From Dehalococcoidia bacterium (GTDB taxonomy: Bacteria > Chloroflexota > Dehalococcoidia > Bin125): DNA of 64,000 nt. A model generated the notes under the pieces. The model was given only the letters and a program-made list of their open reading frames with translations. It ran no database searches and was not told where the DNA came from. Shown piece after piece: positions 1 to 64,000 of this stretch. The DNA lies in the NCBI GenBank assembly GCA_963555985.3, contig OY820591.1, positions 2,848,001 through 2,912,000 of the forward strand. The letters run 5' to 3'. A program made the position numbers and the translations under genes. Numbering within the stretch: the stretch's first letter is position 1; every line of letters starts with the position of its first letter.

Positions 1-1
1 C

Positions 2-109
2 TATTGGCTGCGCTACCACGTGACCGGACGCATACCCGACTACGCCCTGCTGATGGTGATCGGCGTGGCGTTGGCAGGAGGGCTCGCCTTCCTGCTGCGG
101 GGCGGGTAG
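2..109 (+). CDS. nuoL: 3' fragment of NADH-quinone oxidoreductase subunit L (truncated by window edge)
   Basis: Frame 2 reads YWLRYHVTGRIPDYALLMVIGVALAGGLAFLLRGG*, resembling the NuoL C-terminus (xTGxxxxYA plus a TM helix); lies directly upstream of nuoM. Confidence 0.75.
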   Translation, partial: YWLRYHVTGRIPDYALLMVIGVALAGGLAFLLRGG

Positions 110-158
110 CGGCCTGGTCGGGGCAACAGCGTGATGGTTGTAGAGAGAGGCGCGCCGC

Positions 159-1676
159 GTGGATGCTGGTGAAGCACTGCTCCTGCTGTTGCTGATTCCC
201 GGCGCAGCGATGCTGCTCACGATCCTCGTGCCCTCGCGGCACGCGAATGTCGTGCGTTGGATCGCGCTGATCGCCACGACCGCGACGCTGATCGACTCGA
301 TCTGGATCTTCGCCGTCTACGACTTCACGGAGGGCGGCTACCAGTTCGATCTCCAGTACCCGTGGATCGAGAACATCGCCTTCCTGGGCGAGAACGGGAT
401 CTCGCTGCACCTGGCGGTGGACGGGATCGCGGCGCCGCTGGTCTTGCTGAACGGTCTGGTCGGGTTCGCGGGGGTGCTGGTCTCGTGGAAGATCACGCAT
501 CGGGTGAAGGACTTCTTCATTCTCTTCATGGCGCTGTTCGCGGGCGTCTACGGGGTCTACATCGGCCAGGACCTGTTCTTCTGGTTCTTCGCCTATGAGC
601 TGGCCGTGCTGCCGATGTACCTGTTGATCGTGATCTGGGGTTCGACCAACAAGGAATACGGCGCGATGAAGCTGACCATGGTTCTGGTCGGCGGATCGGT
701 GCTGATTTTCGTGGGTATCTTCGCAGTCTTCGCAGAGGCGGGGGCGGGCACGTTCGACATGGCGGTGCTGCGGGAGATCAACTTTGATCGCGGATTTGCG
801 AACACGTTCTTCCCGTTCTTCATGATCGGCTGCGGGGTGCTGGCGGGTTTATTCCCGTTCCATACCTGGTCGCCGGACGGCCATGTGGCCGCGCCGACGG
901 CGGTCTCGATGCTGCACGCGGGTGTGTTGATGAAGCTGGGCGCGTTCGGGGTGATTCGGCTGGGGATGGAGATTCTGCCGGCCGGGACCGACTTCTGGAT
1001 GCCGGTGCTGCTGGTGCTGGGCGGGGTGGCGGCGGTCTACGGCGCGATCTCGGCGATCCACCAGACCGACCTCAAGTTTGTGATCGGTTACTCGTCGGTC
1101 TCGCATATGGGCTTCGTGCTGATGGGTTTGGGGACGATGAACAACATCGGCGTCAATGGCGCGGTGTTGCAGATGTTCTCGCACGGCGTGATGACCGCCC
1201 TCTTCTTCGCCATGGTGGGCGGCCTCTACGACCAGGCGCACACGCGCGATATCCGCGTGTTCGGCGGCCTGATCCGGAAGATGCCGCTGTTCGTGATCTT
1301 CTTCGGGATCGCGGGGCTGACCTCGCTCGGCTTACCCGGATTGTCGGGGTTCGTGGCGGAGTTTCACATCTTCGTGGGCGCGATCGACACGTTCCCGCTG
1401 TTTGCGGCGCTGGGAATCCTGTCCGCAGCGATCACCGCCGTCTACGTCCTGCGCTTGATGGGACGGGCAGCGCTGGGTCCGTTCAACCCGCGCTGGGAGA
1501 GTCTGCGCGACCTGAGCCGCTGGGAGATCGCGGCGGCGATTGTGCTGATTGCGCCGATCGTGGCGATGGGCGTGTGGCCGGACCCGTTCGTGGATCGGAT
1601 CGCGCCCTCGGTCGCGGCGCTGCCGCAGATCGAGGACATCTCCGGGATCGTCAGTTCCGGTTTAGCTGGGCGCTGA
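159..1676 (+). CDS. nuoM: NADH-quinone oxidoreductase subunit M
   Basis: 505 aa polytopic protein with LAVDGI, FPFHTWSPDGH, AGVLMKLG, YSSVSHMG, SHG and LGLPGLSGFVAE motifs. Confidence 0.96.
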   Translation: MDAGEALLLLLLIPGAAMLLTILVPSRHANVVRWIALIATTATLIDSIWIFAVYDFTEGGYQFDLQYPWIENIAFLGENGISLHLAVDGIAAPLVLLNGLVGFAGVLVSWKITHRVKDFFILFMALFAGVYGVYIGQDLFFWFFAYELAVLPMYLLIVIWGSTNKEYGAMKLTMVLVGGSVLIFVGIFAVFAEAGAGTFDMAVLREINFDRGFANTFFPFFMIGCGVLAGLFPFHTWSPDGHVAAPTAVSMLHAGVLMKLGAFGVIRLGMEILPAGTDFWMPVLLVLGGVAAVYGAISAIHQTDLKFVIGYSSVSHMGFVLMGLGTMNNIGVNGAVLQMFSHGVMTALFFAMVGGLYDQAHTRDIRVFGGLIRKMPLFVIFFGIAGLTSLGLPGLSGFVAEFHIFVGAIDTFPLFAALGILSAAITAVYVLRLMGRAALGPFNPRWESLRDLSRWEIAAAIVLIAPIVAMGVWPDPFVDRIAPSVAALPQIEDISGIVSSGLAGR

Positions 1677-1679
1677 GGG

Positions 1680-3242
1680 ATGCCGATGGATCTCGAATAT
1701 GAACTGATCATCCCCGAGTTCATCATGGCCGGTTTGGCGGTCGTGGTGATTGCGGCTGCGTTGATGTTCCGCAACGTGGATCAGAAGTGGTTCGGCTACG
1801 CGACGGCGGTGGCGCTGGGGATCATCGCGCTGATTACGGCGATCGCGTACTGGGACACGAACGACGATTTTGCCAATGTGCTGGCGGTCGATCATTTCAC
1901 GGTGCTGTTCCGGGTGTTCTTCCTCGGGATCGCGATGTTCACGGTGCTGGCGGCGGTGCAGTTCGCCGGTGATCGGCTCAAGAATCATGCCGAGTTCTAC
2001 GGGCTGATCGTCTTTGCGACGCTGGGGATGATGCTGCTGGCGGCGTCGCGGGAGCTGTTGACGGCGTATCTGTCGTTGGAGTTGTTGTCGTTCTCGTTCT
2101 ACATCCTGGTCGGCTTCAACAAACTGAATCCCTTCTCGAACGAGGCCTCGCTGAAGTACATGCTGCTGGGCGCGTTCTCGTCAGCGTTGATGCTCTACGG
2201 GATCAGCCTGATTTACGGCGTGACCGGTACGACCACCTACAGCGGGATCGAGCCGGACGCGGTCGCGGCGGGCCGCAACATCGCCGACCAGTTGGCAGGG
2301 TTCGCGGGCGGCAGCGGCGGTGTGGATCCGGATGCGACGCGGCCCGGTCTGCTGATTGGGCTGGTGCTGATTACGGCCGGCTTGGGCTTCAAGGTTTCGG
2401 CAGTGCCGTTCCACCAGTGGACGCCGGACGCCTACCAGGGCGCGCCGCTGCCGATTACGGCGTTCCTGAGCGCCGGCGGCAAGGCGGCGGCGTTCGCGTT
2501 CTTCCTGCGGCTGTTCAGCGAGGCGTTCCTGCCGGCGGCGAACGAGTGGGTCTGGTTCGTGGCGATTCTGGCTGCGGTGACGATGATCACGGGCAACCTG
2601 ATGGCGCTGCAACAGACCAACTTCAAGCGGTTGATGGCGTACTCGTCGATCTCGCAGGTGGGATATCTCTTAGTCGGGATCGTGGCGCTGCACGCGGCCT
2701 CGGTCGCGCAGTCGCAGGAGGCGGCCTCTGCCCTGGTGCTGCACCTGATTGGCTACGTGACCACGAATATCGCGGTGTTCGCGGCGCTGATCGCGTTCTA
2801 CAACCGCAGCGGACGGGACGACATCATCGACGTGCGTGGTTTAGCGGAGCGTCAGCCGTTCCTGGCATTCACGATCGCGGCGGCGCTGTTCTCATTAGCC
2901 GGGATGCCGCTGTTCGCCGGCTTCGCGACCAAGTTCATCATCTTCCAGGCGGCCTTCAACAACGGCTTCCTCTGGCTGGGCGCGATTGGCGTGACCGCCT
3001 CATTCGTCTCGCTCTACTACTACCTGATGGTAATCAAGCAGATGTACCTGTACGAGCCGGAGGGTTCGGACCGGGAGCGGTTCCACATCTCGCGGCCGTT
3101 GGCGAGTGCGTTGGTGGTGTTGGTGGCCGGAGTGCTGTTCATCGGGCTGTACCCGACGCCGTTGTTCGATGTGATCCACGGCTCGACAGCGGGTCTGTTT
3201 GAGCAGGCGATTGAGGTGTCGGCGGCGGCGGTTGGGGAGTAG
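1680..3242 (+). CDS. nuoN: NADH-quinone oxidoreductase subunit N
   Basis: EASLKY, GFKVSAVPFHQWTPDAYQGAP, KRLMAYSSI and SLAGMP motifs; follows nuoM. Confidence 0.96.
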   Translation: MPMDLEYELIIPEFIMAGLAVVVIAAALMFRNVDQKWFGYATAVALGIIALITAIAYWDTNDDFANVLAVDHFTVLFRVFFLGIAMFTVLAAVQFAGDRLKNHAEFYGLIVFATLGMMLLAASRELLTAYLSLELLSFSFYILVGFNKLNPFSNEASLKYMLLGAFSSALMLYGISLIYGVTGTTTYSGIEPDAVAAGRNIADQLAGFAGGSGGVDPDATRPGLLIGLVLITAGLGFKVSAVPFHQWTPDAYQGAPLPITAFLSAGGKAAAFAFFLRLFSEAFLPAANEWVWFVAILAAVTMITGNLMALQQTNFKRLMAYSSISQVGYLLVGIVALHAASVAQSQEAASALVLHLIGYVTTNIAVFAALIAFYNRSGRDDIIDVRGLAERQPFLAFTIAAALFSLAGMPLFAGFATKFIIFQAAFNNGFLWLGAIGVTASFVSLYYYLMVIKQMYLYEPEGSDRERFHISRPLASALVVLVAGVLFIGLYPTPLFDVIHGSTAGLFEQAIEVSAAAVGE

Positions 3243-3261
3243 TTCCCCCTGGTTCTCTTTC

Positions 3262-3351
3262 CGTCATACCCGCGCCTGCCGCGGGTATCTCGCCGCGTAC
3301 AGCACCGTCGCCCGCAGATCGAGATTGCCGCGACGGAGCGCGGCAATGACG
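3262..3351. repeat. REPIN-like doublet of REP family A
   Basis: CGTCAT-ACCCGCG-cctgc-CGCGGGT-ATCTCG followed by inverted CGAGAT-TGCCGCG-acggag-CGCGGCA-ATGACG; lies between convergent nuoN and glnA2. Confidence 0.9.
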
Positions 3352-3384
3352 GAATTTTGCTTTGGATGGGTTTGACGGACGGCT

Positions 3385-4719
3385 TCAGAGCACGGGCAGG
3401 TAACGGCTGACCTCGAAGTCGGTGACGTGGGCGCGGTAGGACTCCCACTCGAGGCGCTTGTTTTCGAGGATGGTGGAGTGGACATAGTCGCCGAGCGCGG
3501 TTTGCATGAGTTTGCTGGCGGCGAAGGCGTCGATGGAGCGTCCGAGCGTGGTCGGCATCGCCTCGATGCCGCGCTCGACTCGTTGTTGGGGGGAGAGGTC
3601 GAAAACGTTGTCCTCGGCGGGTTCAGGCGGGATGAGGTTGGTCTCGATGCCGGCCAGTCCGGCGGCGAGCATGACGCTGAAGGCGAGGTAGGGGTTGGTG
3701 GCGGAGTCGGCGCCGCGATATTCGACGCGGGTCGCTTCGGGCCGCCCGGGGTGATATTCGGGGATGCGCACGAGGTCGGACTGATTGGCGCGGGACCAGG
3801 TGAGATAGACCGGCGCTTCGGTGCCTCTGGCGAGGCGCTTGTAGCTGTTGACCCACTGGTTGGTGATCAGGGTGAACTGGGGTGTGTGGTGGAGCAGTCC
3901 GGCCAGAAAGGAGCGGGCGGTGGGGCTGAGATGGGCGGGAGCGTTGTCGTCGTAGAAGAGGTTCCGTTCGTGCTCGAAGAGGGAGAGGTAGACATGCAAC
4001 CCGGAACCGTTGACGCCGTTGAGGGGTTTGGGCATGAAAGTCGCGTGGACGCCGTGTTTGATCGCGATCTCCTTAACTACGAGGCGGGTGGTCATCACCT
4101 GATCAGCCATCGTGAGGGCGTCGGTGTAGCGGAGGTCGATCTCGTGCTGGCTGGGCGCGGCTTCGTGGTGCGAGTATTCGACCGCGATGCCCATTTCCTC
4201 GAGCGTGAGCACGGTCTCGCGGCGCAGGTCGGAGGCGGTATCGAGCGGTGAGAGGTCGAAGTAGCCGCCGGCGTCGAGCGGCGTGGGATCGTCGGGCGAC
4301 TTGAAGTAGAAGTACTCGATCTGAGGGGCGACGTAGAAGGTGTAGCCGCGATCTTGAGCGGTTTCGAGCTGGCGGCGCAAGATGCGGCGAGGATCGCCCT
4401 CAAACGGTTCGCCGCTGCGGCGGTAGACGTCGCAGATCATGCGCGCGACGCGGTGCTGCTGTGGCCGCCAGGGGAGGATCACGAGCGTGTCGGGATCGGG
4501 CCGCGCCACCATGTCGGACTCGTCGTGACGGGCGAAGCCCTCGATCGAGGCGCCGTCGAATTCGAGGCCCTCTTCGAGCGCCTTGGGCAGCTCGTCGATC
4601 GTGATCGCGACGGACTTGAGCGAACCGAGCAGGTCGGTGAACCAGAGCCGGACGAACTTGACGTCGTGCTCGCGGCAGGCGTGGAGGACGTGTTGGAATT
4701 CGGATTCGCTGGGGTCCAT
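3385..4719 (-). CDS. glnA: Glutamine synthetase family protein (GlnA2 / GSI-alpha-like or gamma-glutamyl ligase)
   Basis: FDGASIEG, ESDM, HHEAAPSQHEI, ATFMPKP, NGSGLH, NSYKRL and RVEYR motifs. Start set at ATG 4719 because the longer ORF extends into a REP repeat. Confidence 0.9.
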   Translation of the reverse strand: MDPSESEFQHVLHACREHDVKFVRLWFTDLLGSLKSVAITIDELPKALEEGLEFDGASIEGFARHDESDMVARPDPDTLVILPWRPQQHRVARMICDVYRRSGEPFEGDPRRILRRQLETAQDRGYTFYVAPQIEYFYFKSPDDPTPLDAGGYFDLSPLDTASDLRRETVLTLEEMGIAVEYSHHEAAPSQHEIDLRYTDALTMADQVMTTRLVVKEIAIKHGVHATFMPKPLNGVNGSGLHVYLSLFEHERNLFYDDNAPAHLSPTARSFLAGLLHHTPQFTLITNQWVNSYKRLARGTEAPVYLTWSRANQSDLVRIPEYHPGRPEATRVEYRGADSATNPYLAFSVMLAAGLAGIETNLIPPEPAEDNVFDLSPQQRVERGIEAMPTTLGRSIDAFAASKLMQTALGDYVHSTILENKRLEWESYRAHVTDFEVSRYLPVL

Positions 4720-4758
4720 GGCGGATTCCGTAGGGGGTGCGGGGGTTATCCCGCCGGA

Positions 4759-4806
4759 CCCCCCTCTGTCGCTCCGCGACATCTCCCCCCGCATTGCGGG
4801 GGAGAG
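4759..4806. repeat. REP family B double hairpin
   Basis: CCCCCTCTGTCGCTCCGCGACATCTCCCCCCGCATTGCGGGGGAGAG; a near-identical copy lies at about 40150-40200. Confidence 0.88.
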
Positions 4807-4849
4807 AAGAGACTGAGCTTCGAGACAGGCTCCTTTGCGGGAGAGTGGC

Positions 4850-6268
4850 CTAGATGTGGTAGTAGTGGAAGAACTCGGCCGCGACCGGGTGCATGAAGAT
4901 GTCGCGCGACTCGGTCAGCTTGAAGTCCTGGTACTCGTCGATCAGGTCCTGGGTGAAGACCCCGCCTTCCATCAGGAAGTCGTGATCGGCGGCCAGCGCC
5001 TCGAGTGAACCTTCGAGCGAGTGCGGCACCGAGGGGATGCCGGCCGCCTCCTCAACGGAGAGCTCGTAGATGTCGGTGTCAACCGGGTCTCCCGGCTCGA
5101 TCTGGTTTCTGATCCCGTCCAGACCAGCCATCAACATCGCCGAGAAGGCGAGATAGGTGTTGGCGGAGGCGTCGGGCGGGCGGAACTCGAGGCGCTTGCT
5201 GTTGGGCGACGATTCGTAGGTGGGAATGCGGACCGCCGCTGAGCGGTTGCGCTGTGAGTAGGCGAGGTAGATCGGCGCCTCGAAGCCGGGAACCAGACGC
5301 TTGTAGGAGTTGGTGGTCGGCGCGCAGAACGCGAGCAGCGCCGAACCGTGCTTGAGCAGCCCGCCGATGTAATGGCGAGCGGTGTCGGAGAGGTCGGCGT
5401 ACCGGCCGCCCTCGTAGAAGAGCGGGGCGCCGTCCTTCCAGAGCGACTGGTGGCAGTGCATGCCGGTGCCGTTGTCGCCGTAGAGCGGCTTGGGCATGAA
5501 GGTCGCCGACTTGCCGTGGGCCTTGGCCACGTTGCGCACGATGTGCTTGTACCACTGGGTCTCGTCGGCCTTGTTGCGGAGCGTGTTGAAGCGAGTCGCG
5601 ATCTCGCCTTGGCCGCCGGTGGCGACCTCGTGGTGGTGGACTTCCAGCTCCATCCCGACTTCGCCCATCTTCTCGGCCATTTCCCAGCGGACATCGGCGA
5701 GCGTGTCGAAGGGGGCCGTGGGCGAATAACCCTGCTTGGGCGGAATCTTGTAGCCGAGGTTGCTTCCGCCCTCTTCACGGCCGCTGTTCCAGTCGGCCTC
5801 GTCGGACTCGATCACGTGGAAGGCGCGATTGATCGCGAGGGAGAACTGGACGTGGTCGAAGATGAAGAACTCCAGCTCGGGGCCGAAGAAGGCCTGGTCG
5901 GCGATGCCGGAGTCGATCAGATGCTGTTCGGCTTTGGTCGCCACGTAGCGCGGGTCGCGGCTGTAGCGATCGCCCGTGATCGGGTCGTGGACATCGCAGA
6001 TGAAGGTCAGCGTGGGCGTGTCGATGGTTGGGTCGATCCGGGCGCTGTCGAGGTCGGGGCGGAGGAGCATGTCGGATTCGTCGATGCTCTGGAAGCCGCG
6101 CAGGGAGGAACCGTCGAAACCCTGTCCGCGCTCTACGAGGTCTTCGTCGACCTTGGACGCGGGGATGCTGAAGTGCTGCCAGCGACCGATTAGGTCGGTC
6201 ACGAGCAGGTCGACGCGGGTGATCTGCTGTTCCTCGATCAGCGCCTGAATTTCGGCGAGTGTGGCCAT
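4850..6268 (-). CDS. glnA: Type I glutamine synthetase (GSI-beta-like)
   Basis: FDGSSLRG, HHHEVATGGQGEI, ATFMPKPLYGDNGTGMHCHQSL, NSYKRLVPGFEAP and NRSAAVRIP motifs; adenylylation-type DIYEL. Confidence 0.97.
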   Translation of the reverse strand: MATLAEIQALIEEQQITRVDLLVTDLIGRWQHFSIPASKVDEDLVERGQGFDGSSLRGFQSIDESDMLLRPDLDSARIDPTIDTPTLTFICDVHDPITGDRYSRDPRYVATKAEQHLIDSGIADQAFFGPELEFFIFDHVQFSLAINRAFHVIESDEADWNSGREEGGSNLGYKIPPKQGYSPTAPFDTLADVRWEMAEKMGEVGMELEVHHHEVATGGQGEIATRFNTLRNKADETQWYKHIVRNVAKAHGKSATFMPKPLYGDNGTGMHCHQSLWKDGAPLFYEGGRYADLSDTARHYIGGLLKHGSALLAFCAPTTNSYKRLVPGFEAPIYLAYSQRNRSAAVRIPTYESSPNSKRLEFRPPDASANTYLAFSAMLMAGLDGIRNQIEPGDPVDTDIYELSVEEAAGIPSVPHSLEGSLEALAADHDFLMEGGVFTQDLIDEYQDFKLTESRDIFMHPVAAEFFHYYHI

Positions 6269-6396
6269 CGCGGGGGTTCCCTCTCAGAGAATTCAGCCGC
6301 GCGCATCGGGGGCCGGTCGTCGGATGCGGGCGCACGGCTAGTCGGCGTAGCTGTTGTGAGCTTATGCACGGGTGGAGGGAGGAGGATGTGGCGAGG

Positions 6397-6412
6397 GTTA
6401 CGAGCCGATGAA
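6397..6412 (-). promoter_or_regulatory. Candidate GlnR box upstream of glnA
   Basis: Minus strand TTCAT-n6-GTAAC, a partial match to the actinobacterial gTnAc-n6-GaAAc box. Confidence 0.35.
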
Positions 6413-6447
6413 TTTTCTTGTTGGATTGCGGGGGGAGCGGGGAGCGG

Positions 6448-7128
6448 TCAGCGCAGCGGCAGCGCGAAGCGGTAGCCGACGTTGCGGACGGTCTCGATGT
6501 AGCGTTTGCCGCCTGCCTCGAGCTTGGAGCGCAGGCGGCGAATGTGAACGTCGACCGTGCGCGAACCACCGTAGTAGTTGTAGCCCCAGACGCGGTTGAG
6601 CAGGGTCTCGCGGGTGAACACCTGCTGGTTATGGGCCATCAGGAAACGCAGCAGCTCGAACTCTTTGAAGGTGAGCGTGATCGCGCGCCCGCTCTCGAAG
6701 ACCTGGTAGTTGGAGAGATCGACGATCAGGTCGCCGGCGGCGAGGGTGTTGCGGGCGAGCGCGCGTCCGTGCCGCCAGAGCACGAGCTGAACGCGGGCCA
6801 CCAACTCCGACTCGCGCACGGGCGCGAGCATGAAATCGTCGAGTTCCTGAACGGGATCGAGCAGCTCGATGATCTGCGGGCGAAGCACGGCGATCCGCAG
6901 CGCGTCGGGCCAGGCCTCCATCTCGATCGTGCGGCCCGAGGGGGCGACATCGCGCCAGTCGAGCAAGAGCACGTCGGGCGCGGCGGCAGGGTCGGGCTCG
7001 ATCCCCTCGCTGGGCGACCAGCGCACGACCTGGAGGCCGGCGCGTTCGAGCGGAGAGGTGAGCGGAGCGATGAATTCGGCGTCGTGGCTGGAGATTGTCA
7101 GGCGGAACATATCCGCACCATAGAACAC
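6448..7128 (-). CDS. glnR: OmpR-family orphan response regulator, GlnR-like
   Basis: Winged helix LTFKEFELL...VFTR..LL..VWGYNYYGGSRTVDVHIRRLRSKL...TVRNVGYRF closely matches actinobacterial GlnR; degenerate receiver domain; directly upstream of two glnA genes. Alternative start ATG 7110. Confidence 0.8.
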   Translation of the reverse strand: MFYGADMFRLTISSHDAEFIAPLTSPLERAGLQVVRWSPSEGIEPDPAAAPDVLLLDWRDVAPSGRTIEMEAWPDALRIAVLRPQIIELLDPVQELDDFMLAPVRESELVARVQLVLWRHGRALARNTLAAGDLIVDLSNYQVFESGRAITLTFKEFELLRFLMAHNQQVFTRETLLNRVWGYNYYGGSRTVDVHIRRLRSKLEAGGKRYIETVRNVGYRFALPLR

Positions 7129-7214
7129 GATCCCGACCGGCCGGGCCAGCCTTGTGTATGTGGGGCTACGAGCGTGGCGGCTATTGGCCCGGCGGCGTGC
7201 GATACTTGGAGTGC

Positions 7215-7289
7215 GCCGGCGTAGCTCAGAGGTAGAGCAACGGTTTCGTAAACCGTAGGCCGAGGGTTCGAATCCCCCCGCCGGCTCCA
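7215..7289 (+). tRNA. tRNA-Thr(CGT)
   Basis: Cloverleaf GCCGGCG/CGCCGGC, anticodon arm ACGGT-TTCGTAA-ACCGT, GGTTCGAATC T-loop, encoded CCA. Confidence 0.97.
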
Positions 7290-7353
7290 GGTTGTTTTGA
7301 AGGTTGCCTCCCTCCTGCGGTCATTCCTGCGCAGAGAGACCCGTGCAACGGGA

Positions 7354-7908
7354 TCAGTCGTTCGACTGGGATTGATGGACGCTCCGGAGCACGTTCACAG
7401 CCGGCAGTGACATCGTTTCGAGCACGAGTTGGCAGATCCTCTGGCCGGGAAACAGTTTGATGGTGAACGGTCCGGCGTTCGTCAATTCGAGCTGGAGCTG
7501 ACCGTCGAAGGTCGGATGAACCGTTGGCGCAGATTGATGAACGGACAAGCCGAGCCGTGCAAGTGTGCTCCGTCCTTCGACTCTAGCTGCCAGGAACGCG
7601 GGCAAGACGATGCGCTCCCGAGTCCAAGCGAGCGCGAAACCACCAGGTTGCAAGTCAAACGAATCACCCTCCTGCACGGAAACAGATTCGCTGAGACTTC
7701 CCAAGGCCTCCATGACTGCGCGCGAATTACGGGCATCGACAAGTGTCTCGACCGCCTCTCCGCCGCTCACTTTGGGCACACTGAAGGTATTGGCGAGGGT
7801 CAGATCGATGGTTGATGGTGAGACTGCTCCAAATGCGGGACTTGGATCAATTTTGAGCCGTCCAGATTGGATCAGTGACCAAATCTCGTGATCAGACAGA
7901 ATTGCCAT
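7354..7908 (-). CDS. dcd: dCTP deaminase (trimeric dUTPase fold), variant
   Basis: ILSD..I, PSTIDLTL, EGRSTLARLGL.VH, LELTN and PGQRICQL motifs; AGGAGAAGG RBS before ATG 7908. Confidence 0.85.
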   Translation of the reverse strand: MAILSDHEIWSLIQSGRLKIDPSPAFGAVSPSTIDLTLANTFSVPKVSGGEAVETLVDARNSRAVMEALGSLSESVSVQEGDSFDLQPGGFALAWTRERIVLPAFLAARVEGRSTLARLGLSVHQSAPTVHPTFDGQLQLELTNAGPFTIKLFPGQRICQLVLETMSLPAVNVLRSVHQSQSND

Positions 7909-8185
7909 ACGCCACCTTCTCCTCGGACAGCAACAGGCGTTGACCCGATGGAAAATCGACAAGCCAGTTCGACACGTCGGGAAAGGCTGTCCCCACCTTC
8001 ACACCTCGCACAAGATTCTCTGCCGACTTGCAGTGCGCCGGCTCAACGATGACGAGCCGTAGTTCGTCTCCCACCGCCGAAATCAGGCACGCGGTTTCCA
8101 TTTCCGAGAGTTTGCGAGTCTCTTCACATTTCACCCAGATGCTCTCGGGCACTTCCAGAAATCGCGGAACTTCGATTTCCGACAT
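7892..8185 (-). CDS. Hypothetical protein (97 aa) coupled to dcd
   Basis: GAGAGGGG RBS, upstream sigma70-like promoter, and stop codon overlapping the dcd start. Confidence 0.6.
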   Translation of the reverse strand: MSEIEVPRFLEVPESIWVKCEETRKLSEMETACLISAVGDELRLVIVEPAHCKSAENLVRGVKVGTAFPDVSNWLVDFPSGQRLLLSEEKVAYGNSV

Positions 8186-8202
8186 TCCAGGCCCCTCTCT
8201 TT

Positions 8203-8231
8203 AGTATCTCTGTTCTGTCATGGTAACTCAA
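8203..8231 (-). promoter_or_regulatory. sigma70-like promoter for the hyp-dcd pair
   Basis: Minus strand TTGAGT-N17-GATACT. Confidence 0.5.
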
Positions 8232-8309
8232 TCACACTACGCAGTCCAGTGCTCCCACCTTCTCCAGGCCCGCGCCTCCAGTCTTCATCGGTCGGGTTTC
8301 CTTCGATGG

Positions 8310-8651
8310 TCAGCGACGACTCGAACTCGAATATCCCGGCAGCGGCTCCGACGCCTGGTCTTGACCGTTGCTTTCGCGGGGCGGTTCCATGTGCGAGATG
8401 GGGACGGCGGGCATGGTGGTGACTTCGGCGCGGAGGCGGGCGCCGAATTCGACCGACCAACGAGCCACGGCGTCGTTGTCGGGGGCTTCGATGATGGCGA
8501 CGTAGTCGTAGTGCCCGAGCACGGCGTAGATGCCGAGCGGAGTGACGCCGGCGACGCTGACGGTTTGCTCGGCGATCAGCGGCTCGCGGGGGTTGGCGCG
8601 GACGAGGTCGAGGCCTTCGGGGAAGAGGCGGGTGAGGATGATGTATTGCAT
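8310..8651 (-). CDS. GYD domain protein
   Basis: MQYIILTRL...YAVLGHYDYVAIIEAPD...VTTMPA; GGAGGAG RBS before ATG 8651. Confidence 0.82.
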   Translation of the reverse strand: MQYIILTRLFPEGLDLVRANPREPLIAEQTVSVAGVTPLGIYAVLGHYDYVAIIEAPDNDAVARWSVEFGARLRAEVTTMPAVPISHMEPPRESNGQDQASEPLPGYSSSSRR

Positions 8652-8798
8652 AGCGAGGCTCCTCCTCCGGGGCAGGCTACTGCGGAAGGTGGGATAGACT
8701 CGTTCGGATGGACGTAGTAGAGCGAGCCGCCGCTCTTGACCTCGCTTGAGGCCGTCTCGATGGGCCGGCGGCGCCACGTCTGTATGCGGGGAGCTGAC

Positions 8799-11042
8799 AT
8801 GAACGCACTGATCAGGTCGATGCTGAGCCGAGCGAATCCGGCGCGAGTCGTCCGCCCGCGGGCGCTCTGGCTATTGCTGGCGGCTGCGTTGGTCGCGGCT
8901 GTGGGCGCGAGCGCTTGCGATCTGGTCGGCGACGACGAAGACGCTCAGCAGCAGGCGCAGCAACAACAAGCCGAGCCTGAAGCTGCGGCGGCGACCGCGC
9001 CGGCAACGACGGCGACAGCCGCTGCGCAAGCGGAGGCGGAAGAGCCGAGCGGACCCACGCCGCCGCCGGAATCGAGCGCGACCAGCGGCGCGGGCGCGGA
9101 CGCCTACCGGGTGATCTTCCCCAGCATGGCGCTGGTTGATGTCGGCAACGGCCAGACTCAACTGCCGGGTTACGCGCCGCTCTTGGTGACCGCTCTGGTC
9201 AGCGCGGACGGCTATGTGCTGACGGATCTGTCGGCGCTGGCGGGCGCGGCTGTGGCGGCGGTGATTCTCTCGGACGGGACGATGATTGCGGATGTGCCGC
9301 TGGCGGGCGCTGATCAGCTGACGGGGATCGCCTATCTGGGGCCGCTGGAGCGTGGGATTGTGGGCCGCTTGCCCGGAGCCGTGCTAGGCGACGGCGAACG
9401 CCTGCCGCCGGGTGCGCCGGTCTATGCGGTGGGCTTCACGCCCGAGAGCATGGCGGGCGACGCGCCGATCATCATTTCGGGCGTGTTCAGCGGCTTGCGC
9501 GAGTGGACGCCGGGTCAGCGCACGCTCTTGATGACCGACGCATCATTCGGTCAAGAGCAGCCGATGCTGGGTTCGGTGTTGGTGGATGCGAACGGAGTCG
9601 TGATCGGCTTCGGGACGGTTGACACGGGCTGGCGCGGTCACTACGTGTCGACCGGGGATCTGGCGCGGAGCTTGGCCCAGGCACCGCCGATGGGAGTGTC
9701 CGCCGCTGTCTGGCTGCCGGATCCGGCCTCAGCGGCGACTGAACATCTCGTAGTCGTGAGTACGCCGACGATGATGGGCGAGCTCGCGCTGGCCGACGAG
9801 GCAACGGGCGAGCCCTTGACGCTCTCGATTGGCGCGGATGTGGCGGGCGTACTCACGCTGATCGACGCCGAGGGCAAGATTTTGCAGCAGTCGAATCTCA
9901 CGGTGGGCGCGACGATCGTGACGCTGCGTCCGAATACGGTCGGTCCCTACCGCTTGACGCTCGCGCCTGCGCCGCCGGACGAGGCGATGATGGAGGAGGA
10001 GATGTCCGCCGAGCCCGAGGCGATGGCCGAGGACGGTGAGGCAATGGAGGAGGAAGCGGTTGCGGAGGAGTACGAGGCGATGCCCGATCCCGATCACACG
10101 ATGCCGCCGCCGCTGGAGGTGAGCTTCAGCGTGTCCTCCAACATCCCCCTGATGACGCTGATCGATCAGGACGATCTGCAAGCGCTGGTGGTGGGCGAGC
10201 CGCTGGTTGCGGGCGTGGACGCGCCCGGTGATCTGGATCGCTTCGAGCTGCCGGTGCTCGCGGGCGAGGTCTACGAGGTGCGGGCGCAGAGTCTGACCCT
10301 GGACATGGTCGTGAGCGCGATGGGCGCGGGCACTGACGGGTTCGACGACGACAGCGGGGGCGGCTACAGCGGGAGCGATGCGCTGCTGATGCTCGCGCCG
10401 GCTGAGGACGGAATCATCGAGCTCTTCGTGAGCGATTTCGGCGGCTGGACGACGGGCGCATACGTGCTCACGGTGACGCGCACGGTCAGCGTCGAAGGTT
10501 CCGGCGCGGCCGCGGCGATGGAAGCGGAAGACGGCGACGAAGGCCGGTCGGCGGTGATGATGATCAAGCCCGCTGCTCTGCCCACGCCAACGGCCGATCT
10601 GAGCTTGCGCGGCGTGATCAGCGAAGACGGCCTCGTCCCGACCTTGCAAGGCATCGGCAGCGCGATCGACGAGAACGGCGCGCTGATCGTCGCCGACGAG
10701 GACGGCTTCTTCGAGATCGTCGCTTCGATCATCGGCCCGGACTACAGCACTGCGCGGCTCTTCGTGATGGATGCCGACGGGGAGATCGTGATCTCCGGTC
10801 GGGTAGTGGCGAACTGCGCTACGCCTGAGCCGTGTCTCGCCAGCGCGGTCTACATCGCCGGCGAAGGCGCGCAGCCAACCCCCGGCATGTGGCGAGTGCT
10901 GCTCCAGCCTGAAGGCGCCGGCTCCGGCATCACCGAGTGGCAGATCGAAATCCATCTCTACGCCGACGCTCCCGCCGCCGAAGCGGAAGCCGAAGAGCCG
11001 ATGGAGGCGGAAGAGAACAGCGAGATGTCTGAGCAGGAATAG
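8799..11042 (+). CDS. Large acidic lipoprotein with a degenerate trypsin-like domain and PPC-like beta domains
   Basis: Signal peptide with ASA-C lipobox; GYVLT / D..TGIAYL / LGD / V.AVGF / TDA / LVDANGVVIG trypsin-2 scaffold; D.DRF...GEVYEV...DDDSGGG..DA PPC-like segment. Confidence 0.75.
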   Translation: MNALIRSMLSRANPARVVRPRALWLLLAAALVAAVGASACDLVGDDEDAQQQAQQQQAEPEAAAATAPATTATAAAQAEAEEPSGPTPPPESSATSGAGADAYRVIFPSMALVDVGNGQTQLPGYAPLLVTALVSADGYVLTDLSALAGAAVAAVILSDGTMIADVPLAGADQLTGIAYLGPLERGIVGRLPGAVLGDGERLPPGAPVYAVGFTPESMAGDAPIIISGVFSGLREWTPGQRTLLMTDASFGQEQPMLGSVLVDANGVVIGFGTVDTGWRGHYVSTGDLARSLAQAPPMGVSAAVWLPDPASAATEHLVVVSTPTMMGELALADEATGEPLTLSIGADVAGVLTLIDAEGKILQQSNLTVGATIVTLRPNTVGPYRLTLAPAPPDEAMMEEEMSAEPEAMAEDGEAMEEEAVAEEYEAMPDPDHTMPPPLEVSFSVSSNIPLMTLIDQDDLQALVVGEPLVAGVDAPGDLDRFELPVLAGEVYEVRAQSLTLDMVVSAMGAGTDGFDDDSGGGYSGSDALLMLAPAEDGIIELFVSDFGGWTTGAYVLTVTRTVSVEGSGAAAAMEAEDGDEGRSAVMMIKPAALPTPTADLSLRGVISEDGLVPTLQGIGSAIDENGALIVADEDGFFEIVASIIGPDYSTARLFVMDADGEIVISGRVVANCATPEPCLASAVYIAGEGAQPTPGMWRVLLQPEGAGSGITEWQIEIHLYADAPAAEAEAEEPMEAEENSEMSEQE

Positions 11043-11158
11043 CGCAGGCTGCTGAGGATGAGGGGTCTGGCGATCCGGCCGGGCCCCTCGCTTCCTCCGG
11101 AGACCTGCGCGCCCCTTCTCCGTCCCCCGTTCAAGCCAGGGGCAGGGCGGGCGGCCAG

Positions 11159-11353
11159 CCATTGCCGCACTTCGTCGCGTAAATCAAAGATCGTCATACC
11201 CGCGCTTGTCGCGGGTATCTCGCTGTGATCTGCACCGTTGTCGCTCCCACGGCGAACTGGCCGCGTCGGAGCGCGGCAATGATAGAGAACATCGACGTTC
11301 GCAAAGCTCTCCCTTCGCGGGGACAGGCTCCGCGGCAAGCGCGGGTATGACGG
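11159..11353. repeat. Composite REP cluster with remnant MITE right end
   Basis: REP-A copies at 11192-11222 and about 11330-11352; spacer GATCTGCACCGTTGTCGCTC shared with about 50665; TTCGCAAAGCTCTCC TIR remnant at 11298-11312. Confidence 0.85.
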
Positions 11354-11605
11354 TTGTGCATTGGTCTCCTCTGGAGGAGCGGTTGCGCAGCGACAGAGAG
11401 GAAGATCCGGCCCGATCACCAGACTGTTACCCCAGCAACACCTTGCCCATCCCGGACCCTCTACCGAACCTTCGTGCGTATATGATCGACCGCACCCAAA
11501 CCTCCCGCCCGCAACTCATAGAACCCGCCGTGACTGTCAGCACTCACCTAGACACTCTCAGACAAACTCGGATTCACACCACCATTTCCGCTCAGAACAC
11601 CCCAA

Positions 11606-11645
11606 AATCTAGCCGGATCTAGCCGAATCTGGACAAATCCGGACT
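11606..11645 (+). repeat. 10-bp tandem array
   Basis: AATCTAGCCG GATCTAGCCG AATCTGGACA AATCCGGACT. Confidence 0.75.
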
Positions 11646-11790
11646 ACCTGCCGCCGAATTTTCCGCCTGCGACCGCAAATTCGCCGCGCCCGTCCAGAAA
11701 TTCCCTCGCCCGCGCAGGAGTGACGAAAAGGGAGACCCGAGACTGCTGAGCTGGCGGCGGGATGTGGGCGGCGGCCTCGGAGGACATCAC

Positions 11791-14022
11791 TCAGTCCAGT
11801 TCGGCGAGGGTTGAGGCGGCGCCGGAACGTTGCCGGGCAGGGCGGGCGAGCAGCTGCATCAGCGACGTCAGCCCGCCTACCGCCGGCACCTCCGGGTCAA
11901 TCGTCAGGTTGGGCAGCAGGCGGTCGAGCAGGGGCGGCAGATACCAGTTGGCGTTGCCCGCGATTTGCATGAAGGCGGGCACCAGCACCAGCCGCACCAC
12001 AGTGGCGTCGATGAAGATCGCAAAGGCCATGCCCACGCCGAACTCTTTGATCGCGCGCTCGTCGCCGAAGACGGCGAAGCTGGCGAAGACCGCGATCAGG
12101 ATCGCGGCGGCGGCGGTGATCACGCGCGCGCTCGCGCCGATCCCGTAGGCGACCGACTCACCCGGGTCGCGTGTGGCGAGCCAGCGTTCGCGCACGCGGC
12201 TGAGTAGGAAGACCTCATAGTCCATCGAGAGGCCGAAGAGGATCGCGAACATGAAGAGCGGCAGGAAGGACTCGATCGGCCCGGTGCGATCGAGTCCGAA
12301 GAGCGAGAGTCCCCAGCCCCACTGGAAGATCGCGACGATGAAACCGAGCGCGGCCCCGATCGCGAGCATGTTCAGCAGCGCCGCCTTGAGCGGTACCACG
12401 ATCGAGCGGAAGGCCATCATCAGCAGCAGGATCGACAAACCAATCACGATCACGAAGAAGTAGGGCAGCCGCCCGACCATCTTGCTGGTGATGTCTTCAA
12501 AGGCGGCGGTCGAGCCGGTGAGATAGACGCCGACCCCCGCTTCGGCCCCGGCCAGCGCCACGGGCGCGCCGCTGGCCCGGATCTCGGTGACCAGCTGGCG
12601 AGTCGCCCGATCCTGCGGCGCGGTTGTGGGAATGACCGCGAGTACGGCGGTGTCGCGGGCGGCGTTGAGCTCGGGCGGACTGACGAAGGCAACGCCGTCA
12701 ACCTGTGAGAGCGCCCGGCGCACCTGTTGCAGCCGCGTCTCGCTCAGTTGTCCGCTGGGGTGATCAACCACGGCGAGTAAGGTGCCGTTGACGCCGGGCC
12801 CGAACGACTCCGCGATCAGGTCGTAGGCGCGGCGCGAACTGTACTCCTCGGAGCGGTTGCCGTCGTCGGAGACGCCCAATTGCAGGCCGAGCACAGGCGA
12901 AGCGCAGACCAGCAACAAGGCGGTGGCGGCGATCAGCCAGAGCCAGGAGCGACGCTCGATCCGGCGCGAGAAGCGGTACCAGCGCCCGCGACCGCCGCCG
13001 GCCGTGTAGCGCAGACCGGGAATCGAGAGCACATCGATCCGTCGCCCCATAATCCGCAGCAGCGCCGGCAGCAGCGAGATCGCGACCAACATCTCGATGA
13101 AGACCACTACTGCGGCTGAGGCGCCGAGATTGGCGATCAGCGGAATGTCGATTGCAAACAGGCCGACCAGAGCGACGACCACAATCGAACCGGCAAACGC
13201 GACCGCGCGCCCGGCGGTGGAGACGGCGATCTGCACCGCCTGCTCAACATTGGAGCCTCGCGCCAACTGCTCGCGGTAGCGCGAGATCACGAACAGCGCA
13301 TAGTCGATCCCTACGCCGATCCCCAGCATCGCGCCGAACTGGGGCGCGAACGTGGTGATGTCAATCACACCAGCGATGAGGAAGATGATGATCGTCCCCA
13401 GCGCCAACCCGACCAGTGCCGTGATGATCGGGATGCCGGCGGCGAAGATCGAGCCGAAACCCACGATCAGGATCACTAGCGCGGCGGCGACGCCCACGAC
13501 TTCGGCCAGGCCCGCTTCTTCGGTTTCGTACTCGCGCGCCGGCTCGCCCCCGAACTCCACCTGGAGCCGGTCGCTGCGGAACTCTGCGCCGATCGCGAAC
13601 ACCGCGCCGACGTTCTCGCGCTCGATCTCGTTGGAGAGTTCCGCATAGCTCACGCGCACGATCGCCGTGCGGCCGTCGGCGGAGATGTCGCCGGGCGACT
13701 GAAAGGGATCGCTGACATGGACGACTTCGTCGACCCGAGCCGCCTCTCGTCGGAAGCTCGCCATCGCTGCGGCGACCTCGGGAGCGTCAATCCGCCCCCG
13801 CTCGGTGTGGAAGACCGCGCGCAGTTCGCTGCCCGACTGGGCCGGAAAACGTTCAACCAGCAGGTCGTAAGCGCGCTGCGATTCAGTCGCGGGAACGTTG
13901 AAGGTGTCGGTGAAATCTCCGCCGAAGCGGCTGACGAGCAACACGCCTAAGACGATCAGCGCCGCCCAGCCGAGCAGTACCCGCCCCGGCCGGCGCGCGA
14001 CAAACCGTGCCCAACGCTCCAT
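11791..14022 (-). CDS. MMPL family (RND) transporter
   Basis: Two halves with GVGIDYALF..SRYRE, TAGRAVAFAG, FGLSMDYEVFLLSRVRE and DATVVRLVLVPA motifs. Confidence 0.94.
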   Translation of the reverse strand: MERWARFVARRPGRVLLGWAALIVLGVLLVSRFGGDFTDTFNVPATESQRAYDLLVERFPAQSGSELRAVFHTERGRIDAPEVAAAMASFRREAARVDEVVHVSDPFQSPGDISADGRTAIVRVSYAELSNEIERENVGAVFAIGAEFRSDRLQVEFGGEPAREYETEEAGLAEVVGVAAALVILIVGFGSIFAAGIPIITALVGLALGTIIIFLIAGVIDITTFAPQFGAMLGIGVGIDYALFVISRYREQLARGSNVEQAVQIAVSTAGRAVAFAGSIVVVALVGLFAIDIPLIANLGASAAVVVFIEMLVAISLLPALLRIMGRRIDVLSIPGLRYTAGGGRGRWYRFSRRIERRSWLWLIAATALLLVCASPVLGLQLGVSDDGNRSEEYSSRRAYDLIAESFGPGVNGTLLAVVDHPSGQLSETRLQQVRRALSQVDGVAFVSPPELNAARDTAVLAVIPTTAPQDRATRQLVTEIRASGAPVALAGAEAGVGVYLTGSTAAFEDITSKMVGRLPYFFVIVIGLSILLLMMAFRSIVVPLKAALLNMLAIGAALGFIVAIFQWGWGLSLFGLDRTGPIESFLPLFMFAILFGLSMDYEVFLLSRVRERWLATRDPGESVAYGIGASARVITAAAAILIAVFASFAVFGDERAIKEFGVGMAFAIFIDATVVRLVLVPAFMQIAGNANWYLPPLLDRLLPNLTIDPEVPAVGGLTSLMQLLARPARQRSGAASTLAELD

Positions 14023-14087
14023 CAGCGCCAGTCCGCTCGCATCCGCCGCCCCGCCCGCGCTGAGGCTGTGCTGAATTTGAGCCTAGC

Positions 14088-14522
14088 TCAGAGGATCGAA
14101 TCAATCGACGCCGGCCCGGCCCCCATCAGGATCAGCGCGATGCAGGCGAAGACCATGAGCACATCCAGCTCATAGCCCTGCTTGTCGGAGCTGCCCTGGA
14201 AGGGGAGGCCTTCTTTGAATTTGTTGACGTAGGTGGCGACCATCATGTTGATCGCGAGCGGAATCGCGATCCAGGGCACGAGCAGGCCGGCCAGCAGGAG
14301 CAGCCCGCCCACGAGTTCGACCGAAGCCACGCCCGGTCCGGCGAGCTTGGGGAAGGGCACGCCCAGCGATTCGAGCCAACCCGAGAACCCGCCGATCCCG
14401 CGCCGGAATTTGCCCAGGCCGGCATCAATGAAGATGACGCCGAGCACAATTCGCAGAGGGATCGGGGCCCACTCCAACACTTCTGAGCCAAAGGGGGCGG
14501 AGAGCCAATCGCCAACGTCCAT
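14088..14522 (-). CDS. DoxX family membrane protein
   Basis: LRIVLG..F...G..K, ELVGGLLLLAGL and GYE...GAGPASID motifs. Confidence 0.9.
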   Translation of the reverse strand: MDVGDWLSAPFGSEVLEWAPIPLRIVLGVIFIDAGLGKFRRGIGGFSGWLESLGVPFPKLAGPGVASVELVGGLLLLAGLLVPWIAIPLAINMMVATYVNKFKEGLPFQGSSDKQGYELDVLMVFACIALILMGAGPASIDSIL

Positions 14523-14593
14523 GCCGGGCTCGCTTTCTTGCTGGTCAAGGGTTCATTGGCGGGCAAGGTAGCGGACGTGGAGGTCTGTGATGT

Positions 14594-14628
14594 TCCTGCG
14601 CTCCGCTGCGGCAAGCGCGGGTACGACG
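14594..14628. repeat. Degenerate REP-A copy
   Basis: CGGCAAGCGCGGGTACGACG matches the CGGCAAGCGCGGGTATGACG copy near 11335-11352. Confidence 0.6.
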
Positions 14629-14710
14629 CGAATGGGGATGGGGAGAGATGCACAGCGTGGGGTACGATCCTCTATAGACAGGCAATCTTGGTCAGGAAGG
14701 GGCTTGGTTC

Positions 14711-15403
14711 ATGGGTAAGTTTGCCGATGCGATTCGGGACCGGCGCAAGAGCGGCCAGCGGCGGTTGGGGTTTGGCGCGGCTGCGGACGAAAAAGAGCCT
14801 TCGATCCTGGTCGGTTCGGTGGGAGCGGTCGAGGGGGCCGACTTTTTCGTACTGTTCGAGGGGGAAGAAGCCGCGGTTGAGACCAAGGAGGAGCAGCTCT
14901 GGGGTATGCGTATCGCCGCCGCGACGCTCGACCGAGTGACTGAGGCGCGCGAAGCGGGAGCGGCGTTTGTAACGATCTGGCTGGAACACTCGCGAGCAGA
15001 GGCGCTGCTCGATGAGCAGATGGACTATGTGATTCGAGTTCCGCAGACTCGGCTCGAGGATTCCGATGCGCGCGCTCTGGCCGGCTTGCGTCCAACAGTG
15101 GTTTCGCCAAACGTGGAGTTCCCGCTGCGGATGAGAGGTCTGCTCGAACTGCGGCGGCTGGGGCAGCTGACCGGCGCGGCATTGGGAATCACTGTGCCGG
15201 CCGATATCTCGGAGCGGGATCTGGAGTTGTTGCGGAACACGGGCGTAGTGGCGGTCGTGATTGAGCAGGCGGACGCCGAGGAGATCGCGGCGGTGAAGGA
15301 GCGCGTAGCTGGCCTGCCCGAGCTCAAAGTGCGGCGCGATGAGGATATCCAGCCGCTGCTGCCCACGCCGTCCGCAGGAGGTGGCGAGGACCATGGGGCC
15401 TAA
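14711..15403 (+). CDS. Hypothetical protein, possibly a TIM-barrel-like alpha/beta fold
   Basis: 230 aa ORF with AGGAAGGGG RBS and genome-typical codon use; no recognisable catalytic motif. Confidence 0.7.
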   Translation: MGKFADAIRDRRKSGQRRLGFGAAADEKEPSILVGSVGAVEGADFFVLFEGEEAAVETKEEQLWGMRIAAATLDRVTEAREAGAAFVTIWLEHSRAEALLDEQMDYVIRVPQTRLEDSDARALAGLRPTVVSPNVEFPLRMRGLLELRRLGQLTGAALGITVPADISERDLELLRNTGVVAVVIEQADAEEIAAVKERVAGLPELKVRRDEDIQPLLPTPSAGGGEDHGA

Positions 15404-15421
15404 CGGCGCGTCGATAGGGCG

Positions 15422-16027
15422 TTAGTCGCGGAAGGGCGTGCGGTTCTGGGGTTCGAGGCTGCTGCGCGAATTGCCGGTGGCGAGGCGGAGGAAGTAGACC
15501 ATCCCACCGGCGGCGACGATGCCGATCAAGATCGCGACCGTCCAGAGCACGAGCGACTGGCTCGACTTGGTTTCGACGACTTCGACGCCGCCTTCGGGCG
15601 GGACGAAGTTGTGATCGACGGTGAAGCTGTAATCGCCGCTGATTGGTCTGAGATCGCCCTGAGCGTCTTCGTAGAGGACGCGGTAGCGGACGTGGAGCGC
15701 GCCGTCGTGCTCGACGTGGAGCGGGACGATCAGGGTGCGCGCGCTGTAGGTGCTGATGTTGGCGTAGCCGTCGTCGACGCGGTTGCCGTCGACGTCGGTG
15801 ACTTCGACGTGGTGCGCGTTCTTGAGCAGGGCGAGCGGTTGATCAAAGGTGAGCACGAGTTGGTGGGGCGCTTCGCTCACGGTGACGCCTTCGTGCGGTT
15901 CGGCCTGGATCAGGCCGGTGGCGCGGGCGGGAGCGGTTGCGACCCAGACAGCAAGCAGGACGGTTGCGGTTGCGAGCAGGAGCGCCCAGAGGAATCGCGA
16001 GCGCGGGAGCAGTCGTGCGTGGGTCAT
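15422..16027 (-). CDS. CopC-like domain membrane protein
   Basis: Signal peptide; P..G..V..AP....LTF..P, V...DGNRVD, V.YRV and GDYSFTV CopC scaffold; C-terminal TM helix; GGAGG RBS. Confidence 0.78.
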   Translation of the reverse strand: MTHARLLPRSRFLWALLLATATVLLAVWVATAPARATGLIQAEPHEGVTVSEAPHQLVLTFDQPLALLKNAHHVEVTDVDGNRVDDGYANISTYSARTLIVPLHVEHDGALHVRYRVLYEDAQGDLRPISGDYSFTVDHNFVPPEGGVEVVETKSSQSLVLWTVAILIGIVAAGGMVYFLRLATGNSRSSLEPQNRTPFRD

Positions 16028-16098
16028 GCTGTGGCCTCCGCGCTTGATCCTACGTAGGCGCGGGTTCGCAGACAAGCTGGAGGCGCGGGATTGGATGC

Positions 16099-17241
16099 TT
16101 AGCCGACTGTGATGCGCGGGACACGCGGGCCGATCCCGGTGCAGATTTCGTAGGGAATTGCGCCCGTCCAGTCGGACATCTCCCAAGCGCTGAGCTCGGC
16201 TTCGCCGTCGACTCCGATCAGGGTGACGGCATCTCCGACTTGGGCGTCGGGGATGTGGGTGAGGTCGATCATGGCGCAGTCCATGCAGATTGCTCCGAGG
16301 TAGGGGGCGCGGCTTCCGCGTATCAGAGTTGCGCCGGGTCCGCTGACGCTGCGGCGGAGGCCGTCGGCGTAGCCTGCTCCGATCACGCCGATGCGGGCAT
16401 CGTGTGGGGCTGTCCAGAGACCTCCGTAGGAGACGGATTCGCCCGCCTTAAGGTCGCGGATTGCGAGCAGGCGCGCTTTCCAGCTCAGCACCGGTTTGAG
16501 TTCGGACTCGTTGCTGCGGAAGGGGTCAATGCCGTAGAGGGCGAGGCCAGGGCGGACGAGTTCGAGCGCCGTTTGCGGAAAGCGAAGCAGGGCCGCGCTC
16601 GCGGCGGCGTGTCGGATCGGCGCGCCAATTGCGTTGGCGGTCTGCATGAAGGCGTGAAAGGCGTTGAGAGTGTGGCTCTCGTCCCCGGTGCCGGCGTTGG
16701 GGAAGTGGGTCATTGTCCCTTCGAGGTACAGGTTCGGGCAGCGGCTGACGACTTCGGCGAGTTTGAGCGCGTCGGTGTGAGAGAGGCCGAAGCGCTGCAT
16801 TCCCGCATCGAGGTTGAGGTGGATGGGGAGCGTAGCTTCGTCTGCGCGGGCAGCGGTATTGAGAGCTTGGGCGGTTTCGGGGGTATCGACGACGGCGGTG
16901 AGTCGGGAGCGGGCGATGTCGGGGGCGTCTTCGGGCAGGATCGGCCCGAGCACGAGGATGGAGCTGTCGATTCCGTGTTCGCGCAGGTGGATCGCTTCGG
17001 GGAGGGAGAAGACAGCGCAGAGCGGCGCGCCGGCCTCGAGGGCGGCTTGGGCGACGGTTGGCGCGCCATGCCCGTAGCCGTCGGCTTTGACTACGGCGGC
17101 GAGTTGCGCGGTTCCGGCTCGGCGTTGCAGCGTTCGCACGTTATGAGCGAGCGCGTGGAGGTCGATTTCGGCCCAGGAGTTGGCGCTGGTGGGGATCGTG
17201 CGCGGCGGGATACACTTGCCGCGGGTGACTGTGTTTACCAT
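16099..17241 (-). CDS. alr: Alanine racemase
   Basis: WAEIDL.AL.HN, AVVKADGYGHG (PLP lysine), VSYG, GYADG, CMD and IPYEI motifs; start uncertain. Confidence 0.95.
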   Translation of the reverse strand: MVNTVTRGKCIPPRTIPTSANSWAEIDLHALAHNVRTLQRRAGTAQLAAVVKADGYGHGAPTVAQAALEAGAPLCAVFSLPEAIHLREHGIDSSILVLGPILPEDAPDIARSRLTAVVDTPETAQALNTAARADEATLPIHLNLDAGMQRFGLSHTDALKLAEVVSRCPNLYLEGTMTHFPNAGTGDESHTLNAFHAFMQTANAIGAPIRHAAASAALLRFPQTALELVRPGLALYGIDPFRSNESELKPVLSWKARLLAIRDLKAGESVSYGGLWTAPHDARIGVIGAGYADGLRRSVSGPGATLIRGSRAPYLGAICMDCAMIDLTHIPDAQVGDAVTLIGVDGEAELSAWEMSDWTGAIPYEICTGIGPRVPRITVG

Positions 17242-17247
17242 CTAGCC

Positions 17248-19608
17248 GTGTCGCATCCGCCGCCGCGCCGATTTCACGCTATCACTGTAGCTGCCGCCTC
17301 GTATCTGGCCGTTGCGCTTTGCGGGCTGTTGCTGGTGATCGTGAGCGGGTGCGGCGGAGACGACGCGGAGCCTCAGCAGGCGGCTCAGGGGGAGCCGCCT
17401 GCGGCTGTTGAGCCCGAGGCTCCGGCGGTCGCCGACACGCAGGCAGTTGAACAGGTCTCGCCGCCGCAGACGCGGCCGCAGCGAACCGGGCGCGACCCGC
17501 TGTTGATCCAGATCGGTCAGGCAGAGGCGCTCGAAGGGAACGGGTATTGGGACGAGGCGGCGGCGCTGCGACAGGAGGTGCTGGACGCTCCGGCGCTGGT
17601 TGGGCTGATTGGAGTTGACGCTGCGCATCGGCTGCAACTCGATCAGGTTCGGCTATTGCTACGAATGCGGCGTCCGGGGGAGGCGGAGGCGGCGCTGTCT
17701 GCATTACCTCTGAATGCTCTCTCGCCGGAATTGGGGCGGCGTCATGCGCTCTTGTCGGCGTCGCTTGCGTTGGCGGTGAATGAGATTGACAAGGCGGTCA
17801 GCGCAGTCGAGCGGTATGTGGCTCTGGAAGGCGCGGCGGCGAGTTCGGCGTTGTTGGAGGTAGCGGAGCGGTTGGTCTCGATTGACGGCGCGGCTGCGAT
17901 TGGGCTGTTGGAGCGAGCCTTGGGCGATGATCTGTTGCCGCTCCAGGCGCGGCGGCGGGCGCTCTGGCTGATCGCACGCGGGTTGGACGATGCGGGCGAA
18001 GTGGAGGCTGCGCGTGGGCGATTTGAGCAATTCCACGAGGTCAGCGTGTACGAGCCGGATCGGGTCTACGCACTTTCAAGAATCGGGGCGCTCTCGGCTG
18101 ACTTGGGCGATGTTGAGGCGGCGGTCGCGGCCTGGAGGACGTTGGTAGCGGGATATCCCTCCTATCCGGCTGCCTGGGAGGCGTTGGACACGCTGCGCGC
18201 AGCGGGTGAGGTGGTGGATGACCTGACGGCGGGCATCGTGCTGATCGAGGCGGGCCGCTATCAAGAGGCGCGCAATACCATGCTGACGATCTTGGGCGAT
18301 CCGGCGGATTCCGGCGAAGCGGCGGCAGCCGAGTTCTACATCGCCGATATTCATCAGCGGCAAGAGAATTTCGACAGTGCGCGTCTGGGGTATGAGGCGA
18401 CGATTGGGCGCGATCCGTCGAGTGCAGTGGCGGCGGAGTCGCTGATGCGGCTGGCGGAATTCGCGTTGGCAGCCGGCGACGGCGACGGAGCAGAGCAGCG
18501 CTGGGAACGGGTCGTGCGGGAACACGCGGATTATGCACGGGCGGTTGAGGCGGCCTGGCGCTGGAGCTGGGCGGCGGTCGAACGAGGCGAATGGTCGGCG
18601 GCGGCTGAGCGATTTTTCGACGCCGAAGCTGTGGGTGCGGAGCTTTGGGGTGTAGAGACGCGGCAGCGGCTGTTGTTCTGGTCGGCGCTCGCGGCTGCGG
18701 AGGCGGGAGATGCCGCGAACGCGCGGGTGCAGGCGCGGCGCGTGATCGAGCTGGGGCCGGAGCGCTACTACGCGCTGCGGGCGGCGCTGTTGATTGATTT
18801 CGGTTGGCCGGCGCTGTATGTCGGGGAAGCTGCAGATTCGTGGTTGGCCGAGCAGACGGGAGAGCTTCCGGCGCTGGTGGGACTGGAAGAGATCGGGGGC
18901 TGGGCGGCGGCGCGTGAGCTCAGACTGGGGGGGTTCGACGACGCGGCGGACATGGTGTTGTCGGCCATGGTCGATCGGGCAGTCGGGGCCTGGGCGCTGT
19001 ACTCGCTGGCTGAGCAGTTCGCGGAAGCGGGTGAGTTCACTGCGTCGGCGCGCGCCGGATCGGCGCTGTTGAGGGTGTTGGAGGTGAGCTGGCCCGACGC
19101 TCCCGCAGCGATCGTGAAGCTGGCCTATCCGCGTCCCTGGTCGGAGTTGACGGCGCAGGTGGAAGGGCGGAACGACGTAGACCCGCTCCTGCTCATGGCG
19201 CTGATCCGGCGCGAGAGTTTCTATGACCCGGATGCGAGGGGGCTGGCGGGAGAGGTGGGATTGACTCAGGTGATTCCGTCGACGGGGGGCGATATCGCGT
19301 CGGGGTTGGGGCTGGAGTACGAGCATGAGGATTTGGCGCGTCCGCAGCTGGCGATTCGCTTTGGCGCGGCCTACCTGGGCTGGCAGCTGGAGGCGTTTGA
19401 GCGCACGGCGATCGCGCTGGCGGCCTATAACGCCGGCCCCGGCAATGCGTCGCGTTGGCTGGAGGAAGCGTCGGCGCTGCCGCTGTCGTCGTTGGAGGAC
19501 GCCTTTCTAGAGGTGATGTCTTTCCGCTCGACCCAGGCGTATGTGCGCTATGTGATCGAGTCGTGGGCGGTCTACTGGGCGCTGGCGGCGTTGGAGCAGG
19601 AACCATGA
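17248..19608 (+). CDS. TPR-repeat lipoprotein with C-terminal soluble lytic transglycosylase (SLT) domain
   Basis: VSG-C lipobox, helical repeats, and SLT motifs IRRES, GLTQV, AYNAG and TQAYV. The 5' part of the 16240 ORF is an antisense shadow of alr. Confidence 0.88.
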   Translation: MSHPPPRRFHAITVAAASYLAVALCGLLLVIVSGCGGDDAEPQQAAQGEPPAAVEPEAPAVADTQAVEQVSPPQTRPQRTGRDPLLIQIGQAEALEGNGYWDEAAALRQEVLDAPALVGLIGVDAAHRLQLDQVRLLLRMRRPGEAEAALSALPLNALSPELGRRHALLSASLALAVNEIDKAVSAVERYVALEGAAASSALLEVAERLVSIDGAAAIGLLERALGDDLLPLQARRRALWLIARGLDDAGEVEAARGRFEQFHEVSVYEPDRVYALSRIGALSADLGDVEAAVAAWRTLVAGYPSYPAAWEALDTLRAAGEVVDDLTAGIVLIEAGRYQEARNTMLTILGDPADSGEAAAAEFYIADIHQRQENFDSARLGYEATIGRDPSSAVAAESLMRLAEFALAAGDGDGAEQRWERVVREHADYARAVEAAWRWSWAAVERGEWSAAAERFFDAEAVGAELWGVETRQRLLFWSALAAAEAGDAANARVQARRVIELGPERYYALRAALLIDFGWPALYVGEAADSWLAEQTGELPALVGLEEIGGWAAARELRLGGFDDAADMVLSAMVDRAVGAWALYSLAEQFAEAGEFTASARAGSALLRVLEVSWPDAPAAIVKLAYPRPWSELTAQVEGRNDVDPLLLMALIRRESFYDPDARGLAGEVGLTQVIPSTGGDIASGLGLEYEHEDLARPQLAIRFGAAYLGWQLEAFERTAIALAAYNAGPGNASRWLEEASALPLSSLEDAFLEVMSFRSTQAYVRYVIESWAVYWALAALEQEP

Positions 19609-19765
19609 ATGAGGGTGCGAGTTGCGAGCGTTGTCTCAGGCGCGGTTGTGTGGCGCATGGGCGTCCGTATACTGAGAATTCGAGTTACCACGATGCCCAC
19701 CGGCGGTCGCTGCGCGCCCCTGTTCTCTGTCCTGTAGCGCAGACCGCGATGTGTGGAGGGAATTG

Positions 19766-19906
19766 ATGCCAAAACGCACCTATCAGCCGAAGCGGATTCC
19801 GCGCAAGCGGGAGCATGGCTTTCGCAAGCGGATGTCCAGCCGCGGCGGCCGGGCCGTGCTCAAGCGCCGGCGCGCGCGCGGCCGCAGACGTCTGACGGTC
19901 GTCTGA
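19766..19906 (+). CDS. rpmH: 50S ribosomal protein L34 (not in ORF track)
   Basis: [46 protein letters not shown]; GGAGG RBS. Confidence 0.98.
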
Positions 19907-19957
19907 GCGCGGCCCGACGGTGCCGCGCCGCCGCGATTCCGGCGCGGACACAGCTTC

Positions 19958-20314
19958 ATGCGCCGCGAGCAACGACTCCAGCGCCGCCGAGACTTCGATG
20001 CCGTCTTTCGGGACGGCGTGCGCATCTCGCGGGGCGTACTGTCGCTGCGAGTCTTGGAGCGCGGGGATGATGCGCCGAGCCGCTTCGGTTTCGCGATCAG
20101 TTCGCGCCTGGGCAGCGCGGTCGTGCGCAACCGCATCCGTCGCCGCTTGCGCGAATCCGCCCGCCGGATCGAGGCGCGAGGACTGGATGTCGTGGTGATC
20201 GCCCGTGAAGGCGCAGGCCAAGCGAGTTATCAAGAGTTGGATCGAACCTTGACACAGCTGCTTCGCCGAATCCGTGAGCGACCGTCACGCCGTCGCCCTC
20301 GAGGGGATAGGTGA
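19958..20314 (+). CDS. rnpA: Ribonuclease P protein component
   Basis: RL..RRDF..VF..G, RFGFAIS and [15 protein letters not shown] (RNR motif). Confidence 0.96.
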
Positions 20315-20571
20315 ACGTGACCCTGCTCACTCGCGCGTTGACCCTCCTGCTGCGCGGCTATCAGCTCGCTCTCTCGCCCTTCTTCGCTGCGCTGGGTTCG
20401 CAGTGCCGCTTCGAGCCGTCTTGCTCTCAGTACATGATCGACGCCGTCGAATCGCGCGGCCCGCTGGTCGGCACGGCGCTCGGCGTTTGGCGCATTCTGC
20501 GCTGCAATCCCTTCAATTCCGGCGGCTACGACCCCGCCCCCTCCGCATCCGGACGTTCGAGCCGTATATGA
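20311..20571 (+). CDS. yidD: Membrane protein insertion efficiency factor YidD
   Basis: [25 protein letters not shown] and GGYDP motifs. Confidence 0.96.
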
Positions 20572-21761
20572 CACGCTTCCACCCGCTGCCGCTGATCCGT
20601 CGCCGCTTCCTGCTGGTTCTGGCGCTGCTCCTGGCCTTGCCGCTGATCGCCGCCTGCGATGTCGCCGACCAGCCCGACGGCTGGGGCGCGCCCACGCCGG
20701 ATCCGATGGAACCGGAGACCCAGCTGCTGGTACCCACCGGCGGCGACCGCGTGATCGCGGTGCGCTTCATCGACCAGACGCTCGGCGCGGCGGTCTGGCA
20801 ATTCCCCGACGAGGACAATCAATTCCCCGGCCTGGACGAGGAGATCAAGCCGGTCGCGTTCTATGCCGATCCGGTCTGGTCGCCCTTCACTGACGAGTGG
20901 CTGCTTGCGGGCTATCAGGACGGTACCGTCTACGCCGTCCGGCGCGACGGTGAGAGCGCGCGGGTGCTCTTCAGCACCGAGGCGCGGATCGTGGCTAACC
21001 TGATCCTGGATGACGACCGCATCTACATCGCTGATACCGCTTACCGCGTTCATGCCGTGGGCTTGGAACAACCGGAGACGACGATCTGGATGTGGGAAGG
21101 CGACTCCGATCGGCAGATCTGGAGCGCGCCTGCACTGGTGGAGACGGCTCGTGGACGACTGTTGGTCGTGGCCGGACTGGACGGACGGGTGACGGCGCTG
21201 ACGGTTGACGGAGACGAGCCCGGCTCGGAGGTGTGGAGCTTCGAGGCCGAGGCCGCGATCGCCGGTTCGCTCACCGCCGCCGACGGGATTGTCTATGTGG
21301 GCGGATTTGATCGCGTCTTCTACGCGCTTGATGCGGCATCGGGGACGATGATCTGGAGCGCGGAAGGATCGCACTGGTTCTGGTCGACGCCGCTGATCCA
21401 TGAGGGCACCGTGTTCGTGGCAGATTTGCGCGGCAATGTCTACGCCTGGGACGCGAGGAACGGCGCTGAGCGCTGGCTCACGCCCTATGAGGCCAACGAC
21501 CGCATTCGCACGCAGCCGCTGATCGCGGCTCGCGGCGAAGGGGCGGCGGTGTTGATTCTCGTCTCGCGCGACGGCACGGTGCATCAGCTCAATGCATCCG
21601 ACGGAACGGCGCTGCGGCGTTTCAACGTCTCGGGCGCCAAAGACCTGATGGCAGACGCGATCCTGCGCGAGGATCGCATCCTGATCAGCGATGAAGACGG
21701 ATCACTCTACGCGGTTCTGTTAGGCGCGAATCAGGCCGAGCGGCTCTGGCCGCAGGGCTAG
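20568..21761 (+). CDS. PQQ-like (BamB-type) beta-propeller lipoprotein
   Basis: RRRFLL N-terminus, LIAA-C lipobox, and repeated Trp-docking blades ([24 protein letters not shown]); ATGA overlap with yidD. Confidence 0.88.
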
Positions 21762-21798
21762 CGCGCATGAGTACGACGGGCGACAGGCAGCTTCCCTG

Positions 21799-22785
21799 AT
21801 GGACATCTTCGACTTCATCTGGAACGACATTCTGATTGGCCCGATCATGAACGGGCTGATCGCGATCGCCAACGCTGTTGACGGCAACTATGGGGTTGCG
21901 ATCATTCTCTTCACGATTCTCGTGCGGATCATCACTTATCCGCTCACCTTGCGGCAGTTGCGGGCGACACGCTCGATGCAGGAAATGCAGCCGCGGATGC
22001 AGGAGATCCAGAAGAAGTACAAGGATCCCAAGCGCCGCCAAGAAGAGTTGATGAAGGTCTATCGGGAGGCCGGATTCAACCCGCTCGGCTGTCTCTGGCC
22101 GCTGCTGGTGCAGATGCCGATCTGGATCGCGCTCTACCAGGTCTTGCGGCGGACGCTGGGAGACACGCCCGAGCAGTTGCTGCGGCTTTCGAGCGATCTC
22201 TACGACTGGGCGTTCATCACCAGCGCGATCCCGATCAACCGCGATTTCCTCTTCTGGGATTTGGGCTCGTCGTCGTTGGAGCAGTCGCTGCCGCTGGCGA
22301 TTTTGGTCGGTGTGACGGCCTACATCCAGCAGAAGGTATCGACGGCGCGGATGGGCGTGCAGGATGAACGCTCGCAGTCGATGAACCGCACGATGTTGTG
22401 GATGATGCCGTTCATGTTCGGATTCTTCACGCTCCAGGTGCCGGCCGGGTTGGGTATCTACTGGCTGGTAACGAGCGTGTTCACGATTCTGACCTCGTGG
22501 TGGTACTACTTCTACCGCCCCGGCATTCCCTGGTCTTGGAAGTGGCTGCTCTCGTCGGAGCCGCTGCCTGCGCCCGCTTCGGCGGTCAGCGGCGGCGGTT
22601 CGGTGGCGGCCAGCCGCACAGAACATGATTCGGAGGAGCAGGACGCAGACGAGGAGGCGGAACCCGCGCGGCCGCAGCGCAGCAGTCAGCGGCGGGGTTC
22701 CACAAGCGCCGCGCGCCGGAGGAGACGCCGGCGGCGGCAGGCCAACCGCGCCGCTTCGCGTCCGCGCCGCTCCGCAGACAGCTGA
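21799..22785 (+). CDS. yidC: YidC/Oxa1 membrane protein insertase (short monoderm type)
   Basis: GVAIILFTILVR...PL, MQ..QP....IQKKY, NPLGCL.P.LVQMPI and PAGLGIYW motifs; Arg-rich C-terminal tail. Confidence 0.96.
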   Translation: MDIFDFIWNDILIGPIMNGLIAIANAVDGNYGVAIILFTILVRIITYPLTLRQLRATRSMQEMQPRMQEIQKKYKDPKRRQEELMKVYREAGFNPLGCLWPLLVQMPIWIALYQVLRRTLGDTPEQLLRLSSDLYDWAFITSAIPINRDFLFWDLGSSSLEQSLPLAILVGVTAYIQQKVSTARMGVQDERSQSMNRTMLWMMPFMFGFFTLQVPAGLGIYWLVTSVFTILTSWWYYFYRPGIPWSWKWLLSSEPLPAPASAVSGGGSVAASRTEHDSEEQDADEEAEPARPQRSSQRRGSTSAARRRRRRRRQANRAASRPRRSADS

Positions 22786-22797
22786 GGGCATGACACT

Positions 22798-23841
22798 ATG
22801 GCACGAAACACGATTGAACAATCCGGCCGCACCGTTGATGACGCCGTTCAGACGGCGTTACAGAAGCTCGGCCTGAACCGCACCCAAGTCGAGGTTGAGG
22901 TGGTTGCGGAAGGGCGGGCCGGAATTGGCCCGATCGGTCACCGACCGGCAGTAGTGCGGGTGACGCCTTTGGAGGCGGACGGCGCAGCCGAACCCGGCTC
23001 GAGCTCGGATCAACGCGCCCCCTTGCCTCGAATCGACGATTACGCCGATCCGACCGAGCTCGATCCGGCGCGGCGCGGCGCGGCGCGGGAGGGTCCGCGC
23101 CGTCGCGGTCGGCAACGCGCGGCTGAGCGCGAGAGCCAACCCGAAGCGCAGCCCGATCACCGGCAGCGTTCGCGCCCGCGCCAGGTGGTGCAGCCGAGCG
23201 GCGAGCGGCGGGGACGCCGGGCCGTGAATCGCGAGCATCAGGGCGGCGAGGGCTCGCGTCGTTCCGACCGTCGCCGCAGCGGCTCACGGCCGGCGCCGCG
23301 CGAGCCGCTGCCACCGTTTGAGCTGCTAGCCGACCCGGACTATGAGCCGAACGAGGATCCGAGGCAGTTTGCGGTCGAATTACTGACCGACATCGTGCAT
23401 CAGCTGGGGTTTGACGTTGAGGTAGTCGCGCGTGATCCCGAAACGCCGATGGACGGCTTGAATCACGCGGTGGCGGTGCTGGATGTGAATGCGGTTGGGG
23501 GCGAAGACTTGGGTCTGTTGATCGGTCGGCACGGATCGCATGTAGCGGCGTTGCAATATCTGGTTAACGTGATCCTCTCGCGCGCGGTTGAGGGCAATCA
23601 TCCGATCACGGTTGATGTGGACGGCTACCGCCGCCGGCGCGAGACGGCGCTGGTCGAAATGGCCCAGCGCGCGGCGGGGGAGGTGCGGGAATTCGGCGAA
23701 GCGGTTGAGTTGGCGGCGATGCCGGCGGCCGAGCGGCGGATTATCCACTTGCAAATTCAGGACGATCCTGAATTGCAAACCCATTCCGTGGGCGAAGGGG
23801 CTTCGCGTCGGGTCCGCATTCTGTACCGTGAGGACGGCTGA
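22798..23841 (+). CDS. jag: Jag/KhpB (EloR) RNA-binding protein
   Basis: Jag_N (GRTVDDAV..AL..L), KH domain with IGRHG, and R3H (ERRIIH). Confidence 0.93.
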   Translation: MARNTIEQSGRTVDDAVQTALQKLGLNRTQVEVEVVAEGRAGIGPIGHRPAVVRVTPLEADGAAEPGSSSDQRAPLPRIDDYADPTELDPARRGAAREGPRRRGRQRAAERESQPEAQPDHRQRSRPRQVVQPSGERRGRRAVNREHQGGEGSRRSDRRRSGSRPAPREPLPPFELLADPDYEPNEDPRQFAVELLTDIVHQLGFDVEVVARDPETPMDGLNHAVAVLDVNAVGGEDLGLLIGRHGSHVAALQYLVNVILSRAVEGNHPITVDVDGYRRRRETALVEMAQRAAGEVREFGEAVELAAMPAAERRIIHLQIQDDPELQTHSVGEGASRRVRILYREDG

Positions 23842-23863
23842 TTGAGGCAAGGGGCGGTGTGCG

Positions 23864-24642
<779 letters not shown>

Positions 24643-24646
<4 letters not shown>

Positions 24647-25545
24647 GTTCGGCGTCGGGGTCTGATTCGCGCGAGCCGCCTCCGCTGCCTCAAGCGCCCC
24701 GGGGAGCGGCGCGCGGGAGCCTGGGTCGGGGACTGGATACATTGCTGCCGGCTGCGGCGGAGTCAAGCGGGGCGGCGCTCGAAGTCCCGCTGGAGGCGAT
24801 CGATCCCAATCCCGACCAGCCGCGCCAACAGATCGATCCGGATGGGCTGGAATCGCTGGCGGCAAGCATTCGTGAGCACGGGGTGGTGCAGCCGTTGGTG
24901 GTACGGCCAAGATCAGCCGGCCGCTATCAGCTGATTGCGGGAGAACGCCGCTGGCGCGCAGCGCGGCTGGCGCAACTGAGCACCGTGCCGGTGATCGTCT
25001 CCGAAGCGCCCTCGGAAGATCGGCTGACGCTTGCGCTGGTCGAGAATTTGCAGCGCGAAGACCTGAATCCGATTGAGGCGGCGCGGGCGTTCGCGGAGCT
25101 GGCGGAGCGGGGCTGGAGCCAGCGCCGGATCGCCGAGCGCATTGGCAAGAGTCGATCCGCCGTCGCCAATCAGATGCGCCTCTTGCAGTTGCCGGACGGG
25201 TTACAGGAACAGGTCGTCAAAGGAGCGCTGAGCGAAGGTCACGCCCGCGCGCTGTTGCTCGCGCCCGAAGCGGAGCGGGAACGGCTGGCAGAGGCGGCAA
25301 TCGAGGAGGGGCTGTCGGTGCGGGCGCTGGAAGAGCGGGCGCGGACTGAAGTGATTCCGCGGGAAGATTCGCCGCCTTCGCTGCCGCGACCACTGTCGGA
25401 GGACTTTGCTCCGCTGGCAAAGCAGCTCAGCGAGGCGCTGGATACGCGCGTACTGGTGCGCCGTGGCGTGCGCGGGGGCCGGATTGTGATCCATTGGGAC
25501 GATCTGCATCAGGTCGAAGAGATCCTCAGGCGGCTGCGGCGGTAG
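24643..25545 (+). CDS. parB: ParB/Spo0J partition protein
   Basis: LGRGL, PNPDQPR, IAGERRWRAA, ENLQREDLNPIE and the GKSRSAVAN HTH. Confidence 0.96.
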
Positions 25546-25554
25546 CCGAGGATC

Positions 25555-26958
25555 TCAGGTTCCCTCAGCTTCGTCCTGACTGTTTGGTTGATTTTGCCTG
25601 TTGCTCTGGCCGGTACGCCTTCGCCGCTGCCGGCGGCGCTTTGGCGGCTTCTGAGCGGCGGACTGGCTTGTGTCTGCGCTATCGGGGGATTGCTCCGGTG
25701 TTGCGCCGTCGCCTGGATTGACGACTCGCGCGCGGCGTCGGCGTTGGCGGCCGCGGCTTCGCGGTTTGGCGGCTGATTCCTCGCTCTGGTTGGCCGGTTC
25801 CGGCTGCTTGGCGGCGGCCTGAGTCTCGCCGTCAGCGGAGACGCGCCGTTGGGAGCGTCGGCGTTGGCGGCCGCGGCGCGGTTTCTTGGGCGTGGGCGAC
25901 TCGGCGGGGGGTTCGGCGGTCGTTTCGCTGGCGGTCTCAGTAGGCGCAGCTGCGCGGCGAAGCGCTTCGGCTTCTTGGGCGGCGCGTTCTTCCGCCTCGA
26001 TCAGCGCTTGATTGGGAGCATCCTCGGTGCGCACAGCGAGGCCGATCTCGGCAGCCGGCACATCCACCCGTTGGGCGTGATCGTCCAGCGCGATCGTGAC
26101 CTTCTGCTGCAAGATGTCCAGCTTGATCACTTTGCCCATGCCGACTGGGGTGCTGACCCGCTTGCCCAGCTTGGGCAGGGTGCCGCGCATTTCGCGGTAG
26201 GTCTCGTGCTCGAAAGTGAGGCAGCAGAGCAGCCGCCCGCAGACGCCGGAGATGGCGTCGGGGTTGAGCGAGAGGTTCTGATCTTTGGCGACGCGAATGC
26301 CGACTTTGGGGAAGGTGGTCATCCAGGACGAGCAGCAGAGCCGCAGGCCGCAGATGTCGTAGCCGTCGACCAGCTTGGCGCGGTCGCGCTGGTGCACGAG
26401 TTGCATGTGCAGACGGATGTCGTAGCGCTCTTCGATTTCGCGGACAAGATCGCGGAAGTCGACATGATCCGGGGCCTGGAAGTGAGCGTTGCCCTGATCT
26501 CCGTCCAGGGTGAGTTCGACCGCGACGGGGTAGAGGCCGAGTGCTTCGCGGACGGCGGCGACGCGCATGTCGTGCAGGATCTCGTCGGCGCGTTGCTGCT
26601 GATCGGCGGCGCGGTCGCGATCGTCGGCGTTGGCGAGGCGCAGGATTGAGCGCACTCCTCGCGGGCGACGGCTCGAGCGGGGACGGTCTTCGTCGTCGGG
26701 AACGGTGACCACGCGCGCCATCTGTTCGCCGCGCCCGGCGTCGACGACCACGTAGTCGCCCACGTAGACCTGACCATGCGGTGCGCTGAAGTGATAGATG
26801 CGGGCGGCTTCGCGCAGGCGCACGCCGATGACGACTTCATCCCAGGCCTCGGGTTCCTGAACGGCAACGGGCGCGTCAGAAGTAGAGTCGTCGTTTGGCG
26901 CTGTTTCGTGGGGTTCGCTTGGCGGGTCGGTCAGAACGTCGTCGTACGACGGAGGCAT
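25555..26958 (-). CDS. ricT: PSP1/RicT (YaaT) family protein with long Arg-rich tail
   Basis: VDFRDLV, ICGLRLCC, AKDQNLSLNP..ISGVCGRLLCCL..E motifs; downstream of holB. Confidence 0.9.
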   Translation of the reverse strand: MPPSYDDVLTDPPSEPHETAPNDDSTSDAPVAVQEPEAWDEVVIGVRLREAARIYHFSAPHGQVYVGDYVVVDAGRGEQMARVVTVPDDEDRPRSSRRPRGVRSILRLANADDRDRAADQQQRADEILHDMRVAAVREALGLYPVAVELTLDGDQGNAHFQAPDHVDFRDLVREIEERYDIRLHMQLVHQRDRAKLVDGYDICGLRLCCSSWMTTFPKVGIRVAKDQNLSLNPDAISGVCGRLLCCLTFEHETYREMRGTLPKLGKRVSTPVGMGKVIKLDILQQKVTIALDDHAQRVDVPAAEIGLAVRTEDAPNQALIEAEERAAQEAEALRRAAAPTETASETTAEPPAESPTPKKPRRGRQRRRSQRRVSADGETQAAAKQPEPANQSEESAAKPRSRGRQRRRRARVVNPGDGATPEQSPDSADTSQSAAQKPPKRRRQRRRRTGQSNRQNQPNSQDEAEGT

Positions 26959-26972
26959 GGCGTCTCCGATGA

Positions 26973-28061
26973 TTAGCGCGCGGCCGGAATGCGCAGGAGC
27001 AGCACTTCGAGCGCGAGTCGTGGGTTGCCGCCGAAGTCGGCGGCGTGGTGAATCTGTTGGCGGGTGGTCCGGATCGCTTCGAGGAAGCGGCTGACCTCCT
27101 CTGGAGAGTAACGGGAGGCTTCGCTTGCGATCTGTTCTCGGTGTGTGGCGTGGACAAGATCGTTGTCGCGGCCCTCAGCGGCGAGCCAGAGGTCGCGCCA
27201 CCAATCGCTCCAGACGTCAAGCACGAGGTCGAGATTGTCGACAGTGTCGCGCGTCGCTCTGCCCCGCCCCACGAGTTGTTCCGCCCAGCTCAAGCGCTCG
27301 GCTCGGCTGGACCGGGCCAATTCCGCGGCCGTCGCAATTTGGGCGCGGCGCATGATCAGCGGATCACCCTCGCGCAGTTCCGACTCCAACCAACTGCTGC
27401 GCCCCCGCGCCAGCCGCAGCAGTTCCCGCCGCGCATCCGGATCGGCAGGGACGGACTCGCCAATCCGCTCCAGCCAGCGCTCAATCCGCTCGTTCGAGAG
27501 CGGAGCCAGCGCCAGCGTGCGGCAGCGCGAGCGGATGGTCTCGGAGATCATGTTCTCCTGCGCGCTGAGCAGGAGGAAGTGGACACCCGCGGGCGGCTCT
27601 TCGAGCGTCTTGAGGAAGGCGTCGGAAGCGTCTCCGGTCATCGCCTCAGCGGGATCGATGATGCAGATGCGGCGGTCGCCCTCAAAGGGTTTGATCGAGG
27701 TGGCGTGCTCGATCCGCCGGATGACGCAGATACCGATCGTGCGCGTATTGCGGTGATCATGATCGGCGACGGCGCAGAGGCCACCGGGCGAAATGATCTC
27801 CACATCGGCGTGTTGGAGTTCGCGCGTCGGCTCATCCGGATCATGGATGCGTCGGCAGGGCCGGCACTGACGACAAGGCGGCTGTTCGTCGGTGCAGACC
27901 AGAGCCTGCGCGATCCGCAGGGCCAGGTCGCGTTTGCCAACGCCGGCCGGACCCGTGATCAGCAGAGCGTGAGGCAGGCGGCCGCTGTCGAAGATCGCGC
28001 TCAGGGTGCGTCCGGCCAAGGCGTCGCCGTGCGCGCCCCAGCGTTCGATCAAGTCGTGCAT
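26973..28061 (-). CDS. holB: DNA polymerase III subunit delta'
   Basis: HALLITGPAGVGK, Cys zinc module, FLKTLEEPP and TIRSRC motifs. Confidence 0.92.
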   Translation of the reverse strand: MHDLIERWGAHGDALAGRTLSAIFDSGRLPHALLITGPAGVGKRDLALRIAQALVCTDEQPPCRQCRPCRRIHDPDEPTRELQHADVEIISPGGLCAVADHDHRNTRTIGICVIRRIEHATSIKPFEGDRRICIIDPAEAMTGDASDAFLKTLEEPPAGVHFLLLSAQENMISETIRSRCRTLALAPLSNERIERWLERIGESVPADPDARRELLRLARGRSSWLESELREGDPLIMRRAQIATAAELARSSRAERLSWAEQLVGRGRATRDTVDNLDLVLDVWSDWWRDLWLAAEGRDNDLVHATHREQIASEASRYSPEEVSRFLEAIRTTRQQIHHAADFGGNPRLALEVLLLRIPAAR

Positions 28062-28070
28062 ACAGCGACT

Positions 28071-28796
28071 CTATCTGGTCGCTGGGGGATCGTCCTCCAG
28101 CTGTCTCAGCTGGGCTTCCAACTCACGCACCCGCGCTTCCGCCGCGATTCTCGCCTCCTGCTCGGCGAGGAGCTGCTCGCGGGTGCTGTCGAAGGTGGGG
28201 ATGTGTTTCCCGGTCTGCGGGTCGTACCAACCCAGTGTTCCCTGCTCCCAGCGCAGCCACAGCCCGAGCACTGCGCTCTCGCCCTGCAAGACGTCGGGCG
28301 ACAACTCGACGATCGAGATCGGCTCGTAGCGGTCGCCCGCTAGCCGATCCCCGGCCAAGCGCGTGCCGTGCGACTCGCCGGTGTTGTCGAAGCGCCAGTA
28401 CTCGCGCACGCCCAGGGCGGCATAGTCGCGCCGTTTGTCGATGGTGTCGACCGTCGCCGTGCTAGGCGAAGCGACCTCGAGGATGAAGTCGGGCGGCTTG
28501 CCCTGATCGGAGATCACGTAACCGTTCTGCTCGCTATAGAGGGCGGGATCCACGTCGAAGGCGATCATCAGGTCGGGGCGGCGTAGGGGTCGGTAGCCCG
28601 GATGGGCGGCGATCCAACGCTCGGCCGTGACCAGAGTCGATTCGGGTCGCCCGAAGTGGCGCGCCAGGTGCATCGTCTGGCCGGGCCCGTGAACATGGTC
28701 GATCGAGGTCACTTCGTCCGGCTCACGCTCCGGCGGGTCCGGCAGGCGGAAGCGGACCAGCGTGGTTGTCGCGGCGTTCGCATCAGTGGTAGCCAT
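28071..28796 (-). CDS. Uma2 (DUF820) family PD-(D/E)XK endonuclease
   Basis: RPDL, PPDFILEVASPST...D...KR.DYAALGVREYWRFD and a C-terminal AEARVRELEAQLR coiled coil. Confidence 0.9.
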   Translation of the reverse strand: MATTDANAATTTLVRFRLPDPPEREPDEVTSIDHVHGPGQTMHLARHFGRPESTLVTAERWIAAHPGYRPLRRPDLMIAFDVDPALYSEQNGYVISDQGKPPDFILEVASPSTATVDTIDKRRDYAALGVREYWRFDNTGESHGTRLAGDRLAGDRYEPISIVELSPDVLQGESAVLGLWLRWEQGTLGWYDPQTGKHIPTFDSTREQLLAEQEARIAAEARVRELEAQLRQLEDDPPATR

Positions 28797-28838
28797 GTGC
28801 CGTCAGTCTACCGCCGGCCTACTGCCGTTGCTGCGGTA

Positions 28839-29045
28839 AGAGCGTTTTGCGAACGTTCATCCCCGGCGTCATCGGCCTCGGAGCAGCGGATCGTGCGATG
28901 TGAGGTCGGTGCTACGACCAGATTGGGAGTGGTTTCACACTTGGTTGCTTCGAGATTCCCGCCTGCGCGGGAATGACGGAATTGGGGTTTTGCAACGGTC
29001 TCCCTGCGCGGGCATGACGGAGTTGGGAATTTTGCACGGGTCTCC
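28839..29045. mobile_element. Degenerate MITE (subfamily 2) plus an extra REP/TIR unit
   Basis: AGAGCGTTTTGCGAA...TTTTGCAACGGTCTCC (28839-29003); interior matches 41850-42016; followed by another GCGGGCATGACGG...TTTTGCACGGGTCTCC unit. Confidence 0.75.
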
Positions 29046-29073
29046 GGCCGCGGGTTCGCGTGTGCGTATTCCC

Positions 29074-30447
29074 TCATTCGGACAACTCCAGGGCTAGCAG
29101 ATCGTCGTAGGTTTGGCGACGGCGGATGAGGCGGGCTTTGCCCTCGTTGACCATTACGACTGCGGGCCGGAGTGAGAGGTTGTAGTTGCTCTCCATCGCG
29201 ATCTGGTAGGCGCCGCTGGCCGGGATCGCGATCAGGTCGCCCGGAGCGAGCGGCGGCAACTGCGCGTCGCGTACCAGCACATCGCCGCTCTCGCAGAATT
29301 TGCCCGCAACCGTGACAGTCTGGGTCGGTTCTTCGAGCATGTGCTCAGCGGCGGCGGCTTCGTAGCGGCTGTCGTACATGGCGGGGCGGATGTTGTCGGA
29401 CATGCCGCCGTCGACGGTCACGTAGTCGCGGGTGTCGGGGATGTGCTTGCGGCTAACAACGGTGTAGAGCGCGACGCCGGCGCGTCCGACGACCGAACGT
29501 CCCGGCTCGATGTGGACGTTCGGGACAGCGAGACCATGGGCGTCGCAAGCCGTGTGGAGCGCGTCGGCGATGCGGACGGCGTAGCGATCGGTCTCGGGCG
29601 CGAGTTGGTCGGCGGTGTAGGTCAGGGCCATGCCGCCGCCGGGGGAGAACTCGCGCCATTCGTAGCCGTGACGCTGCTTCATCTCTCGGGCGAATCCGGC
29701 GATTGTGGCGATGCCCTCGGCGTAGGGGTCAGTGTTGAAGAGGGGCGAGCCGAGGTGGATGTGCAAGCCGGTGAGATCGAGGAAGGGCGCTTCGAGTGCT
29801 CGCACCAGCGCGGCTTCGGCCTGTCCTGAGGGGAGGGGGAAGCCGAACTTGCTGTCGCGCAGACCGGTGGTGGTCTTGGCGTGGGTTTGAGCATCGACGC
29901 CTGGGGTGATGCGGAGCATCACGCGCTGGGTCTGGGCGCGCTCGCGGGTGAGCTCGTCAAGCAGGGCGAGTTCGTCGTCGTTGTCGAGGATGATCCGGCC
30001 GACGCGGCGCTCGAGCGCGTATTCGAGTTCGGCGCGGGTTTTGCCGTTGCCGTGGAAGCCGATCTGCCCAGGGTCCATGCCGCCGGCGAGGGCGACGTGG
30101 AGTTCACCGGCGGAGACCACATCGAGGCCGAAGCCTTCCTCGACGAGGATGCGCGTCAGCGCCGGACTGAGCCAGGCTTTGGAGGCGTAGTGAGCGCGCG
30201 CGCCGGGTAGCTGCGCGTCGTACTCACGCAGGTAGTCGCGGCAGGTCTGGCGGATCGTGTGTTCGTCGTAGATGTAGAGCGGGGTACCGAACTGCTCGGC
30301 CAGAGCGCGCATGGCGACGCCGCCGATCGAGAGCGCGCCGGATTGGTCAACCTCGGCGGTGAGGGGCAGAACGTCGCGCAGTCGTTGGGCGGGCGGGGTC
30401 ATCGGCGGGCTTTCCGGGGTGAGGGCGTGTTGGAGGGCGGGGATCAC
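29074..30447 (-). CDS. lysA: Diaminopimelate decarboxylase
   Basis: FGTPLYIYD, YASKA, DVVSAGEL, SKFG, H.HLGS, EPGRS and CESGD motifs; alternative start 30402. Confidence 0.96.
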   Translation of the reverse strand: MIPALQHALTPESPPMTPPAQRLRDVLPLTAEVDQSGALSIGGVAMRALAEQFGTPLYIYDEHTIRQTCRDYLREYDAQLPGARAHYASKAWLSPALTRILVEEGFGLDVVSAGELHVALAGGMDPGQIGFHGNGKTRAELEYALERRVGRIILDNDDELALLDELTRERAQTQRVMLRITPGVDAQTHAKTTTGLRDSKFGFPLPSGQAEAALVRALEAPFLDLTGLHIHLGSPLFNTDPYAEGIATIAGFAREMKQRHGYEWREFSPGGGMALTYTADQLAPETDRYAVRIADALHTACDAHGLAVPNVHIEPGRSVVGRAGVALYTVVSRKHIPDTRDYVTVDGGMSDNIRPAMYDSRYEAAAAEHMLEEPTQTVTVAGKFCESGDVLVRDAQLPPLAPGDLIAIPASGAYQIAMESNYNLSLRPAVVMVNEGKARLIRRRQTYDDLLALELSE

Positions 30448-31760
30448 GGCGATCCGCTTGGCAAGCGCAGAGCATCCTGGAACGGGGCTGCGTCCGTCAT
30501 TGGCCCCACTACGGCCAGGCGCAGCTCAGGCTCGCGGATGTATTGGTTGGCGAGGCGGGCGATGTCGTCTGGGGTGACGGCTTCGTAGGCGGCGTTGACC
30601 TCGTCGACTGAGATGACCTCATCGAACAGGAGGGCCTGACCGCCGTTCCAGGCGGAGACGGCGCGGGTGTCTTCGAGGCCCATCATCATCCGGCCGGAGG
30701 CGAAGCGGCGCGCGCGGTCGAGTTCGTCTTCGGAGACGCCCTCGCGCATCCGGCCCAGCTCGGTCAGGGCGGCTTGCAAGGCGTCCAGCGCGTTCTCAGG
30801 GTCGACGCCCAGGTAGATCTGGAGCGCGCCCGAGTCTCGCAACTGCGACTGATAAGCGTGCACGTCGTAGACGAGCCCCAGTTCCTCGCGCACCTTCACG
30901 AAGAGGCGCGAGCTCATGCCGTCGCCGAGGATGCTGGAGAGCAGACCGAAGGCGTAACGATCGGGGTGGCGTGCGGGCAGGGTTGGCAGGCCCAGGATTA
31001 GGTGGGCCTGCTCGGCGTCCTTGCTGCGCAGGGCGACGCGCGGGGCCTCCGCGTCGATCGGAGCTTCGCGCCACGGCTGCGGCTCTGCGGAGTTCCACTC
31101 GCGGGTCAGCTCGGTGATTTGCTCGGTCACCGTCTCGACATCGAGCGCGCCTGCGACTGAGACGAGCGCATTGCTCGGCGCGTATTGTCCGCGCCAGTAG
31201 TCGACGGTCGCGTCGTGGGGGATCGAACGCACCGACTCCGGGGTGCCGGCGATGTCGCGTCCTGCGGGCGTTCCGCGCCAGAGCAGGCTGTCGAGCAGCA
31301 GGCCGGCGAGCTGGCCGGGTGAGTCCTCGACTTGGGCCAGTTCTTCGAGGATGACTTGACGTTCCTTCTCCAGTTCGGACGGGTCGAAGAGGGGACGGCA
31401 GACCATATCGAGCACCACGTCGAGGGCGCTGTCGAGTTCTGCGGCGGGCGCTTTGGCGTAGTAGACGGTCAGTTCGCGGTCGGTGGCGGCGTTGATGATT
31501 CCGCCGACGCCTTCGATTGCCATCGAGATCTGGGACGCCTTGGGGCGCGCGGCCGAGCCTTTGAAGACGCAGTGCTCGACCAGATGGGAGACGCCGGCCA
31601 ATTCGTCGGCTTCGTAGCGCGCTCCGGCGCCGACGTAGAAGGAGACGGTCGCGGAGCGGGTGTGGGGCATTGGCGTCGCGAGGACGCGGAGGCCATTGTC
31701 GAGGGTGTGGAGCTGGGGGCTGAGGTCGCTTGCGGCGTTGGTCGCCGCCGGGGCGGGCAC
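30444..31760 (-). CDS. M16 family (pitrilysin-like) zinc peptidase
   Basis: GVSHLVEHCVFKG (HxxEH), ER.VILEE and GMSSRLF..VREELGLVY motifs. Confidence 0.94.
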   Translation of the reverse strand: MPAPAATNAASDLSPQLHTLDNGLRVLATPMPHTRSATVSFYVGAGARYEADELAGVSHLVEHCVFKGSAARPKASQISMAIEGVGGIINAATDRELTVYYAKAPAAELDSALDVVLDMVCRPLFDPSELEKERQVILEELAQVEDSPGQLAGLLLDSLLWRGTPAGRDIAGTPESVRSIPHDATVDYWRGQYAPSNALVSVAGALDVETVTEQITELTREWNSAEPQPWREAPIDAEAPRVALRSKDAEQAHLILGLPTLPARHPDRYAFGLLSSILGDGMSSRLFVKVREELGLVYDVHAYQSQLRDSGALQIYLGVDPENALDALQAALTELGRMREGVSEDELDRARRFASGRMMMGLEDTRAVSAWNGGQALLFDEVISVDEVNAAYEAVTPDDIARLANQYIREPELRLAVVGPMTDAAPFQDALRLPSGSP

Positions 31761-32479
31761 TACTCCGCGTTCCAGACCGAGTCGCCGCTGGCGGCGTCGC
31801 GCTTGATTGCGCCGGCCATCGCGCCGGAGACGAACTCGTCGACCGATGCGCCGATCGTGGTGTCGTCGCCGTGGCCGTTGAAGGTCATGGTGTTTGGCGG
31901 GAGGTGATAGAGCTGGGTGACGATCGAGCGGACTTCTTGCCAGACGGCTTCGTCGCTGCGGGTGTTGCCTGGGCCGCCCGGGAAGAGCGTGTCGCCGACG
32001 ACGCAGTAGGGATCGTCGGCGTCGGCGAGGTAGTAGGAGACAGAGCCGGTGGTATGTCCGGGGGTGTGCAGGACCTCGAAGGCGGAGCCGCCGAGCAGGA
32101 TCGTTTCGCCGCCCTGGAGGTGGATGTCGATGTCGAGGTCGGTTTCGAGCCAGGGGTGCAGCTCATCCGCCACTGTGTCGGAGGCGTGCATGTAGTAGGG
32201 GACGTTTGGTCCGAGGCGCTCGCGCAGTTCGTGGTAGGACTTGATGTGGTCGGGGTGGGAGTGGGTGAAGAGGACCATCTTGGGGGTGGCGCCGGAGTCT
32301 TCGAGACCGGCCATGACCAGTTCGTGCTGGGCGACGGCATCGATGATGGCGGCGTCGCCGGTGCCTTTGTCGACGAGCACGAAGGCGTTGTTCTCGAACG
32401 GCCCCCAGGACATCTGCATCACCACCACTCGATGCAGGACGCGCAGCACCCGCGACTCGGCGCGAATTTCCAGACTCAT
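31760..32479 (-). CDS. MBL-fold metallo-hydrolase (glyoxalase II-like)
   Basis: THSHPDH, HTPGHT, GDTLF and GHG motifs. Confidence 0.93.
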   Translation of the reverse strand: MSLEIRAESRVLRVLHRVVVMQMSWGPFENNAFVLVDKGTGDAAIIDAVAQHELVMAGLEDSGATPKMVLFTHSHPDHIKSYHELRERLGPNVPYYMHASDTVADELHPWLETDLDIDIHLQGGETILLGGSAFEVLHTPGHTTGSVSYYLADADDPYCVVGDTLFPGGPGNTRSDEAVWQEVRSIVTQLYHLPPNTMTFNGHGDDTTIGASVDEFVSGAMAGAIKRDAASGDSVWNAE

Positions 32480-32632
32480 GATCGCCTCTCCCGGTTTGAT
32501 GCCGCCGCCGGATTCGGCGCGCGACGGCTTGGGGGGCAGTCTATGTCAGTGGGGGTCGTGTGCGGGGGGAGAAGGTTTAAGGCACGGTAGGGACTGGGCG
32601 GTCGCGGTTCGCGGCCTGACGGGGGCTGTGAG

Positions 32633-32669
32633 AAAAAAAACGAGGGGGTCGCCGCTTGCGGTCGGGGGA
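32633..32669 (-). terminator. Possible intrinsic terminator for the 32670-33038 ORF
   Basis: Minus strand short CCGC-AA-GCGG hairpin followed by a T8 tract; spacing is imperfect. Confidence 0.35.
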
Positions 32670-33038
32670 TTACTGCGGCTCTTCCTCTTCTTCGAGGCTG
32701 TCGTCGTCGTCCGGCAGGGGCACGTCTTCGCCGCGCATGAAGGCGACGACTTCGTCGTAGATCTCGAACATCGGGTGGAGGTGGAAGTCCTTCTGCTGTT
32801 CAGGAGTGAGGGGGGCTTCGGGCAGTCTGGGGGAGTGGTTGGGTTGGGGTTTGGGGCGTGGCTCGGGATGGGGTTCGAGGTCGAGGGCGTGGTGGATCTC
32901 GCGGGTCTTGGCGTTGGAAGGGGAGAGTTCGCGGATGAGGAGGGCGAGCGCTTTGATGCGGACGTGTCCGGCTTCGTTGGAGTGGGCGATTTGGCCGACG
33001 CCGGTCATGCTGGACTGGTAGGTGTGGGGGAAGGGCAT
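32670..33038 (-). CDS. Hypothetical protein (122 aa; Pro-rich linker, acidic tail)
   Basis: AAGAAAGGAA RBS; upstream TTGCAA-N16-TATAAA; downstream T-tract. Confidence 0.6.
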   Translation of the reverse strand: MPFPHTYQSSMTGVGQIAHSNEAGHVRIKALALLIRELSPSNAKTREIHHALDLEPHPEPRPKPQPNHSPRLPEAPLTPEQQKDFHLHPMFEIYDEVVAFMRGEDVPLPDDDDSLEEEEEPQ

Positions 33039-33154
33039 GGGGTTGTTCCTTTCTTGGGAACCTGTGTTTTGGATAGGTGAGTTTATATGTTCTGATATTC
33101 GGCTTGCAAGTTGGTTGGGTGTGTTGCGGTTGTCGGAAGGTTGGGTGCTTGATG

Positions 33155-33500
33155 TGGCGTTTCACCCCCTCTGCCCCTCTGGGGCATCTCCCCCTTGAGG
33201 GGGAGAGGTTTCTTGGGGGAGGTGGGTTGGGGGTTGGGTGCTGGTCACGGCGAGATACCCGCGACGGAGCGCGGGTATGACGGAAGTAGGGTTGGGGTGC
33301 GGGGCGTTTGTGCTGGGTGTGGCGTTCTCACCCCCTCTGTCACTGCGTGACATCTCCCTCCCCGCCTGCGCGGGGACAGGCTCTCAAGGGGGAGATTTTT
33401 CTTGGGGGAGATTTTTTGGGAGAGGTGGGTTGGGTGCTGGTCACGGCGAGTGATCCCCGCCTGCGCGGGGACAGGCTCCGCGGCGGGGCGCGGGTAGGCG
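33155..33500. repeat. Duplicated composite REP-B plus REP-A cluster; contains an empty MITE target site
   Basis: Two units, each REP-B...GGTTGGGTGCTGGTCACGGCGAG. The second unit carries CCCCGCCTGCGCGGGGACAGGCTC modules inside both hairpins. Confidence 0.85.
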
Positions 33501-33507
33501 GGGCGGG

Positions 33508-33999
33508 CTAGAGGCGGCCCTCGGCGTATTGGTGGAGGAGGGCTCGGAGGTGGTTGATTTCTCCGGCGTGGTAGACGTCGTGGATGGCGACGGCGTCGAG
33601 CAGATCTCGGGTTTGCCATTGCTCGCCCCAGTAGGTGGGGCGGAGCTTGCGCAACTCCTCGTCGTCTTTGAGTTCGAGCACGGCTTCGATGGCCTGGATG
33701 TGGGCTTCTTCCAGCCATTCGAGCAGCAGCTCGAACGAGGCTTCGGCGACGATGGGTTCTCGATCCCAGGTGGTCCAGAAGGTGTGGGAGCGGTCGCCGA
33801 AGCCGTGGTTGACGTGCATCACCTTGACCGCGCCGCAGTGGAAGATCAGGTCGCGCATGGTGCGTCCGCCGCCTGGCACGACTTTGTCGAGATCATCGCC
33901 GGTGACGGAGGAGAGATTGGCAAGCAGCGAGTGCTCGGGCTTGATCCGGAAGGATTGTTCCAGTTGCCAGGTGAGATGTTCGAGGACGGTGCGTCCCAC
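33508..33999 (-). CDS. DinB family protein
   Basis: RTMRDLIFH and HDVYHAGEI (DinB His triad); GTG 33999 with upstream GGAG. Confidence 0.85.
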   Translation of the reverse strand: MGRTVLEHLTWQLEQSFRIKPEHSLLANLSSVTGDDLDKVVPGGGRTMRDLIFHCGAVKVMHVNHGFGDRSHTFWTTWDREPIVAEASFELLLEWLEEAHIQAIEAVLELKDDEELRKLRPTYWGEQWQTRDLLDAVAIHDVYHAGEINHLRALLHQYAEGRL

Positions 34000-34040
34000 G
34001 GTTGGCGAAACTCCGATTCGCTTGTCGTCGCTGGTGGCGC

Positions 34041-35918
<1,878 letters not shown>

Positions 35919-36029
35919 GATGCGGAAGGTCGTCGCTTTCGGCTCGGCTGGCCACTGGCGTATTCACGCTATCAGAGCGCCGCTAGTGCGAGCGGGCGGC
36001 GGGATTTCCCGCGAAACACTGGTGATCGT

Positions 36030-36079
36030 GGGTTTGGGCTGTTCGGTCTTGTTCGGGTTTGTTCGGTGATGTTTGGCTC
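36030..36079 (-). repeat. 10-bp tandem array
   Basis: Minus strand GAGCCAAACA TCACCGAACA AACCCGAACA AGACCGAACA GCCCAAACC. Confidence 0.8.
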
Positions 36080-36159
36080 TCGCCGGGCGGCCGGGTCCGA
36101 GCCTCGCCGACCAGGCAGTCGGATGGATTCCGGCCCCCGCCTACGCGGGGGCAGGCTGC

Positions 36160-36441
36160 GGAGACGTTTGTGAAATCCTCGATCTGGGCGTTTCGTCATT
36201 CTTGCGAACGCGGGGATCCACGTCTCACTCGATACGCTGGATGGATTCCCGCCTACGGAGGCCTTTGCAAATTGGCATTCCCGCTGCTCTCGTCATTCCA
36301 GCGAAAGCTGGAATCTCGCCCGACCAGATAGACCGAACTCCGAACGAGATTCCAGGTCAAGCCTGGAATGACGGAAATGGGGATTTTGCAAAGGCCTCCC
36401 TATGCGGGAATGACGGAAACGGGAGTTTTGCACAAGCCTCC
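36160..36441. mobile_element. Outer MITE (degenerate TIRs, CTGC target duplication) containing a nested MITE
   Basis: CTGC|GGAGACGTTTGTGAAA ... TTTTGCACAAGCCTCC|CTGC, inside a REP-C hairpin. Confidence 0.75.
36257..36399. mobile_element. MITE subfamily 1 (143 bp), nested
   Basis: Perfect 15-bp TIR GGAGGCCTTTGCAAA/TTTGCAAAGGCCTCC; flanks CTAC/CTAT; near-identical inverted copy at 50501-50642. Confidence 0.9.
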
Positions 36442-36577
36442 CTGCGCGGGAACGACGGAATTTGGGATTACGCGCACAGCTGGCCATGGGCCAGCTGCGA
36501 TTGTTCCGCATCAACTGCTTCTTTCGCTGCGCACTGTCAATTTTGAATGTCTCGCCTATCTGGGTAGACTGCGTGCC

Positions 36578-37060
36578 GTGTCTTCGTCAGAGTTCTCCCA
36601 GCGAGATTTTCCGTCGGCTTTCCAGCCTCTTCCAGCAGTCAGCCCGGACGCGCCGCATTGGGGCGAGCGTTTTGCTCGGGAGATGCCGTCGATGGAGCCG
36701 CCGTACTACGGGGTGAATGTGGCGGATGTGCGCCGGGAGCACTACGACGCGATCTTCCAGAACATCGAACAGCAGGTGCAGGGTGCGGAGCTCCTGTTCG
36801 GCGGCCGGCTGCACTTCTTCTCGGCGACGGACTACGGCGAGCTTCGGCGCGTGATGTTCATCCTCTACTTCGAGACCTTCCCTGACACAGAGACCATCCT
36901 TGACACACTGGGCGGACTAGGGCTCGACCGGGCCGACGACGTGACCCAGTTTCCCGACATCTGGACAGGGTCCGAGCTCTGGACGGAGTTCACACGCCTG
37001 GCGGAGGGCTACACGTGGTGGGTCATGCCTGCGCTGCCAGTGAACGAGCCCCCGCAGTAG
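36578..37060 (+). CDS. Hypothetical protein (about 160 aa), probably leaderless
   Basis: TTGAAT-N16-TAGACT lies 7 nt before the in-frame GTG; typical codon use after that point. The upstream part of the 36368 ORF is repeat DNA. Confidence 0.72.
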   Translation: MSSSEFSQRDFPSAFQPLPAVSPDAPHWGERFAREMPSMEPPYYGVNVADVRREHYDAIFQNIEQQVQGAELLFGGRLHFFSATDYGELRRVMFILYFETFPDTETILDTLGGLGLDRADDVTQFPDIWTGSELWTEFTRLAEGYTWWVMPALPVNEPPQ

Positions 37061-37200
37061 CCGACCCTTCTGGTTCTCTCCGTTGTTCTCGCTGCTCGGG
37101 TCTGCGGACGGGAGTGTGGGAATCCTGTATGATGTGAGTGCGCAGGGATGCGCCTGGCGTTATTTGGCGGGCGACCGCCCCGGACTGATCTGGCGGCCGT

Positions 37201-38232
37201 ATGGCCGCCATTTCGTATCTGCTGAATTGGGTCGCGGCGATGGCGACCATGGATCAAGGCAGCGGCGGCGAATGGTGGCGGACTGCGCTGGAGCGTGCGC
37301 TCGCGCCGGTGCAGCGGCTGCGGCGGGGAATTTTTCAGTCGCTCTCGACGCTGGAGCTTCTGCTGGGCGGGTTTGGCCTGGTTGCGGCGCTGGTCACGGC
37401 TGCGTTGTTGTCGCCGGTGCTGGGGTTGTTGCCGGGCGCGGCGGGGGAGTTCGTGCCGATTGGGGTGGCGATCTTGCTGTCGCCGATCGGGATCGGGGTG
37501 GCGCTGGGTCGGCGGGCTGAGGTGGAGCGCTTTGTCAACACCGTGCGCGGGCGCGTGGACGAGGTGACCTCAACGGTCGGCGTTGGACGCCGTCCGCCGC
37601 CGCAGGAGGCGATCCTCGACACCAGCGCGATCATCGACGGTCGGATCGGCGAAGTGGCGCTGACGGGTTTCATCCTGGCCGAACTGGTGGTGCCCCGCTT
37701 CGTGCTGGACGAGTTGCGCCGCGTCGCCGACAGCAGCGACCGGAACAAGCGTCAGCGCGGACGGGCGGGACTGGAGCTGCTGGCACGGTTGCAGGCGGAC
37801 GAGTCGGTGCCCACGGTGATCGAGGATCCGCCTGCGAACGAATCCGATGCCGAGGCTGACGATGTTGACGCTCGCCTGGTGCGGATGGCGCTGGATCGGG
37901 GCGCGGCACTGATCTCGACCGACTCGAATCTGATTCGGGTGGCGGCGCTGGAGGGCGTGCGCACGCTCAACCTCAACGCGCTCGCCAATGCAGTGAAGAC
38001 GAACGTGTTGCCGGGCGAACTCTTGCAGATCGAACTGCTTGAGCCCGGCAGGGATCCGGATCAGGCGGTGGGCTATCTGCCCGACGGGACGATGGTGGTC
38101 GTCGAAGAGGCCGCCGCGCTGGTGGGAGAGACGCGCAGCGTCGCGGTCAAACGTGTGATCCAGACCCAGGCGGGACGGCTGGTGTTCGCGCGTCTGGTGG
38201 ATGAGGCGATGGACATCGCGGAGGCGTCGTGA
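37201..38232 (+). CDS. PIN/TRAM domain membrane protein (YacL-like)
   Basis: ILDTSAIIDGRI, FVLDEL...ADS.D..KR.RGR.GL and Q.VGYL.DGTMVVVE motifs; start uncertain. Confidence 0.92.
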   Translation: MAAISYLLNWVAAMATMDQGSGGEWWRTALERALAPVQRLRRGIFQSLSTLELLLGGFGLVAALVTAALLSPVLGLLPGAAGEFVPIGVAILLSPIGIGVALGRRAEVERFVNTVRGRVDEVTSTVGVGRRPPPQEAILDTSAIIDGRIGEVALTGFILAELVVPRFVLDELRRVADSSDRNKRQRGRAGLELLARLQADESVPTVIEDPPANESDAEADDVDARLVRMALDRGAALISTDSNLIRVAALEGVRTLNLNALANAVKTNVLPGELLQIELLEPGRDPDQAVGYLPDGTMVVVEEAAALVGETRSVAVKRVIQTQAGRLVFARLVDEAMDIAEAS

Positions 38233-39395
38233 GCGTCGGCGCGATTGTGCTCGCGGCCGGTTCGAGCCGGCGCATGGGCGGCGGCGACAAACTGCTCGCG
38301 CCATTACTGGGCCGACCGGTGCTCGGCTGGACGCTGCGCGCGTTCGAGCGCTGCGACGCGGTGGATCAGCTCGTGGTGGTCACGTCGGCTGCAAATCGCG
38401 CGGAGATCGCGGATCTGTGTACGGGGATACAGAAGCTGCGGGCGCTCGTGCTCGGCGGGCGGGAGCGTCAGGATTCGGTCGCCAACGGTCTGGCGGCGCT
38501 GGCAAACGTAGAAATCGTCGCGATCCATGATGGGGCGCGGCCGCTGATCACGAGTGAGGCGATTGCGCGGGGAGTTGATTTGGCGCGTGAGTGCGGCGCG
38601 GCGATTGCCGGCGGTCCGGTCGCGGACACGATCAAGCTGGTGGACGAGGAGGAACGGATCGCGTCTACGCCGGATCGGTCTCGGCTTCGCGCCGCTGCCA
38701 CGCCGCAGATCTTTCGGCGCGAATTGCTGTTGCAGGCGCACGCAGCGGCGCGCCGGGACGGCGTGCTCGCCACCGACGATGCTGCGCTGGTGGAACAGAT
38801 CGGGGTTCCGGTGATTGTCTATGACAGCGGCGCGCCCAATCCCAAGATCACGACGCCGGATGATCTGACGGTTGCGGCGGCGTTGCTATCAGCACGCGAG
38901 GGGGTTGCGGGCACGATCCGCAGCGGGATTGGGATTGATACGCACCGCTTTGAATCGGGGCGGCCGCTGATCCTGGGCGGAGTGCAGATCCCCGGCCACG
39001 ACGGTCTGGCGGGGCATTCCGATGCGGACGCGCTCACGCACGCGATCATCGACGCGCTGCTGGGCGCTGCCGGTCTGGGCGATATCGGGGCGCATTTTGC
39101 GCCGGGCGATCCGGCCTGGGCGGGAGCGGACTCGATCGTGATGTTGGAGTTGGTCGTCGCCAAGCTGGCCGAGATTGGCGCAACGCCAACGTCGGTCGAT
39201 GCGACCGTGATCGCGGAGCGCCCTCGGCTGCGTCCGTGGATCGCGGCGATGCGCGAGCGTCTGGCTGTCCCGCTTGGGTTGAGCGTTGAGGCGGTGAATG
39301 TCAAGGCGACGACAGCCGAGGGCATGGGCGCGTTGGGGCGGGCAGAAGGGGTCGCCGTGCACGCGATCGCCAACGTCACGTATTCGAGAATCTGA
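38229..39395 (+). CDS. ispDF: Bifunctional IspD/IspF
   Basis: LAAGSSRRMG, GG.ERQDSV, HDGARP, TPQ.F and TDDA (IspD); G.DTHRF, GHSDAD, GDIG.HF and KATT.E (IspF). Confidence 0.96.
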   Translation: MSVGAIVLAAGSSRRMGGGDKLLAPLLGRPVLGWTLRAFERCDAVDQLVVVTSAANRAEIADLCTGIQKLRALVLGGRERQDSVANGLAALANVEIVAIHDGARPLITSEAIARGVDLARECGAAIAGGPVADTIKLVDEEERIASTPDRSRLRAAATPQIFRRELLLQAHAAARRDGVLATDDAALVEQIGVPVIVYDSGAPNPKITTPDDLTVAAALLSAREGVAGTIRSGIGIDTHRFESGRPLILGGVQIPGHDGLAGHSDADALTHAIIDALLGAAGLGDIGAHFAPGDPAWAGADSIVMLELVVAKLAEIGATPTSVDATVIAERPRLRPWIAAMRERLAVPLGLSVEAVNVKATTAEGMGALGRAEGVAVHAIANVTYSRI

Positions 39396-39409
39396 GTAGG
39401 CTGCATGGT

Positions 39410-40114
39410 ATGGGCGCGCTACAGACGTTGACCGCATGGACAAAGACCTTCGTCGAAGAAGTGCGGGCCGATATCGCCTTCACGATGGATCGCGATCCGG
39501 CGGCGACTTCGGCGCTGGAGGTGTTGCTCGCGTATCCGGGGATTCACGCGCTGATGCTGCACCGCGTCTCCTCAACCCTGCTGCGAGCGGAGATTCCTGT
39601 GGCTCCGCGTTTGTTGTCGCACGTGGGTCGGTGTCTGACCGGAATCGAGATTCATCCCGGAGCGCAGATCTCCTCACCCTGCCTGATCGATCATGGGATG
39701 GGTGTCGTGATTGGGGAGACCGCGCGGCTTGGGCAGCGTTGTCACCTGCATCAAGGGGTCACGCTGGGCGGCACGTCGACGATGCGCAAACAGCGGCATC
39801 CGACGTTCGGCGACGACGTGTTGGTCGGTGCGGGCGCCTCGATCATCGGCGCGGTCTCCATCGGGAACGGGGCGAGGATTGGCGCGGGGGCAGTGGTGGT
39901 CTCGAACGTGCCGCCGCATTCCACGGTGGTCGGGGTGCCCGGTCACGTGGTGGCGTATTACGACCCGGGTGACGACACCGTGCTGCGTTTGCCCGACCCC
40001 GAGCATGACCGGATCGAGCACCTGGAGGCGGAATTCGCGGAGCTGCGGTCGGAGTTGCGGGGTCTGCAAGATCGGGCAGCCGAGCGTCATGGTGAGACGG
40101 CGGCGGGCGGCTGA
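39410..40114 (+). CDS. cysE: Serine O-acetyltransferase
   Basis: RDPAA, YPGIHA, TGIEIHPGA, IDHGMGVVIGETA and HQGVTLGGT...RHPT motifs. Confidence 0.95.
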   Translation: MGALQTLTAWTKTFVEEVRADIAFTMDRDPAATSALEVLLAYPGIHALMLHRVSSTLLRAEIPVAPRLLSHVGRCLTGIEIHPGAQISSPCLIDHGMGVVIGETARLGQRCHLHQGVTLGGTSTMRKQRHPTFGDDVLVGAGASIIGAVSIGNGARIGAGAVVVSNVPPHSTVVGVPGHVVAYYDPGDDTVLRLPDPEHDRIEHLEAEFAELRSELRGLQDRAAERHGETAAGG

Positions 40115-40148
40115 GGGGGTCTGCGGTAGCTCTGCCGGAGTAGGGCGG

Positions 40149-40200
40149 ACCCCCCTCTGTCACTTCGTGACATCTCCCCCCGCACTGCGGGGAGAGAGGG
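40149..40200. repeat. REP family B copy
   Basis: CCCCCTCTGTCACTTCGTGACATCTCCCCCCGCACTGCGGGGAGAG. Confidence 0.88.
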
Positions 40201-40317
40201 GAATCCCAATCGGCGCTCATTGACCGAGCCGGGGCTATTCGCTTGCATTGGCTGCGTTCAATAGCGTGCGTATGAGCGCGCCGGAGGCGCCCAGAGTGCT
40301 TCGAGGAGGGATCGCAC

Positions 40318-41745
<1,428 letters not shown>

Positions 41746-41772
41746 TAGCGCTGGTTGCACAGAACCCGCTAC

Positions 41773-41832
41773 TCCGTCATTGCCGCGCTCCGCCGCAGCC
41801 TGCCCCTGGCCTGAACAGAGGGCAATCTCGCC
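41773..41832. repeat. REP-A' hairpin with inserted AGCCTGCCCCTGGCCTGAACAGRGG module
   Basis: The same composite occurs at about 50690-50747 (inverted) and about 52596-52653. Confidence 0.85.
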
Positions 41833-41849
41833 GAGCGATCCCCGCCTTC

Positions 41850-42016
41850 GGAGGGCTTTGCAACAAACCATCCCGGTGCGTTGGGGCCTAGGGAGGGACG
41901 GATCGTGCGATCTGAGGTCGGCGGTACGACCAGATTGGGAGTGGCTTCATACTTGGTTGCTTCGAGATTCCCGCCTACGCGGGAATGACGGAAATGGGGA
42001 TTTTGCAAAGGCCTCC
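41850..42016. mobile_element. MITE subfamily 2 (167 bp)
   Basis: CTTC|GGAGGGCTTTGCAA ... TTTTGCAAAGGCCTCC|CTAC inside a CCCCGC...GCGGGG hairpin; interior shared with 28839-29003. Confidence 0.8.
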
Positions 42017-42191
42017 CTACGCGGGGATGACGGATGTGGTTGCGGATCTCGTGATGTGAGGTCGGCGGTACGACCAGATTGGGAGTGGCTTCATACTTGG
42101 TTGCTTCGAGATTCCCGCCTACGCGGGAATGACGGAAATGGGGATTTTGCAAACGTCTCCAAAGGCGGGGATGACGGATGTGGTTGCGGAT
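41913..42191. repeat. Tandem duplication with 144-bp period
   Basis: TGAGGTCGGCGGTACGACCAG...GGTTGCGGAT starts at 41913 and 42057; the copies are nearly identical. Confidence 0.92.
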
Positions 42192-42203
42192 GTCGTTCGG
42201 GCC

Positions 42204-43439
42204 TTAGAACGGCGGGGCCCTGTGTGACTCGACTTCTGCGATTGCCGACTCGTCGTAGCCGAGTTCTTGCATCACCTCTGCCGTGTGCTGACCTAATTCT
42301 GCGAAGAGGTCTTTCGGCATTGCCGGAGTTTGGCTCATGCGCACCGGTAGGCCGACGACCTTGCGGCGGCCGATGTGGGGGATGTCTTTCTCGACGATGT
42401 AACCGTTGACCAGGGCTTGCTCGTCTTCAAGCACTTCCTCGTAGTTGAACACTCGCTGGGCCGTCATGCCGTCGGGGTGGATTTCGAAGAAGTCCTCCCA
42501 TTCGGCGGTCGTGCGCTGCCTCATCAGCGCTGCGATCTTTGGTCGCAGGTCACGGACCGTGATCATCGCTTCCTGGTCGCGGAACGGATCGCGTTTTTCG
42601 CGGGCGTTCCAGCGCGGATCGTCGGCGAGTTCGGGCGTACCGCCGAAGGCGCAGAACTCTCGCCAGGTCTCGTCGTCGCGGACGCCGAGGCAGAACGCGC
42701 CGCCGTCGGCGGTCTGATAGAGGCCCATCAGTGAGGGCACGGCGGCGTGGAAGGAGCCGTCGCGGGTGAGCAGGTGTCCGGTGACGGAGGTGTGGTTGAT
42801 CTCCCAAGCCTGCATCCAGAGCATCGCGCCGTAGGCGGAGGTCTGCACCTTCTGTCCGAGACCGTGCCGATGTCTGGCCTGGAGCGCAGTGAGAATGCCC
42901 AGCGCCAGCGCCATCGAGCCGCCGGTGTCGGCGATGATCGCGCCCGGCAGCAGCGGCGGATCCTCAGGCGTGCCGGTGACGCCGGAGATGCCGCTGCGCG
43001 ACTGCGCGTAGGGGTCGCTCATGCGGTTCTGGCGGGCGGGACCGAGCGGGCCAAAGCCGCTGGCGACGGCGTAGATCAAGCTCGGGTTGCGCTCCGACAG
43101 GCGCTCGTAGCCCATCCCCAGCCGTTCCAGCGCGGGTTCCCGGTAGTTGCTGAGGAAGATGTCGGCGGTGTCGATCAGGCGGTCGACCAGTTCGAGTCCG
43201 ATCTCGGTGTGGAGATCGACACAGACTGAGCGCTTCCCGTGCGACGCGCCGATGAACTGGGTTCCCACCGCCTCGGGTGGCGAGGTGTTGTTGACGCTGC
43301 GGAACCAGCGATTGGCGTCGCCGCCGGGCGGTTCGACTTTGATCACGTCGGCGCCCATGTCGGCCAAAAATCCGCCCGCCGCCGGGCCCTGCACGGCAAT
43401 CGAGAGTTCGACCACGCGAATGCCCTCGAGTGCTTCCAT
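42204..43439 (-). CDS. CaiB/BaiF (family III) CoA-transferase
   Basis: LEGIRVVEL, GP.....LADMGADVIKVEPPGGD, K.S...DL, N.R, IAD (catalytic Asp) and LGQHT motifs. Confidence 0.94.
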   Translation of the reverse strand: MEALEGIRVVELSIAVQGPAAGGFLADMGADVIKVEPPGGDANRWFRSVNNTSPPEAVGTQFIGASHGKRSVCVDLHTEIGLELVDRLIDTADIFLSNYREPALERLGMGYERLSERNPSLIYAVASGFGPLGPARQNRMSDPYAQSRSGISGVTGTPEDPPLLPGAIIADTGGSMALALGILTALQARHRHGLGQKVQTSAYGAMLWMQAWEINHTSVTGHLLTRDGSFHAAVPSLMGLYQTADGGAFCLGVRDDETWREFCAFGGTPELADDPRWNAREKRDPFRDQEAMITVRDLRPKIAALMRQRTTAEWEDFFEIHPDGMTAQRVFNYEEVLEDEQALVNGYIVEKDIPHIGRRKVVGLPVRMSQTPAMPKDLFAELGQHTAEVMQELGYDESAIAEVESHRAPPF

Positions 43440-43575
43440 CCGTCTCTTCCTCGGCGACCGAGCGCGTTCCGCTGGAGCGCATCGTAGATCAGCGCGCGTC
43501 TCGCTTGCGCTCGAACCAGGGCCCGTTCAGGTTGGCGCTTGCTGTTACACCGTCATGGCGACCGTCAGTCTGAAC

Positions 43576-44301
43576 CTAGTCGCGGTTGTGGATGGTCAGG
43601 CGGCGGCGGGCGACGAAGCTGGTTGTCACGAGGACTGCGATCAGGCTCACGACGGCGGCTGCCAGCCAGGGGTTGGTCTGTCCGTCGTCGGCGAGACCGC
43701 CGGTACCGGTGTTGGCGTAGCTGGCGGTGTCAGCGGCGCCAGCGGCGCAGGGAACGATCGAGATGCCTGGAGGGAGCGCGGCGCCGAAGCCTTGCAGGAG
43801 TCCCAGCGCTTCCTGGGCGGTGTAGCTGTCGCCGAGCAGTTCGACGTTGATGATTTCGTTGTTGTCGCCGACGTTGATCGTGATTTCGTAGGTGCGTCCA
43901 CCAGCGCTGACGGTGTCGGTGTGGCTGCCAGGAGGGAGGTTGAGGCAGACATCGTCGCTGGCGGCACCTGCCTGCATAGCGTCGCCGGCGGCGGCGCACT
44001 CGATCACCTCAACGCCTTCGGGCAGTTCGTAGTCGCCGCTGGCGAAGATGCCCATGCCGGCCGCCGCGCCGATCGGTTGTCCGCCCGGCTCGTAGAACTC
44101 GGTCACGACGCCGCCCTCGCCGATTTCGACGCGGAAGATGACGTTGCCCTCACGCTCCTGGGAGGGAACGACGAGGTCGTGCGTGCCTGGCGCCAGGTTG
44201 AGGCAGACCGCTGGTTGCGCGTGAGCGCTGGGCAGGGTGATGAAGGCGGCAATGCTGAGTGCGAGTGCGGCAGCGGCGGCTGCGAGGAAAGCGCGGTTCA
44301 C
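43576..44301 (-). CDS. Secreted protein with two Cys-flanked repeats and a sortase-like C-terminal anchor
   Basis: Ala-rich signal peptide ending AHA; repeats VCLNLAPGTH...VIECAA and VCLNLPPGSH...IVPCAA; ANTG plus TM helix plus RRR; AAGGA RBS before GTG 44301. Confidence 0.8.
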   Translation of the reverse strand: MNRAFLAAAAAALALSIAAFITLPSAHAQPAVCLNLAPGTHDLVVPSQEREGNVIFRVEIGEGGVVTEFYEPGGQPIGAAAGMGIFASGDYELPEGVEVIECAAAGDAMQAGAASDDVCLNLPPGSHTDTVSAGGRTYEITINVGDNNEIINVELLGDSYTAQEALGLLQGFGAALPPGISIVPCAAGAADTASYANTGTGGLADDGQTNPWLAAAVVSLIAVLVTTSFVARRRLTIHNRD

Positions 44302-44434
44302 GGTAGTCCTTTGCGGGGTGACCGGATCATGGAACGATTGCAACGCGCAGGATACGCGGCCGGTTGTTTGCGTCAAGTGCAAAAAACTGATCCGGCAGCA
44401 TTGAGCACAGGAATTCAGGCTAGGATGAGATCAG

Positions 44435-44510
44435 GCCCAGGTGGCGCAATTGGCAGCGCAGCCGATTTGTAATCGGCAGGTTGGGGGTTCGAATCCCCCC
44501 TTGGGCTCCA
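44435..44510 (+). tRNA. tRNA-Thr(TGT)
   Basis: GCCCAGG/CTTGGGC acceptor stem, GCCGA-TTTGTAA-TCGGC anticodon arm, CCA. Confidence 0.97.
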
Positions 44511-44642
44511 ATCAGACCCGAGCTGTCTGCGTGCTGGTGAACACAAGACGGGGGATGAGGCGCGGGCACAGGCGTCGGGGCGCAAGCGAAAGCGCGGCTG
44601 TGGATGTGCGTTTGGGGATGATCGGGCTAAGATGAACGTAAT

Positions 44643-44730
44643 GGCGGGATGGGTGAGTGGCTAATACCACCGGTCTGTAAAACCGGCGACCGAGAGGTCT
44701 ACGCAGGTTCGAATCCTGCTCCCGCCACCA
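44643..44730 (+). tRNA. tRNA-Tyr(GTA)
   Basis: GGCGGGA/TCCCGCC acceptor stem, CCGGT-CTGTAAA-ACCGG anticodon arm, long variable arm, CCA. Confidence 0.97.
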
Positions 44731-44807
44731 GTTGGATCGAGCCGCCGCCCCGTGTGGGCGAAGCAGAGCAAGCGCAGCGGCCGCAGGCCGCCACACACAG
44801 TGAACAG

Positions 44808-44883
44808 GCCCGCATAGCTCAGTCGGTAGAGCGCGTTCTTGGTAAGAACGAGGTCTCCAGTTCAAGTCTGGATGCGGGCTCCA
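44808..44883 (+). tRNA. tRNA-Thr(GGT)
   Basis: GCCCGCA/TGCGGGC acceptor stem, CGTTC-TTGGTAA-GAACG anticodon arm, CCA. Confidence 0.97.
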
Positions 44884-44937
44884 CACGTTTCCGCCGCAAC
44901 GCCGCCGGAAGCAGTTGCCAGAGACGGAGGGTTACTC

Positions 44938-46140
<1,203 letters not shown>

Positions 46141-46249
46141 GCGCAGCCCGAAAAGTTCGTACGAGTGCCCGCGATCATTGCGATCTACGGAAATCGTGCG
46201 ATGATGGAGCTGCCGCGATCGAGCCAGCGGCGCGATTGAGAGGCCGGCG

Positions 46250-46411
46250 ATGGCCAAAGGCGACCGAATTTTCATCACCCTGCGCTGCCGCGAGTGTCAG
46301 TCGCACACGTACCACACGACCAAGAACCGCCGCAACGACGCGGATCGGCTTGAGTTGACCAAGTACTGCCCGCACTGCCGCCAGCGGCGGTCGTACCGCG
46401 AGACACGCTGA
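46250..46411 (+). CDS. rpmG: 50S ribosomal protein L33, zinc-binding C+ form (not in ORF track)
   Basis: [53 protein letters not shown]. Confidence 0.97.
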
Positions 46412-46419
46412 GGTGAGCT

Positions 46420-46866
46420 GTGGCGCGTAGCAGAGATTCTCGGCGACGGCGAAATCGGCGCGGCGCCTCCGGCCGCGCCGCCGCCCGTGCAGCAGCCGCG
46501 CCGTCGTCCGCGCCCCGCCCGACGCGCCAAGCCGCGAGCGCCGACGCTGCGGCGAGCTCCTCGCCGAACGCGAATGCCGCGGCGAGCGATGCGGCGGGCT
46601 TGCCCGCGCGCCCGCGCCGACAGATCCAGGCCCAGCGTCCGACCACCTCCGACGCGCCCCGAGTGCGCAGCCTCTTCTACCGCCTCACGCACCCCCGCGC
46701 GATCTTGGCCATCATCGACGAGTTGCGGCGCGTCGTCTGGCCTTCGCGCCAGGAAACTGGAAACCTCACCGTCGTGGTGTTGGTCGTCGCGATCGCGGTC
46801 GGAATCTTCCTCGGCGCGATCGACTTCGGGCTCAACCGCGTCGTAGAGAATGCGTTGTTGCCCTAA
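46420..46866 (+). CDS. secE: Preprotein translocase subunit SecE with long basic N-terminal extension
   Basis: ELRRVVWPSRQE followed by a single TM helix; located between rpmG and nusG. Confidence 0.93.
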   Translation: MARSRDSRRRRNRRGASGRAAARAAAAPSSAPRPTRQAASADAAASSSPNANAAASDAAGLPARPRRQIQAQRPTTSDAPRVRSLFYRLTHPRAILAIIDELRRVVWPSRQETGNLTVVVLVVAIAVGIFLGAIDFGLNRVVENALLP

Positions 46867-47783
46867 TGACGACTACCGACGAACCCAGCCGCCCCGCGAC
46901 CGCTCGTGAAGCAGCGGCCGGACTCGGCTTCGGCAACCGCCCCCTGCGCAGCGCCGAGCGCGAACTCGAAGAAGTGCTCGCCCTCGCGCGCGAGCTCGGC
47001 ATTGAAGAACAAGACGACCAAGACGATCCCGACTACGACGCCACCGCCGCGCAAGCCGTGGCCGAACTCGGTCTCGATCAGCCCGTAGTGCAGGAAGAAA
47101 CGCCGGTTGCGGCCTTCCTCGCCGAAGACGATGAGTACGACGACTACGACGACGAAGACGAATTCCGGATCGAAAGCGTCCAGCAGCCCAACGCCGCCTG
47201 GTTCGCGGTCAACACCTATACCGGACACGAGAATCGGGTGCGCGACGCGCTTGACCTGCGTATTCGCAATATGGATGTCGAGCACCAATTCGTCGAGCTC
47301 GAGGGCGAGACCGGCAAGAACGGCGAGAAACGCTACGTGCTCGTGCCGACCCAGCAGGAAGTCGAGATCCGCGGCGGCAAGCGGCGCGAAGTCGAGCGCA
47401 AGCTGCTGCCCGGTTACGTGCTCGTCCAGATTCGGCTCAACTCCAGGACGGGCGATCTCGACGACAACAGCTGGCACGTGGTCAGCGGTACGCAGGGCGT
47501 CAACGGCTTCGTGGGCACGCGCGACGAACAGCGCGAGCACGCGCGACCGCTGCCGCCGGAAGAAGTCGCCGCGATCATCGGTCAGACCCGCGTCGAAGAG
47601 CCGCGCGTGCGGGTCGGCTTCGCCGTCAACGACCCGGTGCGGGTGACTGAGGGCCCGTTCCTCGATTTCGTCGCGCAAGTCGAGGAGATCAACATCGAGA
47701 AAGGCAAGGTCAAGGTGCTGATCTCGATGTTCGGCCGCGAAACCCCGCTCGAACTCGACTTCGATCAGGTGGAGAAACAGTAA
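46866..47783 (+). CDS. nusG: Transcription factor NusG with acidic N-terminal extension
   Basis: WFAVNTYTGHENRV, LPGYVLV, GVNGFVG and KOW (VRVTEGPF...MFGRETPLEL); TAATG coupling with secE. Confidence 0.96.
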   Translation: MTTTDEPSRPATAREAAAGLGFGNRPLRSAERELEEVLALARELGIEEQDDQDDPDYDATAAQAVAELGLDQPVVQEETPVAAFLAEDDEYDDYDDEDEFRIESVQQPNAAWFAVNTYTGHENRVRDALDLRIRNMDVEHQFVELEGETGKNGEKRYVLVPTQQEVEIRGGKRREVERKLLPGYVLVQIRLNSRTGDLDDNSWHVVSGTQGVNGFVGTRDEQREHARPLPPEEVAAIIGQTRVEEPRVRVGFAVNDPVRVTEGPFLDFVAQVEEINIEKGKVKVLISMFGRETPLELDFDQVEKQ

Positions 47784-47882
47784 GCGGCCCGCCTCTGCGG
47801 AGCGAACGGGCCGGCATAGACAACCCGGACAACGAATTCCGCGTTCCCGTCCATGACCGGAACGCATTGAGGAGACAGTGGC

Positions 47883-48308
47883 ATGGCGAAGCGGGTGCGC
47901 GCGGTGTTGACGCTGCAACTGATGGCGGGCAAGGCCAGTCCGGCCCCGCCGGTGGGCCCGGCCCTGGGTCAGCACGGCGTCGGCATCATGGAGTTCGTCA
48001 AGAGCTACAACGAACGCACGGCCAACAGCGCCGGCGAACTGATTCCGGCCCAGATCACGATCTTCGAAGATCGCTCGTTCAGCTTCGAGCTGCGCACGCC
48101 GCCGGCCTCGGACCTGATCCGGCGCGCGGCCGGGATCGAGAAAGGCGCTTCCGAGCCGCGCCGCGAGGTGGCCGGTTCGATCACCGAGGCGCAGATGCGC
48201 GAGATCGCCGAAAAGAAGATGCAGGATCTCAACGCCAACGACATCGAGGCGGCGATGAAGATGGTCGCCGGTACCGCCCGCAGCATGGGCGTGGAGGTGG
48301 AAGGCTAA
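47883..48308 (+). CDS. rplK: 50S ribosomal protein L11
   Basis: [23 protein letters not shown] and GTARSMG motifs. Confidence 0.99.
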
Positions 48309-48310
48309 TC

Positions 48311-49027
48311 ATGGTCAAACGAGGCAAGCGCTACCGCGCCGCCAGCGAGCAGTACGACCGCAGCGCGCACTATGCCCCGCCCGAGGCGGTCACGCTGGTG
48401 AAACAACTGGCCACGGCCAAGTTCGACGAGACCATCGAACTGCACATTCGCACCGGGCTTGATGTCCGCCACGCCGATCAACAGTTGCGCGGCACCGCTC
48501 GGCTGCCCCACGGATTGGGCAAGGAGGTTCGCGTCGCCGTCTTCGCCGAAGGCGATCCCGCCAACGCGGCCGAAGCGGCGGGCGCCGAAATCGTGGGCGC
48601 GGACGACCTGATCAAGCGCGTCCAGGACGACGGCTTCACCGATTTCGACGTGGCCATCGCCGATCGCCGGATGATGGGCAAAGTCGGTCGCTTGGGCCGC
48701 ATCCTGGGCCCGCGCGGTCTGATGCCCAACCCGCGCGCCGGAACGGTCGTAGACGGCGAAGACATCGCTCGCGCCGTCGGCGAGGCCAAGGCCGGCCGGG
48801 TCGAATTTCGCACTGACCGTGAGGCCTCCGTGCACGTGCCCTTGGGCAAAGCCAGCTTCTCCGCCGAGCACCTGCTCGACAATCTGGCCACGATGGTCAC
48901 CGAGATCGTCAAGGCGCGACCGTCGGGGGCGAAAGGCAGCTACATCCGCAGCCTCAACATCACCTCCACGATGGGGCCTGGCGTGAAGCTGGAGCAGCAG
49001 AGTACGCTCGCCCTACGCGCCGACTGA
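48311..49027 (+). CDS. rplA: 50S ribosomal protein L1
   Basis: AKFDET, LPHG.GK, LGRILGPRGLMPNP and TMGPG motifs; ATG 48311. Confidence 0.98.
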   Translation: MVKRGKRYRAASEQYDRSAHYAPPEAVTLVKQLATAKFDETIELHIRTGLDVRHADQQLRGTARLPHGLGKEVRVAVFAEGDPANAAEAAGAEIVGADDLIKRVQDDGFTDFDVAIADRRMMGKVGRLGRILGPRGLMPNPRAGTVVDGEDIARAVGEAKAGRVEFRTDREASVHVPLGKASFSAEHLLDNLATMVTEIVKARPSGAKGSYIRSLNITSTMGPGVKLEQQSTLALRAD

Positions 49028-49065
49028 GAAAGGCTCGCACCGAGCAGAGTTCAACCAGCAACACA

Positions 49066-49136
49066 GCCGCCCATGACCGCAGGCGGCGCCGGCTCCGGCA
49101 CGGTTGGAGCCGCGCCTTAATCTCCCGCGCAGGCTG
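49066..49136 (+). promoter_or_regulatory. L10 leader (rplJ autoregulatory RNA)
   Basis: CCATGACCGCAGGCG...hairpin...CCTTAATCTCCCGCGCAGG in the rplA-rplJ spacer resembles the L10-leader pattern. Confidence 0.65.
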
Positions 49137-49250
49137 GCGCTCCGTCCTCCGCCGCGCAGCTCCGCGACCGGAACCGCGCCGCGCGACGCAGCAGTCCAGT
49201 CCCGCGCCTACGAAGTCTGCCGGCATCGGCGCAGAGGACGGACGATAGCG

Positions 49251-49811
49251 ATGGCAACGGAACGCAAGCGGGAACAGGTCGCGCTGCTGGAAGAGCGCCT
49301 GAACCGAGCCGAAGTCACGATCGGTCTCGATTATCGCGGCCTCAGCGTCGGCGACATGCAGCAGCTGCGCCGCGCTCTGCGCGCCGAGGCCCCGGAGACT
49401 GAACTGCGGGTAGTCAAGAACACGCTCTGGCGTCTGGCCGCCGAGAACGCCGGCGAGCCGGAGGCGGCGGGTCTGACGCAGGAGGCCACGGCGCTCCTGT
49501 TCGGCTTCGGCGAGCTGACCGAAGCGCCCAAAGCGTTGCAAAAGTATCTCCGCGACACCCGCAGCGAACTGCCGATCCACGGCGTCTACTTCGAGTCCGG
49601 CCTGGCCGCCGGCGGGGTCGTCGATGAGCTCGCCGCCATCCCCGGACGCGCCGAGCTGATGGCAAAGGTCGCCGGCGGACTGAACAACCCGATCGCCGGA
49701 CTCGCCGGCGCGCTCAGCGCCGTCTTCCGCGATGTCGCGGCAATCGTCGAAGCCCGCGCCGAGCAACTCGCCGAAGCCGAGGGCGAGCCGGCCGCAGCCG
49801 CAGCGGAATAA
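49251..49811 (+). CDS. rplJ: 50S ribosomal protein L10
   Basis: DYRGLSV..MQQLR and VVKNTL motifs; AGAGGA RBS before ATG 49251. Confidence 0.96.
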   Translation: MATERKREQVALLEERLNRAEVTIGLDYRGLSVGDMQQLRRALRAEAPETELRVVKNTLWRLAAENAGEPEAAGLTQEATALLFGFGELTEAPKALQKYLRDTRSELPIHGVYFESGLAAGGVVDELAAIPGRAELMAKVAGGLNNPIAGLAGALSAVFRDVAAIVEARAEQLAEAEGEPAAAAAE

Positions 49812-49884
49812 CCCAAGCAAGTCACCGGCCCAAGCCCGAATCGCGGCCGGTTGCAACTGCAAACGCAGCGAGTAGGAGTCGGAC

Positions 49885-50265
49885 ATGTCGAAAGTAGACG
49901 AGGCGTTTGAGCTGATCAGCGCCATGACCATCCTGGAGGCGCGCGATCTCGTCAAGAAGATCGAAGAGGAGTTCGGCGTCTCCGCCGCCGCTCCGGTCGC
50001 CGTCGCAGCCGTCGCCGGCAACGGCGCCGCCGTCGTCGAAGAGGTCGAAGAACAGACCGAATTCGACGTTGTGCTGCAAGACTTCGGGGCCAAGAAGATC
50101 AACGTGATCAAAGCCGTCCGCGCCGTTACCGACCTCGGTCTCAAGGAGGCCAAAGAGTTCGTCGAAAGCGCCCCCCAAACGGTGCGAGAGGCGTTGCCCA
50201 AGGAAGAGGCCGAAAAGATCAAGGCCGATCTCGAAGAGGCTGGCGCCACCGTCGAGCTCAAGTAG
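49885..50265 (+). CDS. rplL: 50S ribosomal protein L7/L12
   Basis: [29 protein letters not shown] and [10 protein letters not shown] motifs. Confidence 0.99.
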
Positions 50266-50270
50266 ATCGA

Positions 50271-50290
50271 GGGCTCGCAGGGGCCCGTTT
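50271..50290 (+). terminator. Possible terminator after rplL
   Basis: GGGCTC-GCAG-GGGCCC hairpin (one G-U pair) followed by GTTT. Confidence 0.4.
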
Positions 50291-50343
50291 GCACTGCCTA
50301 TCCCTCTCCGCCGCGCCTGCGCCTATCCCCTCAAGCCTTCCTT

Positions 50344-50805
50344 ACTCTCCCCCTTGAGGGGGAGATGCCGCAGGCAGAGGGGGTGAGAACGCCACGCCCG
50401 GCAGTCCCCGCTCCCACTTCCGCCATATCCGCGTCGGGAAACCTCTGCGTACGTCAAAGACCGTCATACCCGCGCCTGCCCGGAGCCTGTCCCCGCGCAG
50501 GGAGGCCTTTGCAAACCCCCATTTCCGTCATTCCAGGCTTGACCTGGAATCTCGTTCGGAGTTCGGTCTATCTGGTCGGGCGAGATTCCAGCTTTCGCTG
50601 GAATGACGAGAGCAGCGGGAATGCCAATTTGCAAAGGTCTCCGCAGGCGGGGATCACTCGCCATGATCTGCACCGTTGTCGCTCACACGGCGAGATTGCC
50701 CCCTGTTCAGGCCAGGGGCAGGCTGCGACGGAGTGCGGTAATGACGGAGGTAGAGAGGATCGGAAAACTCTCCCCCCGCAAGGCGGGGGGACAGAGGGGG
50801 GTCCC
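50344..50805. repeat. Composite REP cluster (B, A, A' and MITE)
   Basis: REP-B at about 50346-50386 and 50768-50803; REP-A at 50462 onward; REP-A' at about 50690-50747. Confidence 0.88.
50501..50642. mobile_element. MITE subfamily 1 (142 bp) with perfect GCAG target duplication
   Basis: GCAG|GGAGGCCTTTGCAAA ... TTTGCAAAGGTCTCC|GCAG. Removing it restores the reverse complement of about 33446-33480. Confidence 0.92.
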
Positions 50806-50953
50806 ACCCCTCCGACCTACCATCCGACCACCTCTGTCGTCCACGTCACATCCAACCACCCGCCCCGCCGCCGCCAACGCACAGATCACTTATGCTGAAT
50901 CGCACATCAGTATCAGTGACGCGCCCGTTCTTCCCTCCCCAACGAAGCGGAGC

Positions 50954-51002
50954 ACCCCGAGCAACCTGAACAAACCCGAACAAACCTGAACGCCCTGAAC
51001 AG
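50954..51002 (+). repeat. 10-bp tandem array
   Basis: AACCTGAACA AACCCGAACA AACCTGAACG CCCTGAACAG. Confidence 0.8.

Positions 51003-64000: not shown

Follow-up and report, generated by a model that had tools for sequence, protein, structure and literature searches.

Nested IS5-type MITEs and split palindromes in an intergenic region of a Dehalococcoidia genome

What has built up, layer upon layer, the inverted repeats that fill a single intergenic gap in a Dehalococcoidia genome of the phylum Chloroflexota? The original prediction for this locus was a non-autonomous element nested in another, each of them splitting a REP palindrome at its loop and each bringing new REP targets with it. The window, i.e. 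the whole stretch of 64,000 nucleotides that was analysed, corresponds to positions 2848001-2912000 of contig C1 in a Dehalococcoidia MAG of 3.33 Mb with 65% G+C and 11 contigs (completeness 96.4%, contamination 7.5%). The nested elements occupy the gap between a minus-strand radical-SAM gene, whose nearest named records are Dehalococcoidia/Chloroflexota MAGs with protein identities of 85-89%, and a plus-strand ORF. An Rfam scan of 35000-37500 with E up to 1 gave no match. In window coordinates, the features of the locus are as follows.

34041-35918, minus strand: radical-SAM gene (PF19864 and PF04055)
36121-36133, plus strand: degenerate left arm (GGATGGATTCCGG) of the third-level palindrome; direct repeat D9 with 36239-36253 at 93% identity
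36135-36150, no strand: GC-rich palindrome CCCCGC-CTAC-GCGGGG (inverted repeat I8), of the TCCCCGC-N4-GCGGGGA type, which separates the degenerate left arm from CTGC and the outer element
36156-36159, no strand: left copy of the direct repeat CTGC of the outer element, read from the sequence
36160-36441, plus strand: outer MITE of the 135-bp family, broken by the inner element; identified by its ends and by the excision alignment
36253-36256, no strand: left copy, CTAC, of the target duplication of the inner element; equals the spacer of palindrome B
36257-36399, plus strand: inner MITE of the 143-bp family, with perfect 15-bp ends and two internal CCAGC-type palindromes
36400-36403, no strand: right copy, CTAT, of the target duplication of the inner element; matches the left copy at three of four positions
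36442-36445, no strand: right copy of the direct repeat CTGC of the outer element, read from the sequence
36446-36476, plus strand: right arm GCGGGAACGACGG and degenerate right end (ATTTGGGATTACGCGCA...); repeat D1 (67%), the third 42-bp unit
start at about 36545, plus strand: neighbouring ORF without a Pfam match, from the ORF list and a Pfam search

A listed ORF of 230 amino acids (36368-37060) begins within the inner element and continues into the next gene; it is taken as an artefact of ORF listing.

The inner element was found exactly where it had been placed, with perfect 15-bp inverted repeats GGAGGCCTTTGCAAA at 36257-36271 and 36385-36399. It carries two internal palindromes, ATTCCAGC-GAAA-GCTGGAAT at 36295-36314 and ATTCCAGG...CCTGGAAT at 36349-36369, and its predicted single-stranded DNA fold runs from end to end (-40.6 kcal/mol, z -7.7). 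On C1 the 143-bp family has 12 full-length copies with a mean pairwise identity of 0.921. The doublet that the original prediction ascribed to this element is present, but it matters little as the source of fresh targets that it had been taken for. Palindromes of the CCAGC type show only two or three occupied half-sites adjoining an element end on C1, compared to 30 intact ones, and the inner element adds few new targets because its variant is almost never occupied.

The outer element has its ends at 36160-36174 and 36427-36441 and an internal palindrome A at about 36193-36218. Its terminal repeats are degenerate, GGAGACGTTTGTGAA and the reverse complement of TTTGCACAAGCCTCC agreeing at 10 of 15 positions, and its CTGC/CTGC flank is perfect, both as originally described. 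A second palindrome of this element, B, is split by the inner element into GGATTCCCGC-CTAC (36243-36256) on the left side and CTAT-GCGGGAATGACGG (36400-36416) on the right. The two arms are complementary at 8 of 8 positions and the 4-nt flanks are direct repeats at three of four, which bears out the claim of a REP-like hairpin opened at its loop. For an excision in silico, the inner element was cut out together with a single 4-nt repeat. The resulting outer element of 135 bp aligns end to end (q1-133 or more, 83.7-86.7% identity) with uninterrupted copies, of which C1 has seven and contig C5 has one. Palindrome B is intact in the uninterrupted 135-bp copies of the family alignment, and these elements represent paralogous "empty" copies of the site. 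The nesting of the inner within the outer element is real.

A third layer surrounds these two. The right arm of the outermost palindrome is clear (GCGGGAACGACGG, 36446-36458), whereas its left arm is degenerate (GGATTCCGG, 36125-36133) and stands apart from CTGC, and hence only the right half of the REP-C-like hairpin postulated for this layer was recovered in good shape. The stretch 36446-36476 is part of a third, outermost, decayed older element. The 42-bp units of the stacked right ends begin at 36365, 36407 and 36449, with identities of 100, 83 and 67%, and the third of them resembles the right ends ...ATTTGGGATTACGCGCAGGTCTCC found in variants of 146 bp, which form a family of their own. 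Tandem Repeats Finder reported 2.3 copies of period 42 with 85% matches at 36365-36460, in agreement with the periodic pattern noted initially.

Element ends of this type are numerous in the genome. Within the window, the degenerate end motif is matched 11 times at up to two mismatches, while 100 shuffles gave 0.22 on average and two at the most. With up to three mismatches it has 210 matches on C1, compared to 52 in a reversed-sequence control. At no more than one mismatch there are 68 matches in this genome versus 0-9 in each of 30 relatives; nine of these belong to G018, which carries a 163-bp MITE obeying the same palindrome rule, and each of the 29 others has 0-1. The elements that share these ends fall into several length families: 143 bp (about 12 full-length copies), a 146-bp variant that differs at the left end (about 11), 165-167 bp (about 10) and 135 bp (about 13 or more, of which 13 were aligned with a mean identity of 0.867). 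All of them are non-coding, multi-copy elements of 135-167 bp, and internal palindromes fill most of each.

The positions of these ends follow a strict rule. Among 99 ends on C1 (up to two mismatches), 78 have a 7-nt palindrome arm in front of them at a distance of exactly 4 nt. Arm-to-end spacings of 2, 3, 5 and 6 nt occurred 0, 0, 2 and 0 times, respectively, the background at random positions being 0.00106, and the arm is degenerate at most of the remaining 21. The two sides of an element were compared for 53 family-sized pairs of ends: 18 of these have direct flanks identical at four of four positions, 11 at three of four, and a single pair has inverted flanks at four of four. When the right flanks were shuffled, which keeps the spacer repertoire, the mean was 2.27 and the maximum 9, and none of 10,000 shuffles reached the observed 18. 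The flanking arms are complementary (up to one mismatch in 7) in 30 of the 53 pairs, and under a strict criterion for the arms the direct repeat is 4 nt long in 16 pairs, 5 nt in one and 3 nt in one. We read this as target duplication in a palindromic site, since the arms are inverted and the spacer is direct, a pattern that a long inverted end would not give. The length of 4 nt assumes an element start at GGAG; were the start at GAG, the duplication would equally well be C-N4-G, of 6 nt.

Both here and at the 78 ends that obey the rule, the MITEs are flanked by half palindromes with a duplicated spacer. These genome-wide counts agree with the initial picture of non-coding, multi-copy elements with inverted ends and direct 4-nt flanks equal to the palindrome spacer, and the tabulation of flanks that had been proposed as a check recovered both the 4-bp duplications and the bias for palindromes. 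A clean signature of repeat plus arms is lacking in 34 of the 53 pairs, some of which have arms of two palindrome types, and later recombination is therefore needed. Clean nestings were scanned for under the requirement that both outer ends are recognisable and that excision restores a family length. On C1 there are two of them, this locus and a 165-bp element within a 135-bp one at 702392-702695.

We consider this locus to be, quite probably, a stack of orphan IS5-type MITEs that target the dyads of palindromes, which the MITEs themselves carry. A cognate DDE transposase would recognise the GC-rich palindrome ATTCCCGC-N4-GCGGGAAT, or else CCCCGC-N4-GCGGGG or CTCCCCC-N4-GGGGGAG. Staggered cuts flanking the central spacer would then leave the element between the two arms and duplicate the 4-nt spacer. 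The preferred CCCGC palindrome is carried by the 135-bp family and by the 42-bp terminal unit. In this family, and in several families by way of that unit, the palindrome lies just inside one end, and an inserted copy would therefore offer a new target. The 135-bp element would have inserted into the palindrome of an earlier element that has since decayed, and afterwards the 143-bp element would have entered palindrome B of the 135-bp element. The anatomy, the family membership, the direct 4-nt flanks, the position rule and the autonomous relatives found at like sites (see below) were observed. Transposition itself, this order of events and the recognition of the palindrome as double-stranded DNA by a symmetric transposase complex are inferred. 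In this genome we take the elements for relics of earlier activity that recombination and duplication of 42-bp units reshaped later on.

The search for a transposase points to the relatives of this bacterium. No match to PF01609 (IS4/IS5-type DDE) was found in the genome, whose completeness of 96.4% leaves the absence unproven, and tblastn of the genome with the transposases of two relatives gave a best E of 0.09. With no cognate transposase found in the genome, the resident elements are therefore orphans. Three inward-facing end pairs about 1.18 kb apart were considered as autonomous copies and turned out to be MITEs broken by an IS30-family IS; other inward-facing pairs, searched for up to 6 kb apart, enclose ordinary genes. 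Of 60 further genomes from this taxonomic family, 36 have PF01609 matches. Four of the 20 PF01609 loci returned carry ends spaced 1169-1236 bp around an ORF of 320-340 amino acids, and the ends of these elements are matched by the MITE ends GGAG[GA]CCTTTGC... The proteins encoded between these ends score 262.8 and 253.8 bits against NF033581, a model for IS5 family transposases with a cut-off of 140, and also match PF01609 and PF05598.

After 20 more copies had been fetched, both ends were present in 14 of the 24 IS loci examined, which come from the genomes G052, G031, G035 and G046. Complementary C-rich/G-rich arms lie on either side of 12 of these 14, and 11 have direct repeats of 3-4 nt as their flanks. 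The duplication is 3 (or 5) nt long in the genomes G031 and G035 and 4 nt in G052, with one 5-nt case in G018. The ten loci without a pair of ends are other IS types, and an IS1595-family element beside an end in G018 is not the parent but has inserted into the TTTGCAAA core. The full-length IS with the same ends that the original prediction called for thus exists in genomes of the same family. The objection that no transposase with these ends occurs in the lineage therefore fails.

Could such arrays have arisen without transposition into palindromes, by recombination or slippage of short repeat modules in the manner of the NIMEs of Neisseria, with the apparent duplications drawn from a small repertoire of spacers? 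Several observations point in this direction. One 41-bp unit present in C1 is absent from the second-strain contig C5, which is 97.6% identical, and lies at the edge of an aligned block. About 14 stacks of ends at 41-43 bp spacing are one-sided, with a single opposite end. The three stacked ends at 262181 have the CTAC spacer and the arm variant in common, which fits duplication of the 42-bp unit, and most 42-bp stacks look like unit duplication. The flanks of some copies are chimeric, and clean nestings on C1 number only two. However, the excess of direct flanks survives the shuffle that keeps the spacer repertoire (18 versus a mean of 2.27), the elements fall into distinct size classes with an inverted end on each side, and full-length IS copies of the relatives occupy the same kind of site. 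We regard recombination or slippage as an unlikely explanation in place of transposition; it probably acts in addition to it.

Comparisons between strains and species bear on the same question. No filled and empty alleles were found among second-strain contigs, species-level relatives and public-run contigs. The second-strain contigs C2-C11 are 94.6-99.1% identical over about 190 kb of aligned sequence (summed lengths), within which there is no MITE-sized indel, all gaps in the aligned blocks being shorter than 15 nt. In the orthologous gaps of the five nearest species-level genomes (neighbour protein identity 77-89%), only about 60-100 bp are common and no element copy is found. As these relatives have no element copies and their intergenic sequence is unrelated, no empty site is readable in them. 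In the public-run contigs, joints that skip from 36252 to 36407 and from 36254 to 36366 were rejected as empty alleles, as their sides are 22-25 nt long and the extra letters fit other copies. In a separate comparison, the content of end motifs differed in one of nine inter-block gaps, by a single match in contig C6 without a counterpart in C1.

The MITE families have a mean identity of 0.87-0.92, compared to 99.8-100% for the IS30-family IS, and for this reason the bursts of MITEs are considered old. Autocatalytic growth of the arrays with transposase supplied in trans, as originally proposed, is weakly supported: there are two clean nestings, mostly one-sided stacks, a strain-variable 41-bp unit and no cognate transposase.

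The original prediction had called the palindromes REPs. Were they genuine REPs or REPINs that a RAYT (Y1) transposase had dispersed, the elements around them would be secondary, and the doublets of inverted palindromes in both elements do resemble the REPIN architecture. On C1 there are 92 intact copies of TTCCCGC-N4-GCGGGAA, 43 of TCCCCGC-N4-GCGGGGA, 43 of CTCCCCC-N4 and 30 of TTCCAGC-N4, and the reversed-sequence control gave 0, 0 and 1 for the three stems tested. Among the 92 intact type-1 palindromes, 63 lie no more than 60 bp from an element end, compared to 2.3% of random positions, so that most of these palindromes belong to the MITEs. No PF01797 (Y1/RAYT) match was found in the genome, and the same search was positive in 6 of 14 control genomes. 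With no Y1/RAYT gene found, these palindromes are not REPs in the RAYT sense, and the name REP had to be given up. REPINs are not known to have IS5-type ends or target duplications, and an origin of the palindromes by RAYT activity is very unlikely.

Insertion by a site-specific recombinase of the IS110/Piv type, as for Neisseria filamentous phages at dRS3 or IS621-like elements with bridge RNAs, is still less probable. The fit of the palindrome to the dRS3 formula ATTCCC-N8-GGGAAT, as given in PMC1797815, would favour it. Against it, there is no PF01548 (IS110) match in the genome, the elements have 15-bp inverted ends and 4-nt direct duplications, and IS5-family parents with the same ends were found. 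IS110-type elements typically have neither long inverted ends nor direct duplications.

The nesting as an artefact of collapsed repeats, conceivable in a repeat-rich MAG with 7.5% contamination and second-strain contigs, is hardly credible, given that contigs of three public runs span both junctions with no difference and that a second clean nesting and many single copies elsewhere on C1 obey the same rules. These runs, which belong to one study, reproduce both junctions between the inner and the outer element in the records X6 (35850-36285 and 36373-36753), X7 (36372-36688) and X8 (36373-36688); as the source sample may be among them, their independence is not full.

Having weighed these alternatives, we return to the reading of the locus as stacked IS5-type MITEs and ask how it compares with known systems. 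The terminal 15-mer GAGACCTTTGCAAAA, which the original prediction attributed to Neisseria IS1106 (IS5 family), is given in PMC4596501 (Table 2) for the terminus of ISNme1, an IS5-family element of Neisseria that the same paper names as the proposed parent of the MITE ATR. This 15-mer is also found at both ends of IS copies of 1.21-1.36 kb in genomes of N. mucosa and N. flavescens, and the ends are thus of the IS5 type as supposed. The Neisseria ISNme1-type elements share with the elements described here the terminal 15-mer and a homologous transposase, the Neisseria and Chloroflexota enzymes being 34% identical over residues 26-323 of 327 (E 1e-40). The elements here differ in being non-coding and GC-rich and in belonging to another phylum. 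The sites also differ: the Neisseria IS copies (loci L216, L214 and L218, and L212 with an end only) are not flanked by split palindrome arms, unlike those of this genome. The arm-N4-end geometry was seen in no Neisseria match, and in three matches an entire palindrome stands 8 nt beyond the end. Most of the Neisseria matches lie at contig ends, and ORFs near the ends in three loci had no BLASTP match. According to Tobes and Pareja (PMC1525189), IS1106, written there as ISNm1106 (IS5), prefers REP-containing spaces, with 4 of 7 and 7 of 14 copies. The resemblance to Neisseria is real for the ends, the enzyme family and the palindrome formula, and the insertion geometry has so far been seen only in Chloroflexota.

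Insertion at a palindrome axis is known from other IS families. IS1397 and ISKpn1 insert at the symmetry axis of REP palindromes. So do ISPsy8, with a 3-bp repeat, and ISRm22 (IS4 family), with a 6-bp repeat, as described in PMC1525189. These four share with the elements here the insertion at the dyad of an intergenic palindrome and the short direct duplication. They are, however, autonomous ISs of other families that hit REPs of the host, whereas here the elements are IS5-type MITEs and their targets are mostly MITE-borne.

The NIMEs of Neisseria resemble the arrays here in layout. As described by Bentley et al. (PMC1797815), they consist of RS units flanked by dRS3 (ATTCCC-N8-GGGAAT, 20 bp), and the number of units varies between strains; NIMEs are ascribed there to a dRS3-specific recombinase and stated not to have been observed outside Neisseria. 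The type-1 palindrome ATTCCCGC-N4-GCGGGAAT of this genome fits the dRS3 formula, including the GACG extension ...GGGAATGACG. Both systems form intergenic arrays of 50-170-bp units with palindrome halves between them and a strain-variable number of units. However, the RS units (50-150 bp) are flanked by whole dRS3 copies, while the units here are flanked by half palindromes with a duplicated spacer and have IS5-type ends and direct duplications.

Two further systems share part of these traits. BrickBuilt and MITEPgRS/MITE464 of Porphyromonas gingivalis have the same type of end (GAGACC.TTGCA), match IS5-family ISs and occur in tens of copies; in contrast to the elements here, targeting of palindrome centres is not reported for them, and their duplications vary in length and sequence. 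REPINs with RAYT are likewise dispersed intergenic doublets of inverted palindromes, but in this genome there is no RAYT gene, and there are IS5-type ends and target duplications instead. Our literature search, which was thin on subscription journals, returned nothing on such elements in Chloroflexota and no bacterial MITEs nested in palindrome centres. The kinds of element combined at this locus are known ones, namely IS5-derived MITEs, ISs that target palindrome axes and NIME-like mosaics, and the insertion rule is shared with autonomous relatives.

A more general rule is conceivable but rather doubtful. One clade of IS5-family transposases might read its target, a GC-rich palindrome, by structure and not by sequence, and cut at the two junctions of stem and spacer, the duplication then being equal to the spacer whatever its length, and its MITEs might seed their own sites and build NIME-like mosaics. 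The cases behind this idea, with duplications of 3 and 5 nt, are few (in this genome, 16 duplications of 4 nt, one of 5 and one of 3). That the NIME arrays of Neisseria arose in the same way is unlikely, because the few Neisseria IS copies examined do not have the geometry.

On the reading preferred here, the locus offers a worked example outside Proteobacteria of an intergenic mosaic that would form when a MITE inserts into a palindrome of which it carries a copy itself. It also suggests a target rule for a clade of IS5-family transposases, arm-N4-arm with the spacer duplicated, that can be put to the test. For annotation, such elements account for one class of dense intergenic repeats in these MAGs, and ORFs called across the repeats are spurious.

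Two features known from Neisseria, the GAGACCTTTGCAAAA end and the palindrome ATTCCC-N8-GGGAAT, thus co-occur in uncultured Chloroflexota as well. The distribution of the junction between them was examined in a collection of 185,579 species. The junction ATTCCC-N6-GGAGACCTTTGCAAA occurs there in 18 stretches, all of them from Chloroflexota MAGs. When the length of the gap was left free, the 7-nt class (arm, 4-nt spacer, G, end) had 22 matches, 21 of them in Chloroflexota.

Within the window, further copies and stacks of the 15-bp inverted end motif of the IS5-type MITEs accompany the array of nested MITEs, which itself has a short tandem repeat immediately to its left:

11298-11312, end-motif copy or stack
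28989-29045, end-motif copy or stack
36040-36067, 10-bp tandem repeat TGTTCGGTCT, 2.8 copies, immediately left of the array
41850-42160, end-motif copy or stack
41850-42016, 167-bp copy
50501-50642, 142-bp copy sitting in a CCCCGC-type palindrome

The 142-bp copy is flanked by GCAG/GCAG on the plus strand, which reads CTGC/CTGC in the orientation of the element itself. Elsewhere on the main contig (C1), at position 2967947, a truncated MITE is followed by a motif similar to the 10-bp repeat.

In the nearest species-level relative, the gap orthologous to that of the array (L001:2450-2950) is occupied by four units of ~110 bp each. Every unit has an intact GTCATTCCTGC-GCAG/GAAG-GCAGGAATCAC palindrome, and no MITE end motifs were found in the four units. 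They form a repeat family of their own that shares its palindrome with the MITEs.

A 1039-bp IS of the IS30 family is present on the main contig in ten copies that share 99.8-100% identity and all lie outside the window. Examples are:

C1 128527-129565, IS30-family IS
C1 259918-260956, IS30-family IS
C1 3117167-3118205, IS30-family IS

Nine of the ten copies are inserted at an identical point in the left arm of a ATTCCCGC-N4-GCGGGAAT palindrome, in constant orientation relative to it and with the junction GGATTCC|IS|TTCCCGC, in which TTCC is the 4-nt repeat; the tenth has the flanks AAGC/AAGC. The element seems to be an IS that is active at present and targets palindromes, distinct from the MITE system.

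The end motif itself has received an insertion in a relative genome that bears it, G018:

L084:352-2312, IS1595-family IS (PF12762, 139 bits)

This IS interrupts a GGAGACCTTTGCAAA end in its TTTGCAAA core and is flanked by a repeat of 8 nt (TTTGCAAA/TTTACAAA). Near position 2785030 of C1, an end motif is followed by a short remnant of the same IS1595-family IS end.

A repeat of 0.6-0.8 kb occurs in ~16 copies on the main contig (window ~32564-33303 and ~15 further places) and codes for a predicted protein of ~120 aa with an acidic C-terminal tail (...DDDDSLEEEEEPQ). Further multi-copy gene families often adjoin MITE arrays, with example sites at:

C1 106901-109166, multi-copy gene family
C1 216306-217760, multi-copy gene family
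C1 261116-262178, multi-copy gene family
C1 664411-666733, multi-copy gene family

Among these families, a repeat of 2.1-2.3 kb (~7 copies) carries a 483-aa ORF for a putative phage terminase large subunit. Another family (~8 copies) has an ORF for a putative Uma2-type endonuclease, and a ~5-copy family has a putative helix-turn-helix ORF.

The ten small contigs of the assembly (C2-C11) are second-strain versions of parts of C1, to which they are 94.6-99.1% identical, and this accounts for the 7.5% contamination figure of the genome. Replaced blocks of 1-3 kb are the main difference between them and C1.
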